This document shows positions 1 to 64,000 of a DNA stretch of 64,000 bases, in pieces. The stretch's first letter is position 1; every line of letters starts with the position of its first letter. The notes under the pieces are model-generated. The model worked only from the letters and a program-made list of their open reading frames with translations. It ran no database searches and was not told where the DNA came from. Source of the stretch: an uncultured Gammaproteobacteria bacterium (GTDB taxonomy: Bacteria > Pseudomonadota > Gammaproteobacteria > SZUA-229). Where the stretch lies: assembly GCA_963759005.1 (NCBI GenBank), contig CAVWXQ010000023.1, forward strand, positions 63-64,062. The letters are read 5' to 3'. Both the position numbers and the translations under genes were made by a program.

Positions 1-1492
1 ACCGGATAGCAAACATCGGGCAGGCGGAGGTAACTCCAAATGTTAAGCACGGTGTGCGCAAGGCAACAGGCCGTAAGTGTAAGTTGAAGTGATTTAGCCT
101 CGTAAGAACTAAAGTAAGCAGGGCGACAGTTTTCTCGTACTGGAAGCCACCATTCTATGATGTGCATGACAAGTATTGTAGAGCTGCTTCGTAGAGCATA
201 AAGCATCTATGTTACACCTTATGAATAATCGGCAACTCGGGAGATCCTGAGACGTCTTTCAAGAAGAGAGTAAGTTGAACAAGTGATAATAAAACAAGAA
301 CAACTGAAGCGGCTCAGGAAGTCGGATGGTGGCGTAGTACCTGTGAAAGAGTGTAATGCATCTGGAGGAAAGGCCATCACGATAACAACGGCGTTACAGG
401 GACACACGCATCATGCACAGTAATGATGAAAGCGTGCAAACGAAACTGCAACGCATAGCGACAAAAGCCAGCAAAGACAAGCGGTGCCAATTCACCAGTT
501 TATTTCATTTAATGAACAAAGAATTGTTGCTGGAATGTTTTACGCAGCTGAAGGGAAATGCAGCGTCAGGCATAGACAATATCAGCAAAGAAAAATACGC
601 CAAAAACCTGGGCGCAAATCTTGATGATTTGATAAAACGTTTACATAAAATGGCGTATAAACCGCAGCCGGTGTTAAGAGTTTACATACCAAAACCGGGA
701 AGCAAGAAGCGGCGACCACTGGGTGTTCCCGCGCTAGAAGATAAGCTGGTACAGGCAGGGCTTGTTAAAATTCTGCAAATGATTTATGAACAAGACTTTA
801 TCGACGACTCTTATGGGTTTAGGCCAAAACGATCATGTCATGATGCGCTACGAGCATTAAGTCAGACTGTTGAAAGCCAGCCCGTTCACTACATGGTCGA
901 AGCTGACATAAAAGGTTTCTTCGATAATGTAGATCAGGAACAGTTGATTACCTTTCTGCAGCATCGTATAGCCGACAAGCGAATACTCAGGTACATCAAG
1001 CGATTTCTAAAAGCCGGAATCCATGAAGATGGGCAACACAAAGCGAGTGAAAGGGGTACGCCGCAAGGCGGGGTAATATCACCACTGCTTGCTAACATCT
1101 ATCTTCACTATACATTGGATCTCTGGTTTGAAAAGCGAATAAAACAAAATAGCCAGGGCTATGTCCGTTTGATTCGTTATGCTGATGACTACGTTGCCTG
1201 CTTTCAAGATGCGGAAGATGCAAAGCACTTTATGCAAGAAATGAAAACACGGTTAAATAAGTTTCATCTAGAAGTTGCCCCGGAAAAGACCAGGCTGTTT
1301 GAGTTTGGGAAATTTGCCCGATCAAAAGCAAAATCCAGAGGTGAAAGAACAGCGACGTTTGATTTCCTGGGGTTAACCCATTACTGTTCACGCAGTCGCG
1401 ATGGAAAATGTTTTCGCATGAAAAGGAAAACCGTTAGCAAGCGATTTACAGCTAAGTTAAAAGGATACAAAGAATGGCTAAAGGCAAATTAA
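1..1492 (+). mobile_element. Group II intron fragment (part of the 5' ribozyme region plus IEP; 3' end with DV/DVI not seen)
   Basis: Non-coding region with intron-like motifs (aagtcggatggtggcgtagtacctgtgaa, ggaggaaaggcc) precedes an RT ORF. No DV/DVI recognised after 1492. The 5' end probably lies outside the window. Confidence 0.8.
413..1492 (+). pseudogene. ltrA: Group II intron reverse transcriptase/maturase, C-terminally truncated in domain X
   Basis: RT motifs YIPKPG..RPLGVP, SYGFRP, DIKGFFD, GTPQGGVISPLLANIYL, RYADD, FDFLG. The ORF stops at 359 aa shortly after FDFLG. Confidence 0.85.
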
Positions 1493-1524
1493 GTAAGTGC
1501 CATTCGGGTAGAGCGCTGTGGTTT

Positions 1525-1740
1525 ACTAATATAGATAACTATGAAATACAAAATAGTCACAAGGAGGTGGAAATGTCACGCAATCCGGGATTTAATTTAA
1601 TCGGTTTACCGCAGCACGTCATTTAACCTGGCAATAACACGGAACCATGCTTTTATGGGATCGCTGAAGAAGAAGATTGTTATTTGATTCTGTAGTATAT
1701 TTCTGTAGTATATGAAAACGTTGTTCTGACTCGACTTACC
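1525..1740 (+). mobile_element. Non-autonomous internal-deletion derivative of a Y1 (RAYT/IS200-like) transposase element, copy 1
   Basis: RBS aaggaggtgg then a degenerate MSRNPGFNLIGLPQHVI*PGNNTEPCFY, fused to the transposase 3' tail (ggatcgctgaagaa...gttctgac). Similar to 2630-2850. Confidence 0.7.
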
Positions 1741-1881
1741 AGACACCAATGCCATGATTTTTTCTGGCAGAATACTTCAAATTGTTTATGCTGTTGAAGT
1801 TACAGCCGCTCCGACAATTGGGGTAGGCTGTGAAACCAGATTCTGCAGGCATACATTCGCTGCACTTAACAGGAGACCCGC

Positions 1882-2583
1882 ATGAAAATTCGAACAAATT
1901 ACAAGCTACCTCTTGCAACATCTGTGTTCTTGCTGGCAACTAGCCAGTTGAACCTGGTACAGGCAGAAGGTTATCCCTATTCAAACCAGAATGCACAGCC
2001 CGTATACAACCCGGGCTATCAGAACTACCCTGGCAATCTTACTCCGGGATACACCCGGCCCTACAACGGTGGACGTAATTATGGCCGTGATTCCAACTTC
2101 AGTCCCATGGGCGGCAGCGGCCCAGGTTTCAGTGGCCCATGGGACAGTGGCCGTGGTAATAGCATGCCCTGGAAAAGTGGACGCGGCGGTAGCGGTCCAG
2201 GCTTCAGTGGCCCTTGGGACAGTGGACGTGGAAATAGCATGCCCTGGGACAGTAGACGCGGTGGTAGCGGGCCAGGTTTCAGCGGCCCGTGGGACAGTGG
2301 TCGTGGTGGTCGCAGCATGCCATGGGGCGGCAGTCGTGGCGGTCGCAGCATGCCATGGGATGATAGTGGACGTGGCGGCTGGATGGATAAAGACAGATTT
2401 GCAGATCGCTGGGATGACATGTTGAATGCACCGAGCGATATGGGTGAAATGCCGGGGGGCTTTAATGCACCTTCAGTCAGCGTACCAAACCCGGTCGACG
2501 TGGGTGACGAGTTCAACGATGCAGCACGCGATGCACCTGATCAAATGCGTAATGTATATGATGAGAATCGCCAATCTGAATAA
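1882..2583 (+). CDS. Secreted Gly/Ser/Pro/Trp-rich repeat protein (sulfur-globule-protein-like candidate)
   Basis: RBS aggag. Signal peptide ending VQA. About three 25-aa repeats GGSGPGFSGPWDSGRGNSMPW. Acidic C-terminal region. Confidence 0.7.
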   Translation: MKIRTNYKLPLATSVFLLATSQLNLVQAEGYPYSNQNAQPVYNPGYQNYPGNLTPGYTRPYNGGRNYGRDSNFSPMGGSGPGFSGPWDSGRGNSMPWKSGRGGSGPGFSGPWDSGRGNSMPWDSRRGGSGPGFSGPWDSGRGGRSMPWGGSRGGRSMPWDDSGRGGWMDKDRFADRWDDMLNAPSDMGEMPGGFNAPSVSVPNPVDVGDEFNDAARDAPDQMRNVYDENRQSE

Positions 2584-2629
2584 CGGGAAAAGCAAAAGTG
2601 AGCAAAAGTGGGATCAGAACACAGTTGTT

Positions 2630-2850
2630 GCTAATATAGATAACTATTAAAGACAAAATAGTCACAAGGAGGTGGAAATGTCTCGCAAGCCAGGATTTAA
2701 TTTAATCGGTTTACCGCAACACGTCATTCAACGTGGCAATAACCGAGAATCATGCTTTTATGGGATCGCTGAAGAACAAGGTTGTTATTTGAATTTGTAG
2801 TGTATTAGTGAAATCTGCGTTCTGACCCGACTTACCCTGACCCGACTTAC
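2630..2850 (+). mobile_element. Y1-transposase-derived non-autonomous element, copy 2
   Basis: Encodes MSRKPGFNLIGLPQHVIQRGNNRESCFY (typical Y1/RAYT N-terminus HVIQRGNNR) joined to GIAEEQGCYL; ends with ctgacccgactt. Confidence 0.75.
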
Positions 2851-3077
2851 CGCATTGAAGTCCTGCAATGAAAAACAGAATACTAAACTGACTTATCGAC
2901 ATTTATGAGCAATAACCGAGAATCATGCTTTATGGGATCGCTGAAGAACAAGGTTGTTATTTTAATTTGTAGTCTATTAGTGAAATCTGCGTTCTGGCCC
3001 GACTTACCCTGAACCGACTTACCGCATTGAAGTCCTGCAATGAAAAGCAGAATACTAAACTGACTTATCGACATTTA
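2736..3077 (+). repeat. ~173-bp tandem duplication
   Basis: gcaataaccgagaatcatg...ttatcgacattta occurs at 2736-2905 and 2909-3077. Confidence 0.9.
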
Positions 3078-3117
3078 CCGTGAAAAAAAATTGACAACTT
3101 GAGGTAAAAAGTGAATT

Positions 3118-4253
3118 ATGCCTCGCATCTGTGTTTATTTATATATCTACGTTCATCAAAGAGTATCAATGTCTTATTCCACTATTATAAATTCTTTTCG
3201 TTTTAGTCTTGTTTTACTTGGTTTTATCACTCTCGTTGCCTGTGGTGACGTCGATGAGGCGGCTTTACCTAGCAGTGTGCCCGTTGCCAATGCCGGTGCG
3301 GACCAGACTCAGCTGCTTGGTAACACGGTGACCCTTGATGGCAGTGCCTCAACTGATGCCGATGGCGATTTGCTGACTTACAAGTGGTCATTCACCTCGA
3401 AACCGGCATCTAGCGCAGCAGCATTGTCTGATCCAACAGCGGTGAGACCCACTTTTGTAATGGACCTGTTTGGTGATTATGTGGTGCAGCTGATCGTTAA
3501 TGATGATAAGGCGGATAGTGACCCGGATACAGTGACCATTAGCACAAACAACAGTGCCCCTGTTGCCGATGCCGGAGCGGACCAGTCAGTGTTTTTTGGT
3601 GACACGGTGATACTTGATGGCAGTGCCTCATCCGATGTTGATAACGATATGCTGACTTACAGCTGGTCATTTATCACGAAACCGCCAGGCAGCGCGGCAG
3701 CATTGTCTAATCCAACGGCGGTGAAACCCATCTTTGATATTGATGTGTCGGGTGATTATGTGGTGCAGCTGATTGTTAATGACGGTAGATTAGACAGTGT
3801 TGCCGATACAGTAACCATCACTACAAACAACACTGCCCCGTTGCCGATGCCGGACCGAACCAGACCCCGCAGCTTGGTGACACGGTGATACTTGATGGCA
3901 GTGCCTCATTTGATGTTGATATCAGTGCCTCAGGTGATGCCGATAGCGATATGCTGACATACCGCTGGTCATTCCTCTTGAACCCAAGCGCAGGGGCAAC
4001 ATTGTCTGATGCGACAGTAGTGAATCCCAGCTTCAACATAGATGAGTTGGGTCCTTATGTGCTGCAGCTGATTGTTAATGACGGTACGGTGGACAGTGAC
4101 CCGAATACTGTGACGTCACAGCGAATTAAGCGCAGGTTCATGGCCAATGCGGTGCTTCCTGCTAATAACCCTGTCGCAGACGTGTCAACCTTTCCCAGCT
4201 TTAGTGCCTGTAGGAAAGGGTGGTCTGTATTAAACGTGGTTTCCACGTTCTAG
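3118..4253 (+). pseudogene. PKD/Ig-like repeat lipoprotein, frameshifted (~3835) and 3'-truncated
   Basis: Lipobox LVAC. Three PVA(N/D)AGADQ..VTLDGSAS.D.D..LTY.WS repeats. The third repeat continues in another frame and runs into unrelated sequence near 4115. Probable start 3169. Confidence 0.75.
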
Positions 4254-4475
4254 CGCGATAATCATTTACACTTACAATTAAACCGGGACAGTGAGTAATG
4301 GTTACTCTGTTTCTTTTCTGTCGTAATCAGATGTTAATCGCAATAGGAATGCGTCTCGCTCTAAAATTTCCTGCTTTTTCTTCAAATCTGCCTGCTATGA
4401 CAAAGCCACAGTCGTGGCAGTGCCCCTCTTTGGTTAACGGATACTGATTGATTTGATACCAGTCGCGTTCGATTA

Positions 4476-4631
4476 ATGGCTTCTGATGCGGTGGATACTA
4501 CCAGGGAAGTCGTACATGATGCTGCCCAGGGTATCGCCGATGCGACCAGGCCAGAGGATATGACAACCGAGGAAGCACTCGAATACATGGATAAGGAGAT
4601 GGAAAAACTCAAAATGGAAGTAGATCAGTAA
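4476..4631 (+). CDS. Small ORF or C-terminal gene fragment (MASDAVDTTREVVHDAAQG...KMEVDQ)
   Basis: 51-codon open frame with protein-like composition, followed by a GC hairpin. Confidence 0.3.
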   Translation: MASDAVDTTREVVHDAAQGIADATRPEDMTTEEALEYMDKEMEKLKMEVDQ

Positions 4632-4656
4632 ACAGCTGAAATCCATTGCCTGATCC

Positions 4657-4688
4657 AGGCGGGCAGGCGTAAGCCTGGCCGCCTTTTA
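4657..4688. terminator. Probable intrinsic terminator
   Basis: aggcgggcaggc-gtaa-gcctggccgcctttt stem-loop with T tail. Confidence 0.55.
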
Positions 4689-4819
4689 AATGGAAGTATA
4701 GAAAATCTGCCGGACGTGCCGGTAAAAACTGCGCCAGTGTGGATGCAGACGGAAACTGACGTGGCCGGCTGACGAACGTCAAAACCGGCCACGGCGGCTT
4801 GGATGTAATTACGACCGTT

Positions 4820-5547
4820 TTATTGTACCGATGAAACGTTCAGTAAATTCAGCTCTGTAAGCAGTTTATTCACCCGCAAGAATCCCGGCAACATATCCCC
4901 GTTTTCCAGAATGATTGCGGGCGTGCCGCGAACACCGAGTTTTCTGGTCAGTTCCATGTGCTTCACAATCGGATTGTCGCATACTTTGGATTCAATCACG
5001 CCGTTTGCATAAGCAACATCGAGCGCCGCTTTTCTGTTGTCAGCGCACCAGACCGAAACTGTCTTGTTGATGTCTTCGTTTCCTTTCAACGGCATGAAAA
5101 TATAACGAACCTTGATGCTGTTCCCCAGATACTGCGGTATTTCCTTGTGCAGGCGACGGCAATAAGAGCAATCGATGTCGGTCACCACGGTGATGGTGTG
5201 TTTGACTGTCTCGGGATTATAGGCCACCATATTACTTTCACCCAATGCATCGATTTCGCTGATGCGTATCGCCGCTTTTGCGTCTTCAGTGTAGTTCTTG
5301 TTGGTCGACAGATTCATCAGATCGCCATCAATCATGTACTGCGCATCCTTCGTCATGTAGACCACCTTTGGCCCAACGATGACCTGGTAGAGACCGCTCA
5401 CCGGCGTTGTATCGATACGTGTACCTCGACCTGGGACATGCGTTTGGCAATTGCCTTTTCGAGTTCCGCGATATCATCCGCGGCGAACAGCATGCAGGAA
5501 TTGAACCCGAAGGCGAGAATCAGGGTATTGCGTAGCAGTGTCTTCAT
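4820..5547 (-). CDS. dsbC: DsbC/DsbG-family thiol:disulfide isomerase (1-bp frameshift near 5420)
   Basis: TDIDCSYC, RGTPAI motifs. Signal peptide MKTLLRNTLILAFG... starts at 5547 in another frame and rejoins at TRIDTTPVSGLY. Confidence 0.8.
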
Positions 5548-5764
5548 ATTATGTTAACCGGGCCATGTGGGCAAAAATGCTATTCGTATCCGAGCAAGTC
5601 TCCATAGGTTACAACGCGTTGACATGAAAATTCCCGTTACAGTCCAAATGGTAGTACCAGTGGCTCCATTTATTTTAGACTTTATATGGTTGTCCGCCGC
5701 AATTTATATTCGTGGGTGGTGTTATTGTTCAGTAATTGATCTCTCAAACCGAGACCGGGCTAGA

Positions 5765-5854
5765 TGGCGGAGAAGGAGGGATTTGAACCCTCGGAACCCG
5801 TAAGGGTTCACTTGATTTCGAATCAAGCACATTCGGCCGCTCTGTCACTTCTCC
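5765..5854 (-). tRNA. tRNA-Ser(CGA)
   Basis: Reverse complement GGAGAAGTG...CTTGA-TTCGAAA-TCAAG, long variable arm, GGTTCAAATCC, ends CCA; 90 nt. Confidence 0.95.
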
Positions 5855-6341
5855 GTAATTTTTATTACATCATAAACTGAACTTGTTAGGGTGTTTAATT
5901 CGTTTGTGCTAATAACGATAGCAGATATTAAGTTAATGAGCTTTTTCGAACGGTCATATCCAAACACCAGCCACGATAAAATACATAATACCAAAAGGCA
6001 GATCGCCACCGCAAAGTAGCCTGTTTATTAAATATGAAGGCTGACATGGTAAGTAAAAGGAATTGCTACAGATTATTAGCAGCCTGATGTTCGTCAGTTT
6101 TACAGAAACAAGTGCATAAGTCCTGATTGAGGGTGGCGGTTTGGCTGGCTAAATCGTGAAGATTACTGGTTGCTTGAAGAGGGAGGGGAGTTATATATTG
6201 TGGCAGGCAGGTTTGACCTGGGTTAGAAAGGGTGTTTATACTTTCTGTACTTAACTCGGAAGTTTAAGGACCCTTCCCGCATTGTAACTGTCCTATAAAC
6301 ATATGTTTCGCAACCGATTCATTTTGAGTACATAATCAGCC

Positions 6342-8189
6342 ATGCTAAAAAAGATACTGCTACCTTCAATTCTTGTGGTTCTGGCCTGGGGCTTCTGGAT
6401 CAGCCCTGACTTCAAAGCGATTTCCGCCGGCGTCGCCATTTTTTTGTTCGGCATGCTTTCACTGGAAGAAGGTTTCCGCGCCTTCACCGGTGGCACACTG
6501 GAGCGCCTGCTCCGGCGCACAACATCAAGCACATGGAAAAGCGTGGTATTTGGCATTGTCTCCACAACTTTCATGCAATCGAGTTCGCTGGTTTCGGTGA
6601 TCACAATCTCATTCCTCAGCGCCGGGCTGATTACACTCGGCGCTGGCATCGGCATTATATTCGGCGCTAATCTTGGCACCACCACCGGCGCCTGGCTGAT
6701 CGCCGGCTTCGGCCTCAAGGTCGATATCGCCGCCTATGCAATGCCAATGCTGGCTTTCGGCGTCATCCTGATATTCCAGTCCTCGAAAGTACTCAAGGGA
6801 CTCGGCTATATCCTCGCCGGTCTGGGTTTCCTGTTCCTTGGCATCCACTACATGAAGGAAGGCTTTGAGTCCTTTAAATCCACGATCGATCTGTCGCAAT
6901 ACGCCGTGGCCGGCTACCCGGGACTGTTTCTGTTCACTGCGATCGGCGTATTTGCTACCGTGGTGATGCAGTCCAGCCACGCCACGCTGGTGCTGATTAT
7001 CACCGCGCTAGCAGCGGGCCAGATCACCTACGAGAACGCGCTTGCGCTCGCAATCGGCGCCAATGTCGGCACCACCATCACCGCTATACTCGGGGCGATG
7101 AGTGCAAATGAGGCTGGCAAGCGACTGGCGGCGGCGCACCTGCTGTTTAACGTGGTCACCGGTCTAATTGCGATTCTACTGGTTTATCAGCTGGTCGAAC
7201 TGATCGACTGGATCGCCAACGATATCGGTATTGCGGCTGACGACTACACCCTGAAGCTCGCGGTATTCCATACGATCTTCAATCTGCTTGGTATAACCGT
7301 GATGTTGCCTTTCATCGGCATGATGGTGACTACGCTGGAAAAAATCATCCCCGAAAAGAAAGCCGAAATCGATCAGCCCAAATACCTCACAGGATCGTCG
7401 GCCGAGTTCCCGGACACCGCCATCGAGGCGCTGCGCCAGGAATCGATCCGTGTGTACGATGCCGCGATACGCATCATTATCGACGCCCTCGGCTTTAAAA
7501 AGTCCGATGTGTATTCGGAAGCCGACCTGGTGCAGGCCGCTTCCGCCCAGATGCGCGTACACAGGCTCGACGTCGATTCCGTTTACGAGCGCCACATCAA
7601 GGGTATCTACAGCGCGATCATCGCCTTTATCAGCACCACCAGTTTCTCCAGGCAGGATGAACAGTCTGCGAGGATCCACTGGCTGCGTGAAGCCAACAAG
7701 AATACGGTCGAAGCGGTGAAAGACACCAAGCACCTGCAGAAAAACCTGCTGCATTATCTCAATTCGGATAACGAAAAAATGCGTGGCGTCTACAACGAGG
7801 TCCGCGTCCAGATCGCCAACGTCATCCGCGAACTTGATGAAATGCGCCAGACTGGCGATGTCGGTTTTATCGACATGGTCTCGCTGGATGCACTAAAGCT
7901 TATCGTCAACGAAGACCTTGAAAAACTGAACAGCGCGATGTCCACACTTATCGGCCAACGCTCGATCACACCGTTGATGGGCTCCTCGCTGATGAACGAC
8001 AGCAGCTACGCTTTCGATATTTCAATGAATCTGATATCGGCCGCACAGACGCTGTTCGTGGCCAGAGAGACCGACCTTTCCCATGCGATGCATGATGTGC
8101 TGCAGGAACACCATGAACATGAACTGGACAATGTCAGCACGCAGTCGACTGGAACTAACATCATAAATGCAAATAGCGGAGAAATCTGA
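6342..8189 (+). CDS. Na/Pi cotransporter family protein
   Basis: Two QSSS/QSSH...GANLGTT/GANVGTT repeats, many TM segments, helical C-terminal region. Confidence 0.9.
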   Translation: MLKKILLPSILVVLAWGFWISPDFKAISAGVAIFLFGMLSLEEGFRAFTGGTLERLLRRTTSSTWKSVVFGIVSTTFMQSSSLVSVITISFLSAGLITLGAGIGIIFGANLGTTTGAWLIAGFGLKVDIAAYAMPMLAFGVILIFQSSKVLKGLGYILAGLGFLFLGIHYMKEGFESFKSTIDLSQYAVAGYPGLFLFTAIGVFATVVMQSSHATLVLIITALAAGQITYENALALAIGANVGTTITAILGAMSANEAGKRLAAAHLLFNVVTGLIAILLVYQLVELIDWIANDIGIAADDYTLKLAVFHTIFNLLGITVMLPFIGMMVTTLEKIIPEKKAEIDQPKYLTGSSAEFPDTAIEALRQESIRVYDAAIRIIIDALGFKKSDVYSEADLVQAASAQMRVHRLDVDSVYERHIKGIYSAIIAFISTTSFSRQDEQSARIHWLREANKNTVEAVKDTKHLQKNLLHYLNSDNEKMRGVYNEVRVQIANVIRELDEMRQTGDVGFIDMVSLDALKLIVNEDLEKLNSAMSTLIGQRSITPLMGSSLMNDSSYAFDISMNLISAAQTLFVARETDLSHAMHDVLQEHHEHELDNVSTQSTGTNIINANSGEI

Positions 8190-8473
8190 TGGGACTAAAA
8201 AAACTGCTTAACAAACTGGGCGATCTACTCAATCCGGCTGTCGAGTTGCGCAGAAAACACCGCAAAAAGCTCAAAGAGATACTCAAGGAACTGAAATCCA
8301 GGGAGAAGGCGCTGAAGGCAAAACTGGAATCGACGGATGACGAGCGCAAACGCGACCGGCTACAGAAGGAACTGGAGATTGTGCATGGTCAGCGTATGAA
8401 AGGCGTTAACGCTATGCGTAGTGATGGTGGTAAAGACGATAGCATCATTGAGGACAATCAAAACAGCAAGTAA
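8189..8473 (+). CDS. Small basic coiled-coil hypothetical protein
   Basis: Start overlaps the cotransporter stop (tgatg); Lys/Glu-rich. Confidence 0.65.
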   Translation: MGLKKLLNKLGDLLNPAVELRRKHRKKLKEILKELKSREKALKAKLESTDDERKRDRLQKELEIVHGQRMKGVNAMRSDGGKDDSIIEDNQNSK

Positions 8474-8494
8474 ACGCTGTTAACACTGGCAACA

Positions 8495-8728
8495 ATAGAA
8501 ATCATCTCGATAAAAAATGAAATTCATCGTATTCGAGATTCGCTGAATCAGGAATTAGTATTAGGGCGCGATGATTTTAAAGAGAAGATACAACTGAAAT
8601 ACAACTAATGATGAAAAGACAAGTGAACGCTGAAAAAATGGGCAGGCCTCGGATCGCTGAAGAACAGTGTTGTTATTTGATTTTGTAGTATATTAGGTTC
8701 GCAACAATTGCTGTTCTGCCCCGTCTTA
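8495..8728 (+). pseudogene. C-terminal remnant of a Y1/RAYT transposase with element end
   Basis: Translates EIHRIRDSLNQELVLGRDDFKEKI...MMKRQVNAEKMGRPRIAEEQCCYL. Shares the ggatcgctgaagaac...ttgtagtatatt...gttctg tail with the 1525 and 2630 copies. Confidence 0.65.
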
Positions 8729-8788
8729 TCCAGTTATATAGAATCAATAAACTGGGCGCAAGACGTCCTAAATAAAACAATTCATTTT

Positions 8789-9091
8789 TTAGTTTGGGAA
8801 GACTTTTTTAAAGGGTTTGATGGTAACACTGGCATATACACCTGCAGCGACATAAGGATCGGCATCTGCCCAGGCTTTTGCTTCGAGCAGACTTTCAAAC
8901 TCTGCCACCACCAGGCTACCGCTAAAACCGGCTTCACCTGGATCTTCGCTGTCAATTGACGGGTGAGGGCCTGCCAGTATTAATCGCCCCTGATCTTGCA
9001 ATGCGGTTAAGCGTTCTATATGTTTTGGTCTGGCGATCAGACGATTTTGCAAGCTGTTTTCTGCATCTTGTGCAATGATGGCGTAGAGCAT
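8789..9091 (-). CDS. yciI: YciI family protein
   Basis: [26 protein letters not shown] motifs; adjacent to yciB. Confidence 0.92.
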
Positions 9092-9753
9092 TATGGCTTC
9101 TCCGATTTTTTATCATTGTCACTGCTTTTTACATCATCTTCCGTGATGTGTTGTGACAGGTAAAGTGCCTGCAAAATGACAAAACCAATAGTTAAACCCA
9201 TTAAACCAAAGAGCTTGAAGTTAACCCAGGTGTCCATGCGGACATCATCGGCAGCACCGAGATTGTAGTAAAAAGCGACGTAAAGATTAGCCGAGCCGCT
9301 GATAAAAAAGAACACCACCCAGGACAGGTTGAGGGTTTTCCAGACTTTTTCAGGCAATGATATTTGCCCGCTCATCATGCGTTGAATGATAGGTTTTTCG
9401 CCAATAATCATGCTGCCAAGGAATACACCGGCGAACAGCCAGTTTAATACAGTCGGTTTCCATTGAATAAATGCCGGGTTACCGAGAAAGATAGTGATGC
9501 TGCCGAGCACGGTAATGAGTACCAGTGAAAACAGATGCATGCGTTCAAATTTACGCGTATTGAACCAGTGGTAGCCGACCTGGATAAAGCTGGCAAGAAT
9601 AGCTACCGCCGTGGCGATAAGGGTGGCGTTTATAAAGTCCGGTTTATCGGGGTTGATTAGCTGGCCAACAAAGGTGTTTTCGATCAGGAAACTTGCCTGG
9701 TAATAGCTGACAAAAAATAGAATAATTGGAAAAAAATCAAAAAGTAACTTCAT
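9091..9753 (-). CDS. yciB: Inner-membrane septation protein A (YciB/IspZ)
   Basis: [28 protein letters not shown]. Confidence 0.93.
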
Positions 9754-9840
9754 GTTGTTAATGTCGTTTGTGGTTTATTTGTTTGGCGTCTGTTTTTTCT
9801 AAGGAAAGCATTATACCTAAACTTTGGCATAGAGTTTTAT

Positions 9841-9900
9841 GTTGTAAGTTATAAGTTTCAAGTTAAAAGATATAAACTACAACTTTACAACTTACAACTT
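9841..9900. repeat. 7-nt periodic imperfect inverted repeat
   Basis: gttgtaa-gttataa-gtttcaa-gtt ... actacaa-ctttacaa-cttacaa-ctt immediately upstream of yciO. Confidence 0.55.
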
Positions 9901-9905
9901 TTCTA

Positions 9906-10523
9906 ATGAGCCAGTATTTCGAAATCCATCCTGAAAATCCTCAAAAGCGTTTGATCAAACAAGCGGTTGAAATTATCCATAATGGTGGGGTGATTGTGTA
10001 CCCGACAGATTCAAGTTACGCGCTTGGCTGTCATATCGGGGATAAGAATGCAGTCACGCGTTTGCGTCGTATCCGTCAAATAGATGATAAGCATAATTTA
10101 ACGCTGGTTTGCCGGGATCTTTCTGAAATTGCGACGTACGCAAAAATCAATAATTCAGATTACCGTTTGCTAAAATCATTAACGCCTGGGCCTTATACCT
10201 TTATTATGCCGGCAACCAGTGAGGTGCCACGTGCATTAATGCATCCTAAACGTCGACATATTGGTTTGCGGGTGATGGATCACCCCCTGGTTAATGATTT
10301 ATTAGAAGAGCTGGGCCAGCCGTTGATAAGCTGTACCCTGGTAATACCGGGGCAGGATCTTCCGGTGACGGATGCAGAAGATGTTCGTTTGTTGCTGGAC
10401 AAGCAGGTTGATCTGATTATTGATGGTGGGCATTGCGGTATCGAGCCAACAACCGTGATTCGCCTGACGGATAGTGTGCCTGATGTTAGACGCCATGGTA
10501 AAGGTAAAGATCATGGGCTTTGA
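9906..10523 (+). CDS. yciO: YciO / Sua5-YrdC family protein
   Basis: MSQYFEIHPENPQKRLI, YPTDSSYALGC, TPGPYTF. Confidence 0.92.
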   Translation: MSQYFEIHPENPQKRLIKQAVEIIHNGGVIVYPTDSSYALGCHIGDKNAVTRLRRIRQIDDKHNLTLVCRDLSEIATYAKINNSDYRLLKSLTPGPYTFIMPATSEVPRALMHPKRRHIGLRVMDHPLVNDLLEELGQPLISCTLVIPGQDLPVTDAEDVRLLLDKQVDLIIDGGHCGIEPTTVIRLTDSVPDVRRHGKGKDHGL

Positions 10524-10714
10524 ACAGCAGTGAATGACGAATGATGAAAAACCTTATCGATTAAATGTCGAAATGTATAGCAGACTAGTGGTTCCTTTCA
10601 TAACATCAATGCCATATTAATTCATCACAGCCGTGATGAAACATAATGAATCGTGTAAACTTCGCGTTTACCAAAAAGCTAGCAAAGAAGCTTACACGCA
10701 ACTAATAATTCTAA

Positions 10715-11371
10715 ATGTCCTCAATTCCTGATATTGCCTATACCATTGCTGTTTGGGCGGCGCCTATTTTATTTGCCATCACTTTGCATGAAGCTGCGCA
10801 CGGCTGGGTGGCAAACAAATTAGGTGATCCCACTGCAAAAAATCTGGGCAGAATAACCATTAATCCGATAAAGCATATTGATCCTGTGGGTACGGTAGTG
10901 GTACCGCTTTTTTTGGCGATGGTCAGTCCATTTGTTATGGGATGGGCAAAACCGGTGCCGATCCAGCCGCGTTACTTTAAATCACCGTTGCTGGATATGG
11001 GACTGGTTGCTATTGCCGGACCGGTATCGAATTTTTTCATGGCCTGTTTCTGGGCAATGTTTATCCAGTTGGCAACTATGTTATTGGAGCACTCACATTT
11101 GCTGGTTTTTCTGGCAGAAATGGGCAAAAACGGCATTATTATTAACATTATTTTAATGGTGTTAAATCTATTGCCAATTCCACCCCTGGATGGTGGACGT
11201 GTGGTTGCGGGTATTTTGCCACCGAATTTAGCTATGCCGTTTATGCAACTGGAAAGATTCGGCATGGTTATTATTTTACTATTACTTGTCAGTGGAATAC
11301 TCGGTAAAATCATGTGGCCGATTGTGCTGTATTTCGTCAACATTGTTGGCTCTATTTTTGGGCTTAGCTAA
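10715..11371 (+). CDS. Site-2 protease (M50) family protein
   Basis: HEAAH and NLLPIPPLDGG motifs. Confidence 0.92.
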   Translation: MSSIPDIAYTIAVWAAPILFAITLHEAAHGWVANKLGDPTAKNLGRITINPIKHIDPVGTVVVPLFLAMVSPFVMGWAKPVPIQPRYFKSPLLDMGLVAIAGPVSNFFMACFWAMFIQLATMLLEHSHLLVFLAEMGKNGIIINIILMVLNLLPIPPLDGGRVVAGILPPNLAMPFMQLERFGMVIILLLLVSGILGKIMWPIVLYFVNIVGSIFGLS

Positions 11372-11399
11372 AGCTTGCCTAGCAAAGGATTATAAAAAC

Positions 11400-12617
11400 T
11401 TGAATACTGTAGCAACACAACATCAGCGCGTTTTATCGGGAATGCGGCCTACCGGTCGTCTGCATTTGGGGCATTATCACGGTGTATTAAAAAATTGGGT
11501 GCAGTTACAGCATGAGTATGAGTGTTTCTTTTTTGTTGCCGACTGGCACGCCTTAACCACACATTACGAAGACCCCTCTATTATTGAGAAAAGCACCTGG
11601 GAAATGGTGGTTGACTGGTTAGCAGCGGGTATTAGTCCGGGCTCGGCGAAGTTGTTTATTCAGTCACAAGTACCGGAGCATGCGGAGCTGCACACGCTAT
11701 TGTCGATGATTACACCGTTGAGCTGGCTGGAGCGGGTGCCGACGTATAAAGATCAGCAGGAGATGTTAAAAGAAAAAGATCTGGCGACCTACGGTTTTCT
11801 GGGTTACCCGTTGCTGCAAAGCGCCGATATTCTGGCTTATAAGGCGGGTATGGTGCCGGTAGGCGAAGACCAGGTAGCGCATGTTGAGCTAACCCGTGAA
11901 GTGGCGCGACGTTTTAATCATCTTTATGGACGCGAGCCGGGCTTTGAGGAAAAAGCGGAGCAGGCTGCAGCTAAAATGGGCAAAAAAAATGCCCGTATGT
12001 TCTTTAAGTATCGTAAAAAATATCAGGAAAAAGGTAATGTTGAAGCATTGAGTGTGGCGCAAGCCTTGATTGACTCACAACAGAATATTTCAATTGGTGA
12101 TAAAGAGCGCCTGTTTGGTTACCTTGAGGGTTCCGGTAAAATAATTTTGCCAGAACCACAGGCCTTGCTAACCCCGGCCTCAAAAATGCCGGGGCTGGAT
12201 GGCCAGAAAATGTCCAAGTCGTATAATAATACGATTGCATTACGCGATAATCTCGATAAGGTGACTAAAAAAATACGCACCATGCCAACAGACCCGGCCA
12301 GAGTGCGGCGTAATGATCCCGGTGATCCTGACAAATGCCCGGTATGGCAATTTCACACTGTTTATTCAGATGAGGATACGCGTGAATGGGTACAGGAGGG
12401 CTGTAAAAGTGCCTCGATTGGCTGTGTAGAGTGTAAACAGCCCGTCATTGAATCGGTATTGGCAGAGCTAAAACCAATGCAGGAACGAGCCAGAGAATAC
12501 GAACAAGATGTATCGGCTGTTAAAGCCATCATTGAAGAAGGAAATGCGGCCGCAAGAGAAGTCGCGCGTGATACACTTGAAGATGTAAGAAAAGCAATGG
12601 GCATTGCTTATTTATAA
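11400..12617 (+). CDS. trpS: Tryptophan--tRNA ligase
   Basis: SGMRPTG..HLGH, VPVGEDQ, KMSKS. Probable TTG start at 11400. Confidence 0.95.
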   Translation: MNTVATQHQRVLSGMRPTGRLHLGHYHGVLKNWVQLQHEYECFFFVADWHALTTHYEDPSIIEKSTWEMVVDWLAAGISPGSAKLFIQSQVPEHAELHTLLSMITPLSWLERVPTYKDQQEMLKEKDLATYGFLGYPLLQSADILAYKAGMVPVGEDQVAHVELTREVARRFNHLYGREPGFEEKAEQAAAKMGKKNARMFFKYRKKYQEKGNVEALSVAQALIDSQQNISIGDKERLFGYLEGSGKIILPEPQALLTPASKMPGLDGQKMSKSYNNTIALRDNLDKVTKKIRTMPTDPARVRRNDPGDPDKCPVWQFHTVYSDEDTREWVQEGCKSASIGCVECKQPVIESVLAELKPMQERAREYEQDVSAVKAIIEEGNAAAREVARDTLEDVRKAMGIAYL

Positions 12618-12686
12618 TCGTCTGTTTATTAATCAGCGTTGCCTTACGCCTCAAGGCGAATTATCAATAAAGAATAAGCAGCTACT

Positions 12687-13649
12687 ATGACAAATCCAGA
12701 TATTCAGGAAACTCAGCAGCATCAGGCTTTACAGAAGGAACAAGCAGTTGAAAAAGCAGCTGCTGAAGAGACCACAATTGAGAAAAAAAGGGCTAGAAAG
12801 TCAAATAAAAAAGATCAGATTGCCGCCCAGGTAAGTGGACAGGGCGAATTGCCATTTGCACTGGTTCAGGGTGAGCCGCTCACCGTTATTCCACAGGACT
12901 TATACATTCCACCCGATGCCCTGGAAGTAATTCTTGAGGCTTTTGAAGGCCCGCTGGATTTACTGCTGTATTTGATCAAACGTCAGAATCTGGATATTCT
13001 GAATATTCCACTGGAAGAGATTACGCGCCAGTACATGACCTACATCGATTTGATGCAGAATTTAAAAATAGAACTGGCAGCCGAATATCTGTTGATGGCT
13101 GCGATGCTGGCTGAAATTAAATCACGCATGTTGCTGCCACGAGCGGCAGAAAGTGAAGACGAAGATGATCCGCGCGCTGAGTTGATTCGTCGTCTGCAGG
13201 AATACGAAGTATTTAAGACTGCCGCACAGGATATTGATGAAATGCCGCGTCTGTGTCGTGAATTTTATCTTACTGATATCGAACCGCCAGAAATACATCA
13301 GGATAAACCTGTACCAGAGGTAGATTTGCGTGATCTGTTGCTTGCCTTTAAAGATGCAATGGCGCGTGCTGATATGTATTCACATCATCATATTCAACGT
13401 GAGGGTCTGTCGGTACGTGAACGTATGAGCAATGTACTGAGTTTAATCAGTGCTGACGGGTTTACCTGCTACACCAGTTTATTTACCATCGATGAAGGGC
13501 GTCGTGGTGTTGTGGTCACACTGCTGGCTATTCTGGAGCTGGTTAAAGAGCAGTTAATCGATCTGGTGCAGGCTGATACGTTCGCACCGATTCATATAAA
13601 AGCGGTTGGTTCTCAATCTGATACGGTTCAGCTTGATAATAACGAATAA
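12687..13649 (+). CDS. scpA: Segregation/condensation protein A
   Basis: FEGPLDLLLYLIKRQ, EIKSRMLLP, LAILEL. Confidence 0.93.
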   Translation: MTNPDIQETQQHQALQKEQAVEKAAAEETTIEKKRARKSNKKDQIAAQVSGQGELPFALVQGEPLTVIPQDLYIPPDALEVILEAFEGPLDLLLYLIKRQNLDILNIPLEEITRQYMTYIDLMQNLKIELAAEYLLMAAMLAEIKSRMLLPRAAESEDEDDPRAELIRRLQEYEVFKTAAQDIDEMPRLCREFYLTDIEPPEIHQDKPVPEVDLRDLLLAFKDAMARADMYSHHHIQREGLSVRERMSNVLSLISADGFTCYTSLFTIDEGRRGVVVTLLAILELVKEQLIDLVQADTFAPIHIKAVGSQSDTVQLDNNE

Positions 13650-13662
13650 GATAACAGGGTGA

Positions 13663-14511
13663 ATGATGGATATAACTAAACTTAAAAATATTCTTGAAGC
13701 AGTATTATTGGCAGCAGATCGGACACTAACGGTAATTCACCTGGAAGCCTTATTCGAACTTGATGAAGAGCGCCCGACTCGTGATGAAATTCGTCAGGCA
13801 CTGCATGAAATGGCGGATGATTATGCCTCGCGTGGTTATGAATTAAAACAGGTTGCCAGTGGTTTTCGGTTGCAGGTAAAACAGGAATATGCCACCTGGG
13901 TTAGCCGCTTATGGGAAGAAAAGCCAGCACGTTACACACGTGCGTTACTGGAAACGATGGCGCTTATCGCTTATCGCCAACCCATTACACGTGGTGAAAT
14001 TGAAGAAGTACGCGGCGTTAGCGTCAGCTCAAATATTGTCAAAACCTTACTTGAGCGTGACTGGATTAAAGTTCTGGGGCATAAAGATGTTCCCGGTAAA
14101 CCATCACTTTATGGAACAACAAAAGAGTTTCTTGATTATTTCAATTTAAACTCACTTGACCAGTTGCCGACACTGGCTGAGATAAAAGAATTAGACAGTA
14201 TTCATCCTGAGTTAGCCTTAGACGAAGATTCTGCCGAAAACGCTTCTGACCATCCCGATGATAGTCATGAAGGGAAAAACGCCGAGCCGGCAGACGATAA
14301 CAGTAATGGAAATGACGAATCTTCAGTAGCGGAGTTTTCAGTAGACGATGCCAATGATTCACTGAATGAAGATGATGCGGCCGAAGACAGTAGTATCGAA
14401 GAAGTAGGTGAGCAGCAAGTCGCTGAAGAAACCGTTACTGAGGCATCAACATCGGTAGATGATGATCCTGAACAACAGCACGAAGGTGGAAAACAGGTCT
14501 TTAATGTATAA
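13663..14511 (+). CDS. scpB: SMC-Scp complex subunit ScpB with acidic tail
   Basis: LETMALIAYRQPITRGEIEEVRGV, YGTTKEFLDYF. Confidence 0.94.
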   Translation: MMDITKLKNILEAVLLAADRTLTVIHLEALFELDEERPTRDEIRQALHEMADDYASRGYELKQVASGFRLQVKQEYATWVSRLWEEKPARYTRALLETMALIAYRQPITRGEIEEVRGVSVSSNIVKTLLERDWIKVLGHKDVPGKPSLYGTTKEFLDYFNLNSLDQLPTLAEIKELDSIHPELALDEDSAENASDHPDDSHEGKNAEPADDNSNGNDESSVAEFSVDDANDSLNEDDAAEDSSIEEVGEQQVAEETVTEASTSVDDDPEQQHEGGKQVFNV

Positions 14512-14585
14512 CGACCTTCTGTAATTCTTTCGTTTTTCTTTTTTGTACTAAGGCTTCCTTTTATTAATAGTTACCAGGTCAGGTC

Positions 14586-15578
14586 ATGTCAGAAGAATTT
14601 GTTCGACATAAAGAGTTAAAGCCGGAACGCATACAGAAAGCATTAGCGCGTATGGGTTACGGTTCGCGTCGTGAGATTGAGCGCCTGATAGGCGAACAGA
14701 AAATTCGTATCAATGGCCAGCTTGCGAAAATTGGCGATCATGTAAAACAAGGTGACAAGGTCAATATCGGCGATCGCCGTGCTGTCATCACTTCTGATGT
14801 TAAACGTATTCGTGTCCTCCTATACAATAAACCGGAAGGTGAAATCTGTACTCAAAAAGATGAAGCAGGACGAAAGACCGTATTCGAAAGTATTGGCAGA
14901 TTAAAGGAAGGGCGCTGGATATGCATTGGTCGCCTGGATATTAATTCCAGCGGCCTGCTGTTATTTACAAATTATGGTGATCTGGCAAATCATTTGATGC
15001 ATCCATCCAGTGAAATTGAACGTGAATACGCCGTTCGAGTTAATGGCGAAGTGACCAATGGCATTATTAAAAACTTATTAACAGGAGTTGAGCTGGAAGA
15101 TGGCCTGCTCAAGTTTGAGCAAATAATTGATGCTGGTGGACAGGGCGCTAACCATTGGTACCACGTGATTTTAAAAGAAGGTAAAAATCGAGAGGTACGT
15201 CGGCTCTGGCAATCACAGGATATGCGTGTTAGCCGATTGACCAGAGTACGCTATGGTAATCTGCTGTTACCGCGAGATTTAAAAGTAGGTAAAAAAGTCG
15301 AGTTATCACTTGATGAAATAAAATCTTTATTTGATGAGGTCAACCTTAAGTGGCCAGAGTCACGTGATGAGATGGCTTCACTGCGAAGCCATAAAGCTAA
15401 AAACCTGTCGATAAAAAACCAACGATTTGGCGGAGCATTAAATTCAAAATCAAAGACTGCGCCTAAAAACAGGAAAACTTCTGCTTCGTCTACAGGTCAA
15501 AGTGGCAGGACTGGCTTGAGAAAGAAAGCTAAGTCAGTACAATCTAAAAGATCTACTGCAAAAAGTAAGCATAAGTAA
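14586..15578 (+). CDS. rluB: 23S rRNA pseudouridine synthase RluB
   Basis: S4 domain, GRLDINSSGLLL, EGKNREVRR; follows scpAB. Confidence 0.9.
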   Translation: MSEEFVRHKELKPERIQKALARMGYGSRREIERLIGEQKIRINGQLAKIGDHVKQGDKVNIGDRRAVITSDVKRIRVLLYNKPEGEICTQKDEAGRKTVFESIGRLKEGRWICIGRLDINSSGLLLFTNYGDLANHLMHPSSEIEREYAVRVNGEVTNGIIKNLLTGVELEDGLLKFEQIIDAGGQGANHWYHVILKEGKNREVRRLWQSQDMRVSRLTRVRYGNLLLPRDLKVGKKVELSLDEIKSLFDEVNLKWPESRDEMASLRSHKAKNLSIKNQRFGGALNSKSKTAPKNRKTSASSTGQSGRTGLRKKAKSVQSKRSTAKSKHK

Positions 15579-15607
15579 GTTACTTATTATTTAGAGGTGA
15601 ACTTTCC

Positions 15608-16650
15608 ATGATTAAACTATTTTCATTAAAGTTCGTATTCATTCTTTTTGTTGTATCTTTGATTAATTCGCAACAAACTTATGCAAAATCAGAAGGTGAA
15701 CTTGCCGCAGGGCATGGTCAATCCTGGACATGCAGAAAAACCGTGCATGGTTTAAAGTCTCCTTTCTTGATCTGTTCGAAGATATTAATGAAGCGGCTGA
15801 TAATAATAAACGATTGATGATTTATTATTATCAGGACGGTTGTCCTTATTGTGAAAAGTTACTGCAGGATAATTTTGGCCAGCGAAATATTGCTGATAAA
15901 ACACAACAATATTTTGATGTGGTTGCGATTAATCTGTGGGGTGACCAGGAAGTAACCGTAGGTGATAAACTCTATACAGAAAAGGAGCTTGCAGAAGCTT
16001 TAAAGGTTCAGTACACACCCACCTTATTATTCTTTAATGAAGACAGTGAAAGTTGTATTTCGCGCTAACGGTTATTATCCGCCTGAAAAATTCAGTGCCT
16101 TATTAGACTACATCGGGGAAAAACAGGAATCAAAACTCAGTTATCAGGATTACATGGCAAAAGTGAATCCTCAACCTTCAACAGGTCGGCTTCATAATGA
16201 TATTAATACGGTGGTTTCGGTTACTGATTTAAGCAATCAGCATAAACCTCTTCTGGTGATGTTTGAACAAAGAAAATGCAGTACCTGTGATGAGTTACAC
16301 CTTGATATATTAAAACGTAAAGAGAGTGTAACGTTATTGTCTGGTTTTAATGTGGTGGTGCTGGATATGTGGTCAAATGAAATGATTACTACGCCTGCTG
16401 GGGAAAAAATAAAAATACGTGACTGGGCTAAAAAACTGGACGTGAAATATGCACCAAGCCTGTTGTTTTTTAATACAAGGGTGAAGAGATTTTCCGGGCC
16501 GATGCTTATCTAAAAGCCTTTCATACGCAGACAGCAATGGACTATGTATCCTCTGGCGCTTATAAAACGCAGAGCAATTTTCAACGTTTTGTAGATACAC
16601 GTGCAGATCATCTGCGCGAACAGGGTATTGAAATAAATTTGATGGAATAG
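15608..16650 (+). pseudogene. SoxW-like double thioredoxin-fold protein, split by several frameshifts
   Basis: Fragments give a signal peptide, WFKVSFLDL.ED, QDGCPYC, VQYTPTLLF, FEQRKCSTC, and end QGIEINLME* at 16650. Confidence 0.7.
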
Positions 16651-16678
16651 TACCTGTGAAGAGCATGAGTAAAAAATA

Positions 16679-16783
16679 TTCACCACAGAGGCACAGAGCA
16701 CACAGAGAAAAACTATTTATTACTTAGTGCGCCGCAGGCGCACAAAAATAAAACCTCTGTGTCCTCTGTGCCTCTGTGGTGAA
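16679..16783. repeat. CACCACAGAG inverted-repeat element (family A)
   Basis: ttcaccacagaggcacagagcacacagag ... ctctgtgtcctctgtgcctctgtggtgaa, with inner hairpin gtgcgccgcaggcgcac. Confidence 0.9.
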
Positions 16784-16823
16784 AAAATCTTTTCCTTTGC
16801 CTTAACTCTCAGGTTTAACAAAC

Positions 16824-17537
16824 ATGAATGGCTCACTACAGACAATACCGCTAATCAATTTATCACTTGCCTTTATTCCAGCGTTAGTCACCATTGTTAT
16901 TCTTTTTAAGTGGTCATTAAATTCAACCAATGCGCTTTATGCTATTTCTCGGATGTTAGTGCAGTTACTGCTTATCGGTTATTTCCTGACTTATATTTTT
17001 GAATCGGATAGTGCAGGCATTGTCATTGTTATATTGGCAGTGATGGTTTTTGCATCAAGCTGGATTGCTTTGGGAACAGTAGCGGATAAAAGATTGCAGT
17101 TATATAAATATGCATTTGTGGCTATCTCATTAGGTGGTGGTTTTACCTTGCTGTTAATCTCACAAGGTGTATTAGCACTGGACCCATGGTACTCGCCTCA
17201 GTCGATGATACCTGTTGCAGGAATGATCTTTGCGAATACAATGAATAGCGTTAGTCTTGCGGCTGAACGTCTAAATGCCGAGATTAGCAGAAACGTTTGT
17301 TATGATGAAGCTCGACATATTGCGTTTCAGTCTTCTCTTATCCCGGTTATTAATTCCCTGTTTGCAGTTGGGCTGGTCTCATTACCAGGCATGATGACAG
17401 GTCAGATTCTGTCTGGTGTTTCACCCTTAATTGCTGTCAGGTATCAAATTATGGTGATGTGTATGATATTCGGCTCGGCAGGTATTGCTACGGCCTTTTT
17501 CCTGGTGCTGGTTAAGCCCGTTTTTGAGAAAACATAG
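16824..17537 (+). CDS. UPF0014 / FetB(YbbM)-like ABC permease
   Basis: RMLVQLLLIGY, IPVAGMIFAN, GLVSLPGMMTGQILSG.SP..AVRYQI. Confidence 0.85.
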   Translation: MNGSLQTIPLINLSLAFIPALVTIVILFKWSLNSTNALYAISRMLVQLLLIGYFLTYIFESDSAGIVIVILAVMVFASSWIALGTVADKRLQLYKYAFVAISLGGGFTLLLISQGVLALDPWYSPQSMIPVAGMIFANTMNSVSLAAERLNAEISRNVCYDEARHIAFQSSLIPVINSLFAVGLVSLPGMMTGQILSGVSPLIAVRYQIMVMCMIFGSAGIATAFFLVLVKPVFEKT

Positions 17538-17594
17538 AGTTAACCGGGTACAGAAAACGTAAAACCGCTACGGTTATACTCTAATGGTTATATA

Positions 17595-17773
17595 ATCCTA
17601 AAAAAATCAGTTGAATCTACTGCGAACGACCAATGCACTGAATCTACAAGACTTTCTCGAACATTTTGAATTCACCGTATGGGTGATACGTTTTCGCTCA
17701 AAATAACCGATAAAGTATTGTATATTCAACACCTTGATCGCTCTCGCTACGATCCAACTGATTTATTTAGGAT
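17595..17773. mobile_element. MITE family B, copy 1
   Basis: TIRs atcctaaaaaaatcagttgaatc / gatccaactgatttatttaggat. Near-identical inverted copy at 35472-35699. Confidence 0.85.
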
Positions 17774-18505
17774 AGTCGATGTCACATCTTCAAAATTAAA
17801 AATTTTTCCATGTGAAAATTCACCATTAATTGTTTTACTGTTTTCGCTTAATAAAAAAGCAGCTACTTTGCCGACTTCTTCAGGTCTGGTCAGTGCTGTC
17901 GAATCTTCAGCAGGAAAGGCACGGGTTCTGAATGCTGTTTTTACAATACCAGGAAGTAAACCCTTGACGATAATAGAGGTAGACTCCAGTTCGTCGGCCA
18001 GGATTTCCATGAAACAGCGTAATCCTGCCTTTGATACACCATAAGCTCCCCAGTACGCCGTGTTTTTGTTATCAAGGGTAAAGACAATAGCGCTGGTGTT
18101 TTCATGGTTGAGTAATGGAATACATGTCTGAGTTAACATGAAAGTAGCATTTAAATTAATCTGCAAAACCCGATACCAGAGGTTTAAGTCATATTGCTGA
18201 ATCGGAGTGGATGCTCCCAGCCAGCCAGCATTATTAAATAAGCCGTCTAACTTGCCAAATTCTTTGGCGATAACCTCTTTTAAGGTGTCGCAGTCCTCGG
18301 GTGTTATCTTTTCAAAATCTAATGGATAAATAACAGGTTCGGTATAACCTGCCTGTACTATTTCATCGTACAGAATTTCGAGTTTAGGCTCGGTTTTTCC
18401 GTGTATTATCACCGTTGCGCCCTGTTTGGCACACTCTATCGCTGTGGCTTTTCCGATGCCATCGCTAGCGCCGGTGATTAAAATTGTTTTGTCGGTTAAT
18501 TGCAT
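17747..18505 (-). CDS. yciK: YciK-family short-chain dehydrogenase
   Basis: TGASDGIG, AYWGAYGVSK, RTRAFPAED. Confidence 0.88.
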   Translation of the reverse strand: MQLTDKTILITGASDGIGKATAIECAKQGATVIIHGKTEPKLEILYDEIVQAGYTEPVIYPLDFEKITPEDCDTLKEVIAKEFGKLDGLFNNAGWLGASTPIQQYDLNLWYRVLQINLNATFMLTQTCIPLLNHENTSAIVFTLDNKNTAYWGAYGVSKAGLRCFMEILADELESTSIIVKGLLPGIVKTAFRTRAFPAEDSTALTRPEEVGKVAAFLLSENSKTINGEFSHGKIFNFEDVTSTILNKSVGS

Positions 18506-18543
18506 AATCTGATGATGTGCTTAAAATTGGTGACCTATTTTAC

Positions 18544-18812
18544 TAGGGTACCTCTGGTTAAGTCTATGATGTTTCTGGCTTACAGGCTTACTCGTGATCA
18601 AGGCATCATTTTGAAAGCATGTAGGAACCTGGTGAAAAATGATAACGCTGAGTACGGGTAAGCCTGTAAGCCCCTTCGGGCGCGACCTGAAGGGCACATT
18701 TGCTGCGTTGCAAAGCTTGTTAAGGACTAAGGCCATTAACTTCACTTTGCGCCTTGCAACTATACCCTTCAGGTCACGCAGAAATATTATAGACTTAACC
18801 AGAGGTGCCCTA
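18544..18812. mobile_element. MITE family D
   Basis: ~23-bp TIRs tagggtacctctggttaagtcta / tagacttaaccagaggtgcccta with TA ends, lying between divergent yciK and mnmC. Confidence 0.8.
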
Positions 18813-18831
18813 ATCTCAACCTCAAACGGCT

Positions 18832-20796
18832 ATGCAGTATACAAATTTAATCTGGCGTGACGGACAGCCTTACAGTGAATTATTTGATGATATTTATTAT
18901 TCGTCAAATGCAGGTGAAGTTATTTCAGGCGAAAGTGAGTTTCAATACGTTTTTTTTAAACACAATGGTTTGCCTGAACGCTGGCAGGGACGGAGTGATT
19001 TCGTCATCGCCGAGTTAGGTTTTGGCAGTGGTTTAAACTGTATCTTAACCATACGTGAATGGTTAAAACATTGTACAGAATGTAATGAGCAAAAAACGCT
19101 GCATTATATTGCCATAGAAAAGCATCCACTTTCAGCAGCAACCATTGTTGACTTGATCTCACGATATCCTGAATTAAAACAATTCTGTGATGAGTTGGTA
19201 AAGAACTACCCGCCAGCTATTGAGACAACACACAGTCGCCGCTTATTTAATAATCGCGTGGTTATACATTTTAAGTTTATGGATGTTTGTCACGCTTTAG
19301 AAAACCATAAACTAAATGTTGACGCCTGGTTCCTGGATGGGTTTTCGCCTGCAAAAAACCCTGATATGTGGTCGCAGGAACTGTTTTTTCAGATTGCTCT
19401 GAATAGTTCTGATGGTTCAACGTGCAGCACATATACGTCGGCTGGATGGGTAAAACGAAATCTCCAGAAGGCTGGTTTTGTAGTTAACAAGGTAAGTGGC
19501 TTTGGTAAAAAACGAGAAATGCTTGTCGCTAAACTACCTTTTGAGCAGTTGAATTTTAGCAGAAGGACGAACCTTAGGTATAAGGACAAACCATGGTTTG
19601 AGCCACCAGTAAAAAAACCTGCTGCTATAAAAAATGCAACAATAGTCGGGGCAGGTATAGCAGGATTAAGTCTTGCTTATGCTTTTGTGCAACGGGGCTG
19701 GACGGTTACTATAGTTGATAAAGATGGTGATAATCAAAAACAGGCTTCTTCTAATCCAGCGCCAATTGTCTATCCGCGTTTATCTATTAATAATGATGTA
19801 GATACAGAATTCTTCACTTCAGCTTATTGTTATGCCTTATATGTCTTTAAGTCATTGCAAATAAAAAGTCAGCGGCGCTTCTGGTTAGATGATGGTGTGC
19901 TGCAGCTGATAGATAAAAAACGAATCACACAAATAATAAATAAATTTCAGTTTAATAGTGATTTTATTTCAATTGTTGATGGCGTTGATGTTGATAAGGA
20001 AGAACAACAGGTAACCGTTAATTATGCATCTGCAGGCGTGGTGCTACCAGCTATATTATGTGATGTTTTAAAAAGTGAATGTGGAAATAAACTAAATATT
20101 ATCGATGCGGAAGTTGCTCATATCAATTATGACGGTAAAAATTGGCAGTGCTTACAGGGCTCTCAATTAATTAATCAAACTGAGATATTGATTATTGCTA
20201 ATGGTATGGCGATAAATGATTTAGCTTCGTCGTTGAGATTTCCGCTTGAAGCGATACGCGGCCAGGTTGTAGCGTTAAATGAGACTCGGGTTTCACCTGA
20301 AATTACAAAAACACTTAATGCAGATGTTCATATTACCCCTGCGATTAATGGCAAACATTATCTTGGCGCAACATATACCAGGAACAGTGGAGAGTCAGAC
20401 GTTAGTCAAAAGGAGAACAGGGATTTGCTTGAATCACTTAATAAATATTATCCTGGTAATTTTACAGAAGATGATATTTGTGAAACATGGGTTGGTTTTC
20501 GGACAATGTCAAAAGACAGGGTGCCAATTGTTGGTGCTGTACCAGATGAGTCTTTTTTTGCTAAAGAATATGCAGATATACGTCATGGAAATAGCACAAA
20601 AACATACCCGCCAGCGAGTTATTTAAATGGTTTATATATTTCAGCGGCACATGGTTCACGAGGTTTTACCAGTAGTTTTTTGTCTGCGGAAATTGTTGCC
20701 TCATTAATAAATAGTGAACCCAGCCCTGTTAGTAAAAGAGTGCTTGATTATCTAAGTCCTTCAAGGTTTATTGTTAACAGCTTAAAGCGCAGGTGA
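18832..20796 (+). CDS. mnmC: Bifunctional tRNA mnm5s2U34 methyltransferase/FAD-dependent oxidoreductase MnmC
   Basis: ELGFGSGLN, DAWFLDGFSPAKNPDMW, GAGIAG, HGSRG. Confidence 0.95.
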   Translation: MQYTNLIWRDGQPYSELFDDIYYSSNAGEVISGESEFQYVFFKHNGLPERWQGRSDFVIAELGFGSGLNCILTIREWLKHCTECNEQKTLHYIAIEKHPLSAATIVDLISRYPELKQFCDELVKNYPPAIETTHSRRLFNNRVVIHFKFMDVCHALENHKLNVDAWFLDGFSPAKNPDMWSQELFFQIALNSSDGSTCSTYTSAGWVKRNLQKAGFVVNKVSGFGKKREMLVAKLPFEQLNFSRRTNLRYKDKPWFEPPVKKPAAIKNATIVGAGIAGLSLAYAFVQRGWTVTIVDKDGDNQKQASSNPAPIVYPRLSINNDVDTEFFTSAYCYALYVFKSLQIKSQRRFWLDDGVLQLIDKKRITQIINKFQFNSDFISIVDGVDVDKEEQQVTVNYASAGVVLPAILCDVLKSECGNKLNIIDAEVAHINYDGKNWQCLQGSQLINQTEILIIANGMAINDLASSLRFPLEAIRGQVVALNETRVSPEITKTLNADVHITPAINGKHYLGATYTRNSGESDVSQKENRDLLESLNKYYPGNFTEDDICETWVGFRTMSKDRVPIVGAVPDESFFAKEYADIRHGNSTKTYPPASYLNGLYISAAHGSRGFTSSFLSAEIVASLINSEPSPVSKRVLDYLSPSRFIVNSLKRR

Positions 20797-20939
20797 TTTT
20801 CATCCTGGATTTAGCTTAAGAATGGCCTTTGCATCAGCTACTTTTAATTGATTACATTTCAGGACGAATCGCTGTAGAATCCAAGGTGTTAAAAAAAGTC
20901 AAAACAAACACCAAATTCCAGTAAGTAAATGAGAAAACT

Positions 20940-21695
20940 ATGTTAAAAACGCTAGTCAATGGTTTATATGTAGTGTTTATTGTTATCCTGGGAATGAGTC
21001 CAGCTTTTTCGTCCTGCGAGGATGAAGCTAAACCTGGCGTTAACTGGTCAAATTGTGATTTTTCTGGAAAAGACCTGAAAAACAAAGACTTATCAAGCGC
21101 TATATTAACCAGAGCAAATTTTGATAATGCTGATTTTTCTGGCTCGTTACTGGAAAATGCGGATTTCAACTTTGCAAAGCTTGCCAATACACGTTTTGAT
21201 AATACAAGAATGTCTAACGTTAGAATGGTAGCGGTAAAAGGACAGGGCACGAGTTTTAAAAATGCGGTACTTGAAAATAGCCATTTCAGCCGGTCGCAGC
21301 TTAAAAATGCTGATTTCACCGGAGTCAGAGCGGATAAAACAAATTTTTATGACGCCGAGCTTGAATCAGCCGTGTTTACCAGCGCCAGGTTAAATGAATC
21401 TAATTTCGAACAAAGTAATTTAAAAAGTGCAAAATTTGACCAGTCGATATTAAATAAATCGATATTCCGCAAATCACGATTACATAATACTAATTTCAAC
21501 AACGCTGATTTGAGTAAAGCAATACTTGATAAGTCAGATTGCCGTGGCGCTGATTTTAGCAAAGCTAATTTAACCAGGGCCTCCTTCAAACAGGCTGAAA
21601 TTGAAGAAGCTATTTTTACAGGAGCTATCTTGCGTGACGCAATCTGGTCAGACTATAAACGATGCCGATCCAGCTCGATAGGTACCTGCCAATGA
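20940..21695 (+). CDS. Exported pentapeptide-repeat protein
   Basis: Signal peptide; A(D/N)(F/L)xx repeats; terminal Cys pairs (SSIGTCQ). Confidence 0.9.
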   Translation: MLKTLVNGLYVVFIVILGMSPAFSSCEDEAKPGVNWSNCDFSGKDLKNKDLSSAILTRANFDNADFSGSLLENADFNFAKLANTRFDNTRMSNVRMVAVKGQGTSFKNAVLENSHFSRSQLKNADFTGVRADKTNFYDAELESAVFTSARLNESNFEQSNLKSAKFDQSILNKSIFRKSRLHNTNFNNADLSKAILDKSDCRGADFSKANLTRASFKQAEIEEAIFTGAILRDAIWSDYKRCRSSSIGTCQ

Positions 21696-22546
21696 GCAGT
21701 TATATTCTTGATGTAACGGCTGAAAAGTTTAACGAAGCCGTGCTAAGTAATTCGCATAAAGGCCCGGTAATGGTGAACTACTGGGCGGAAAATGCCGGGC
21801 CGTGTTTACGCCTGTGGCCGGTACTGGAAAAGCTGGCGAAGGATTATAACGGCCAGTTTTTATTAGTGAACGTAGACACCAATAAAGAAAAACAGCTGGC
21901 GCATGACTGTGGTATTAACAGTGTGCCGACAGTGAAACTGTATATCAATGGTGAAGTGGTTGATCAGATACATGGTTACGAGTCACCTGACAGCTTTAAG
22001 AAAATGCTGGATAAATATCTTGCGCGTGAGTCAGATAAAGATTTAGCAGCAGCAGTGGCGCAATATCAAAATGGTAATAAAGAAGTAGCCTTCGAGCAAT
22101 TAAATAAACTGGTGTTTATTGATCCTGAAAATTCACGTATCCAGCTTGTTTTTGCAAAATTGTTGATGAAAGAAGAAGCCTATGAGCAGGCTTATGCATT
22201 ACTTGAAAAAACACCATTAAAAAATGAAAGTGAAGAAGCGGTAGTGTTAATGACGAATGCACTTTTTTTATCAACTGCACAGCAGGCACCAGAGCTGGAA
22301 GATCTTCATAAGCAGTTAAAAGACAGGCCTGAAGACCTGACTATGTTGTTTCAGCTCTGCAGCCGCAGAATGATGCAAAGCGATTTTTCTCAAGCAATGG
22401 CTGTTTTATTGCAAATTATTAAACTGGATTATTCATGGCGTGGCGGTATTGCCAGCTTATGCCTGCGTGGATTATTTATTATGTTAGGTAAAGAAAATCC
22501 ACTAGTTATTGAATATCGTCAGAAGTTAATCGATCAACAATCATAG
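21692..22546 (+). CDS. Thioredoxin-TPR chaperone (YbbN/CnoX-like)
   Basis: Trx domain with WAENAGPC (single Cys), SVPTV; TPR-like C-terminus ending EYRQKL. Confidence 0.85.
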   Translation: MSSYILDVTAEKFNEAVLSNSHKGPVMVNYWAENAGPCLRLWPVLEKLAKDYNGQFLLVNVDTNKEKQLAHDCGINSVPTVKLYINGEVVDQIHGYESPDSFKKMLDKYLARESDKDLAAAVAQYQNGNKEVAFEQLNKLVFIDPENSRIQLVFAKLLMKEEAYEQAYALLEKTPLKNESEEAVVLMTNALFLSTAQQAPELEDLHKQLKDRPEDLTMLFQLCSRRMMQSDFSQAMAVLLQIIKLDYSWRGGIASLCLRGLFIMLGKENPLVIEYRQKLIDQQS

Positions 22547-22560
22547 AAAAGATATTTATT

Positions 22561-22758
22561 ATCCACAGATGAACGCAGATGAACACAGATAAAAGCCTTA
22601 TCAGAAGTTTGTCATCTTGAGTGATAGCGAAAGATCTTGAGTTTGGTGTATAAATGCTATGCTGATAAAGATCCTTCACTATTGTTCAGGATGACAGAAA
22701 GTTATTAAAAAGTTATTATCTGTGTTCATCTATGTCGCATCTGTGTTCATCTGTGGAC
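22561..22758. repeat. CACAGATG-type inverted-repeat element (sister of family A) enclosing a GTCATC..GATGAC REP-like element
   Basis: atccacagatgaacgcagatgaacacagat ... atctgtgttcatctgtggac. Inner tgtcatcttgagtgatagcgaaagatct...agatccttcactattgttcaggatgaca at ~22610-22696. Confidence 0.85.
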
Positions 22759-22814
22759 AAATTGTTTTTATTTTTTAACATAAGGTATGTCATAAGCACA
22801 TTAATTACAAAACT

Positions 22815-23210
22815 ATGAAGCCACTAGAATTTTTAGCCGTAATGGCAGAAACGGCTAATAAGCTGGATCTTGATGCACACATGAATCTTATTTCAAAAGA
22901 TGTGAGTGTTTATGGTGTGCCTGATTTTGAAGTGATTACTTATGATGACTGGTTCAATCAGTGTAAGTATGAGTTCGACAATAAACTACTTAAAAAAGTC
23001 AGTTATCAAGGTTTAAATATCCTTGCCCAGACACCTGATCGTGTCATGTTTAAATCACTTGAAACGGTTGAGGGTAGTGATGGCAGTATTAATACCAACG
23101 GCATAGAGTTTATTATTCAAAAGGAAGAGGACGGGCAGTGGCGTGTAGGTCAGGAGCGTATCTTGCCTGCTGATGAGCTGGAAAGTGACAAACGTCGTGG
23201 TGCTTTGTAA
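22815..23210 (+). CDS. NTF2/SnoaL-like hypothetical protein
   Basis: 131 aa, ends EDGQWRV.QER, typical of NTF2-fold C-termini. Confidence 0.6.
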   Translation: MKPLEFLAVMAETANKLDLDAHMNLISKDVSVYGVPDFEVITYDDWFNQCKYEFDNKLLKKVSYQGLNILAQTPDRVMFKSLETVEGSDGSINTNGIEFIIQKEEDGQWRVGQERILPADELESDKRRGAL

Positions 23211-23293
23211 AACGTCTATGAGAAATTGAAGGTCAGCATATATTAAGGGTTGCCAGACAGCTAGCCATAAGCACCGGTTAAAAACTATTTTAG

Positions 23294-23374
23294 TCCACAG
23301 ATGGTCGCTCCTACACATCCATGAGCTTGCGACATTAGTGCTATCCCTGCACGTCAACGCAGATGAACACAGAT
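23294..23374 (+). repeat. Solo CACAGATG arm with a 52-bp insertion
   Basis: tccacagatg|gtcgctc...cacgtc|aacgcagatgaacacagat, versus the uninterrupted copy at 22562. Confidence 0.85.
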
Positions 23375-23385
23375 ATTTAAAAGCT

Positions 23386-26040
23386 TTAAGCTTTATCCTT
23401 GTTCATCTGCTTTTTGGTTTTACTGGTAGCCTGCGCAGTCAACGGATCTTCTGGCCAGTAGTGTCTTTTATATTTTCCACGTAGTTCTTTTTTTACTTCA
23501 TGATAGGTTGTTTGCCAGAAACTGTGTAAATCCTGTGTGACCTGCATAGGACGGCGGGCAGGTGATAACAGATGTATCATTAATTTACAGGATCCATTTA
23601 ATAATGTAGGTGTTTCGTATAAACCAAATATTTCCTGTAATCTGACTGCGAGTATCGGCATTAGTGGATCGCTGTAATCAATTCGAATGTTTGAACCACT
23701 GGGTACCGTTATTTTTTCAGGTGCCAGTTTGTTGATTAATTGCTGTTGTTCCCAGCTAAGTTGATTTAATAGCAGTTTAAACATGTCCAGTTTCTGACAT
23801 TGTTTGATACTGTTTTCGTTTTTTAGATACGGTTGTAACCATTCAGTCAACGTATTTAACAGGGTTGAATCTGAAAAATCGGGGATATTTATGTCACTCA
23901 GTGATTTGTTTGAAACAGACTTATTACAACTCTGCTGATTAATAAACTGCAGACGCTGCTTAAGATTCATTGCCTGTGGCGACCAGTTAAAGCATTGCAG
24001 TCCAATGGTTTTGATTGCCGACAACAGGCATTGCTGTATTTCTTCTTTTTTCTCGGAGCTTAAAGGTGTTTCTTTCAGGACAATCTTTCCAATACCTGTT
24101 GTCTGCTTAGCTTCAACACGCTGCAGTGAGTCATTCCACTTAACATGCTCAGTTTGTTGTATCAGTTCTGGAAAATAATCATCTAGCTGCTGCTGGCTAA
24201 TTTCGGCCGCAAGGTAAATACTGGCTTCGCCCTGTCTTGCTTTATCTGGCATAGTGTTAAGATTTGCAATAACAAGAAATTCAGCAGGGTGTTGTTGTAG
24301 ATGTGGCGGTATTACCGCACCTTTTCCGTTGCTGAGCAAATAACGCGATTCATTTTTAAAACGCTGTTTTGCAATTCTGTCAGGGTAGGCGTGTGCCAGG
24401 AGGATGCCACTCACATCATTATCCAGTTTATTATGATAACGAATGTTTGAACTTTTTTTCTGTAATCGTTTAAAAAAATCATCAGCCGTTTTTATTATGC
24501 GCCTGCATTGCTGGACATCAATATCTAGCATCTGAGAATTTTTATTTGCAGTGAGATAAAAAGTCTGTAATATATTTAACCTGTGCTGAATGTCGATACT
24601 TTTTAGTGCGGCAGGCAGGAACAGGTCTTTCTCGGTAAGTATGCTGGCAATAAGGCAGGCATGATATCCCAGCTTCAAATTATCGTCGAAATTACTGTGG
24701 AATTTATCGTTTACCCTGGCGGCAGATAACATCATATGAGCCAGGCGTGGATGGGTGCCGAGTCTTAGCATATCCTGACCATGAGAGGTTATTTTTCCAT
24801 CACTGCCTAAAGCATTTAGTTGCTGTAATAGAGCTTTCGCCTGTGCGACAGCGCTTGCTGGTGGTGTGTCCAGCCATTGCAGCTCATCGATTTGTACAAC
24901 CCCCCAGTTTGCCAGTTCCAATACCAGGTTTGATAAATCACTGTGTAAGATTTCTGCGACTGCATGTTTAATTAAGCGTTGCTGTTGTTGCGTCGTCCAT
25001 AAACGGTAACAGATACCTGCAGACAGGCGTCCGGCGCGGCCGCTACGCTGCCGTGCTGAATCTTGTGAGATGTATTGTGTTTTCAGAGAATTCATGCCGG
25101 AAGCAGGGTTATATTCTGCTACGCGTTCCAGTCCTGAGTCGATTACACAGTTAATGCCTTCAATCGTTAAACTGGTTTCAGCGATATTGGTAGCTAACAC
25201 AATTTTTCGTTTATCAGCAGCCGGTGAAGCAATTGCCTGATCCTGTTGATGTTTAGTTAAGTTCCCATGCAACGGGGCAAGAAGAATGTTTTGAATATTC
25301 TCTGTTTTAATGTATTGCTGTATGTGACTGCATAGCTGGTTTATTTCTTTGACACCTGGCAGAAAGACCAGGCAATTACCTTCATGTTTTTGGATGACGT
25401 GTTTCACCGAATCGAATAACGTTGAAATAAGTTGTAAATGCCTGTTTTGTTTTGTCTGTTTTATAAGTTTGTCAGCATATTGAATAGCAACCGGAAAACT
25501 TCTGCCTTCACTTGAAATAACAGGTGCATGGTTTAATAGCGCAGAGATGCTTTTGGTGTTAAGCGTTGCCGACATGAGCAGAACTTTTAAATCCTGGCGC
25601 AGTATTTGCTGACTCTGCAAACATAAGGCCAGTGATAAATCAGCATGTAAATTGCGTTCGTGAAACTCATCGAAAATGACTAATGCAGTATTTGCTAATT
25701 CTGGATCAGCCTGTAATCGTCGCGTTAAGATACCTTCTGTGAGAACAAGTATTCTGGTTTTCTGGCTATAACATTTATCCTGTCGAATCTGGTAGCCAAC
25801 CGTTTCTCCGACTTTTTCATTTAACAAAAAAGCCATACGTGATGCAGCGTTACGCGCGGCCAGTCTTCTAGGTTCAAGTATGATAATTTGTCTACCGCGT
25901 AACCAGGGCTGATCGAGTAATGCGATTGGCACCGCAGTGGTTTTACCTGCGCCCGGCGGAGCCTGGAGTACAACGCGGTTGTGTAACTTTAGTGTGTTTT
26001 TAATCTCAGGTAAAACGTCATCTATTGGCAGTTTGTGCAT
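23386..26040 (-). CDS. hrpB: ATP-dependent helicase HrpB
   Basis: APPGAGKTT, DEFHER, MSAT, QRSGRAGR, LSPARRP.QVTQDL..FW..Y..VKKELRGKYKRHYWP. Probable start MHKLPID at 26040. Confidence 0.95.
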   Translation of the reverse strand: MHKLPIDDVLPEIKNTLKLHNRVVLQAPPGAGKTTAVPIALLDQPWLRGRQIIILEPRRLAARNAASRMAFLLNEKVGETVGYQIRQDKCYSQKTRILVLTEGILTRRLQADPELANTALVIFDEFHERNLHADLSLALCLQSQQILRQDLKVLLMSATLNTKSISALLNHAPVISSEGRSFPVAIQYADKLIKQTKQNRHLQLISTLFDSVKHVIQKHEGNCLVFLPGVKEINQLCSHIQQYIKTENIQNILLAPLHGNLTKHQQDQAIASPAADKRKIVLATNIAETSLTIEGINCVIDSGLERVAEYNPASGMNSLKTQYISQDSARQRSGRAGRLSAGICYRLWTTQQQQRLIKHAVAEILHSDLSNLVLELANWGVVQIDELQWLDTPPASAVAQAKALLQQLNALGSDGKITSHGQDMLRLGTHPRLAHMMLSAARVNDKFHSNFDDNLKLGYHACLIASILTEKDLFLPAALKSIDIQHRLNILQTFYLTANKNSQMLDIDVQQCRRIIKTADDFFKRLQKKSSNIRYHNKLDNDVSGILLAHAYPDRIAKQRFKNESRYLLSNGKGAVIPPHLQQHPAEFLVIANLNTMPDKARQGEASIYLAAEISQQQLDDYFPELIQQTEHVKWNDSLQRVEAKQTTGIGKIVLKETPLSSEKKEEIQQCLLSAIKTIGLQCFNWSPQAMNLKQRLQFINQQSCNKSVSNKSLSDINIPDFSDSTLLNTLTEWLQPYLKNENSIKQCQKLDMFKLLLNQLSWEQQQLINKLAPEKITVPSGSNIRIDYSDPLMPILAVRLQEIFGLYETPTLLNGSCKLMIHLLSPARRPMQVTQDLHSFWQTTYHEVKKELRGKYKRHYWPEDPLTAQATSKTKKQMNKDKA

Positions 26041-26365
26041 GAGGGCATTATATCTGGATATAGTGAAGCAGGTCGTTGTTATATCTATTCCAGGATGAAG
26101 ATCAACCATAAGTTCACTCAAGCTGGATGACAGGAAAACTGAACAGAGACTTCGTTCCTGAAATACTATTTGTTTTACCGAAAATGACGCACTAAAATGC
26201 CGGGAGCATTATGAACGTACGCTAGTACGGTCCGAAGGACGTAGTGCAGGAGGCCGGTAGTAAACAGCGCATAGAAACGCAATTACTGTCATCGCGTTTA
26301 TCGTAAAATGAATCTGAGTTTGAAAATTTTCAAGCTATTGTGCTCAGGTAGAGAAAAGATGATGC

Positions 26366-26503
26366 TTAAGGGCTAAAAATATGGTTCTCGATTTGACGAT
26401 ACATTAAATCGGCTGATCCAGAGGTGACAGCCACAATATTTAGAACAATGCATATCGAAGATGCTGCAAGCGCAAGTAGAATACGTTTTTTTGAATTAAT
26501 CAT
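26366..26503 (-). CDS. Putative 45-aa membrane/secreted peptide
   Basis: Strong RBS aaggag; MINSKKRILLALAASSICIVLNIVAVTSG... Confidence 0.35.
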   Translation of the reverse strand: MINSKKRILLALAASSICIVLNIVAVTSGSADLMYRQIENHIFSP

Positions 26504-26534
26504 TCTATATCTCCTTATCAAATTTTCGTTATAG

Positions 26535-26929
26535 CTAGCCCGGATATTTCATAGGAACGCTGCTAATCTTTCTTAACACTATGATTATTATAAGAAATAG
26601 CAGTATAGTTAGAGAAGTACACTATGTGCCTGACAACGCTCGGCAATTGCTCCTGCATTGCCCTACTACCTGCCATCCATGGCAGTATATGCAGTTTTTG
26701 GAGAAATATAAGCGGCCCCATGATTAATTTATATTGGGTACGAATCCCCTGTAACCATAGTTACGGCTATGCTTTAATTACGGGCGTCCTGCCCTTTACC
26801 CTACGGGCTCACTACGCTCATGTAAAATCGTTGCTACGATTTTATCGGCGAATCGTACAAACTGACTCACTGACCGATTTTATAAAATATGACCCCATTG
26901 TCTACATTCCTATGAAATATCCGGGCTAG
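26535..26929. mobile_element. MITE family C, complete copy
   Basis: Perfect ~23-bp TIRs ctagcccggatatttcataggaa / ttcctatgaaatatccgggctag; second copy at 30704. Confidence 0.88.
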
Positions 26930-27012
26930 TTGTTTTCTATGTGGAGCCCTATTATTGAGAAATAAACTACCCGCAGTAAGAAGCGGGGAATCGAATCCTC
27001 AGAAAATGAAAA

Positions 27013-27417
27013 TCAGCGTTTTAATAAGCCACATTTAATATTCGCGTTACTCGAAAGCTTAAGGTGTTGCATTAGTACATTTATTTCCAGAAGCTGATCA
27101 AAATCAGGATTTAGAAATTTAACGCCAATTTTTTTATGTGTTGAGGAGTAATTCTCATCTTGCCAGCTTTGTTCCGCATTCAACACGGTATGAAGCTGAT
27201 CACTGTCTTCAGGAGACATAATCAGTAGACTAAAAGCTCCGCATGGTGCGGACTGGTTTTTAGGGATAAGAACAGAGCATTCGTTTCGACTTAGATCAGA
27301 TAATTCACAATTTGCATTTATTTTACCGAACAACCAGGCAGAGAAAAGATCAATATTAAACAACTTATCACTGCAATCATAAAACTCATTTGCTGTACCA
27401 GTCATAGCTTTCACCAT
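27013..27417 (-). CDS. PilZ-like hypothetical protein
   Basis: LSDLSRNEC (DxSxxG-like) and KIGVKF pattern; RxxxR motif not evident. Confidence 0.45.
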   Translation of the reverse strand: MVKAMTGTANEFYDCSDKLFNIDLFSAWLFGKINANCELSDLSRNECSVLIPKNQSAPCGAFSLLIMSPEDSDQLHTVLNAEQSWQDENYSSTHKKIGVKFLNPDFDQLLEINVLMQHLKLSSNANIKCGLLKR

Positions 27418-27692
27418 TAGTAAGTTAATGTCACATAATAATGATTACACTATTAGGTTTAGGAATAGTGACAGTTTTGTTAAGTTTTTATGATAATACG
27501 AAGTGAATTGCGGCTAAAAGCGCGCCGACCTGCAGGATTATTTATCTGGTTCACAGGCTGGGAGCGTGGGAACGATTTTAGCTTAGCAGGGAAACCATAT
27601 TATATATTCTAAAATACAGTTGCTCTCTGCCCCTGTTTATACTTATAGTGTCCTATGTTTGTAGCTTAAAGAGTCTTTTAGTTAAGAAAATA

Positions 27693-28577
27693 ATGACCAG
27701 TTCGCGCGTTCGTTTTGTGTTAGATAATCCATGGCAGTTTACCAGGCGGGTTTTCGCCGGGTTTAGTGCTAATCAGGGTTTTCTGCTTTCAGGTGCGGTG
27801 GCTTATTACACTTTGCTGACCATTGTGCCAATGTTCGCCCTCATTTTGGCCGCACTTTCACAATTTCAGGATACACAGGCATTACTTGGTACGCTGCGAG
27901 AATACCTGATGTTAATTTCACCGGGGCAGGCTGATGTACTGACTGATCAAATTAGTGCCTTTCTGGATAACTGGAAAGTTGTCGGTTTAACAGGTATTAT
28001 TATTTTACTTTTTTTCAGTTCGTTTGCTTTTACTTCACTGGAAAATGCTATGTCGGTTATTTTTTTTCATCGTGTAGCAATCCAGCGTCGGCATTTTTTG
28101 ATCTCGGCAGTAATTCCTTATTGTTATATCCTGTTATTGGGGGTGGGCATGTTCCTGGTTAGTACTGTCAGTGGCAGCCTGCATTCACTCGATGCCAGAT
28201 CGATGACGGTGATGGGATACTATTGGTCAATGAGTGGTATAGAAACGGTTGTGGTTTACCTACTGGGTATTATTGGTGAAATTCTGTTACTAACTTCAAT
28301 CTATCTGGTTATGCCAGTTGGCAAACTGTCACTACGCCATGCCTTAATTGGTGGTGTAACAGCGGCTTTGTTATGGGAGATAACAAGACATGTCCTGGTC
28401 TGGTATTTTTCGACGCTGTCTCTGGTAAATGTGGTATACGGTGCTTTTGCTACCGTAATTATCATCCTGCTCAGCCTGGAAGCTGGTGCCATTATCCTGC
28501 TCCTGGGTGCCCAGGTAATTGCTGAATATGAACGCATTGGTAGCAAATCTACAACCCGGCATGGCTTACAAACCTGA
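27693..28577 (+). CDS. YihY/virulence factor BrkB family membrane protein
   Basis: GAVAYYTLL, VYGAFAT, LLGAQ; multiple TM segments. Confidence 0.9.
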   Translation: MTSSRVRFVLDNPWQFTRRVFAGFSANQGFLLSGAVAYYTLLTIVPMFALILAALSQFQDTQALLGTLREYLMLISPGQADVLTDQISAFLDNWKVVGLTGIIILLFFSSFAFTSLENAMSVIFFHRVAIQRRHFLISAVIPYCYILLLGVGMFLVSTVSGSLHSLDARSMTVMGYYWSMSGIETVVVYLLGIIGEILLLTSIYLVMPVGKLSLRHALIGGVTAALLWEITRHVLVWYFSTLSLVNVVYGAFATVIIILLSLEAGAIILLLGAQVIAEYERIGSKSTTRHGLQT

Positions 28578-28634
28578 TTAACTGACGGGGCATTAACGGC
28601 CCTTAGCGCCAGTTCAAAAACAAGTCAAAAACGA

Positions 28635-28770
28635 TTCACCACAGAGCGCACAGAGCGACGAACAAAGAAAAACATTAATATATTTTAGCATTGTGAGCTA
28701 TGCCTGCCTAGGCTCAAGCTTTAACACATAAAAATTCTTTCTTTGCGTTCTCTGCGTCCTTTGTGGCTAA
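28635..28770. repeat. Degenerate family A inverted-repeat element
   Basis: ttcaccacagagcgcacagag ... ctctgcgtcctttgtggctaa. Confidence 0.75.
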
Positions 28771-28856
28771 AATTTTTTTAATGTTTTTGGCTGTACCACT
28801 GTGGGTCAACATCGACAGTTTTTAGGGTTTATGCCTTCATGTTTTTTACTGACGAA

Positions 28857-30269
28857 TTAACCACGAATAATTTTGACTCGAAATGAACGACCCTTTAATT
28901 TTCCTTCAGTTAATTTTTTCAGCGCAGGTTTAATAACATTCTGACTAACTGCGACAAAAGCTCGATTATCAAAGATATGAATTTTCCCGACCTGTTTTCC
29001 TGTGATACCGTTTTTTCCGGTTAAGGCGCCCAGAATATCACCCGGTCGCAGTTTCTGTTTTTTACCTGCATCAATGAGCAGGGTTGCCATTAAAGGTTTA
29101 GTCGGTGATTCGTCTAATAACGTGTGTGGCGGCAGGGTTTCGCTGTTTATAATCCTGTCTAAATAATCACCCAGTAAGGCGACTTTATAGTGTTCTTTAT
29201 CGCTGTATAAAGAACACGCAATGCCTTTGCTACCTGCACGGCCGGTGCGACCGATACGATGAACATGGACTTCAGTATCGCGCGCAATGTGGTAGTTGAT
29301 GACCAGGTCAATGGCGTTTATGTCCAGCCCGCGTGCGGCGACATCGGTAGCAACCAGCACCGAGATACTTTTGTTGGCAAACCGTACTAGCGTTTGATCA
29401 CGATCTCTTTGCTCAAGGTCTCCGTGCAGGGCTAGCACGCTGAAGCCATAATCAGTAAGCTTGTCAGCAATTTGCTGAACTTCACGTTTGGTATTACAAA
29501 ATACTACAGTGGATTCCGGGTGATATTTCAATAACAATAGCCGCAGGGCGGTCAGGCGTTGCTGGTCATCATCTACCTTATAAAAATGTTGCTTTATTAT
29601 GGTTTCATCATGGCTGGAGCTTACTTGTGCAAGAACCGGGTTTACCATGATGTTTTTGGCAATCGACTTTATCTGAGCGGGAAAGGTTGCACTAAATAAC
29701 AGGGTTTGGCGTTGCTGTGGTGTTTGTTCAATGATTGCATCCAGCGCAGATTGAAAACCCATCTCAAGCATACGGTCGGCTTCATCAAGTACCAGTATAT
29801 TTAAATGATTCAGCTTTAACGTGGTTTTGCGTAAGTGTTCTTCGATTCGCCCGGGCGTGCCGACAATTATGTGAGCGCCGTGCTCAAGTGAACCAATTTG
29901 CGGTCCGAAGGGCATACCACCACATAATGTTAAAACTTTAATGTTATGGATGCGTCGAGCCAGTTTACGAATCTCTTTAGCCACCTGATCGGCAAGTTCA
30001 CGGGTAGGACAAAGCACCAGAGATTGTACGCGAAAATGTTTTACCTCAAGCTTTTCCAGCAGGCCAAGGCCAAATGCAGCTGTTTTCCCTGAGCCGGTTT
30101 TACCCTGAGCAATCACATCTTTGCCCGCCAGAATGGGCGGCAAGCTCTGCATTTGTATAGCTGTCATCGCGTTATAACCAAGAGAGGACAAATTTTTCAG
30201 CAGATCGGCGTTTAAATTAAGCGATGAAAAGGCGGTTTCAGTCAAAGAGTCTAGTGTGGTTGTAGTCAT
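28857..30269 (-). CDS. dbpA: ATP-dependent RNA helicase DbpA
   Basis: GKTGSGKT, DEAD, HRIGRTGR, C-terminal KLRPGDILGAL RNA-binding domain. Confidence 0.95.
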   Translation of the reverse strand: MTTTTLDSLTETAFSSLNLNADLLKNLSSLGYNAMTAIQMQSLPPILAGKDVIAQGKTGSGKTAAFGLGLLEKLEVKHFRVQSLVLCPTRELADQVAKEIRKLARRIHNIKVLTLCGGMPFGPQIGSLEHGAHIIVGTPGRIEEHLRKTTLKLNHLNILVLDEADRMLEMGFQSALDAIIEQTPQQRQTLLFSATFPAQIKSIAKNIMVNPVLAQVSSSHDETIIKQHFYKVDDDQQRLTALRLLLLKYHPESTVVFCNTKREVQQIADKLTDYGFSVLALHGDLEQRDRDQTLVRFANKSISVLVATDVAARGLDINAIDLVINYHIARDTEVHVHRIGRTGRAGSKGIACSLYSDKEHYKVALLGDYLDRIINSETLPPHTLLDESPTKPLMATLLIDAGKKQKLRPGDILGALTGKNGITGKQVGKIHIFDNRAFVAVSQNVIKPALKKLTEGKLKGRSFRVKIIRG

Positions 30270-30429
30270 CAGGTGTTTTTTCAGCGAAGAGGATTATATA
30301 AATCCTGTTTATTTTCCTAGGGCAACTCTGATTAAGTATCATTAATTAGAGTTACCCTGGATTTAAGTATACAATGAATTAGAGAATGTCTGATTAACTT
30401 AATCAACTTCCAGCTAAGAGATATCTTCA

Positions 30430-30696
30430 ATGAGTGATCAAAAAATAGATGTACGTGTTACTGAAACAGACCATATTATGCCCGTAACGGTTTTCAGTAA
30501 ACGCCCGGACAAAATTGAGGTTGTATTAGGTGAGGGCGTGCATAGTGTGAAATGCGAACTCACAGTTACCGCAAATGGTAATGCTTATGCGGGTTCTGCC
30601 ATGGGGCGTGAAATTGTGTATGAGCGAAGCCGTGAAGATGTGGTGGCAGACATAACCCTGGAAAACCATGACTACCGGGATTCAAGGCGGCGATAG
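30430..30696 (+). CDS. Hypothetical protein
   Basis: 88-aa ORF with plausible RBS and protein-like composition. Confidence 0.6.
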   Translation: MSDQKIDVRVTETDHIMPVTVFSKRPDKIEVVLGEGVHSVKCELTVTANGNAYAGSAMGREIVYERSREDVVADITLENHDYRDSRRR

Positions 30697-30703
30697 ATGT
30701 CAT

Positions 30704-31104
30704 TAACCCGGATATTTCATAGGAATGCAGACAATGGGGTCATATTTTATAAAATCGGTCAGCGAGTCAGGTCGATGTGATGCTCCTGCAAAATCGACAC
30801 TTCCGACATCCGTGGCGGTCGTTTGTTCGATTCGCCGATAAAATTGTAGGAACGATTTTACATGAGCGAAGCGAGCCCGTAGGATGAAGGGCAAGAAGCC
30901 AGTAATTAAAGCATAGCCATTCGGCACACCGCTTCGCTGCTCCATGCATTGCCCTACTACCGTACTTCCTGTACATAAGCTATGGTTACAGGTGAATCGG
31001 CTAAAATGGCCGTTTAGATTTTTCCAAAAACTGCATAGTGGTCACGGGTGCTAGTGTTCTTTGCTAATATACAAATATTCCTCAATATAATTATAGATGT
31101 TAAG
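30704..31104. mobile_element. MITE family C, inverted copy lacking one TIR and carrying two internal insertions
   Basis: taacccggatatttcataggaatgcagacaatggggtc... is colinear with the reverse complement of 26535-26929. Confidence 0.8.
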
Positions 31105-31134
31105 CTGTATTTTCAGAGCAACCTAATGGTGCAT

Positions 31135-32029
31135 CTATTTCGGGGCCGCATATGAGTTTGGCTGCGTGTTATCAGAATAATCCATCATAATTTCAACGCG
31201 TCTATTTTTAGAACGACCGACTGAGGTTTCGTTCGAGTCTACCGGTTGGGTTTCTGCGTATGCTGCAATCTTGAATTTTTTATCTCGAAGCGCACTGGTT
31301 TTTACCAGTTCATGAATCACACTGACCGCCCTGGATGATGATAACTCCCAGTTAGAACGAAATCGATAGGTTTTAATAGGAATATTATCGGTATGTCCCG
31401 ATACAACAATAATCCCCGTCGAAGTTTCTGAAAACTTCACTTATTTTGTCAACGATAGTTTTAAATGGTTTGATTATATCTGCACTACCTGAAGGAAAAG
31501 AACCTTTTTCTCTGACCCTTAGAATAATGCTTTTTTCAGTCACCTCAAGATCGACTGTACCTTCTTTTATTTCTTTATCTAAAGCTTCACGTACTAACGC
31601 ACTGTCTTTTTCTATGCGTTCCATTTGCTTAATTTCTTCTTCACTTAAGGTGACATTAGCTTCTGCCTTCTTATCTTGATTTTCCTGTCCCTGTTTCGAT
31701 GGATCGGTAAAAACTGGATGCAATTTACTTTCATCCGTAGTCATTTGACGTACTTCGTTAATGGCTGTCGGTTGTGGACGACCCGGGCTAAATTCACGCG
31801 CAATAATGTTGATACCTCGCGGTGTTTCCTTCGCCTTAATTTCACGTTGCACACCAAAAGCATCTTTTAAAGAACCGGCTAACTCCTTGTATACGGCCTT
31901 ATCCATTTCTGAAAAGGAAAACAACAAAACAAAAAAGGCAAGTAGTAGCGACATTAAATCTGCAAATGTCATTACCCAGGCTGGTATACCCTCGGGACAT
32001 TTATGTACAGCATCGCCTGCGTCACTCAT
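31135..32029 (-). CDS. motB: Flagellar stator MotB/PomB (frameshift near 31420)
   Basis: WVMTFADLMSLLL in the upstream frame; OmpA-like GHTDN, NWELSSSRA, NRRVEI in the downstream frame. Confidence 0.88.
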
Positions 32030-32042
32030 AATGTTTTACCTG

Positions 32043-32825
32043 CTACGCTGCTTCTGCAGTGCTTTCTTTTTCTTTAGATTTCTTGTTGTCGTTGTCGGAT
32101 AAATATATGCTCAGCAAACCCTCTATCATGCGTGGATTCAAGCCTTCCTGTATTGCACTGATACTCTCTAGAATCATTGATTTACTTAAGCGTTCTTCGT
32201 TACTGCGCAGCGCCAGTTTGTCGGCAATAGGTAAAGCAATGACATTAGCGATGACCGCGCCATACAGGGTAGTAAGTAGTGCTACCGCCATCGCAGGGCC
32301 AATTGATTTGGGATCACTCATGTTCGACATCATCTGTACCAGGCCAATCAGCGTACCAATCATGCCCATGGCAGGTGCAACATCACCGATCGCTTTAAAA
32401 ATACTCAGACCCGTTTCGTTGCGTTCAATAGAAAGACTAATTTCTCTGGAAAGAATTTTGTGAACAAGTTCAGGCGGGTTGCCATCGACCACCATACTGA
32501 TACCCTTGGCAAGAAACTCGTTTTTCACCTCAACGTTTTCCAGGCCAAGAAGACCTTCTTTTCTGGCTACATTCGCTAACTCAACGCTTTGCTCAATAAT
32601 CTCGCGAGGTTGTTGTGTTTTGTGAATAAAGGCCTTCAGCGCAACGCCAAAAGCCCCTAGCATATTAGTGAGCGAAAATTTCATCATAACGACAGCGATG
32701 CTACCTCCTATGACGATCATAATGCTTGGCGCATTGACAAACATGCCCATCTCACCACCCATCATAATGGCTGCAATAATACAGCTTATAGCACCAACAA
32801 CACCGATAAGAGTCGCTAAATCCAC
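32043..32825 (-). CDS. pomA: Flagellar stator PomA/MotA
   Basis: DLATLIG, ARKEGLLGLE, APAMGMIGTLIGLV, GPAMAVALLTTLYG. Confidence 0.9.
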   Translation of the reverse strand: MDLATLIGVVGAISCIIAAIMMGGEMGMFVNAPSIMIVIGGSIAVVMMKFSLTNMLGAFGVALKAFIHKTQQPREIIEQSVELANVARKEGLLGLENVEVKNEFLAKGISMVVDGNPPELVHKILSREISLSIERNETGLSIFKAIGDVAPAMGMIGTLIGLVQMMSNMSDPKSIGPAMAVALLTTLYGAVIANVIALPIADKLALRSNEERLSKSMILESISAIQEGLNPRMIEGLLSIYLSDNDNKKSKEKESTAEAA

Positions 32826-32919
32826 ATCTTTTTCCTCATCTTGTATAACATTTAGACTATTCAGGCAGTACCACTGAGATACAGCTGAAACGTTATAAAC
32901 AATTATGTCCTGTACTATC

Positions 32920-32946
32920 TAATCGGTTATACAAACAGAATCTTTA
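32920..32946 (-). promoter_or_regulatory. Sigma28 (FliA)-type promoter for pomA-motB
   Basis: Minus strand TAAA-N15-ACCGATTA (consensus TAAA-N15-GCCGATAA). Confidence 0.6.
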
Positions 32947-33201
32947 ATATGAATATAGAGCTTATTTATTAACCAGATACTGAAATAACTGGACTCAATA
33001 AATTTAACAAAAACAATAAGCTGGTTTAATTGTAAAGTTTTGTAAATACAGCGAAATTACACTATGAAAGTACGAGGTTAAGTTATAGATTCTCTAAATA
33101 TAATAACACTCATATAAATTTTGATTTATTCTTCATGCAGTGGTGTAATATTGAGACAAAACATTCCCCCCAGAGAAATTTATTGCCAGGTAAAGGACGT
33201 T

Positions 33202-33924
33202 ATGAGCAAAGATAAAATACTATTTGTTGATGATGACCAACGCTTATGCCGACTCGTAAAGCGCTATGTTGAAAATAATGATTATGACTTTGTGTCTGCT
33301 CACAGTGCTGATGACGCACATAAAACAATGGTCGATAACGAAGATATATCATTGATACTTCTGGACGTTATGCTGCCAGACAGAGATGGGTTAACACTTG
33401 CACAGGAAATTCGTCATCAATCGACAACACCCATTATTTTTCTTACCGCCAAAGCCGAAATTGATGACAAAGTAAGTGGCCTGGAAGCAGGTGCTGATGA
33501 TTACATAACCAAGCCATTTGAAGAAAAAGAGCTTATCGCCAGAATTCAAACCGTATTACGTCGAACACAGGCATCGCAGGTAACACTAAAAAATAAAACA
33601 CATGCAAACTTTGCAGGTTGGAGTCTCAACCTGATCAATCAACAGTTATATTCGCCTGATGGTAATAACATAGAGATCACCAGTACTGAATACCGCCTGT
33701 TATCAGCACTTATAAGCAGACCTAATATCACCATTCATCGTGAAGAAATACTAAATATATTATCTGGTCGTGAATGGTCGCCACTGGACAGGTCGGCTGA
33801 TATGGCAATTTCAAAGTTACGCAAAAAACTTACACATAATTCACACCAGCCTAATTTAATTCGAACCATCAGAAATAAAGGTTATCAACTCACCGCCGAG
33901 GTTGAGTTTGTTGAAATGCATTAA
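33202..33924 (+). CDS. OmpR-family response regulator
   Basis: REC (VDDD, LDVMLP, GADDYITKPF) plus winged HTH (IRTIRNKGY). Probable start MSKDK. Confidence 0.92.
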   Translation: MSKDKILFVDDDQRLCRLVKRYVENNDYDFVSAHSADDAHKTMVDNEDISLILLDVMLPDRDGLTLAQEIRHQSTTPIIFLTAKAEIDDKVSGLEAGADDYITKPFEEKELIARIQTVLRRTQASQVTLKNKTHANFAGWSLNLINQQLYSPDGNNIEITSTEYRLLSALISRPNITIHREEILNILSGREWSPLDRSADMAISKLRKKLTHNSHQPNLIRTIRNKGYQLTAEVEFVEMH

Positions 33925-34017
33925 GCAGTGAATTAGTAAATACAAGAAGGCTGGAGAAAGCGTTCTTTGCGCCTCCGGCATATATACTTATCTTATAGTA
34001 ACTACTCAGGAAGTATC

Positions 34018-35133
34018 TCAGCAAGCACTATAGCTAGAGTGACCAGTGTATCTATCTATTTGGTATTTACGCATTTTTTCTGCTAGTGTTGTGCGGCGTA
34101 AGCCTAATGATTTAGCTGCATGTGCGATAACACCATCGCTACTATCAAGTGCTTCTTCTATAATTTTTACTTCTACATTGGATATGTAAGTTTTAAGATC
34201 GAAACCTTCAACAGGAAAATCTAGCTGTGGGGTATTGATATTATTGAGCTTTATATCGTCAGATTGAAGCTCGTTATCATCTATATTCTGCAATTCAAGC
34301 CCTTTGTTCTCTTGTGAAATATTTGCACAAATTCTTGTTGGTAAGTTATTCTCGTTTACCAGTCCATTTGGATGTTTTATTGACATCCGTTCAATAAGAT
34401 TGGCTAACTCACGGACGTTGCCTGGCCAGTCATATTTAGACATTGCGATAACAGCCATTTTTGTAAAACGAACTGAGTTTTGATTTGCACGTTCCAGTCT
34501 TGAGATTAGTTCTTTTGTTAATAGTGGCAGGTCATCGATACGGTCGCGTAGTGCAGGTACTTTGATAGGGAATACGTCTAACCTGAAAAATAAATCCTCG
34601 CGGAAGGTGCCCTTTTTAACCATGTCTTCAAGGTTACGATGTGTAGCAGCAACGATTCGGACATCTGCCTGTATAGTCGCCGTTCCACCAACACGTTCAA
34701 ACACACGTTCTTCCAGAACTCTTAGTAGTTTTACCTGCATAGTCATAGGCATTTCACCAATTTCATCCAGGAAAAGCGTACCTCCTTCAGCCATTGAAAA
34801 ACGGCCCTGACGAGATGTGATTGCGCCGGTGAATGCCCCTTTTTCATGTCCGAATAATTCAGATTCAAGTAAATCGGGTGGAATAGCACCACAATTTATC
34901 GGAACAAAGTTTTTATTACGACGATTGGAAAGGCAATGAATGTTCCGCGCAACAACTTCTTTACCGGTGCCGGACTCGCCGAATATCAAAACATTTGCAT
35001 TGCAGTTTGCTACTTGTGATATTTCGAGTTGAACTTTTTTCATTGATTGGCTATTGCCAATCAGACTTTTGAATAATGTTATGTTTTGCTGACATTGATT
35101 TTGTTGCGTTTCATCTTTGACAATAGCTTCCAC
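34018..35133 (-). CDS. Sigma54-dependent activator, FleQ/FlrA-like, lacking the N-terminal regulatory domain
   Basis: GESGTGKE, GAFTGA, WPGNVREL, HTH LGLRRTTLAEKMRKY. Confidence 0.85.
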   Translation of the reverse strand: MEAIVKDETQQNQCQQNITLFKSLIGNSQSMKKVQLEISQVANCNANVLIFGESGTGKEVVARNIHCLSNRRNKNFVPINCGAIPPDLLESELFGHEKGAFTGAITSRQGRFSMAEGGTLFLDEIGEMPMTMQVKLLRVLEERVFERVGGTATIQADVRIVAATHRNLEDMVKKGTFREDLFFRLDVFPIKVPALRDRIDDLPLLTKELISRLERANQNSVRFTKMAVIAMSKYDWPGNVRELANLIERMSIKHPNGLVNENNLPTRICANISQENKGLELQNIDDNELQSDDIKLNNINTPQLDFPVEGFDLKTYISNVEVKIIEEALDSSDGVIAHAAKSLGLRRTTLAEKMRKYQIDRYTGHSSYSAC

Positions 35134-35471
35134 GTTGGTAACCCTCTGATGTAATCTAGCTGGATTTTCTATTTTTTAGTCGTTTTGAAAAGCGTTAATG
35201 TGTATTAACTTAAAAATAGTTTGTATTTTTGGTTACATTTCGTTTGCTGTCATATGTAGTTATAGTCGTAATGACAAAAAAATGGCGATTCTGAGATGTT
35301 TTTAATGTAAATAGTTGTCAAGCGTAAAATAATTAGCTGTTAAAAATCAAGTGCTTGCTGTTGCTGTTATGTAAGCAGTCAAAATTATGTCAGAATGAAG
35401 CTGGTGTTTAGTGATTTTCGGCAAGTGCCAGGAAGCAAATATTTGCCCGTACGTCCCGTACATAAACATTG

Positions 35472-35699
35472 AACCTAAATAAATCAGTTGAATCGTAGCG
35501 AGAGCGATCAAGGTGTTGAATATACAATACTTTATCGGTTATTTTGAGCGAAAACGTATCACCCATACGGTTTTCAGCAAGGATGCTGTTATATCGCGGA
35601 TGCAGGATGCATAAGAGCGTGAGTTCAAAATGTTCGAGAAAGTCTTGTAGATTCAGTGCATTGGGCGTTCGCAGTAGGTTCAACTGATTTATTTAGGTT
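35472..35699. mobile_element. MITE family B, copy 2, with a 49-bp insertion
   Basis: TIRs aacctaaataaatcagttgaa / ttcaactgatttatttaggtt. Extra segment 35570-35618 relative to copy 1. Confidence 0.85.
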
Positions 35700-35806
35700 G
35701 AACTAATACCGACGGTCACATTAACTGCCAGAGACGTGAGATGGTAAATTTATGGCGCGCACGGCACACCCTACGGTTTACTTACGCGACCCCGGAAGAT
35801 CAAGAA

Positions 35807-38267
35807 TTAATCACTGCCTGCTAGTGACTGGTTAATGCTTTCGGTTAATTCAAACTTGTTGTAGGGTTTGGGTAACAGTTGAAAGTTGTGATTTCTGACC
35901 GGTTGTTTACTGCCAGGTGTATTTTCCATAGCGGTGGTTAGCAGTATTTTAAGCTCAGGATATTTCTTATTTGCCCAGCCGGCAAGTTCATGCCCATTCA
36001 TATCACCAGGCATGAGCACATCAGTAAATAATAAATCGATATCTTTATTGGTTTCTAAAAGTCCTCTTGCTTCAGCGGCATCTTGAGCCTGTAGAATGTT
36101 AATGCCTGGTTTGTTTAGACATCGTACGGCAAACTGCCTTACGTATGGCTGATCTTCAACAATAAGGATGGTTGCCTTTATATCAGGTAGTGAGTTTACT
36201 GTTTCTGTTTTAATTTGTTCAGTTGATAAGTTTTCATATATCGGGAATTGCAGATAAATGGTTGTTCCTTTTAGAGGTTTACTGTGTATTACCAGTTCGC
36301 CACCGGATTGTTTGATGAATCCATACACCATACTTAAGCCCAGACCTGTGCCTATGGTTTTACTGGTTGTGTAAAATGGTTCAATTGCATGGCTCAGTAT
36401 ATGCTCATTCATACCGATACCATCATCTTTTACATATAGACATATGCATTGATCGCTAAGATCATTATCGGCATTGCGAATGATTTCCTGTGAACGTTGT
36501 GTCGCCATAATTTCAGCATTAATACTTACGTGTCCACCTTCAGGTATTGCATTTCTGGCATTAATAATTATGTTTAACAGCGAGCTTTCAAATTGTGTTG
36601 GATCGACAAGGATATTGGGCAAGTTAGGATGGATATTTATGACTAATTTTATTGATCCACCAACGGTGTTTTTAAATAGCTTGTGGAATCTGTTTATGGT
36701 GTTCTCAATATTGACAGAAACAGGTGCTATTGGTTTTTTGCGTGAAAAAGCTAATAACTGTTTGGTTAATTCAACACTGTCTTTAATCGCTGAGTGGGCA
36801 TCTTCAATTAACTCCAGGCATTCTGCATTTATGTGAGTGTTTTCAGAAATGGATTCTTTAAGAAGGTCCATATTGCCCTTAGCGATAGTCATCAAGTTGC
36901 CAAAATCATGCGCTACACCACTGGTCAGCTGGCCTATTGCATCCATTTTATTATTATGAACTTCCTGCTCTTTTTTAATGTGTGCATCTGTTATGTCTTG
37001 CACGATGCCATTTACTTCGAGTAGCTCGTTATTCTCATCATATGTACCGACACATTCTTCATGTAACCATCTGATATTTAGTGAAGCTGTTTTTATTCGA
37101 TGATCAAATTGATAAGATTTGCTCGTTTTATTCAGAATATTTTCAAATAGATTGAAACGCTGTGAATCTTCTTCAAATACAATTTCATAAAACTTCTCAC
37201 AATCGGGTTCCCAGCGGTTAGATTGATAACCGTATATTCGATAAATTTCGTCGGACCAGGACAGTTCGTTTGTTCTGACGTTCCAGTTCCAGTTACCTAA
37301 ATGACCTATTTTCTGTGCCTGCTTTAATAGTCGTTCACTTTTATGTAGTTTTTCTGTTAAAAGATAACGAGATAACACGCCGGTCAGGCGGAGGCCTATT
37401 TTGTAAAATGTTTCTTCGTCTAAATTGGTCCATTTTGAGTATTCTGTACATTGCTGAACGACTAAATACCAGATTTTATTTTCCTGTAAATGCAGTGCTT
37501 TTATCATTTGTTGTTTGATATTGGTGTCATATTCAGGTGCTTGAGTGTTCAAATTAAATTTTGACACAATGGGGTATTCTGAATGTTCAGCACGGTACAG
37601 GGTATTACTGCCATCTGCGTTAAAAAGTGAACCTTGAATATTCTGAATGCTGTCAGCATGGTCGGATGTTGCTTCTGAATAGGTTTGAAAATAGCTCATT
37701 AACAGGCTGGTCAGGTTTAATGATAAACGCACGGTCAGCAGAATAGATTTTTATAATGACCGACATCACCTCATGCATCATGTCTTCCTGGTTTTTGTTT
37801 TGCGTAATGATGCGAGAAACTTGCTCAATATGTTGCAGGTGCAATTCCTGATATTTTGTTTCTATGATCGCATTCCTTGCTTTAATAAGGTATTGAATGC
37901 GATAAGGGAAAGTGTCCCAGTTAATGGGCTTACTGATAAAATCGGTTGCGCCTAAGCCATAAGCTTGTTCGATGGAAGCAGAGTCATCAAGTCCGGTGAC
38001 CATAACGATAGAGATATCAGTGTCACCATAAAGCCTGCGAATTTTATAACACACCTCAAAACCATTTATACCGGGCATATTGACGTCAAGTAAAACCAGG
38101 TCGGGTTGATGTTTTTTTATACGTTCCAGTGCGTCCTTTCCATTTTCCGCTTCTTCAATTGAGTATTGTTCATCGGTTAAGAAATCCCTCATCAATAGTC
38201 GGATGGTGGCATCGTCATCAATGATCAATATATTGGGTTTTATGGAGGCACTGTTTTGGTATGGCAT
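35807..38267 (-). CDS. Hybrid REC-(GAF)-PAS-HisKA-HATPase-REC kinase (frameshift near 37690)
   Basis: N-terminal REC ORF 37653-38267 continues in another frame: WSDEIYRIYG, GVAHDFGN, GTGLGL, C-terminal REC. Confidence 0.85.
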
Positions 38268-38444
38268 ACTTAAAATGATTTTTTCCTGGGGACCGGTGAT
38301 TACGTTTAGAGATTTCCCAATTGTACACAGAATAGACCGATTAAAACAAATGTTATCACTGCTGGTCGAGTACTCCCGTTAACGGTTAGAGACATAAATC
38401 GGGAGCATCTATCTACGACCTTCACCTGCATAGCAGGTTTTTTG

Positions 38445-38645
38445 CTCTCGGCAATAGCTCCTCGACAACTTACCGTTCTTCCATGGGCATATGCGTTGTC
38501 CTGGTACGACTACCATGGATGGTGGAAGTGCAGATATTGCAGGAGCAGTAGCTGTCCGTACGTCCTGTAAATATGCATTGCCCTAATAAGTTACATCCAT
38601 GTAATGATGCAAAATCGACACTTCCAGCATCCGTGGCGGTCATTA
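38445..38645. repeat. Cluster of CATCC/CTCCTG-core mini-modules
   Basis: ggcaatagctcc..., cgactaccatggatggtggaagt, tgcaggagca, tacgtcctgta, ttacatccatgtaa, aaatcgacacttccagcatccgtggcggtc. Confidence 0.7.
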
Positions 38646-38823
38646 GAATAATTTGTTGATAATTCTGTTCAAGGCATTTTATTGGTTTCTGGCATAATTA
38701 TAATTAAACCTAACTCAGCAGTAACGGGGCGTTATATTGAAAATTCCCAAAGATTCCTTAAGCAGATACAAATAAAGCGGCAAATAAACAGCAATTATTT
38801 GCTGATTTACTGTACATTGTCTA

Positions 38824-38850
38824 TTATCGACTAGAGGTCTTAGTGTTTTA
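38824..38850 (-). promoter_or_regulatory. Sigma28-type promoter facing the hybrid kinase at 38267
   Basis: Minus strand TAAA-N15-GTCGATAA. Confidence 0.55.
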
Positions 38851-38979
38851 AGCAGGGAAAACCAGATCAACTACAATTATTTTAGAATTGTTAAAATTTA
38901 ATAAGAGGTGCCCTTAACTTAAGCAGAGATTTATTACGTTTAATTTGAATAGTACGGGCGTGCAAAGGCACAAAATGTA

Positions 38980-41209
38980 ATGAAAACTGAGCAAAATACC
39001 AGTGAAGATATCTCTTCACTGGTTACTAAAAAGCAGATAGAGCTGATATACGATAATCAGCCATTCGCTTTGTTTACCACGTTACTGGTCGTAATATTAG
39101 TCTTTGGCTTCATTTATTCTTCAGACATTATTTATAGCCTGACAGTTTGTTTTATATTATTTATATTGGTCACCCTGTTTCGTTCATATATTAACTGGCG
39201 TTATATTAAGGCGCGTAAAAATAATGCAGTTGATGTTAGCAGGGCGGAAAAATTAATTCTTTTGGGTATTGTCTTATCCGCAATGGTATGGGGCATAATA
39301 ACATTATTGTTATTTCCTGTTGTTGATCTTAACGGCCAGATTCTATTGTTACTTGTTGTAATGGGCATTGCGGCTGCGGCACATACAACAATTGGTTTTT
39401 TGAGAGCACCTATAATCAGCTTTATCATATTATTAACGCTGCCACTGATGTTTGTGGTTTACCATTCTGATTTTCCTAATGCCGCAGCAATTCTTGTTGC
39501 AATAGCTATATATTCTATATTTATGTTGCGTTCATCATTACTGTTTTACAACTCAACATTAAACCTGTTGCGTTTAAATGAGATTTCTATACGACATGAA
39601 CATAAACTGATGTTACAAACGGCAAAGGCAAAATCTGCCAGCGAAGAGAAATCAAAATTTTTATACCGTATTAGCCACGAATTACGTACACCATTAAATG
39701 CAATTCTTGGCATGAATGAATTATTGTTGCATGATAAAAAAGAGCCTTTGACAGAAAAACAATGTGGCCGGTCAAAAAAGATAGGTGAAGCTGGAAAATA
39801 CCTGCTATCAATAGTTGATGATGTTCTGGATTTATCACGTATTGAAGCGGGTAACGTTGATGTAGTTATGGGCTTGATAGATTGTCAGGCGGTGATACAC
39901 GATTCAATAAAACTGGTAGAGGGTAAAGCTGAACAGAGAAACATTAAAATTTCCAGCATGTTTGAACGGCCAGATGTTTTTGCAAAGGCAGATAGTAAAC
40001 GTCTGAGACAGGTCATCGTTAACCTGTTAGATAACGCCATTAAATATAATAAACCAGGCGGACAGGTCTCAATTATTTTAAATGTTGAAAATAATAATAA
40101 TGTACGTATATCTATAATTGATACAGGTTACGGTATCACTGAAGACTCTATCGATAAATTATTTCAGCCGTTCTCAAGATTAAGGACCGGTGGGCCAGGC
40201 ATAGATGGTACAGGTATTGGTTTAAGTTTATGCAAACAATTTATTGAATTAATGCATGGTCAAATTGGTGTCGATTGCTGTCTGGGTAAAGGCTGCTGTT
40301 TCTGGATTGAATTGTCTTATGTTGAACATACAGTTGATATTGAATCAAAACAAGTTGCGGATAATAATATTGTCATATTAAACACAGGCAAACAGAGAAA
40401 AATACTACTGGTTGAGGATAATCTGGTGAACTGTGAAGTTGCTCTTGATATGTTAGAAGAAATTGGATTTGAGGCAGATGTGGTTCATGATGGCAAGCAG
40501 GCTGTAGAAGCGGCTAAAGTGAGCCAATACGCTTTAATTTTAATGGATTGTGAAATGCCAGTGATGAATGGTTTCGCTGCGACAAAACAAATCAGGAATA
40601 ATGAAACTCTATTACAAACAAAGCCAACGCCAATTATTGCACTAACAGCACACGCAATTGCAGGTGCAAGAGATAAATGCATCACCAGTGGAATGGATGA
40701 TTTTTTAAGCAAACCATTTAGTTTGTCTTCATTGCAATCAATAGTAAACAAATGGCTGTTAATTAGTCAGGCCGCATCAATTAAAAGTTTAAATTCAAAC
40801 AAAAACAGACAATTAAAGCAGGATAATTTACATGTTATGAACCACCTGAATAATGATTTGACCATCCTCGATCAGAATATTTTAGATCGGCTTCGTAAAA
40901 AGAAAAAAAGGGACGGTTCAAGTCTCGCAGAAAAAGTAGTAAATATCTATTTAGAACAATCATCCCGGTTTGCTTGAAGAATTAACTCAAGCAACACAGA
41001 GAGCAGATGTTGAAGCAGTGAGAGGAATATCGCACGCCTTAAAGTCTTCCAGCATGAATGTAGGCGCTACCGGGTTATCAGTTTTATGCAGGAATGTTGA
41101 GCATGCCTGTGAACAGGGGATTATTGAAAATGCATTAGTCGATCAAGTGCATAAAACGTATATTGATGTGGCAGAAGCGCTTAATGAAGTTCTACAGAAA
41201 GTAAAATAA
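38980..41209 (+). CDS. Membrane hybrid sensor kinase HisKA-HATPase-REC-Hpt (frameshift near 40970)
   Basis: TM region, SHELRTPLN, GTGIGL, LMDCEMP. Hpt SHALKSSSMNVGA lies in the following frame. Confidence 0.88.
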
Positions 41210-41444
41210 TTTTTATCCATCACCTGACACTCAAAAACTTAAAGATATTTCACCACGGTGAATTGTTTTTGAATTTGTTATGTATCCATCGCTCAGACTG
41301 GTACCGGACCTGTTAGTCCATACCCACAAGTAAGACGGAAATAACAGTTTGCCACTCATGATATATACGATTATTGCAGATCTTATGAATATGACAACAG
41401 CAACTTCTGTGTTTCAGCAACATTCCCCCATGTCCAAATATCTT

Positions 41445-41460
41445 TGGCATGAATATTGCT
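41445..41460 (+). promoter_or_regulatory. Sigma54 -24/-12 promoter
   Basis: TGGCAT-GAATA-TTGCT, about 105 bp upstream of the REC-GGDEF-EAL gene. Confidence 0.6.
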
Positions 41461-41475
41461 CACATAAAAACTAAA

Positions 41476-41489
41476 GTCAGTTATTTGAC
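41476..41489 (+). promoter_or_regulatory. Putative FleQ box
   Basis: GTCAGTTATTTGAC resembles the Pseudomonas FleQ consensus GTCAnnnnnnTGAC. Confidence 0.4.
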
Positions 41490-41564
41490 GGTAGGATTAA
41501 AAGATGGATTCTTTCAATTACAACATATAACGATAGTGAATTTATTTATCATGAGTTTTGAAAT

Positions 41565-43472
41565 ATGTTCAATATGAATTATGAGCCGGAGATCCAGGAA
41601 GTTATTTTATCGGGTAAATCGTTAAATGTACTTATTGTGGATGACAGTAAAATTATACGTACAGCGATAAGAGAAATTCTTGAAATTGGTAATATACAGG
41701 TTACGGAAGCATGTGACGGTAAAGATGCACTGGAATCTATTAATAATAATTTACCTGATCTTGTATTGCTGGATGCAATAATGCCCAAAATTGATGGTAT
41801 TTCTGTTTTAAAGGCCCTTCGAAAAACATTTTCAAAGATACAGTTACCCATTATCCTGATTGCTCCACAGGGTTCACCACGTGAAATGGTGCAGGCACTT
41901 GACCTGGGTGCAAATGATTATGTAACCAAACCTATAGATTTTGATGTTTTATGGGCGAGACTAACTAATCAGTTAATGCAGAAGCAGGCAGCGGAATTTC
42001 TGCGTTCAGCGAAACATAGTCTGGAAAAACAAATTAAACAAAGAACTTCAGAATTAAAATCAAGTAATCAGCGATTAGAAAAAGAAATAAAAGTTAGATT
42101 GCAGGCAGAAGATAGATTACAAAAACAGGCAAGTTATGATGAATTAACCGGCTTACCCAACCGAAGTTTAGCGTCTGATCGACTTCAGCAAACGCTGGTA
42201 AAGGCTAAACGACATAACTTGAATCCATGTGTCACTTTTCTTGACCTGGATAATTTCAAATATATTAATGATACATTCGGTCATGCCGCAGGTGATGATT
42301 TATTGAGACAGGCAGCGACAAGATTATCCAGCTGTGCACGAGGCAGTGATACCGTCGCCCGACTGGGTGGTGATGAATTTTTACTTATTCTTGATGACGA
42401 TGACATGACTAAAGCGCATCAGCCTGAATCAGGTGTCAGGCACGTTGCTGAGCGTATAATTGAAAATTTTGCAAAACCATTTCTAATAGAAGGCCAGGAA
42501 TTAAGGATTACCCCAAGTATTGGTTTTGCCATATATCCAAAAGATGGCGAAGACAGTAATGAGTTAATGCGCCATGCTGACGCAGCGATGTATCGCTCAA
42601 AAAATGAAGGTAAAAACACATATTGTTTCTATTCACCCGAGATGACAGTAGAGGCAAAATTACGCATGAATGTGGAGGCGCAGCTTAGACGGGCGTTGGA
42701 ACGTAATGAGTTATCTATACATTATCAACCGATTGTTAATTCAAAAAGCCGTGAAATCGTTAAAGCAGAAGCTTTATTAAGATGGGACTGTGATGAGTTA
42801 GGCATGATAACACCGGATTATTTTATTCCTATTGCAGAAGAGACGGGAATGATTTTGCCGATGGGAAATTGGGTAGTTAAAAAGGCATGTGAGCAGGTGA
42901 AAAATTGGCGTAATTTAGGCTGGCCAAATATTTGCGTTACCATCAATGTTTCAGCACGACAATTCAAATCAGATTCGTCTTTGGTGGAAACTGTTGCTGA
43001 GGCTCTTAAACAGAATAATTTACCGGCAGATGCAATCCAGCTCGAATTAACAGAGGGAACATTATTAGAAGAGACCAGTGATTCTGCGGTAATAATGAAA
43101 CAAATCGAAGATATTGGCATTAAGCTATTAATTGATGATTTTGGTACAGGTTATGCTTCACTGTCTTATTTGCAGCGTTATAATTTTGACTCACTAAAAA
43201 TTGATCGTAGTTATATCAATAAAGTGTTACACAATGAGCAGGATGCAAAACTGGTCAAAGCGGTGATCGTCATGGCAAATAGCCTGGGTATGTCTGTAGT
43301 ATCAGAAGGTGTTGAGACGAAAGCACAACTGGAATTTTTGCTTGATGCTGATTGTGAATATGTGCAGGGATATTATTTTAGTAAACCTGTTGCAGCTGAT
43401 GAGTTTATTGCACTTTTAAAAAAAATAAATCGGACACTGGTTAAAGAGAAATCACCTGAATTGATTACATGA
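41565..43472 (+). CDS. REC-GGDEF-EAL c-di-GMP signalling protein
   Basis: REC; ARLGGDEF; AEALLRW; DDFGTGY; EGVET. Confidence 0.95.
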   Translation: MFNMNYEPEIQEVILSGKSLNVLIVDDSKIIRTAIREILEIGNIQVTEACDGKDALESINNNLPDLVLLDAIMPKIDGISVLKALRKTFSKIQLPIILIAPQGSPREMVQALDLGANDYVTKPIDFDVLWARLTNQLMQKQAAEFLRSAKHSLEKQIKQRTSELKSSNQRLEKEIKVRLQAEDRLQKQASYDELTGLPNRSLASDRLQQTLVKAKRHNLNPCVTFLDLDNFKYINDTFGHAAGDDLLRQAATRLSSCARGSDTVARLGGDEFLLILDDDDMTKAHQPESGVRHVAERIIENFAKPFLIEGQELRITPSIGFAIYPKDGEDSNELMRHADAAMYRSKNEGKNTYCFYSPEMTVEAKLRMNVEAQLRRALERNELSIHYQPIVNSKSREIVKAEALLRWDCDELGMITPDYFIPIAEETGMILPMGNWVVKKACEQVKNWRNLGWPNICVTINVSARQFKSDSSLVETVAEALKQNNLPADAIQLELTEGTLLEETSDSAVIMKQIEDIGIKLLIDDFGTGYASLSYLQRYNFDSLKIDRSYINKVLHNEQDAKLVKAVIVMANSLGMSVVSEGVETKAQLEFLLDADCEYVQGYYFSKPVAADEFIALLKKINRTLVKEKSPELIT

Positions 43473-43527
43473 ATAGGCAACAGGCTGAGTTCAAACTTGA
43501 GGTCGATGATGCCAACCTTACGGTTTT

Positions 43528-43602
43528 GTCATGCCGGCATGATTGTAGCGGGTATCCATCCGAATAACCCGACCCCACCTTACTGATGGATACTGGCCTG
43601 AT
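43528..43602. repeat. GTCATGCCGG..ATCCA / TGGAT REP-like element
   Basis: gtcatgccggcatgattgtagcgggtatccatc ... gatggatactggcc; same family as the 51589, 51773 and 62661 copies. Confidence 0.6.
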
Positions 43603-43657
43603 TCGAGGGCTAAATAAGATCTACCTCAGTTAATATTAATTATTTCTATCATCTCCC

Positions 43658-43684
43658 TAAGGCTTTTCTAAGGTCTGCCGATAT
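43658..43684 (+). promoter_or_regulatory. Sigma28-type promoter for the STAS-PP2C operon
   Basis: TAAG-N15-GCCGATAT. Confidence 0.7.
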
Positions 43685-43741
43685 AGTTCATTGTGAAGTT
43701 ATTCTTTCTTATAGCTTGATTCAATGTTTTGGAGGTAAATT

Positions 43742-44095
43742 ATGTCAGTAAGTCAGGAAGTGTCAAACGATGGCAAAAAAGTACTAATCAATATTTCAGG
43801 ACGGTTCGATTATAAGGTTTCGCAGGAATTTCGCGATACTTATCGTCAGGTTCCTGGACAGGAAGGTGTTGCTTATTATGTGAATTTAAGTGATGCCAGT
43901 TACATGGATAGTTCAGCACTCGGTATGTTATTGCTGCTACGCGAACATGCAAAATGCCGTGGCGGATCTGTATTCATCGAACGCCCTAGTGAGCAAGTGG
44001 ATAGCATCTTAAAAGTGGCAAATTTTGAGCAACTTTTTACCATTAACTATGCAAACCTTTCATCAGTTGAGATGAAAACAGGCACAGGTGCATGA
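43742..44095 (+). CDS. STAS anti-anti-sigma factor (HsbA/RsbV-like)
   Basis: ISGRFDY, YMDSSALGMLLLLRE, ANFEQLF. Confidence 0.9.
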   Translation: MSVSQEVSNDGKKVLINISGRFDYKVSQEFRDTYRQVPGQEGVAYYVNLSDASYMDSSALGMLLLLREHAKCRGGSVFIERPSEQVDSILKVANFEQLFTINYANLSSVEMKTGTGA

Positions 44096-45336
44096 GACAG
44101 AGTTTGATGGTCGCTGCTATTGATAACGGCACTGCTTTAAGCCAGGGCTGTATACTGGTTGTAAGCAATTCAAGCGAAACCATCGCAAGTGTTGATATCA
44201 ATCTGTTGCCGCAAGGGTTTGATGTTCTACTAGCCAGTGAAGGAGCATCAGCATTACGCCTGTTTGAAGATAAAAGCATAAACTTTATTCTAATTGAAGC
44301 TGATCGTATTGACGTACCGATTGATGAGCTTGTTTATACATTACGTGTTCGAGCCGGTAATGTTTTTATTCCTATCATTATTCTTGCGTCAGCTGAGGAC
44401 GAAAATCTTCTGTCAGAGTGCCTGGCTGCAGGTTGTGACGATTTTCTATTTAAGCCGTTCACAGCAACAGCACTAAAAGCCAGGTTTTCATCATTGCAGC
44501 AGGTATGCGAATTAAAAGAATTATATAAAAGTTCTATAACTGAGCAGTTAGTAGCCAAACAAATATTAACTTATGCATTATCTGAAAGAAATATTCAATT
44601 TGAAGAAATTCAGTTACTAAGTAAATCAAAGGCTGTTTTTAGTGGTGATCTTTTTTTAACGGCAAGACGGCCAGATGGTGGTTTGCACATACTGCTAGCA
44701 GATTTTACCGGACATGGCCTTTCCGCTGCTATTGGCGCATTACCGGTTGCCGACATATTTAGTGTTATGACTGACAAAGGCTTCGAGCTAGAAGACATTC
44801 TTGAGAATATTAACAATAAATTACATACATTATTACCAGTAAGCATGTTTATGGCATGCAGCATGTTAAGGATACATAACGATTTAAAACATGCAAGTGT
44901 GTGGAACGGGGGGATGCCTGATATTTATTTACGAGATAGCCAGACAGGTGAAATAAAAAATAAAATAAAAGCCAGTCATATACCGCTGGGTATCGATGAA
45001 GCAACAATCAACAATTTTAAACTAGAAACTATAAATATAATACTTAATGACCAGTTTATTATTTATACGGATGGTTTAACCGAAGCTGAAAATGCCAACG
45101 GTGATATGTTTGGAAACCAGTATCTGGATAAATGCCTGGAGAATAGTCGAACAAAAGAATTCGTTTTTGCAAATATTGTTACTACGTTTAACAAGTTTTG
45201 TGGAGATATAGCACCCGATGATGATGTAACCCTTGCCTGTATTACCTGTACAGATAACATTGCAGAAGTAAATGACACATATCCTGTAAATAATAAGCAG
45301 ATCACGAGTAATCGTGATGAAGGTCGGAGTTGGTGA
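44092..45336 (+). CDS. REC-PP2C (SpoIIE) phosphatase, HsbR-like
   Basis: SGDL, ADFTGHGLSAA, WNGGMP, YTDGLTE, DDVTL. Confidence 0.9.
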   Translation: MRQSLMVAAIDNGTALSQGCILVVSNSSETIASVDINLLPQGFDVLLASEGASALRLFEDKSINFILIEADRIDVPIDELVYTLRVRAGNVFIPIIILASAEDENLLSECLAAGCDDFLFKPFTATALKARFSSLQQVCELKELYKSSITEQLVAKQILTYALSERNIQFEEIQLLSKSKAVFSGDLFLTARRPDGGLHILLADFTGHGLSAAIGALPVADIFSVMTDKGFELEDILENINNKLHTLLPVSMFMACSMLRIHNDLKHASVWNGGMPDIYLRDSQTGEIKNKIKASHIPLGIDEATINNFKLETINIILNDQFIIYTDGLTEAENANGDMFGNQYLDKCLENSRTKEFVFANIVTTFNKFCGDIAPDDDVTLACITCTDNIAEVNDTYPVNNKQITSNRDEGRSW

Positions 45337-45491
45337 TGAAATTTAGGGGTGCAAATTTACCAGCGGGGACTAGAAATACAAGGAACAATGCGATTTTACT
45401 GGACGATGAATTAACAGTTTCAATTTATTACCATGGAAGAGGGAATCGTGTAGCAGGAATTGTCAATGAGCGACTGTAGGTTAGTATTGAT

Positions 45492-46391
45492 ATGACAGAA
45501 AAAAAACCAGTCGTATTAGTTGTTGATGATGAGATATTTAATCTGGATCTTATAACAGATTATCTAAATGAGTCTGATATTGATGTTGTGTGTGTAGAAA
45601 GAGGCGTGCAAGCTTTAGCTGTGTTGCAGGAATCCCCCGATCGTTTTAGTAGCGTTCTGCTCGACCGAATGATGCCTGGAATGGATGGTATAGAAGTACT
45701 GGCACACATTAAAAAAGACGAAAAGACTAACCGCTTGCCTGTCATCATGCAAACAGCTAGTTCAGGCAAGAAAAAAATGCTTGAAGGTTTAAACGCAGGT
45801 GCTTATTATTACTTGTCTAAACCTTATGATCAGGAAACACTTATTGCAATAGTAAAAACGGCAATACGTGATTATCAGCATTATGTGCATATACAGGAAA
45901 ACCTGAAACAATCTGTACAAACATTAAAGATGATGGACAAAGGCTTGTTTAAATTCAAGTCACTAGAAGAGGGTAGGAATCTTGCAATATTATTGGCAAA
46001 CGCGTGCCCGAACTCTGAGCGTGTTATTCTTGGGTTGACAGAATTAATAACCAATGCAGTGGAGCATGGGAATTTGGGAATTACCTATGAGGAAAAGTCC
46101 AGATTAAATGCAAAAGGCGACTGGGAAAGTGAGGTTGAAAACCGGTTAGCTTTACCATCTAATAAAGATAAATATGCGACTGTGGAATTTAATCGTAATG
46201 ACAATAAAATAACATTAGTTATTACCGATCAGGGAAATGGTTTCGACTGGCGTAAGTTTATGACAGTTAGTCCAGAACGTGCCTTTGATAGTCACGGTCG
46301 TGGTATAGCACTGGCGAATTCGATTAGTTTTAAACACGTTGAGTATCTAAACAATGGTAACAAAGTGTGTGTAACTGTGCCTTTGCAGTGA
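45492..46391 (+). CDS. REC + HATPase_c (anti-sigma kinase-like) protein
   Basis: LDRMMP; ELITNAVEHGNL, DQGNGF, HGRGI, GNKV. Confidence 0.88.
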   Translation: MTEKKPVVLVVDDEIFNLDLITDYLNESDIDVVCVERGVQALAVLQESPDRFSSVLLDRMMPGMDGIEVLAHIKKDEKTNRLPVIMQTASSGKKKMLEGLNAGAYYYLSKPYDQETLIAIVKTAIRDYQHYVHIQENLKQSVQTLKMMDKGLFKFKSLEEGRNLAILLANACPNSERVILGLTELITNAVEHGNLGITYEEKSRLNAKGDWESEVENRLALPSNKDKYATVEFNRNDNKITLVITDQGNGFDWRKFMTVSPERAFDSHGRGIALANSISFKHVEYLNNGNKVCVTVPLQ

Positions 46392-46398
46392 GGAATAG

Positions 46399-47523
46399 AT
46401 GAAAACGTCTTCAGATAATGAAATAAAAAAGAGTTACGAAAAAAATAAAACAAGTGTTGACGATTCAAATGAAAACATCAATGTAAATCATGTTTTGAAA
46501 GAAATAGTTAACCAGTTAATATTGCCAGCTGCATCTGGAAATGACAAGTTCGAAGTAGTAAAAGCGCTCAATAGTTCTGATGATAAAATAGAAAAAGACA
46601 TTATTCAAAAATTCGTATGGTTAATCAATAAAAGTATTAGCACCGTAGAACAGGAAAAGCAGGATCTTGAAACATACTTAAGTAAAATTAGTACACAGCT
46701 GGTAGATATTGAGTCATTTATGAATGTAATGCGTCTGGATAATGATGAAGCAAAATTCAGGTCATTATCATTAAAGGATTCTGTAGAAACAGGCGTATCC
46801 AGTATCGAAAAAACCATTACAAAGTCGACAGATTTAACAAGACTTAAACACGATGTGTCGGCAAACTTAATGGAAATTCGCAAACATGTTGAAGATTATA
46901 AACACGCAGAAGTAGAAAAAAAGGACATTTCCTCACAAAGTTATGCAAAAATTATAGAGGAGCTTTCTCGTTCGCAAAAAGAGTCAGAGAAATTACAGGC
47001 ACAGTTACATGAAAGTAAGATACAACTTTTACGTGATCCGTTGACCGGTATTGCAAATCGACTGGCTTATGACGAAAGAATTATTGTAGAGTATAACCGC
47101 TGGAAGCGCACCAACTCACCATTGTGTCTTGCTTTATGGGACCTGGATCATTTTAAGAAAATTAATGACAGGTATGGTCATGGTGTTGGCGATCGTGTCT
47201 TAAAATTATTTGCAGACATAATCCAGTCAAGAATTAGAAAGGTAGATCTATTTGCAAGAGTTGGTGGAGAGGAATTTACTTTGTTAATGCCGGACACATC
47301 TATCGAAAATGCCATTAATTTAAATAATAAATTACGGGTAATGCTTGAAGAGTGTAATTTTCATTATGAAGGACGGCATTGCCGAATTACATCATCAGTT
47401 GGTATAGCTGAATTTCGAAGAGGTGATAAAGCTGAAACTGTTTTAGAAAGAGCAGATAAAGCCCTCTATCAGAGTAAAAATAATGGTAGAAACAGGTGTA
47501 CTGCTTTTAAAGAAGACCATTAA
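46399..47523 (+). CDS. Diguanylate cyclase
   Basis: DPLTGIANR, DLDHFK, ARVGGEEF; coiled-coil N-terminus. Confidence 0.93.
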   Translation: MKTSSDNEIKKSYEKNKTSVDDSNENINVNHVLKEIVNQLILPAASGNDKFEVVKALNSSDDKIEKDIIQKFVWLINKSISTVEQEKQDLETYLSKISTQLVDIESFMNVMRLDNDEAKFRSLSLKDSVETGVSSIEKTITKSTDLTRLKHDVSANLMEIRKHVEDYKHAEVEKKDISSQSYAKIIEELSRSQKESEKLQAQLHESKIQLLRDPLTGIANRLAYDERIIVEYNRWKRTNSPLCLALWDLDHFKKINDRYGHGVGDRVLKLFADIIQSRIRKVDLFARVGGEEFTLLMPDTSIENAINLNNKLRVMLEECNFHYEGRHCRITSSVGIAEFRRGDKAETVLERADKALYQSKNNGRNRCTAFKEDH

Positions 47524-47575
47524 CTTAGTTCTGAATAATCTGCAGTTAAAAACATAAAAATTACAAACATTTACT

Positions 47576-47630
47576 TTCCACAGAGGTCACTCTTTCACAC
47601 ATAAATGCGTATGAGCGACCTCTGTGGTAA
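47576..47630. repeat. Collapsed family A element with insert-derived centre
   Basis: ttccacagag-gtcactc...gagcgac-ctctgtggtaa. Confidence 0.75.
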
Positions 47631-47966
47631 AAATGCTTTTTAGTTTTTGACCTTTATCTGGCAATAAGTAATGGTCATATAAAGTCTGAGACATTGTATG
47701 CAAGCTACTGAAATACATAATTTATCTTATTTTATTTACTTAAAATGTAACTAACCATTCATCGGTTTGTACGGACATTTTGTCGAATTATTAATAGATT
47801 TTTCTAGAATTGGTATATCATTCGTTAACTTTAAGCAAAACGTGCTTATCGTACTCAAATGTCAGTCATGGTTCTCGTGGCTGAGCAAGAAACTCCAAAT
47901 CAAATTCAAAAAACATTATTACATCTAAGCGATGTATCAATTTATTTACATACGGGATGTATATAG

Positions 47967-49669
47967 ATGAAAATTATGATGAATATATATCATGTGAAAA
48001 CGCTGTCCATTAAAGTGGCCTTATTGACGACTGCATTCGGTCTAGTAGGGTGTGACCCTGGTCTACCAGAAGGCAGCTCTGGCTTTAATGCCACCGGGTT
48101 TGCAGCACCTCTCAGTCAGGCAGAATTTAATGCTCTGCCGCCAGAAGAACAATATCAGGTCGCCAGTAAATTATACGGGACGATGTACCGCGGTATTTCA
48201 GCGGAAGATTTTTTTGATCTGAACGCAGGTACTACCAATTTAACTCCTAAGAGCAGCACCTTCCTAAACGATACAAAACAGGCCTTAAGCCAGCCTTTAT
48301 CAAACCATGCCTTAGTTGCGGCTAATACCTTGATCGAAGGTCTTGATAGCGAAGGTAACCCGAACGAGGCTGATGCTAAATATTCTTTTAATGATGATTC
48401 AGATGCAGATGAAAATGAAAGAGCCATGCAGATACCGCTTGGCGCGAATTAAAGAGTACCCGATCAGTCGTGATCTATACGTGCAGTGGATGGCGTATTT
48501 TTTAAGTAATACCATCATGTATTCACCAGCGGTTGAAATGGAAACTACGGATACGGTTGATGCGCAAAATATGTTTAGTTTTTTAAGTTCGAGAATTAAA
48601 GATAAGCAGTCTGTCAGAGATATGATTCGTTCGAATTTGCCTTCATTAGCAAGATGGCGTGTTTCTCGTTCTTCTGAAAATCATGCTCTGGAAGCTTATG
48701 AGCTTTACCTGGGATTATTCGAAACGGAAGAAGATTCGGTGAAGGGTGGTATAGCGTGTAAAGATTTTTATCTAACTGATGAAGACTTCAGGTTACATAT
48801 TCAGTAATAACGGTAACAGAATACCGAACCACAACTTATTCTTGAAACATCATTTATAACTACCTGCAATGATTTATATGATGTTATTGCGGGTCATCCA
48901 CTGGTAATGCCTCGTGCGGTTGAGGTGTTGGTTAATTATTTATTCTCGGGTCGTTCGCGTGAAGATAGAGTAGAAATAATTAATTCTATCGCCAGTAGTG
49001 GTGCAGAGACGTACGAAGATATATTTACCGCAATGATTTTCTCAAGAGAGTATTTATTGAATACTGAACGACCAAGATCATTTGAAGAAAGCTTATTGCC
49101 GCTTTTGGATGCATTGAAGTGGGATCCAGCAGCCAGATCTAGGTGATAGAGTTGGTAAACGAATCTTTGAGAATCTGGTTACTGATTCTAATGATAGCAA
49201 TAGGTTGTATCTCGGTAATAAAGGCTGGAATACAATGACATTGAAAATTGGACGTTTACCTGATGTGCCTATGGATGCATTAAGTTTTGCAAATTATCAT
49301 AAAGGCATACGTGAACATTTGTTAATGAATGAAAGCAGTTATCACGGAAATTATGACGGTATACCGGGTTTGATTTATAACGGTGATGGTGGCAATGATG
49401 ATGAGAGTTTGCGTGATGTTGTTTCACAGCTGAGTTTAACGGATTACGTTCACTTTCTGTTTTTAAATACCCTGCAAAGAAAAGCAAGTGCTGAAGAAAT
49501 TGATGGGTTGATTACCATCTATGAGTGGATGGACATCTCAACAGACACAAATGGCGAGAAAATTGTTAGGCCAGATTCTGGTAATAATCGTCACAATGAC
49601 ATCGCTGAAATAACCTTTGACTATATATCGAGATTGCCTGAGCTCTATTATTTCAAGGCGATCAATTAA
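47967..49669 (+). pseudogene. DUF1800-like lipoprotein, split into four ORFs by frameshifts
   Basis: Lipobox LVGC; ENHALEAYELYLG resembles the DUF1800 ENxARExxELF motif; lies upstream of a DUF1501-like gene. Confidence 0.55.
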
Positions 49670-49844
49670 AGGCGAATCTATAAGGAACAAATATGGCTTA
49701 TCTTTGTTAACTACTGATACAGATGGAAATCAAATAATTAATCCAAGTACATCTGATAATCGTCATAATAATATTGCTGATGTCACTTTTGACTATATTT
49801 CCAGATTGCCAGAGTTTTATTACTTCAAGGCGATAAATTAAAGG
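49583..49844 (+). repeat. Diverged tandem duplicate of the gene's 3' end
   Basis: NRHNDIAEITFDYISRLPELYYFKAIN* versus NRHNNIADVTFDYISRLPEFYYFKAIN*, both followed by taaagg. Confidence 0.85.
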
Positions 49845-49852
49845 AATGAAAC

Positions 49853-51454
49853 ATGAATAAAAGAAACTTTCTTAAGAGTATTGCTGCATTAGGTGGTTCT
49901 GCACTTTTGCCTTCTTCAATGAATCCACTGGCAATGTATAAAACAGCAAGTGCAGCGGTTGATTATTCTGCAGCAACTGTTCTTGCACCAGCAGTCATGC
50001 CGCAGGTGATTAACATCTTTTTATACGGTGGGCCATCTGAACTTTCGGGTAATTTAACCAACATTGTTGATATTGATGCTAATTCACAAAATTCGTATGC
50101 CGCTGCTTTTGGTGGACGAATTTTAACTAATGATACTGATGGATTAGCTACAAATGGATTTATTACTAAAAATGGTTTTTGGCGTGGAACGCCCAATAAT
50201 AATAATCCGCATTTAGATGATAATGGTGCCGGTGGTCGTGCCATGCAGTTTATGGTTGATAACAACTATATGTCTGTCTATCGTACATTAATGAAAAGGC
50301 TTGATGGCACCCGTTCTCATCGTGAAAGCCTGTTACAAAGTTTTAAAGGTTCATTAGATATAGAAGGAAGTGCTGGCGTAGGAACCAAAGTTGCAGCTAC
50401 CTTATATCAGCATCGCGCCCAATATGAAGGCACGACTACCCTTGCAGATGGTACTGCGATAGGTGATATTGTAAATGATCTGTTATTGCCCTTTGTTTCA
50501 TTCGAAGGCGATACGCGTGCATTCCAGCAAGACCCCAATTTTCAGATACCGCTATTGTATCGAGGGATTACTCTGGACCAGAATTTTAATAATCCTTATA
50601 GCAGGGGTAGCAATAACAATGACGCTGTACTCGAAGCCCTTGCAAATACCAGAAGAACGGCTGCATACAATGCCCGATATTCAAAAGCGGCAAACAGTTT
50701 TGATTTAAGAGCTTTTCTAGAGAGTAAAATTGATAATATCGGTACTGCTGATGATCCTGCCAACTTGCCATTTATTACAGATCCTGTAGATGCTGCAGCT
50801 GTAGGTTTAACAGCTGGCCAGCAACTTGTTTATCCAAATACGCAGTACACCTCAAGAGTTCGTGCTGCAGTAACGTTAGCACTGGTTAATCCTGGTTCAC
50901 TCTATTTAACCGTTGGTGGCGGATTAGGTGGCTGGGATGATCATAATAATGGCATTGATAATTACCGTAACCGAATGAATGCTTTACTTGAAACGTTGAA
51001 AGCAGCAATGTTACATATAAAGTATTCAGATCAATCTCAAAATGGCGGTGCGTTTACCACACTGGATGGCAATACGCGATCAACCGATAATATTGTAATC
51101 AATATGTTTGGTGATTTTGGTCGACGTGTAAATCTGAATGGTAATCAGGGTTGGGATCACGGTAACAATCAAAATCTATTTACTTTTGGTGGTGCTGGTG
51201 TCAGAGCGGGTGGTGCTGCTGCTTTAGGAAAAGTTGTTGGTAGAACAGTACGAGTTGGTGCCGGCGGTACTAATAACCAGGTAACCGAACCCGCTCCGGG
51301 AAGTTATGAAGCTGAGCCGATGTCAGTCGCATCAACGGTTTTTTCTTATTATGGTGTGCAGGACCCGGAATTACTAACTCGAGATGATGAGTTAAATCCA
51401 CTTGGTGTTCCAGCTATTAACGAAAACACACCTGGTGAACCGAATCTGTTTTAA
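49853..51454 (+). CDS. DUF1501-family Tat-exported protein
   Basis: MNKRNFLK Tat-like signal, IFLYGGPS, GGWDDH, GDFGRR, GWDHG. Confidence 0.8.
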   Translation: MNKRNFLKSIAALGGSALLPSSMNPLAMYKTASAAVDYSAATVLAPAVMPQVINIFLYGGPSELSGNLTNIVDIDANSQNSYAAAFGGRILTNDTDGLATNGFITKNGFWRGTPNNNNPHLDDNGAGGRAMQFMVDNNYMSVYRTLMKRLDGTRSHRESLLQSFKGSLDIEGSAGVGTKVAATLYQHRAQYEGTTTLADGTAIGDIVNDLLLPFVSFEGDTRAFQQDPNFQIPLLYRGITLDQNFNNPYSRGSNNNDAVLEALANTRRTAAYNARYSKAANSFDLRAFLESKIDNIGTADDPANLPFITDPVDAAAVGLTAGQQLVYPNTQYTSRVRAAVTLALVNPGSLYLTVGGGLGGWDDHNNGIDNYRNRMNALLETLKAAMLHIKYSDQSQNGGAFTTLDGNTRSTDNIVINMFGDFGRRVNLNGNQGWDHGNNQNLFTFGGAGVRAGGAAALGKVVGRTVRVGAGGTNNQVTEPAPGSYEAEPMSVASTVFSYYGVQDPELLTRDDELNPLGVPAINENTPGEPNLF

Positions 51455-51481
51455 TCAATATACACATTTAATTAGTATTAA

Positions 51482-51508
51482 ATAAACTCCGCATATTGCG
51501 GAGTTTAT
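51482..51508. terminator. Intrinsic terminator hairpin
   Basis: ataaactccgca-tat-tgcggagtttat. Confidence 0.75.
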
Positions 51509-51549
51509 TTATTGTAGGATGAAAACTTAAGTATTTTATTGAACAGAAA

Positions 51550-51850
51550 GGCCGGTATCCAGATTCCATAAAAGATGAGTCCAAGTTTGTCATGCCGGCA
51601 AATGCCGGTATCCATAGACAGCAAAAGAGTCATAGTACCATACAGGAATGGACTCCATCCTTAGGCCGTAACTGTGCGCCCATGCACCGCTACTCAGTCC
51701 AGTATCAGCATGACGGACGAGTATTAGTTGTAGCATAAAGACTGAGGTACGTAAGTACAAAGTCTAAGGTTCGTCATGCAGGCGAATGCCGGTATCCATG
51801 TTCAGTAAAGGTGTGCTTACATTTCATAAGTACCAGACAGGCATGGATTA
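51550..51850. repeat. Cluster of GTCATGCCGGC..GCCGGTATCCA REP-like repeats
   Basis: Copies at ~51551, 51589 and 51773 with complementary tgga.../gcatgacgg arms. Confidence 0.7.
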
Positions 51851-51890
51851 CTGTTTTCGCCTGAGCAACGAGTAATTACCGGCACTCTTA

Positions 51891-52153
51891 TTACAAATTA
51901 CTTTTATATAAATCATCCCATTGTGGATTGGACTCTTCAATCCTTGTGATCTTCCACTCTCGTTTCCAGTTTTTTATTTTTTCACGGTTAAGTGCAGATA
52001 TTCATGTAGTCATGTAGTTCATACCAGACTAATTTATGAACACTATATTTTTAGTAAAACCTTCAACAACATTACTTTTATGTTCGCATATGCGTTTTAC
52101 AAGATTAGAAGTAACGCCAACATAGCTAGCAAAGGCGTGCATAAGTATTTCAT
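51891..52153 (-). pseudogene. Small GIY-YIG nuclease pseudogene
   Basis: Minus strand reads, across frameshifts, MKY..LASYVGVTSNLVKRICEHKSNVVEGFTK.YSVHKLVWYELH..REKIKNWKREWKITRIEESNPQWDDLY. Confidence 0.8.
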
Positions 52154-52202
52154 TGTCCTGGTCTCTGTGGTCAATAATTATTGTATTTTCCAGATCAAAA
52201 CG

Positions 52203-52231
52203 AAAAACTCCGCAATATTGCGGAGTTTTTT
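52203..52231. terminator. Intrinsic terminator hairpin of the DUF3570 operon
   Basis: aaaaactccgcaatattgcggagttttt. Confidence 0.75.
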
Positions 52232-52259
52232 ATGAAAAAGTTTAAGCTGTAAATGCAAT

Positions 52260-53510
52260 TTAGAATGTTTTACTATAAGCAATCTGGAATATGATTGCTT
52301 TGTTGGTATCGAACTCGGAATGATCAAATGACTGGTGCATGTATTCCAGTCGTGCACGTATATGTCCATTTATCCCAATTTCTCTACCATAGCGTATACC
52401 AGTTGTGATGCTTTTCATATCATCAAGTCGATAATCAGCACTGATGTATTCAGGGAATAAGGTTGTAGGATCAAGACCTGCAACGTTATCTACAAAAAAT
52501 TGATTCTGATAAAAGAAAGCCTTACTTTGCTGGTAAAGTCGAATTCTTGGTTCTATATAATTAGTGTTCGCTAAAGTAAAACGGTAATTAAAATCAAACG
52601 TATGCGAGTCAACTTCCCAGTCATCTGTGTAGTATCTATAAGACCCATGAATGATGTTATTAGCCGGGTATGTTTGATGGTTTAACTTGAATGTTAAACT
52701 TGTTCTTTGTCTTGACCCGGGCCTGCCTTCATAATAACTTGAGTCATCAATAGGTAGATTGGTGGTTCTATCAACAACACTGAAAACTTTGTATGGATCG
52801 GTGTGATAACCATTTGATACACTGTAAGCAAGATTAATTTGCCCTACCGTTCTACGATTGATTATGTGGGTTAGACCCAGTATGAGGTCGGTTGAATCTT
52901 TCTCACCTTCACCAGCAAACTGATTATCACCAATTTGAGTTAGCGGCACCGGTGTGTTTCCAGCGCCAACGCGAAATATTTGATCATACGTCCCCGCTAA
53001 ACCTACAGTAAAACGATAATCTTTTTTCTGAGTTTCCTTGCTAACCGTTACAGCGCCACTATATGAGCGATAGTCGTTTTCAATGGAAACAGCGGCGTTA
53101 TAGTCAACAGTCCAGTTGTTATCATGTGCATGTGTCCAGGTTAAACTATTGGCAAGACGGGTGTCATCAAATTTAGCTAATGCAGACGCATTAGGATCAG
53201 TTACTGCTGTACCGCCTCCGCCAGAAGCACCAGATGTGGTATTGGAGCCACCACTGGCTATTACCGCACCTGAAGGGGTAGAGCCAGACATGGTGTCTAA
53301 AACCATCTGTATATTGACACGATCTCTACCGGTTACATCACCACCGACAGCGGCAACAAACTTTACTACATCAACGCGATCATCGGCTTCAGAGTAATAC
53401 AGTAAGGAGCTATCAATCTCCCATGCATTCTCAATGGCTAAAGCATTACCACTTTGTTGAGATAACAACGTGCAGGTGGCCACGGTTAATTGATTCTTAA
53501 TTGATTTCAT
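52260..53510 (-). CDS. DUF3570 outer-membrane beta-barrel-like protein
   Basis: LYYSE, DTMSGST/TTSGAS, S.ENDY.S, YRYYTDDWEVDSHT, SADYRL, terminal Phe; downstream of DUF4266. Confidence 0.82.
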   Translation of the reverse strand: MKSIKNQLTVATCTLLSQQSGNALAIENAWEIDSSLLYYSEADDRVDVVKFVAAVGGDVTGRDRVNIQMVLDTMSGSTPSGAVIASGGSNTTSGASGGGGTAVTDPNASALAKFDDTRLANSLTWTHAHDNNWTVDYNAAVSIENDYRSYSGAVTVSKETQKKDYRFTVGLAGTYDQIFRVGAGNTPVPLTQIGDNQFAGEGEKDSTDLILGLTHIINRRTVGQINLAYSVSNGYHTDPYKVFSVVDRTTNLPIDDSSYYEGRPGSRQRTSLTFKLNHQTYPANNIIHGSYRYYTDDWEVDSHTFDFNYRFTLANTNYIEPRIRLYQQSKAFFYQNQFFVDNVAGLDPTTLFPEYISADYRLDDMKSITTGIRYGREIGINGHIRARLEYMHQSFDHSEFDTNKAIIFQIAYSKTF

Positions 53511-53737
53511 TGTATATCCTTAACCCGAATATTTCACAGGGATGCATTTGTTGGGGAGATGTCATTGTTTAGTTTGCTAAATTTATAAGTGAACTGTTCA
53601 AAATGGCCGCTTATATTTCCCCCAAAACCGCCTGGTTTTTTCGGGTGTATTGTGTATTTTTTAAAGTAGTTTTACTTTTTAATGAAACATAAGGTTTACT
53701 AAAAAGTGTAGCGTTGCTATGGAATATTTGGCTTGTA

Positions 53738-53971
53738 TTAATTGCAGCCACAACCGCCGCCGCCAACACCATTGCCGCCTGTTGATGCTTCTTTACTGAA
53801 AAAGATGTGCTCATCACTAAATGAGAACATTTTATCCTGAGGAAATTGCATAGCTTGCTGTGCAAGAATATCCTTTTCCCAGGGTTTAACTTCTTCACCG
53901 ACGCTCATATTTTTTACCGTTGAACAGGCGGATGTGAGTAAGCAAATCAGAATTATTGAAATTTTATGCAT
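53738..53971 (-). CDS. DUF4266 lipoprotein
   Basis: LTSAC lipobox, VKPWEK, SKEASTGG.GVGGGGCGCN. Confidence 0.9.
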   Translation of the reverse strand: MHKISIILICLLTSACSTVKNMSVGEEVKPWEKDILAQQAMQFPQDKMFSFSDEHIFFSKEASTGGNGVGGGGCGCN

Positions 53972-53993
53972 AATGGTTCGGTCTATTTAGAGA

Positions 53994-54482
53994 CTATATT
54001 GAATTAATTAGTTTGTTTATTTTATTTTCTATTTCATTTGAGTCGCCTTCTCTATAACCTTTGTGGGTAAATATGAGCTCACCTTTTTTGTCGATTAAAT
54101 AGGAGCCAGGCATGACTTTTAAATTGTATTTACTTGCAACCGAGCCTTCAGGGTCATAAGCAATATCAAAATTAGCGGGTATGTTTTGTAGAAACTTTAA
54201 TGCATCAGCTTTAGACGAATCCAGATTAACCGCAACAATGGCGAACTTATTGCTGTCATATCTTGATTGCATCTCATTCATCCAGGGGAATGACTTACGG
54301 CAGGGAACACACCATGATGCCCAAAAATCAAGATAGACTACCTTACCCTTAAGGTTTTCGAGATTGATGCTTTTATTGTTACCGGGTAGTTCAAAAACTG
54401 GTGCTTTTTGCGCATAGCCGTATGAGCTGAGAAAAAGAGTTAAACAAATCGAAATGTTTGTTATAAGTTTTTGATTTGTCAT
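53994..54482 (-). CDS. TlpA-family thioredoxin-like protein
   Basis: YLDFWASWCVPCRKSFPWMN. Confidence 0.92.
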   Translation of the reverse strand: MTNQKLITNISICLTLFLSSYGYAQKAPVFELPGNNKSINLENLKGKVVYLDFWASWCVPCRKSFPWMNEMQSRYDSNKFAIVAVNLDSSKADALKFLQNIPANFDIAYDPEGSVASKYNLKVMPGSYLIDKKGELIFTHKGYREGDSNEIENKINKLINSI

Positions 54483-54831
54483 AGATAATAGCGCTTATTC
54501 TTTGAAGAAAAGCATGGTCTGGTTGCAAATATTAACTAAGAGTATAGACAGGTAAAGTTTAAAAGGAGGATTTTTTGCGCATTTTAATGCCATTATTTCA
54601 ATAGTTTTTTTACGAAAAGCCAACACATTTTTTACCTGATTCTGCTAAATGTCACATCATTTAAGAATACACATAAGACTGTTAGTCCTATAAAATACAC
54701 ACAGAATTTAAAGCAGATGCATTTCTCTTTTTAAGCTGAATATTTCATAAAATATGTAGTGTCTCTTCTATACTAGGCAGTTAATTAATAATTGAGAATA
54801 GTTTCCTTAACAAATAAAACAGGATTTTAAA

Positions 54832-56256
54832 ATGATAACACCGGTAATTTTATCGGGTGGCTCAGGAACACGCTTGTGGCCACTTTCCAGAAAAGCGCAT
54901 CCAAAACAACTTCTGCCATTATTAAATCAGACATCATTATTGCAGGACACAATAAATCGTCTGGATGGCCTTAAAGATATCGCCAATACCGTTGTTATTT
55001 GCAATGAAGAGTACCGTTTCATGGTTGCAGAGCAGACTCATGCAACCCGCATTGGCGCGGATGCGATAATTCTGGAACCGGTCGGTCGTAATACAGCGCC
55101 TGCTATCGCTTTGGCTGCGTTCAATGCGATGCTAACTGATGAAGATGCAGTATTACTGGTATTGCCAGCGGATCATGACATAAAAAATGTGAGTGAATTT
55201 CATAAAGCAATAGAAACTGGTTTACATCAGGCGTTAAACAATCACTTTGTTACATTTGGTATTGTTCCAGACAGTCCTGAAACAGGATACGGTTATATTA
55301 AGTCGGTAGACACAGTAGCAGTCAATGAAGTTGCTGCAATTGAAAAATTCGTTGAGAAGCCAGATCTGGATACCGCCACAAAATATCTTAACGAAGGCGG
55401 TTACTACTGGAATAGCGGTATGTTTATGTTTAAAGCATCTGAATATTTAAACGCGCTACAGGAATTTTCACCTGAAATATACAACGCCAGTCAAAATGCA
55501 ATTAATAATGCAGTGAGAGATATGGATTTTATTCGTATCGGTGCTGAGGAATTTAAAAAGTGTCCGAGCGACTCAATTGATTATGCGGTCATGGAAAAGG
55601 TCAAAAACGCTGTCGTCATACCAGTTGATATTGGTTGGAGCGATGTTGGCTCATGGTCAGCTTTACACGAAATTGGTGAATTAGATGAAAATAATAATGT
55701 TTTTATCGGTGACACCAAATGTGTATCAACAACAAATTGTTATGTGCGAGCAGAAAATAAACTGGTGACAACCCTGGGTATTGACGATTTGATCATTGTT
55801 GATACCGATGATGCCTTACTGGTTGCCAGTAAAAGTCATGTGCAGGACATAAAAATCATTGTTGAATCGTTGACCAGTGAAAAAAGAGAAGAAGTTGTAG
55901 TACATAAACGAGTATGTCGCCCCTGGGGTTGTTACCAGGGCATAGACAGCTCAGATCGATTCCAGGTAAAAAGAATAACAGTAAATCCGGGGGCAACACT
56001 GTCTTTACAATTGCATCATCATCGTGCTGAACACTGGGTTATTGTTAACGGCACAGCAAAAGTAACAAAAGGCGAAGAAGTGTTTATACTAACTGAAAAC
56101 GAATCAACCTATATTCCATTAGGCACAAAACATCGGCTTGAAAATATAGGGAAAATCCCCCTGGAATTAATAGAAGTGCAAACCGGTAGTTATCTTGGCG
56201 AAGACGATATTGTACGTTTTGATGATATATACGGAAGAGAAGGTAAAACAACATGA
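54832..56256 (+). CDS. manC: Mannose-1-phosphate guanylyltransferase/mannose-6-phosphate isomerase
   Basis: GGSGTRLWPLSR, EPVGRNTAPA, WSDVGSW, RPWG, HHHRAEHW. Confidence 0.95.
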   Translation: MITPVILSGGSGTRLWPLSRKAHPKQLLPLLNQTSLLQDTINRLDGLKDIANTVVICNEEYRFMVAEQTHATRIGADAIILEPVGRNTAPAIALAAFNAMLTDEDAVLLVLPADHDIKNVSEFHKAIETGLHQALNNHFVTFGIVPDSPETGYGYIKSVDTVAVNEVAAIEKFVEKPDLDTATKYLNEGGYYWNSGMFMFKASEYLNALQEFSPEIYNASQNAINNAVRDMDFIRIGAEEFKKCPSDSIDYAVMEKVKNAVVIPVDIGWSDVGSWSALHEIGELDENNNVFIGDTKCVSTTNCYVRAENKLVTTLGIDDLIIVDTDDALLVASKSHVQDIKIIVESLTSEKREEVVVHKRVCRPWGCYQGIDSSDRFQVKRITVNPGATLSLQLHHHRAEHWVIVNGTAKVTKGEEVFILTENESTYIPLGTKHRLENIGKIPLELIEVQTGSYLGEDDIVRFDDIYGREGKTT

Positions 56257-56267
56257 AAGGACCAGGT

Positions 56268-57185
56268 ATGAAAGCATTAGTAACAGGTGGTGCTGGTTTT
56301 ATCGGTTCGCATATTGTTGATCGTTTATTGAAAGATGGCCATGAAGTGGTTGTTCTGGATGATTTTTCAACAGGCCACCGCAGCAACTTACCCGATAATA
56401 AAAAACTGACAATTATAGAAGGTGATATAAGCAACCAGGATACGGTTAAAGAATGCATGCAAGGTATTGACTGGGTATTTCATAAAGCGGCCGTCGCATC
56501 AGTGCCAAAGACTGTGAATGATCCCGTTGGCAGTAGCGCAGTAAACTATCAGGGCACATTGCACTTATTAGAAGCCGCAACAGACAACAACGTAAAACGT
56601 TTTGTATTCGCATCAAGCGCGGCATTGTATGGTGATGAACCAACACTACCAAAAATAGAAACCATGTGCCCGGTCACTTTATCGCCTTATGCAGTTGATA
56701 AATTAGCCTCAGAATTTGCCTGTGGCATGTACACAAAATTATATGGATTAGAAACCGTTTGTTTAAGGTATTTTAATGTTTATGGACCAAAACAGGATCC
56801 TTCCTCACCTTATTCCGGTGTTATTTCCATTTTTACAGATAAACTTAAAAATAAACAAACCCCCACCATATTTGGCGATGGTCAGCAAACAAGAGATTTC
56901 GTATTTGTAAGTGACGTTGTTGAAGCCAATATGAAAGCGGTAACAACGCAACAGGGCACCGGGCAATATTATAATATTGCAACAGGCAAAAAAATCACCT
57001 TAAACCAGTTATTAGAAACATTGTGTGAGATCTATAATGTAGATTTTAATGTGAATTATGGTGATATCAGAAAAGGTGACATTAAAGAGTCTTACGCCGT
57101 TATAGAAAAAGCAAATTCAATATTGAAGTGGACTCCATCGGTTGAATTAAGCCAGGGATTAAAAATCCTTTGCGAAAGCTTATAG
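56268..57185 (+). CDS. NAD-dependent epimerase (WbpP/GalE-like extended SDR)
   Basis: TGGAGFIGS, SPYAVDK, RYFNVYGP.QDP.SPYSGVI. Confidence 0.9.
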   Translation: MKALVTGGAGFIGSHIVDRLLKDGHEVVVLDDFSTGHRSNLPDNKKLTIIEGDISNQDTVKECMQGIDWVFHKAAVASVPKTVNDPVGSSAVNYQGTLHLLEAATDNNVKRFVFASSAALYGDEPTLPKIETMCPVTLSPYAVDKLASEFACGMYTKLYGLETVCLRYFNVYGPKQDPSSPYSGVISIFTDKLKNKQTPTIFGDGQQTRDFVFVSDVVEANMKAVTTQQGTGQYYNIATGKKITLNQLLETLCEIYNVDFNVNYGDIRKGDIKESYAVIEKANSILKWTPSVELSQGLKILCESL

Positions 57186-57217
57186 GGTTTTAACTAATAG
57201 AAAAACACAAACATTTA

Positions 57218-57522
57218 TTCACCACAGAGGTCGCTCTTGTGTATCCGTACACCTGCGACATTAGTGCATCCGTGCACGTCGCACAGAGGGCACAGAGTAA
57301 ACCTTTTAATTTTAAACAACCACCAGCATTAAGACTTGCTGCTTTTATTTTAAAAAATAACATATAAATCAAAGCGTTGTATTAATTACTTAATATATTA
57401 CTTTAGAAATATATCTTCGCTTTTAAAACTAAAAAAACTTTTCTCTGTGCTCTTCGTGCGACGTGCATGGATGCGCTAATGTCGCGCTCATATGGATGTG
57501 AAAGAGTGACCTCTGTGGTGAA
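57218..57522. repeat. Family A inverted-repeat element with a 51-bp insert in each arm
   Basis: ttcaccacagag|57230-57280|gcacagagggcacagag ... ctctgtgctcttcgtgc|57460-57510|ctctgtggtgaa. Confidence 0.9.
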
Positions 57523-57584
57523 TAAATATTTGTAGTTTTTAGATTTAAAAATAAAAAGAAAAATAACGTATTGGAACAATAATT

Positions 57585-58889
57585 ATGAAACAACAATTAA
57601 TAAATAAATTAGCAGACAAATCAGCAATTATCGGTATCGTGGGCCTGGGTTATGTCGGTATTCCTCTGGCATTACGTTATGCCGAAGCTGGTTATAAAGT
57701 TGTCGGTTTTGACATTGATCCTGAAAAAGTTGAAAAAATATCTTCAGGTAAAACTTATATTAAGCACATTCCCGACGAAGACATTCAATCTGCTGTAGAC
57801 AGGGGGTTCGAAGCCACCATTGATTTCACCCGTGCGACGGCTGCCGATGCATTAATCCTGTGTGTACCAACGCCACTCGATTTGCACCGCGAGCCAGATC
57901 TTAGCTACGTATTAGATACAATGGACAGTCTTCTTCCTTATTTGCGAGCCGGCCATGTGGTTTCACTAGAAAGTACAACCTACCCGGGCACAACGGATGA
58001 AGAATTAAAACCACGCATTGAAAGCACTGGTTTGAGCGTTGGAGACGATGTATTCCTGGTTTATTCACCAGAACGAGAAGATCCCGGCAATAAAAATTTC
58101 AATACACAAACCATTCCCAAAGTTTGTGGCGGCGATACCGAAGCCTGTCAGCAAGTTGGTGTTGCATTATATAGTCATGTTATCGATAAAGTTGTTTCAG
58201 TCAGTTCTACACGAGCCGCAGAAATGACTAAATTGCTGGAGAACATTCATCGCGCCGTTAACATTGGCCTGGTTAACGAATTAAAAATTGTTGCAGACAA
58301 AATGGACATTGATATTTACGAAGTGATCGATGCTGCCGCCACTAAACCATTTGGTTTTGTACCTTATTATCCCGGTCCGGGTCTGGGTGGACATTGTATC
58401 CCAATCGATCCATTTTATTTAACCTGGAAAGCACGTGAATATGGCATTAATACCCGATTCATTGAACTGGCTGGTGAAGTAAACAGCTCCATGCCCGAGT
58501 ATGTTTTAAACAAAATTGTTTCAGGTTTGAATGACCAGAAAAAAGCCATCAATGGTAGCCGCATTCTTATGTTGGGCATTGCATATAAAAAGAACATAGA
58601 TGATATGCGCGAATCACCTTCAGTAGAAATCATGCAGCTTATTCAAAACTGTGGCGCAGAAATAAACTATTCAGATCCTTACGTGCCAGTATTCCCGAAA
58701 ATGCGCCGTTATAGTTTTAATATGAACAGTGTGGAAGCAAGCAGTGAAAACATTAAAACCTATGATTGCATTGTAGTAGGTACCGATCATGTAGATTTTG
58801 ATTATGAAATGATTCGTGAAAATGCAAAATTAATTGTTGATACCCGTGGTATGTACCGTGGCAAATATAAAAATGTAGTACATGCATAA
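57585..58889 (+). CDS. wbpA: UDP-N-acetylglucosamine 6-dehydrogenase (WbpA-like)
   Basis: [36 protein letters not shown]. Confidence 0.85.
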
Positions 58890-58911
58890 AGTATATAATC
58901 ACAAACTTATT

Positions 58912-59185
58912 TTCACCACAGAGGCACAGAGCGCACAGAGAAAAACATTTTATCGTTTAGTTTAAAAATAAAAATAGTTCTCCTCTGTGCCCTTTGTGTC
59001 TCTGTGGTGAACAATAGTTTTTAGTTTGTGATTTGTAGTTTTAACAATAAAAGTTTACCTTTGTGTGCTCTGTGCAACGTGCATGGATGCACTAATGTCG
59101 CAGGTGATCTGAGCCTCTGTGGTGATAAAGTTTTTAGTTTTTAAATATAAAAAAGGTTCCTCGTGTTCTGTGCCTCTGTGGTGAA
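58912..59185. repeat. Family A element plus two extra right arms
   Basis: IR 58912-59011; further ctctgtggtga arms ending near 59125 and 59185. Confidence 0.9.
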
Positions 59186-59225
59186 CAATAGTGTGTAAAG
59201 TTTTTAGAATATATTAGGAGTAAGT

Positions 59226-60530
59226 ATGAATGTTGTAATGATTGGTTCAGGTTATGTAGGCCTTGTATCAGGCGCGTGTTTTGCCGAGTTCGGCGCAAAT
59301 GTAACGTGTATTGATAAGGATGAAAGCAAAATAAACGCGCTGCTAAATGGCAAAATACCTATATATGAACCGGGGCTGGATACCTTCGTTGCTAAAAATA
59401 TAGAAGCAGGCCGTCTGGGATTTTCGACAGAACTAAAAGAAAAGGTTGCAGAGGCCGAGTTAGTGTTTATCGCAGTAGGCACCCCGACAAGACACGGTGA
59501 TGGCCATGCTGATCTGCAATATGTCTATGCTGCTGCAGAAGAACTTGCAGGCTATTTAAAAGGTTATACAGTGATTGTTGATAAATCGACTGTCCCCGTT
59601 GGCACAGCTCGACAGGTACATCGAATTATCAGCACTGCAAATCCGGATGCAGATTTTGATGTGGCTTCTAATCCTGAGTTTCTAAGAGAAGGTTCAGCAC
59701 TTGATGATTTTATGCGTCCTGACAGGGTGGTTTTAGGTGTTGAGTCTGAACGTGCCGAAGCCTTATTGCGCGAACTGTACAGACCGCTTAACTTAATCGA
59801 AGCACCCATTCACGTAACCAATCTTGAAAGTGCAGAACTGATTAAATATGCAGCCAATGCCTTTCTCGCTACAAAAATCAGCTTTATCAATGAAATGTCT
59901 CAATTGTGTGAGAAAGTAGGTGCCGATGTACACTCTATCGCAAAAGGCATGGGGCTGGACGGACGTATCGGTAAAAAATTCTTACATGCAGGCCCTGGTT
60001 ATGGCGGTTCATGTTTCCCCAAAGACACACTTGCGCTCATACGCATAGCACAGGAACATGGCTCATCATGTCGTATTGTAGAATCAGTGGTCGAAGTAAA
60101 TGCCGCTCAGAAAGCCAGGATGGTTTCAAAAATAAGAGACGCATTAGGAGGCTCAGAAGCAGGTAAAACCATCGCAGTCCTGGGCCTTACCTTTAAGCCA
60201 GAAACAGATGACATGCGTGATTCGCCATCACTAGCCATACTGCCAGCACTGTCTGACAAAGGCGCAACAATACGCGCCCATGACCCGGAAGGCATGGAAG
60301 AAGCGAAAAAATTATTACCCGATAATATACAGTACTTTGATTCAATATATGAAATGTTTGAAAATGTAGATGCAGTTGTATTGATGACAGAATGGAACCA
60401 GTACCGTGCACTTGATCTTGAAAAAGTCAAAAGCTTGATGAAAGGCAATGTGTTTGTGGATCTACGCAACGTATACGAGAAAGACACCATGGAGCAGAAA
60501 GGTTTTAACTACCATTGTGTAGGGCGTTAA
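59226..60530 (+). CDS. ugd: UDP-glucose 6-dehydrogenase
   Basis: GSGYVG, AVGTP, SNPEFLREG, GYGGSCFPKD, FKPETDDMRDS. Confidence 0.93.
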   Translation: MNVVMIGSGYVGLVSGACFAEFGANVTCIDKDESKINALLNGKIPIYEPGLDTFVAKNIEAGRLGFSTELKEKVAEAELVFIAVGTPTRHGDGHADLQYVYAAAEELAGYLKGYTVIVDKSTVPVGTARQVHRIISTANPDADFDVASNPEFLREGSALDDFMRPDRVVLGVESERAEALLRELYRPLNLIEAPIHVTNLESAELIKYAANAFLATKISFINEMSQLCEKVGADVHSIAKGMGLDGRIGKKFLHAGPGYGGSCFPKDTLALIRIAQEHGSSCRIVESVVEVNAAQKARMVSKIRDALGGSEAGKTIAVLGLTFKPETDDMRDSPSLAILPALSDKGATIRAHDPEGMEEAKKLLPDNIQYFDSIYEMFENVDAVVLMTEWNQYRALDLEKVKSLMKGNVFVDLRNVYEKDTMEQKGFNYHCVGR

Positions 60531-60535
60531 ATATA

Positions 60536-60856
60536 TTCACCACAGAGGCACAGAGGTCACAGAGGAAAACGATTGTTGTTTTAAATAAGCACCAACTACA
60601 ACTGCCTGATGCACAAGTAGCAAGATCGTTTCTACTAGCATGTGTCAAGATGAACAGCAGTGTAGTGTTGACAACATTAATAGTTTCGTTCACATGTACT
60701 AGCTTGTGAACAGGAAACAGGGTAGATAGTTTATAGCTTTTAAGCAATTAAAAGGTTTTCCTCTGTGCACTCTGTGTCTCTGTGGTGAACAATAGTTTTT
60801 AGTTTATGATTTGTAGTTTTAACAATAAAAGTTTACCTCTGTGACACTGTGGTGAA
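60536..60856. repeat. Family A element enclosing a long imperfect hairpin, plus an extra right arm
   Basis: IR arms 60536-60570 and 60754-60789; degenerate arm 60837-60856. Confidence 0.9.
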
Positions 60857-60884
60857 TCAAATTGTTTAGAAAAAGGAGATGTAA

Positions 60885-61262
60885 ATGATAAAAGGAAATC
60901 AACTAACAAGCGAGATCATAGGTTCTGCAATTGAAGTGCATCGTAATCTTGGCCCCGGGTTACTGGAGTCAACCTATGAAGAATGTATGGCATTTGAATT
61001 ACAGGAAAGAAAATTAATAGTACAACGACAACATGAGATACCTGTTTTATACAAAGGAAATAAACTAGACCAAAATTACCGTATTGATCTTTTAGTGAAC
61101 AATCAAGTGATCATTGAACTAAAATCAATTAAAAAGATAGAACCAATCCATGATGCCCAGCTACTAACATACTTGAAACTGGCAAACATAAGATATGGAT
61201 TATTATTAAATTTTAACGTACCAGTAATGAAACAAGGCATTAAAAGATTATTAAACGGATAA
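60885..61262 (+). CDS. GxxExxY protein (PD-(D/E)XK nuclease superfamily)
   Basis: IGSAIEVHRNLGPGLLESTYE (GLLESTY), RIDLLV..IIELKS, AQLLTYLK, GLLLNF; RBS aaggag. Confidence 0.93.
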   Translation: MIKGNQLTSEIIGSAIEVHRNLGPGLLESTYEECMAFELQERKLIVQRQHEIPVLYKGNKLDQNYRIDLLVNNQVIIELKSIKKIEPIHDAQLLTYLKLANIRYGLLLNFNVPVMKQGIKRLLNG

Positions 61263-61336
61263 GCATATTAACCACAGGTTTATGCACATAAGACAAACAA
61301 GTGTTATATGTTATTTGTTTTTAACAATAAATAGCT

Positions 61337-61579
61337 TTTCTCTGTGTCCTCTGTGGTGAATAAGTTTTCTAAGCCTCTGTGTAATATGTTTTTAGTTTTA
61401 ATATAAAAGGTTTTCCTCTGTGCACTCTGTGCCTCTGTGGTGAATAAGTTTGTTAATATTTAAATATAAAAGGTTTTCCTCTGTGCACTCTGTGCCTCTG
61501 TGGTGAATAAAGTGTTTTATATGTTTTTAAATATTAAAAAGGTTTTCCTCTGTGCACTCTGTGCCTCTGTGGTGAATAA
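61337..61579 (+). repeat. Tandem array of family A right arms
   Basis: Three identical 43-bp units aaaaggttttcctctgtgcactctgtgcctctgtggtgaataa at 61405, 61468 and 61537, plus a shorter one at ~61337. Confidence 0.95.
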
Positions 61580-61600
61580 ATGTTTATGGTGAATAATTAA

Positions 61601-62611
61601 ATGAAAATATTAGTAACAGGTGTAGCCGGTTTCATCGGCATGAGTGTAGCCAAAGCGCTACTGGAAAGAGGCGACGAAGTCGTTGGCATAGATAATCTAA
61701 ATGATTATTACGACGTACAACTAAAACACGACCGTTTAAAATTAATCGAAGATTATGAGATGTTCACCTTCATAAAAATGGATATTTCAGATCGTGAAGC
61801 CATGAAAACACTGTTTGAAAAACAAAACTTCCAGCGCGTATTTAATTCAGCGGCACAAGCAGGTGTGCGTTATTCATTAGAAAACCCGCATGCTTATGTA
61901 GACAGCAACCTGGTCGGTTTCGTTAATATATTAGAAGGCTGTCGGCAGACAAAAGTCGAACACCTGGTCTATGCCAGCAGTTCGAGTGTCTACGGCGCAA
62001 ATACAAACATGCCATTTAGCGTGCACGACAATGTTGATCACCAGGTAAGCCTGTATGCCGCAACAAAAAAATCCAACGAGTTAATGGCGCATACCTACAG
62101 TCATTTATACAACATACCCACAACCGGTCTGCGCTTCTTTACAGTATATGGACCGTGGGGCAGACCGGATATGTCACCCTCATTGTTTACAGGCGCAATA
62201 TTGCGTGATGAGCCAATCAATGTCTTCAACGAAGGAAAAATGAAGCGTGACTTCACCTATATTGACGATATTGTAGAAGGTGTTGTACGCGTAATCGACA
62301 AAACAGCAGAGCCAAACCCGGATTATGATAATAACAACGCTGACCCGGCAACCTCCTATGCACCCTACAGAGTGTATAACATCGGCAATAATGACGTAGT
62401 ACAGCTTATGGATTTCATAGAAACCATAGAAAATGCAGTCGGCAAAAAAGCCGAAAAGAACATGATGGGAATGCAGGACGGAGACGTAGTTGCAACCTAT
62501 GCAAACATAGATGCATTAATCGATGCGGTTGGTTTTAAACCAGCCACACCATTAAAAGATGGTATCAAGAAATTTGTAGATTGGTACAAGGAGTACCATG
62601 GCTATAATTAA
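61601..62611 (+). CDS. UDP-glucuronate 4-epimerase family protein
   Basis: TGVAGFIG, AAQAGVRYS, SLYAATKK, RFFTVYGPWGRPDM. Confidence 0.9.
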   Translation: MKILVTGVAGFIGMSVAKALLERGDEVVGIDNLNDYYDVQLKHDRLKLIEDYEMFTFIKMDISDREAMKTLFEKQNFQRVFNSAAQAGVRYSLENPHAYVDSNLVGFVNILEGCRQTKVEHLVYASSSSVYGANTNMPFSVHDNVDHQVSLYAATKKSNELMAHTYSHLYNIPTTGLRFFTVYGPWGRPDMSPSLFTGAILRDEPINVFNEGKMKRDFTYIDDIVEGVVRVIDKTAEPNPDYDNNNADPATSYAPYRVYNIGNNDVVQLMDFIETIENAVGKKAEKNMMGMQDGDVVATYANIDALIDAVGFKPATPLKDGIKKFVDWYKEYHGYN

Positions 62612-62618
62612 TAGAATG

Positions 62619-62852
62619 TTCACTACAGGGATGCAGAGAGTACAGAGAAAATTTTTATTTTGTCATGCTGGCGTAGGCCAGTATCCATTTATCAGGTGAA
62701 TATGGATTATCAGGATTAATGCCAGGATAAGCGATGGATACCGGCTAGAAGCATACCTGCATGACGGTAATCCATTTGTTTGTCATTTTAATTCATGTCT
62801 TTCGCGTATTCTATGACCCCATAAAAGCTTTTCTCTACGTCTCTGTGGTGAA
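62619..62852. repeat. Degenerate family A element enclosing a GTCATG..CATGAC REP-like element
   Basis: ttcactacagggatgcagagag ... ctctacgtctctgtggtgaa. Inner tgtcatgctggcgtaggccagtatcca...tggataccggc...gcatgacgg. Confidence 0.8.
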
Positions 62853-62945
62853 TCGCCTCTAAAGTCTTGACTTTGACTCCCTTTAATCCAATAGACAGTT
62901 TATAATAAAAAAATAATTTTTCAGATATAAATACGGATGTAAACA

Positions 62946-64000
62946 ATGGCAAAAGTAGCATTAATAACAGGCATCACCGGGCAGGATGGTGCCTACCTGG
63001 CGGAATTTCTTCTAGACAAAGGGTATGTTGTACACGGCATTAAACGCCGGGCATCATCGTTTAATACCGACCGCGTAGATCACCTGTACCAGGATCCGCA
63101 TGAAAAAGAACAGAAGTTTATTCTTCATTACGGAGATTTAACCGATTCCATGAACCTGGTGCGTATTATCCAGCAAATACAGCCAGATGAAGTATACAAC
63201 CTGGCAGCGCAAAGCCATGTAGCGGTTTCTTTCGAGTGCCCTGAATATACTGCAGATACGGTTGGTATGGGTGCACTTAGAATACTGGATGCCATTCGAA
63301 TTTCAGGCCTGGAAAAGAAAACCCGTTATTACCAGGCATCAACTTCAGAATTGTACGGTGAAGTACAGGAGATCCCGCAAACAGAAAAAACACCGTTTTA
63401 TCCACGTTCACCCTATGCAGTAGCAAAACTGTACGCCTACTGGATTACAGTTAATTACAGAGAAGCTTATGGTATATATGCCTGTAATGGAATTCTGTTC
63501 AACCATGAATCACCCATACGTGGAGAAACATTCGTTACTCGAAAAATTACCCGCGCATTTGCAAGAATTAAACTGGATCTACAGGATAAGTTATTTCTGG
63601 GTAATTTAAGTGCTAAACGTGACTGGGGACATGCAAAAGATTATGTTGAAATGCAGTGGTTAATGTTGCAGCAGGATAATCCGGAAGATTTTGTCATCGC
63701 CACCGGCGTTCAATACTCAGTAAGAGACTTTGTAAATAAAGCAGCCAAAGCCGTGGATATAGAAATGGAATGGAAAGGCGAGGGGATAGATGAAAAAGGC
63801 TATGATAAAGCGACAGGAAAATGTCTGGTAGAAGTCGATCCAAGATACTTCAGACCAACAGAAGTAGAAACCCTGCTAGGTGATCCGACTAAAGCAAAAG
63901 AAAAACTGGGCTGGGTACCTAAAATTACATTGGATGAGATGGTCACCGAAATGGTAGAAAATGACCTGATGATTGCCAAACGTGATGCCCTGTGTGAAAA
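62946..64000 (+). CDS. gmd: GDP-mannose 4,6-dehydratase (runs off the window end)
   Basis: [53 protein letters not shown]. Confidence 0.95.

Follow-up and report, generated by a model that had tools for sequence, protein, structure and literature searches.

The intergenic gaps of a sugar-nucleotide operon in the 64-kb stretch of DNA analysed here (the window) are filled with inverted repeats, and a small GxxExxY gene lies among them. This raises the question of whether the repeats mark exchangeable sugar genes, serve the host, or belong to an element of which the GxxExxY gene is itself a part. We suggest that the repeats are probably the arms of palindromic insertion cassettes, the full-length form of which carries the GxxExxY gene and would be mobilized by the encoded protein through the cassette's own arms.

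The 12-mer core of the arm, CTCTGTGGTGAA, has 19 matches with at most one mismatch in the window compared to 0.22 expected, a number reached in 0 of 100 shuffles of the window. Fourteen of the 19 matches fall within 57186-62945 and occupy all five gaps between the first epimerase gene and gmd (Table 1), as the initial annotation of the locus had noticed. That annotation was also right about the 8-9-nt CACAGAG periodicity of the left arm, the degenerate left arm following the GxxExxY gene (61268, three mismatches), the dispersed copies at 16679, 28635 and 47576, and the local peak in arm density. Gap 2 and gaps 3-4 are the only two sites with at least three arms among 97 genome-wide. Left-arm cores are minus-strand matches at 57218, 58912 and 60536, and right-arm cores are plus-strand matches at 57511, 59000, 59115, 59174, 60778, 60845, 61349, 61433, 61496, 61565 and 62841, with a second degenerate left arm at 62619 (two mismatches). 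The arms bracket the gaps' own interiors rather than the sugar genes, because every gap has its own left and right pair (57201-57307/57433-57539, 58912/59000, 60536/60778 and 62619/62841 in an inverted-repeat search). The 51-nt module nested in gap 1 occupies the same arm position at a different locus of a relative (G012; alignment of filled and empty sites), and a remnant of it is found in the first extra solo right arm of gap 2. Tandem right arms like those of gap 4 occur eight times upstream of the orthologous gene in genome G047.

Table 1. Genes and repeat elements of the sugar-nucleotide operon, and dispersed copies of the repeat, in the window.
Feature	Coordinates	Strand	Evidence
NAD-dependent epimerase gene, bordering the repeat-rich stretch on its upstream side	56253..57185	+	Pfam PF01370, E 2e-64
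Gap 1, one large palindromic element, arms 57201-57307 and 57433-57539	57201..57539		inverted repeat I1, 107 nt, 79% complementary
Gap 1, terminal cores	57218-57229 and 57511-57522		core matches
51-nt module nested in left arm, separating units 1 and 2, with a mirror copy in right arm	57231..57281		sequence
UDP-sugar/GDP-mannose dehydrogenase family gene (initially annotated as wbpA)	57585..58889	+	PF03721, PF00984, PF03720
Gap 2, complete gene-less palindromic element, 100 bp	58912..59011		core matches, inverted repeats
Gap 2, two extra solo right arms, cores 59115-59126 and 59174-59185	59060..59185	+	families D4, D9
UDP-glucose 6-dehydrogenase family gene (ugd)	59226..60530	+	PF03721, E 8e-67
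Gap 3, 254-bp element, left arm 60536, right arm 60778, 184-nt interior	60536..60789		inverted repeat I12, 35 nt, 91%
Solo right-type arm, 28 nt before the start codon of GxxExxY	60826..60856	+	D13
GxxExxY protein gene, 125 aa	60885..61262	+	PF13366, E 5.4e-46; TIGR04256, E 8.7e-47
Gap 4, degenerate left-type arm 61268-61279 and first right arm 61349-61360	61268..61360		sequence; core match; locus L001
Gap 4, array of three 63-69-bp units in tandem with a right arm at the end of each, cores 61433, 61496, 61565	61396..61590	+	family D2
NAD-dependent epimerase gene (initially annotated as glucuronate epimerase)	61601..62611	+	PF01370, E 2.4e-53
Gap 5, decayed 235-bp element, degenerate left arm 62618-62647, right arm 62841-62852	62618..62852		family D5, 65% copy
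Dispersed complete gene-less element, 105 bp, central GC hairpin	16679..16783		core matches, arm pairing
Dispersed solo arm	28635..28646	-	core match
Dispersed short variant element, 56 bp, right-arm core with one mismatch	47576..47631		core match

The GxxExxY protein of the window is predicted to be a minimal PD-(D/E)XK nuclease. It scores 156.2 bits against PF13366 (cut-off 22) and 158.3 bits against TIGR04256 (cut-off 35). The intact D..ExK motif reported initially is present as D68..E78-x-K80, and the residues G25, E28, Y31, D68, E78 and K80 are invariant in an alignment of 75 sequences (A3). An AlphaFold2 model (pLDDT 94.7) matches restriction-endonuclease-like folds including 3ijm (Z 8.3), the nuclease domain of BpuSI (8.2), Cas4 (7.8) and Hjc (6.5). 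The PADLOC models of anti-phage defense families match the protein only weakly, through the nuclease core of Cas4 and PDC-M36A (best E 1.9e-4), and the second GxxExxY copy of the genome has no match. The family is large, with 23,067 cluster representatives at E ≤0.001 and 7,801 at ≤1e-10. A table of the family review lists GxxExxY as "Unknown" in function with "multiple transfers" (PMC3424549), and we found no functional statement in the literature beyond that table entry.

GxxExxY genes are strongly associated with inverted arms. A tight bracket of ~30-nt arms, defined by a best inverted-repeat score of at least 35 between the flanks of the gene, was found at 20 of 24 GxxExxY loci of the genus set and at 46 of 77 scored loci from many phyla, including the archaeon Methanothrix. 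Among controls, 2/400 random ORFs of 100-160 aa from the source genome and 0/118 shifted windows in the same loci were bracketed. L-gene-R variants make up half of the loci (40/80). An arm consists of about three tandem 8-10-nt units behind a conserved TTCACC-type terminal motif, and the only ORF between the arms of the cassettes inspected encodes the 125-aa PF13366 protein. In the full-length cassette of ~415-470 bp, the GxxExxY gene is preceded by a left arm and a short spacer with the ribosome-binding region and is followed by a right arm. A short form of ~65-125 bp has the same arm pair around a small loop. The window's own gene is one of the 4 out of 24 lacking a tight canonical bracket. 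Its layout is R-gene-L, with the nearest arms in the wrong orientation. We found no printed description of such a cassette of gene plus matching arms, which spans many bacterial phyla and one archaeon.

The sequence of the arms follows the lineage of the protein. The arms have a period of 8-9 nt at loci of protein clade A, compared to 10 nt at 8/10 clade B loci, and genomes holding two GxxExxY clades have two arm types. Arm sequence and protein distance are correlated (Mantel r 0.64, reached by 0/999 permutations). Such a correlation is expected for any linked DNA, and the real lineage argument is that arms can still be aligned at 55-65% protein identity. The initial annotation had regarded the repeats as cognate to GxxExxY, and had named an association across genomes and co-variation of repeat sequence with protein phylogeny among the tests of its idea. 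Both are found, and the association is strong against controls and extends across phyla.

Several findings point to mobility of the cassettes. One genome (G019) carries three near-identical cassettes at three unrelated sites, which argues that a DNA-level copying step is needed. Target-site duplications are not consistently seen among these copies, with flanking direct repeats matching at 8/8 positions in one and at 7/8 (A-rich) in another, and absent from the third. The site at 16679 is filled in six genomes of the genus and empty, with gaps of 9-33 bp, in at least three relatives, the sequences of which are too diverged for placing the junctions. An internally deleted cassette was found as well (L048). 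Cassettes are tightly placed between nuoE and nuoF and, in Bacteroides finegoldii, between radA and the gene of a FAD-dependent protein, and the second GxxExxY copy of the source genome lies between carA and carB.

Gene-less copies are abundant. Each of the two GxxExxY genes of the source genome has an arm family of its own, which includes dozens of gene-less palindromes ~100 bp in length. There are 97 exact cores and 51 arm pairs of family 1, and 80 arm matches of family 2, the family cognate to the carA-carB copy. Five genomes from five phyla each contain a generic arm pattern 10-50 times, at spacings of ~70-160 bp and 413-436 bp, compared to 0 for a reversed control. The copy number of arms does not track the gene within the genus. 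Two relatives have 130 and 30 arm matches and no PF13366 match (G003, 84% complete, and G002, respectively), and G019 has five PF13366 matches and 0 family-1 arms. An intact gene with family-1 arms was found in 0/9 relatives having at least 20 family-1 arms, all of which are draft MAGs, in which assembly can easily miss a 450-bp gene flanked by high-copy repeats.

We infer that GxxExxY itself cuts or moves the arms. The protein might bind the tandem units of its own arms and introduce DNA breaks that copy or move the cassette. The short form would arise from the full-length cassette by internal deletion and persist in dozens of copies per genome. By analogy with ORF-bearing intervening sequences (IVSs) of 23S rRNA, RNase III could cut the arm stem in transcripts, and a cassette located between co-transcribed genes would then carry little cost.

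The prominence of RNA stems also suggests a different explanation, which we consider unlikely though the strongest of the alternatives. The arms might form stems in operon transcripts for RNase III processing, mRNA stabilization or masking of the ribosome-binding site of the cargo, with GxxExxY acting as an RNA-binding protein, an RNA endonuclease or an unrelated passenger, and with spread left to host recombination or another factor. In the predicted RNA fold of one locus (L021), the two arms pair over 29 bp and enclose the ORF (z -6.9), which fits the preferred reading as well. The gene-less elements of gap 2 (MFE -52.6 kcal/mol, z -11.8) and at 16679 (-64.1 kcal/mol, z -12.3) have strongly negative z-scores as RNA, and the two arms of gap 3 pair with each other in the fold. 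The repeat sites of the genome are intergenic and mostly follow genes, with 33 of the 97 in convergent, 48 in co-directional and 4 in divergent contexts. Where the context is co-directional, 9 of the 11 gene-less elements that could be oriented point the same way relative to transcription, a trend that stems from a small sample. Processing of IVSs by RNase III provides a precedent, arms are abundant without a cognate gene, and the same architecture holds a non-nuclease cargo, PF05635. As this unrelated four-helix bundle shares the architecture, the nuclease fold is not needed for it. However, pure pairing would allow free compensatory drift, yet the unit sequence remains recognizable from Bacteroides to Methanothrix. 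G:U-type mismatches in arms do not significantly exceed A:C-type mismatches (80 vs 61, p 0.13) and give no clear sign of selection on sense RNA. The invariant catalytic motif belongs to a DNA-nuclease fold, and the three G019 copies speak for DNA copying.

Somewhat less probable still is that the host uses the palindromes as terminators, insulators or supercoiling sites, and that GxxExxY maintains them as proposed for RAYTs and REPINs, forming a domesticated REP-like system rather than a selfish one. This would suit the one or few gene copies per genome next to dozens of palindromes, the separate repeat family of each gene lineage, and the position of palindromes at gene ends with avoidance of divergent promoter gaps. 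Domestication is harder to reconcile with the patchy presence within one genus, where one orthologous site is both filled and empty, and with the commonly broken or truncated genes (L034, L045, L048). The patchy presence and the occurrence of the same arm type in distant phyla and an archaeon, along with the multiple transfers reported for the family, argue for horizontal, selfish spread.

Shuffling of wbpA, ugd and the epimerase genes as cassettes by the nuclease, as the initial annotation had envisaged, is highly improbable and fits the data poorly, since arms do occur on both sides of every gene from the first epimerase to gmd but pair within gaps and not across genes, the gene order is conserved in relatives, where the gaps measure ~15-130 bp and lack arms, and cassettes elsewhere occupy unrelated housekeeping operons. 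The equivalent of gap 2 measures ~15-35 bp in G015 and G022, ~24 bp (match coordinates) in G049 and ~95 bp in G009. Given the compact operon of the relatives, it is the repeats that have been inserted, and the sugar genes do not represent cassettes. With insertion cassettes as the preferred reading, each of the five gaps of a once-compact operon would have been colonized by the element, one insertion carrying in the GxxExxY gene, and the arms around this gene would then have been tandemly amplified.

Tying the gene to a cognate, lineage-matched DNA element provides a concrete and testable candidate substrate for the GxxExxY family, and experiments could start from Bacteroides finegoldii, a carrier that is in culture and has a clean cassette. 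The cassettes would explain one class of the palindromes that abound between genes in Bacteroides, sediment bacteria and other groups, and may account for many over-long or two-domain GxxExxY ORFs in databases. Annotators should be aware that GxxExxY cassettes can occupy housekeeping operons.

Among known systems, free-standing PD-(D/E)XK homing endonuclease genes such as I-Bth0305I, a weak fold match of the GxxExxY model (rank 38), are likewise small selfish nuclease genes between host genes. Homing enzymes have one cognate empty allele and no inverted arms of their own, whereas GxxExxY cassettes occupy many unrelated sites. The Correia/NEMIS elements of Neisseria resemble the gene-less elements in being palindromic, intergenic, ~100-150 bp long, co-transcribed with neighboring genes and cut by RNase III. 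We know of no gene-bearing form of Correia/NEMIS and of no cognate protein. MITEs and their parent insertion sequences share with the cassettes terminal inverted repeats common to coding and non-coding forms, an excess of short over coding forms, an internal-deletion intermediate (here L048) and insertion polymorphism between relatives. Unlike these, the coding cassette encodes no known transposase family but only a 125-aa nuclease domain, and its arms are arrays of tandem units.

The closest analogue is REP/RAYT, where a small nuclease-type gene is also flanked by inverted repeat copies and the repeat is dispersed as intergenic palindromic doublets (Bertels and Rainey 2011, PMC3116915), with one repeat family per gene lineage. 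The initial comparison with REP/RAYT thus holds for the logic of the system but not for RAYT membership. RAYTs are Y1 HUH transposases and GxxExxY is of the PD-(D/E)XK type, and no arms (≤4 mismatches) were found within 3 kb of the 10 PF01797 (Y1 transposase) genes of the source genome. REPs are described in a passage of PMC3733652 as imperfect palindromes of 20-40 nt forming a single short hairpin with a GTAG or CGTC tag, in contrast to the arms, which are arrays of tandem units behind a TTCACC-type terminus.

The closest known relative is the ORF-bearing rRNA IVS, because genes for the "23S rRNA IVS protein" (PF05635) have the same arm layout at 18/21 loci. In the source genome, rfbB and rfbA are separated by a further cassette, of the PF05635 type. 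ORF-bearing 23S rRNA IVSs, as in Coxiella and Leptospira with the S23p ORF, and GxxExxY cassettes are alike in length (~430-470 nt). In both, the terminal inverted repeats pair into a stem of ~28-29 bp, the loop contains a single small ORF, and about three tandem 7-9-nt repeats, variable in number, directly precede the start codon. According to PMC4990558, the Coxiella IVS is a selfish element of unknown mobility, with RNase III cutting its 28-bp terminal stem and three tandem heptamers located ahead of its ORF. The origin and mobility of IVSs were still described as unclear in 2016. The two differ in cargo, an S23p four-helix bundle in the IVS compared to the PD-(D/E)XK nuclease, and in site, since IVSs reside in helix 25 or 45 of 23S rRNA and GxxExxY cassettes in mRNA operon gaps. 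All GxxExxY sites examined lie between protein genes (ugd and epimerase, carA and carB, nuoE and nuoF, radA and FAD-dependent protein). The GxxExxY system also has dozens of gene-less copies per genome, unlike the IVS. We tentatively raise the possibility that GxxExxY cassettes and ORF-bearing IVSs are two cargo classes of one ancient mobile-element family of bacteria and archaea defined by arms of tandem 7-10-nt units, in which the bare 125-aa GxxExxY nuclease would be the mobility enzyme of its own element, reading its cognate units and mobilizing gene-less copies in trans. If true, this would link the GxxExxY family to rRNA intervening sequences, explain the origin of the latter, and constitute a new kind of transposase-like system.

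The sugar-nucleotide operon runs on the plus strand from 54832 and encodes manC, an epimerase, two UDP-sugar dehydrogenases, a 125-aa PF13366 (GxxExxY) protein, a second epimerase and gmd. At no more than one mismatch, the 12-nt core CTCTGTGGTGAA matches the window 19 times against 0.22 expected, a count reached in 0 of 100 shuffles, and 14 of the 19 matches lie inside the five intergenic gaps from the first epimerase to gmd (57186-62945). The arms are built of CACAGAG-type units spaced 8-9 nt apart, which bears out the initial annotation of a repeat family around the sugar genes. The core search also recovered all of the dispersed copies reported at 16679, 28635 and 47576. Within every gap, a left arm comes first and at least one right arm follows. 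The degenerate left arm described after GxxExxY is present in gap 4, and another follows the second epimerase in gap 5.

Arm pairs in the five intergenic gaps of the window, in order from the first epimerase to gmd
Gap	Left arm	Right arm	Character
1	57201-57307	57433-57539	inverted repeat
2	58912	59000	inverted repeat
3	60536	60778	inverted repeat
4	61268	61349	left arm degenerate
5	62618	62841	left arm degenerate

In the RNA fold, the two arms of gap 3 pair with each other and leave the GxxExxY reading frame outside the stem. Since arms pair within gaps, the bracketed units are the gaps and not the sugar genes. Relatives of the same genus carry a compact operon. The wbpA-ugd gap measures 336 bp in the window versus approximately 15-35 bp in genomes G015 and G022, 24 bp by match coordinates in G049 and 95 bp in G009. 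The distance from ugd to the epimerase is 1070 bp versus approximately 95-312 bp in G022, G014, G023 and G009, where the two genes are directly adjacent. Among relatives, only G047 has a GxxExxY gene at the same operon position. Both the repeats and GxxExxY thus entered a once tight operon by insertion, and the proposal that sugar genes are shuffled as arm-bracketed cassettes is supported by neither arm pairing nor operon structure.

The gaps show further rearrangements. Tandem amplification has produced arrays of right arms in units of 63-79 bp: three copies lie downstream of GxxExxY (61396-61590), and the G047 ortholog has eight tandem right arms upstream of the gene (locus L135, 3081-3635). 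The window gene has an inside-out layout of right arm, gene and left arm, which recurs in about 6 of 80 loci of other phyla. A 51-nt module separates arm units 1 and 2 at two unrelated loci of two genomes (window 57231-57281; locus L180 of G012), with further copies at window 59060-59126 and on contigs C6, C33 and C48. The module looks like an even smaller element nested in the arms. The wbpA-ugd gap of G009 (L132) and G049 (L131) contains tandem GTTATAAG and GACTAAAG units, which resemble the arms of cassettes encoding the 23S rRNA intervening-sequence (IVS) protein PF05635 in G009 and G008 (L146, L148). Different arm families thus colonise one gap in different species.

The association of gene and arms extends well beyond the window. 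For each PF13366 gene of the relatives and of G034, a genome of another family, the two 300-nt flanks were searched for inverted repeats between them, and the best local repeat gave the score. Scores of at least 35 were found at 20 of 24 loci compared to 2 of 400 random 100-160-aa ORFs of the window's genome, G000 (median 18, 99th percentile 27). The distance from gene end to arm is 0-60 nt, and an arm of about 30 nt comprises about three tandem units. The G034 cassette of 451 bp starts 3 nt past the nuoE stop and ends 10 nt short of the nuoF start. The second of the two PF13366 genes of G000 lies between carA and carB, and its arm is of a different type with 10-nt units. This second arm family has 80 genome matches at up to seven mismatches, mostly as pairs 50-165 bp apart. 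Given the dispersed copies of both families, each GxxExxY gene of G000 has its own family of gene-less palindromes. The carA gene beside the second cassette (L002, G000:C27:59213-62554) appears as two overlapping minus-strand ORFs (L002 2141-3040 and 1915-2349), which may reflect a frameshift or an assembly error.

A 19-protein profile retrieved 595 relatives among 600 candidate stretches, with one genome per species. The best 80, being those nearest to the window's protein and hence a biased sample of protein clade A, come from SAR324, Hydrogenedentota, Geobacterales, Chloroflexota, Verrucomicrobiota, Bacteroidota, Acidobacteriota, Planctomycetota, cyanobacteria, Betaproteobacteria and Methanothrix. 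Among the 77 of these loci with sufficient flank, 46 score at least 35 and 58 at least 28, as opposed to 0 and 2 of 118 shifted control windows at the same loci. A strict unit detector applied to the 80 loci found left arm, gene and right arm at 40, a single arm at 11 and no arm at 5; at 6, the gene lies between complete or inward-facing arms as in the window. In five of these genomes, each of a different phylum, a generic arm pattern occurs 33, 50, 15, 10 and 12 times versus 0 for the reversed control, each genome favouring its own unit variant at pair spacings of approximately 70-160 bp and 413-436 bp. On an annotated replicon of Bacteroides finegoldii, a clean cassette separates radA from the gene that follows; its arms are nearly identical to those of the window. 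The family comprises 23,067 cluster representatives at E ≤0.001. Eight plasmid or secondary-replicon records match GxxExxY, and tblastn against 50,697 phage records found no match. Many database family proteins (P0001-P0150) are 160-295 aa long, with the match beginning 40-110 residues in or split into two stretches; these may be ORF calls through arms, tandem cassettes fused as one gene or true two-domain fusions. In a Planctomycetaceae genome (G052:C21:26812-28138), arm pairs at 413-bp spacing repeat every 654 bp, which points to a tandem array of two or three GxxExxY cassettes.

Arms also follow the protein lineage. Units are 8-9 nt long in clade A and 10 nt in 8 of 10 clade B loci, and genomes with both clades carry both arm types. 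Protein identity and arm similarity covary (Spearman r 0.64 over 62 loci, a value reached in 0 of 999 permutations), a correlation that is by itself expected of any linked DNA. The stronger point is that arms can still be aligned where the proteins share just 55-65% identity, and also between phyla, unlike what is expected of neutral intergenic DNA. Where orientation could be determined, 59 of 72 upstream neighbours and 52 of 67 downstream neighbours are co-oriented. Such rates are close to ordinary bacterial gene adjacency, and neighbour orientation was therefore not counted as evidence.

Gene-less elements are dispersed over the G000 assembly (3.49 Mb, 57 contigs, 43% G+C). The core of the window's arm family (family 1) occurs 97 times exactly and 155 times with up to one mismatch, with most contigs represented. 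Elements are defined by 51 minus/plus arm pairs, 45 of which span 65-123 bp; these palindromes are nearly perfect, often have a GC hairpin at their centre, and fold as RNA with a z of about -12. The 97 sites lie between convergent (33), co-directional (48) or divergent (4) genes, with the neighbour not determinable at 9 and a contig edge at 3. Six sites are spanned by long open frames and are probably chance one-mismatch matches. Three or more arms occur at just two sites, the gaps around ugd and GxxExxY of the window. Among 11 orientable gene-less elements, 9 share one orientation relative to transcription, a sample too small to conclude from. An Rfam search of 56000-64000 with an E-value threshold found no known RNA family: all 8 matches at E ≤1 were well under gathering scores, and most were to plant or animal microRNA hairpin models that matched the palindromes. 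Five gene-less copies (C1:43456, C22:53783, C48:202423, C15:7489 and C33:25408) have about 40 bp of extra conserved, mutually inverted flank per side, and appear from these flanks to be embedded in a palindromic repeat of larger size, about 220 bp. Element ends were blurred in the search for target-site duplications because some copies sit within larger palindromic repeats. An arm of a third family at 22561-22591 has 10-nt GATGAACGC-type units and matches those that flank GxxExxY genes of clade B in relatives (L024, L030, L044); no GxxExxY gene matching it was found in G000.

Mobility at the DNA level is indicated by both cassettes and gene-less elements. Genome G019 carries three cassettes at three unrelated sites, which are 99-100% identical over about 520 bp. 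Flanking direct repeats differ among the three, with an 8/8 match at one, a 7/8 match at another and none at the third. In a fourth copy, an internal deletion has removed all of the gene but its 3' end and spared both arms, which makes this copy a direct intermediate on the way to gene-less elements. The site orthologous to the element at window 16679 is filled in six genomes of the genus and empty in G011, G041 and G045, with gaps of 9-33 bp. The analysis supports the core proposal of the initial annotation, a GxxExxY gene that forms a mobile or once-mobile system with cognate inverted repeats, and finds this system to be general across phyla; it does not support the shuffling of sugar genes.

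We infer an enzymatic step by GxxExxY. Across 75 sequences, residues D68, E78, K80, G23, G25, E28, Y31, Q92, Y96, G105, N109, F110 and R121 are invariant, and the AlphaFold2 model (pLDDT 94.7) has a minimal restriction-endonuclease-like fold. The best VIA-align matches (Z 8.3-6.5) are an uncharacterised Spirosoma protein, the BpuSI nuclease domain, Cas4 and Hjc. All are generic PD-(D/E)XK matches with Z ≤8.3, a range the tool calls common, and hence no specific nuclease subfamily can be named. Foldseek returned no match at E ≤0.001, a sequence search of solved structures gave nothing useful (one match, E 0.33) and PADLOC found weak matches to the nuclease core only. Given the invariant residues and the fold, GxxExxY is probably an active nuclease, with a substrate indicated by neither.

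Direct action of this nuclease on the arms is opposed by several observations. Arm copy number and gene presence are uncoupled within the genus: G003 has 130 arm matches and no PF13366 match, and G019 has no family-1 arms and five PF13366 matches. An intact gene with family-1 arms was seen in none of nine relatives with at least 20 such arms, all draft MAGs, which may well lose such genes; several copies lie at contig ends. The window gene itself stands without the canonical tight bracket. The same architecture also surrounds other cargo. The sole PF05635 gene of G000, encoding an S23p four-helix bundle (L129, G000:C27:92104-92412), lies between the rfbB stop and the rfbA start, is bracketed by arms of tandem CAGTTGG-type octamers and has a complete gene-less hairpin just upstream. 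In the relatives, a score of at least 35 is reached by 18 of 21 PF05635 loci, with AT-rich units of 7-8 nt. The architecture is therefore common to two unrelated cargo families and does not depend on the nuclease. At the RNA level, the arm mismatch spectrum (G:U versus A:C) was not significant and gave no clear signal either way. No sequencing run contained more than 0.27 of the sampled words. When four runs were compared to the window, summed depth over the arms was very high and joints were numerous; the joints most plausibly stem from further copies of the repeat in other organisms. An RNA-library contig covers 60746-60957 with 2 differences; contigs can show neither transcription nor RNA ends.

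No description of a GxxExxY cassette with flanking repeats was found in the open literature, a search outside which lie subscription journals, supplements and database family notes. Passages on the family in publications on GxxExxY, PDDEXK_3 or PF13366 do not mention flanking repeats, and open literature on the IVS four-helix bundle, selfish small ORFs with repeats, small dispersed repeats and S23p outside rRNA describes no such cassettes. Among known systems, the pattern of MITEs and their parent insertion sequences fits the GxxExxY cassettes, with the difference that no known transposase is encoded. REP/RAYT is the closest analogue in logic, but both its defining enzyme and its repeat type are absent. 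As a candidate partner gene, RAYT was rejected: the ten Y1 transposase genes of G000 (PF01797, L003-L012; IS200/IS605 or RAYT type) have no such arm within 3 kb. In anatomy, the cassettes match the Coxiella 23S rRNA IVS. This IVS is described in PMC4990558 as a 428-nt selfish element with an S23p ORF looped out by a terminal stem of 28 bp that RNase III cuts, three tandem heptamers of strain-variable number ahead of the start codon, and an origin regarded there as unresolved. In the predicted RNA fold, GxxExxY cassette arms likewise form a 29-bp stem around the ORF.

Follow-up and report, generated by a model that had tools for sequence, protein, structure and literature searches.

The repeat array at 61330-61596 of the window, as the whole 64,000-nt stretch of DNA analysed is called here, almost certainly consists of tandem copies of one arm of a dispersed hairpin-forming repeat, and probably represents an amplified set of terminal repeats from a small mobile cassette carrying a GxxExxY gene, whose product is a predicted nuclease of the PD-(D/E)XK fold. 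The array is made up of the following elements:

61330-61360, + strand: two-unit arm, 5' of the array units (repeat families D2, D4 and D6)
61368-61381, + strand: arm fragment after the two-unit arm (repeat scan)
61405-61447, + strand: array unit 1, 43 nt, composed of three CTCTGTG units plus GTGAATAA (sequence, Tandem Repeats Finder)
61448-61467, no strand: linker 1, 20 nt, 90% A+T, alignable with linker 2 (alignment)
61468-61510, + strand: array unit 2, same letters as unit 1 (sequence comparison)
61511-61536, no strand: linker 2, 26 nt, 88% A+T (alignment)
61537-61579, + strand: array unit 3, same letters as unit 1 (sequence comparison)
61586-61596, + strand: partial arm end ATGGTGAATAA, 5 nt 5' of the epimerase start codon at 61601 (sequence)

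The original prediction had described three letter-identical units of 43 nt starting at 61405, 61468 and 61537, in a single orientation and separated by AT-rich spacers of 20 and 26 nt, and all of this was borne out by the sequence, every array copy lying on the + strand; the 'shorter degenerate unit' which it also mentioned corresponds to the two-unit arm and the fragment following it. Tandem Repeats Finder delimits the repeat at 61387-61585, with a period of 63, 3.1 copies, 89% matches and a score of 299, and the 13-mer CCTCTGTGGTGAA, with up to one mismatch, has 17 matches in the window versus 0.01 expected, a count equalled by none of 100 shuffles. While the three array units do not differ at any of their 43 positions, comparison of the unit with the remaining 117 arms of the genome gives a median of 34/43 matching positions and a maximum of 41, so the divergence ascribed to the dispersed copies also holds; the best of them (41/43) is the arm at 60755-60789, at the array's own locus. 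Since linkers 1 and 2 align with each other (MAFFT), what is repeated is a period of 63-69 nt and not a repeat plus a unique spacer. In addition, the match between the unit and the dispersed element identifies the former as one arm plus one half of the central stem (TTAA.AATAAAAGG) and a tail rich in A+T.

CRISPR arrays consist of near-identical direct repeats of about 23-50 nt, with unique, unrelated spacers of about 26-72 nt and cas genes nearby. The likeness to them proposed at the outset extends to three identical direct repeats of CRISPR-like length (43 nt) in a single orientation, but goes no further, given that the linkers are short (20 and 26 nt), AT-rich (88-90% A+T) and homologous, that the repeat is dispersed 155 times over the genome, mostly as inverted pairs, instead of being confined to the array, and that no cas gene is present in 54.8-64 kb. 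A degenerate or miniature CRISPR array producing guide RNAs is therefore refuted on these features, and we regard it as practically impossible. The one Cas1 match in the genome is to a fragment of 79 aa located elsewhere, on contig C34.

The identity of the array as an intrinsic terminator was also considered and rejected, since no terminator-like site is predicted on the + strand from the GxxExxY gene to the epimerase, and the fold of two-unit array stretches is weak (z of -2.1 and -3.4). As no such site separates the gene from the epimerase, it is plausible, judging by predicted signals, that the array is co-transcribed with both. Promoter-like sites numbered 14 versus 17.8 in shuffles, none of them within the array, and an Rfam E-value search of 56-64 kb returned nothing on the array and only below-threshold miRNA-type hairpin matches on palindromic pairs. 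The GGTGA of the partial arm ATGGTGAATAA could base-pair with the 16S rRNA 3' end and serve as a ribosome-binding site; this partial arm before the epimerase ATG is not kept in G047, the relative in which the locus is compared below.

The array belongs to a longer series of arms, whose remaining elements and neighbouring genes are:

60536-60570, - strand: three-unit arm just 3' of the UDP-glucose dehydrogenase stop (inverted repeat I4)
60571-60754, no strand: core of 184 nt between the - arm and the first + arm (repeat scan, sequence)
60755-60789, + strand: three-unit arm, closest relative of the array unit (41/43; repeat scan)
60835-60857, + strand: two-unit arm directly 5' of the gene's ribosome-binding site (repeat families D3, D5 and I7)
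60885-61262, + strand: GxxExxY / PDDEXK_3 gene of predicted nuclease fold, 125 aa, with D68, E78 and K80 intact (PF13366, TIGR04256)
61601-62611, + strand: epimerase ORF (Pfam)

The genes of the locus form a sugar-nucleotide series, entirely on the + strand, in the order mannose-1-P guanylyltransferase, epimerase, two UDP-glucose/GDP-mannose dehydrogenases, GxxExxY, epimerase and GDP-mannose dehydratase. The - arm pairs with the first + arm as inverted repeat I4 (60536-60570 with 60755-60789; 35 nt, 91% complementary), and the core between them is overlapped by two ORFs, 60505-60747(-), which has no Pfam match, and 60515-60709(+). The immediate flanks of the gene are direct + arms, the - arm lying 340 nt upstream. 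The array had been placed directly downstream of GxxExxY, which is right for the four + arms that come after the gene but incomplete, since two + arms, at 60755-60789 and 60835-60857, also precede it; the gene thus lies inside the arm series and not upstream of it. Moreover, arms of the CTCTGTG family are found in 5/5 intergenic regions of 57185-62946, the run of five consecutive regions including the one from the epimerase to the GDP-mannose dehydratase, where a degenerate arm pair, 62634-62663(-) / 62823-62852(+), encloses about 160 nt of core. Another, composite pair at 57216-57524 has outer ends of the CTCTGTG family and, inside them, an inverted pair of a different module of about 60 nt (GTGCGACGTGCATGGATGC.CTAATGTCGC), which is seen also at 59070-59105 and at about 47640-47690; Rfam gave only below-threshold miRNA-hairpin matches on this composite pair.

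The protein is assigned by profile matches and by a predicted structure to the PD-(D/E)XK superfamily, as a PDDEXK_3 / TIGR04256 GxxExxY member. It matches PF13366 with an E-value of 5.4e-46 (156.2 bits, cut-off 22) and TIGR04256 with one of 8.7e-47 (158.3 bits, cut-off 35), and 38 sequences show no variation at D68, E78 and K80 or in the G25-E28-Y31 motif. The structure is modelled with confidence (pLDDT 95.7) and has a restriction-endonuclease-like fold, its top structural matches all being PD-(D/E)XK proteins; the best, 3ijm and the BpuSI nuclease domain, reach a middling Z of 8.2, and Cas4, Hjc and lambda exonuclease score lower. A sequence search of the PDB gave no match at E up to 1, and Foldseek nothing at E of 0.001 or better, leaving the protein with no close relative of solved structure.

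The dispersed family was described in the window's own genome, G000 (3.49 Mb, 57 contigs), an arm being defined as three 7-nt CTCTGTG units at a spacing of 8-9 nt with a GTGAA end. The 12-mer CTCTGTGGTGAA, with up to one mismatch, has 155 matches in the genome, 97 of them exact versus about 0.4 expected, and in 120 of the 155 another CTCTGTG unit lies just 5', making them arm-like. Ninety of these 120 arms form 45 convergent (-,+) pairs, 84-123 nt long in 42 cases, with the consensus TTCACCACAGAGGCACAGAGnnCACAGAG, a short GC-rich central hairpin and CTCTGTGnnCTCTGTGCCTCTGTGGTGAA; folding of such pairs is strong (-40.7 kcal/mol, z -13.1; -28.1, z -8.2). The only place in the genome where co-oriented arms follow one another at less than 200 nt is 59-61.7 kb of C23 (5/5 neighbour pairs). 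Further 13-mers of high copy number in the genome are CCATCCATGGACA (72), ATGAAATATCCGG (59) and GGTAGTAGGGCAA (46).

To the left of the pairs there is an A-run and to their right a T-run, and they lie between convergent ORFs in 18/45 cases versus a background of 384/2824, and between divergent ORFs in 1/45 versus 396/2824. Such a placement is what would be expected of bidirectional terminators, and a host function would fit it as well. In this context, the arms could be host-adopted RNA or transcription elements, the pairs terminating transcription in both directions or stabilizing or processing mRNA and single + arms serving as leader modules, with the gene merely landing among them. We hold this explanation to be unlikely. 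The left arm of a pair matches its own right arm at 32.9/45 positions and the right arms of other pairs at 33.5/45, and no within-pair compensating changes were found among the arm pairs; since the match to the own partner is no better, each arm behaves as a module of its own, and compensating changes do not maintain the stem. Nor would a host role account for an array having neither a hairpin nor a predicted terminator.

Comparison with the relatives of the genus, where 34 genomes were searched with 60300-61900, established the arms and the GxxExxY gene as an insertion whose sites are unoccupied in relatives. The spacer between dehydrogenase and epimerase measures 130 nt in G014, 94 in G022, 107 in G023 and 312 in G009 versus 1071 here, and neither the gene nor any arm of the CTCTGTG family is present in those four spacers; four further relatives, with a different upstream gene or a short contig, likewise have no arms. 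In G047 the order is dehydrogenase, - arm, eight + arms, GxxExxY, - arm, six + arms and epimerase, and the GxxExxY protein is 73% identical, its gene having two in-frame TAA. This disrupted gene, at 1676-2055 of locus L121 (G047:C106), may be a pseudogene or reflect a sequencing error.

In G000 the 29-mer CTCTGTGCACTCTGTGCCTCTGTGGTGAA is confined to the array, with 3 copies, and the G047 locus has 4; for a T-variant of it the numbers are one in G000, in the 60755-60789 arm, and two at the G047 locus. The coding DNA that flanks the locus is 82.0%, 84.1% and 80.8% identical between the two genomes. With the 29-mer 100% common to both species against 81-84% for coding DNA, the arm series is older than the species split, its copy number having changed since, and the arms are more constant than coding DNA. 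The suggestion of a recent amplification next to the nuclease gene consequently survives in part. Local amplification or homogenization beside the gene is indicated by copies that agree at 43/43 against a median of 34/43 elsewhere; nevertheless, since a locus-specific 29-mer is common to a second species, it is the identity of the copies, if anything, and not the array itself, that is recent.

This comparison also bears on the two simplest explanations of the array. According to the first, it would be a passive, microsatellite-like by-product of replication slippage or unequal recombination, functionless and independent of the nuclease, which is what the repetition of the full 63-69-nt period, linkers included, and the change in copy number from 2 and 4 here to 8 and 6 in G047 would lead one to expect. 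This seems rather improbable to us, given that co-oriented tandem arms are found beside the gene only, despite the 120 arms of the genome, that the arm core is 100% conserved versus 81-84% for coding DNA, and that tandem arm arrays recur beside GxxExxY genes of other phyla. The second explanation, an assembly stutter with a single real copy, draws on the read data, in which no contig from the assembled reads of four runs (X1, X3, X6 and X15) spans the whole array; none of the sequencing runs rose above 0.24 of the sampled words, and the read contigs were short, metagenomic and mostly on arms, from many organisms. A 96-nt contig of X1 nevertheless covers 61479-61577 across two units, though X1 is possibly the source sample. 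No stutter is obvious, since each junction has a distinct linker and the arrangement is repeated in a second species, and a simple one is ruled out by the arm series common to G000 and G047, an independent genome with 6 and 8 copies at the same locus; a single real copy is accordingly exceedingly improbable. The array as one continuous molecule is based on the assembly and on the parallel in G047. In an RNA library, a contig of 372 nt links arms with the beginning of a related gene.

The two genomes holding the gene are also the richest in arms, exact 20-mers of the CTCTGTG family (family 1) numbering 152 in G047 and 54 in G000, the two highest counts of the 34 genomes. Among the 12 genus genomes with at least 18 such 20-mers, only these two carry a family-1-type gene, disrupted in G047, and the other ten have none at 70% identity or more. 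The arm-rich genomes lacking the gene include G023 (99% complete, 39 matches), G021 and G046, and eight arm-rich genomes, G023 among them, have just the distant carA-carB type (34-42% identical) or none. Arms can therefore persist without a resident matching gene, which speaks against strict dependence on it. This persistence in 10/12 arm-rich relatives, together with the 29-mer being more conserved than adjoining coding DNA, favours adoption of the arms by the host; what such adoption leaves unexplained is the relation between genes and repeat families described next.

The only other PF13366 gene of the genome (C27:60713-61054) lies between carA and carB, in a second cassette (C27:60638-61102) whose inverted arms are built of a 10-nt unit, GTTCATTTGCG..GGAA, distinct from the CTCTGTG family. 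These arms too belong to a dispersed family (family 2), with 71 matches, mostly in convergent pairs. Within 5 kb of the first gene there are 14 family-1 arms (0.36 expected) and no family-2 arm, and within 5 kb of the second, 5 family-2 arms (0.21 expected) and no family-1 arm, so that each repeat family clusters about its own GxxExxY gene. In a reading of the arms as host elements there is no account of why each paralogue should be bracketed by, and clustered with, its own family. Furthermore, the similarity of the proteins follows the type of repeat rather than the host, identity being 64% between the window protein and a cyanobacterial one with CTCTGTG arms and 38% between the window protein and its own paralogue. 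Relatives have orthologous carA-carB cassettes with diverged units. A third iterated family, GTTCATCTGTGGA, has 96 matches with up to one mismatch (e.g. C4:92942-93020 and C14:116568-116644) and no GxxExxY gene of its type in the G000 assembly; carA-carB genes matching this family exist in relatives.

Outside the genus, the pattern CTCTGTGGTGAA-N40-70-CTCTGTGGTGAA, with 24 fixed bases and about 0.1 matches expected in 596 Gb, was found at no fewer than 119 loci, that is, at least 119, whose hosts include Acidobacteriota, Chloroflexota, Bacteroidota, Planctomycetota, Cyanobacteria, Spirochaetota, and delta- and gamma-proteobacteria. The arm motif is the sole sequence common to these tandem-arm loci, their flanks being different. 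Ten of the 80 loci whose 1.5-kb flanks are complete contain a PF13366 gene, L035 and L036 of these ten overlapping on one contig, and the other neighbours at the 80 loci are unrelated housekeeping genes; phmmer over the 119 listed loci gave 12 at E of 2e-15 or better and one weak match. Similar arrays beside homologues, which had been put forward as a check, are thus present both in G047 and at 10 loci of other phyla. At all ten gene loci and in the window, + arms lie 3' of the gene, often in tandem (up to 9), and the upstream arms are mostly on the - strand; since the loci were picked by their tandem arms, the tandem state is given by construction, and the proximity of the gene and the orientation of the arms are not. 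One locus of an Acidobacteriota MAG (L002, 1501-1870) packs the motif far more tightly, in an array of 18 arm ends repeated every 21 nt. The association of one arm sequence with one protein clade across phyla is a further point for which host adoption of the arms offers no account.

Another enzyme might also mobilize the arms, for example a Y1 transposase (IS200/RAYT-type) or an unseen IS transposase sharing the terminal repeats. There are 10 Y1_Tnp matches in the genome, and arms are found in genomes without a matching GxxExxY gene, both of which such an enzyme would suit; but all 10 Y1 genes are about 3 kb or more away from any family-1 arm, the closest approach being that of C6:25403 and C6:28735, and no transposase or integrase family appeared among the 235 arm-adjoining ORFs scanned with Pfam in the 80 full-flank loci of other phyla (57 of 292 candidate ORFs, those of the short loci L081-L119, having been left out of the scan). 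No parent element with a transposase was seen among these 235 ORFs, and the own-genome pairs surveyed were those with arms up to 400 nt apart. Mobilization by another enzyme is thus very unlikely in our judgement.

The surveys made from the side of the gene agree with those made from the arms. Within the genus, 20/20 GxxExxY genes have iterated-unit arms when inspected by eye, one being cut by a contig end, and the units vary by gene (CTCCGTG, CTCTGCG, CTTCGTG, TTTCGTG and 10-nt units). In a draw of genomes from the phylum the PF13366 family was present in 76/401, and of 29 other loci returned, 27 had enough flank for testing; inverted iterated arms were found in 24 of these 27, their score exceeding the highest from 30 shuffles by more than 4 points. 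It is common (L155-L177) for the upstream arm to fall within the 5' end of the ORF, with N-termini such as MNHRGTE and PQRTQ, which means that many members of the family start with a translated repeat; from the reading frames, N-terminal extensions in the annotation may either be artefactual or represent genuine leaders encoded by the arm. Unit type clusters on the protein tree, with 3 changes versus 10.4 in shuffles and 0/500 as low. In alignment column 12 (the x of AIxVH), E is found in 20/29 proteins whose unit has T at position 6, and R or K in 7/12 of those with C; with gene and flanks co-inherited and just 2-3 independent transitions, a sign test on this covariation of residue and base is without power and the E/R pattern stays a lead.

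Among known systems, the REP/REPIN-RAYT elements, dispersed inverted-repeat hairpins with a low-copy gene according to the accessible parts of Bertels & Rainey (PMC3116915 and PMC3337134), are the nearest in layout, and the resemblance is one of analogy, the protein here not being a Y1 transposase. As far as those sources go, the features in common are intergenic hairpin pairs, dispersed and formed by two short repeats in inverted orientation, a gene of low copy number with matching repeats on its flanks, with one family per paralogous gene, and the location of repeats at the 3' ends of genes. Unlike REPIN-RAYT, the enzyme is a 125-aa PF13366 protein of predicted PD-(D/E)XK fold and not a Y1 HUH transposase (PF01797), the arms are made of iterated 7-10-nt units and form co-oriented arrays, and many relatives hold arms without the gene. 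In addition, since the same arm and protein type occur across phyla, transfer looks horizontal and not strictly vertical, again unlike REPIN-RAYT.

The remaining parallels are more partial. MITEs and Correia-type elements are intergenic elements of about 100 nt with terminal inverted repeats and variable cores, co-transcribed with their neighbours. The pairs are similar to MITEs in being about 100 nt long and intergenic, with inverted ends and variable cores, but the gene-bearing form encodes a protein of nuclease fold and no parent IS with a DDE transposase was found. An IS-derived MITE was rejected as a candidate, since the inverted ends are present but no offset out of 30, with k of 3 or more, showed a target-site duplication in more than 4 of 42 pairs. 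BIMEs are tandem REP clusters of enterobacteria in which the REPs alternate in orientation; the array is like them in the local tandem amplification of a dispersed repeat, with a copy number that varies between strains or species, and unlike them in that its copies are all co-oriented, with no partner arm within the array. The cassette might also be likened to the ORF-bearing intervening sequences of 23S rRNA, as a small selfish ORF bracketed by inverted repeats within a host transcript, although the host context here consists of mRNA operons.

In the available parts of a 2012 survey of the superfamily (PMC3424549), the function of PF13366 is given as "Unknown", with "multiple transfers", and GxxExxY is mentioned in passing only in the accessible part of PMC8934634. 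No link of GxxExxY, PDDEXK_3, PF13366 or TIGR04256 to repeats was found in the literature searched, supplements and subscription journals lying outside the search, and matches to the arm strings were, judging by the listed titles, unrelated or primer sequences. What this locus contributes is the presence of arm arrays, their conservation between two species and the clustering of two genes with two families in one genome, as well as the persistence of arms in relatives without the gene.

Under the preferred reading, that of a mobile cassette, the arm would be the terminal repeat, the autonomous form having the nuclease gene as its core and the gene-less miniature form being a convergent arm pair about a short GC-rich hairpin. 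Beside the gene, the right half-element of 63-69 nt (half stem, arm and AT-rich tail) would have been multiplied head to tail, and the copies retained as, or made, identical. The nuclease would bind the iterated units, as DNA or RNA, and drive both the spread of arms and their local amplification, in a manner similar to that of RAYT on REPINs; by this analogy, recognition of the arm units by the nuclease is a serious possibility, yet one that we stop slightly short of calling probable. Within an operon the all-+ orientation may be tolerable, since co-oriented arms would be unable to form terminating hairpins. In a wider and more tentative form, to which we give clearly less credence, GxxExxY proteins could be the enzymes of domain-wide selfish hairpin elements, in which arms of iterated 7-10-nt units surround either a gene or a miniature core, with clade-specific units, gene-less copies, and arrays arising through preferential action near the gene; such a class would parallel REPIN-RAYT while relying on an enzyme of unrelated origin.

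These results have consequences for annotation, since arrays of such arms are not to be labelled CRISPRs, and many PF13366 members have N-terminal extensions that are translated repeat arms. PF13366 is a large, widely transferred family, and if its members recognise and spread arms, this orphan family would acquire a testable role. If this is true, many unexplained intergenic repeats of uncultured bacteria would be explained, and researchers would gain a new protein whose sequence recognition looks programmable.
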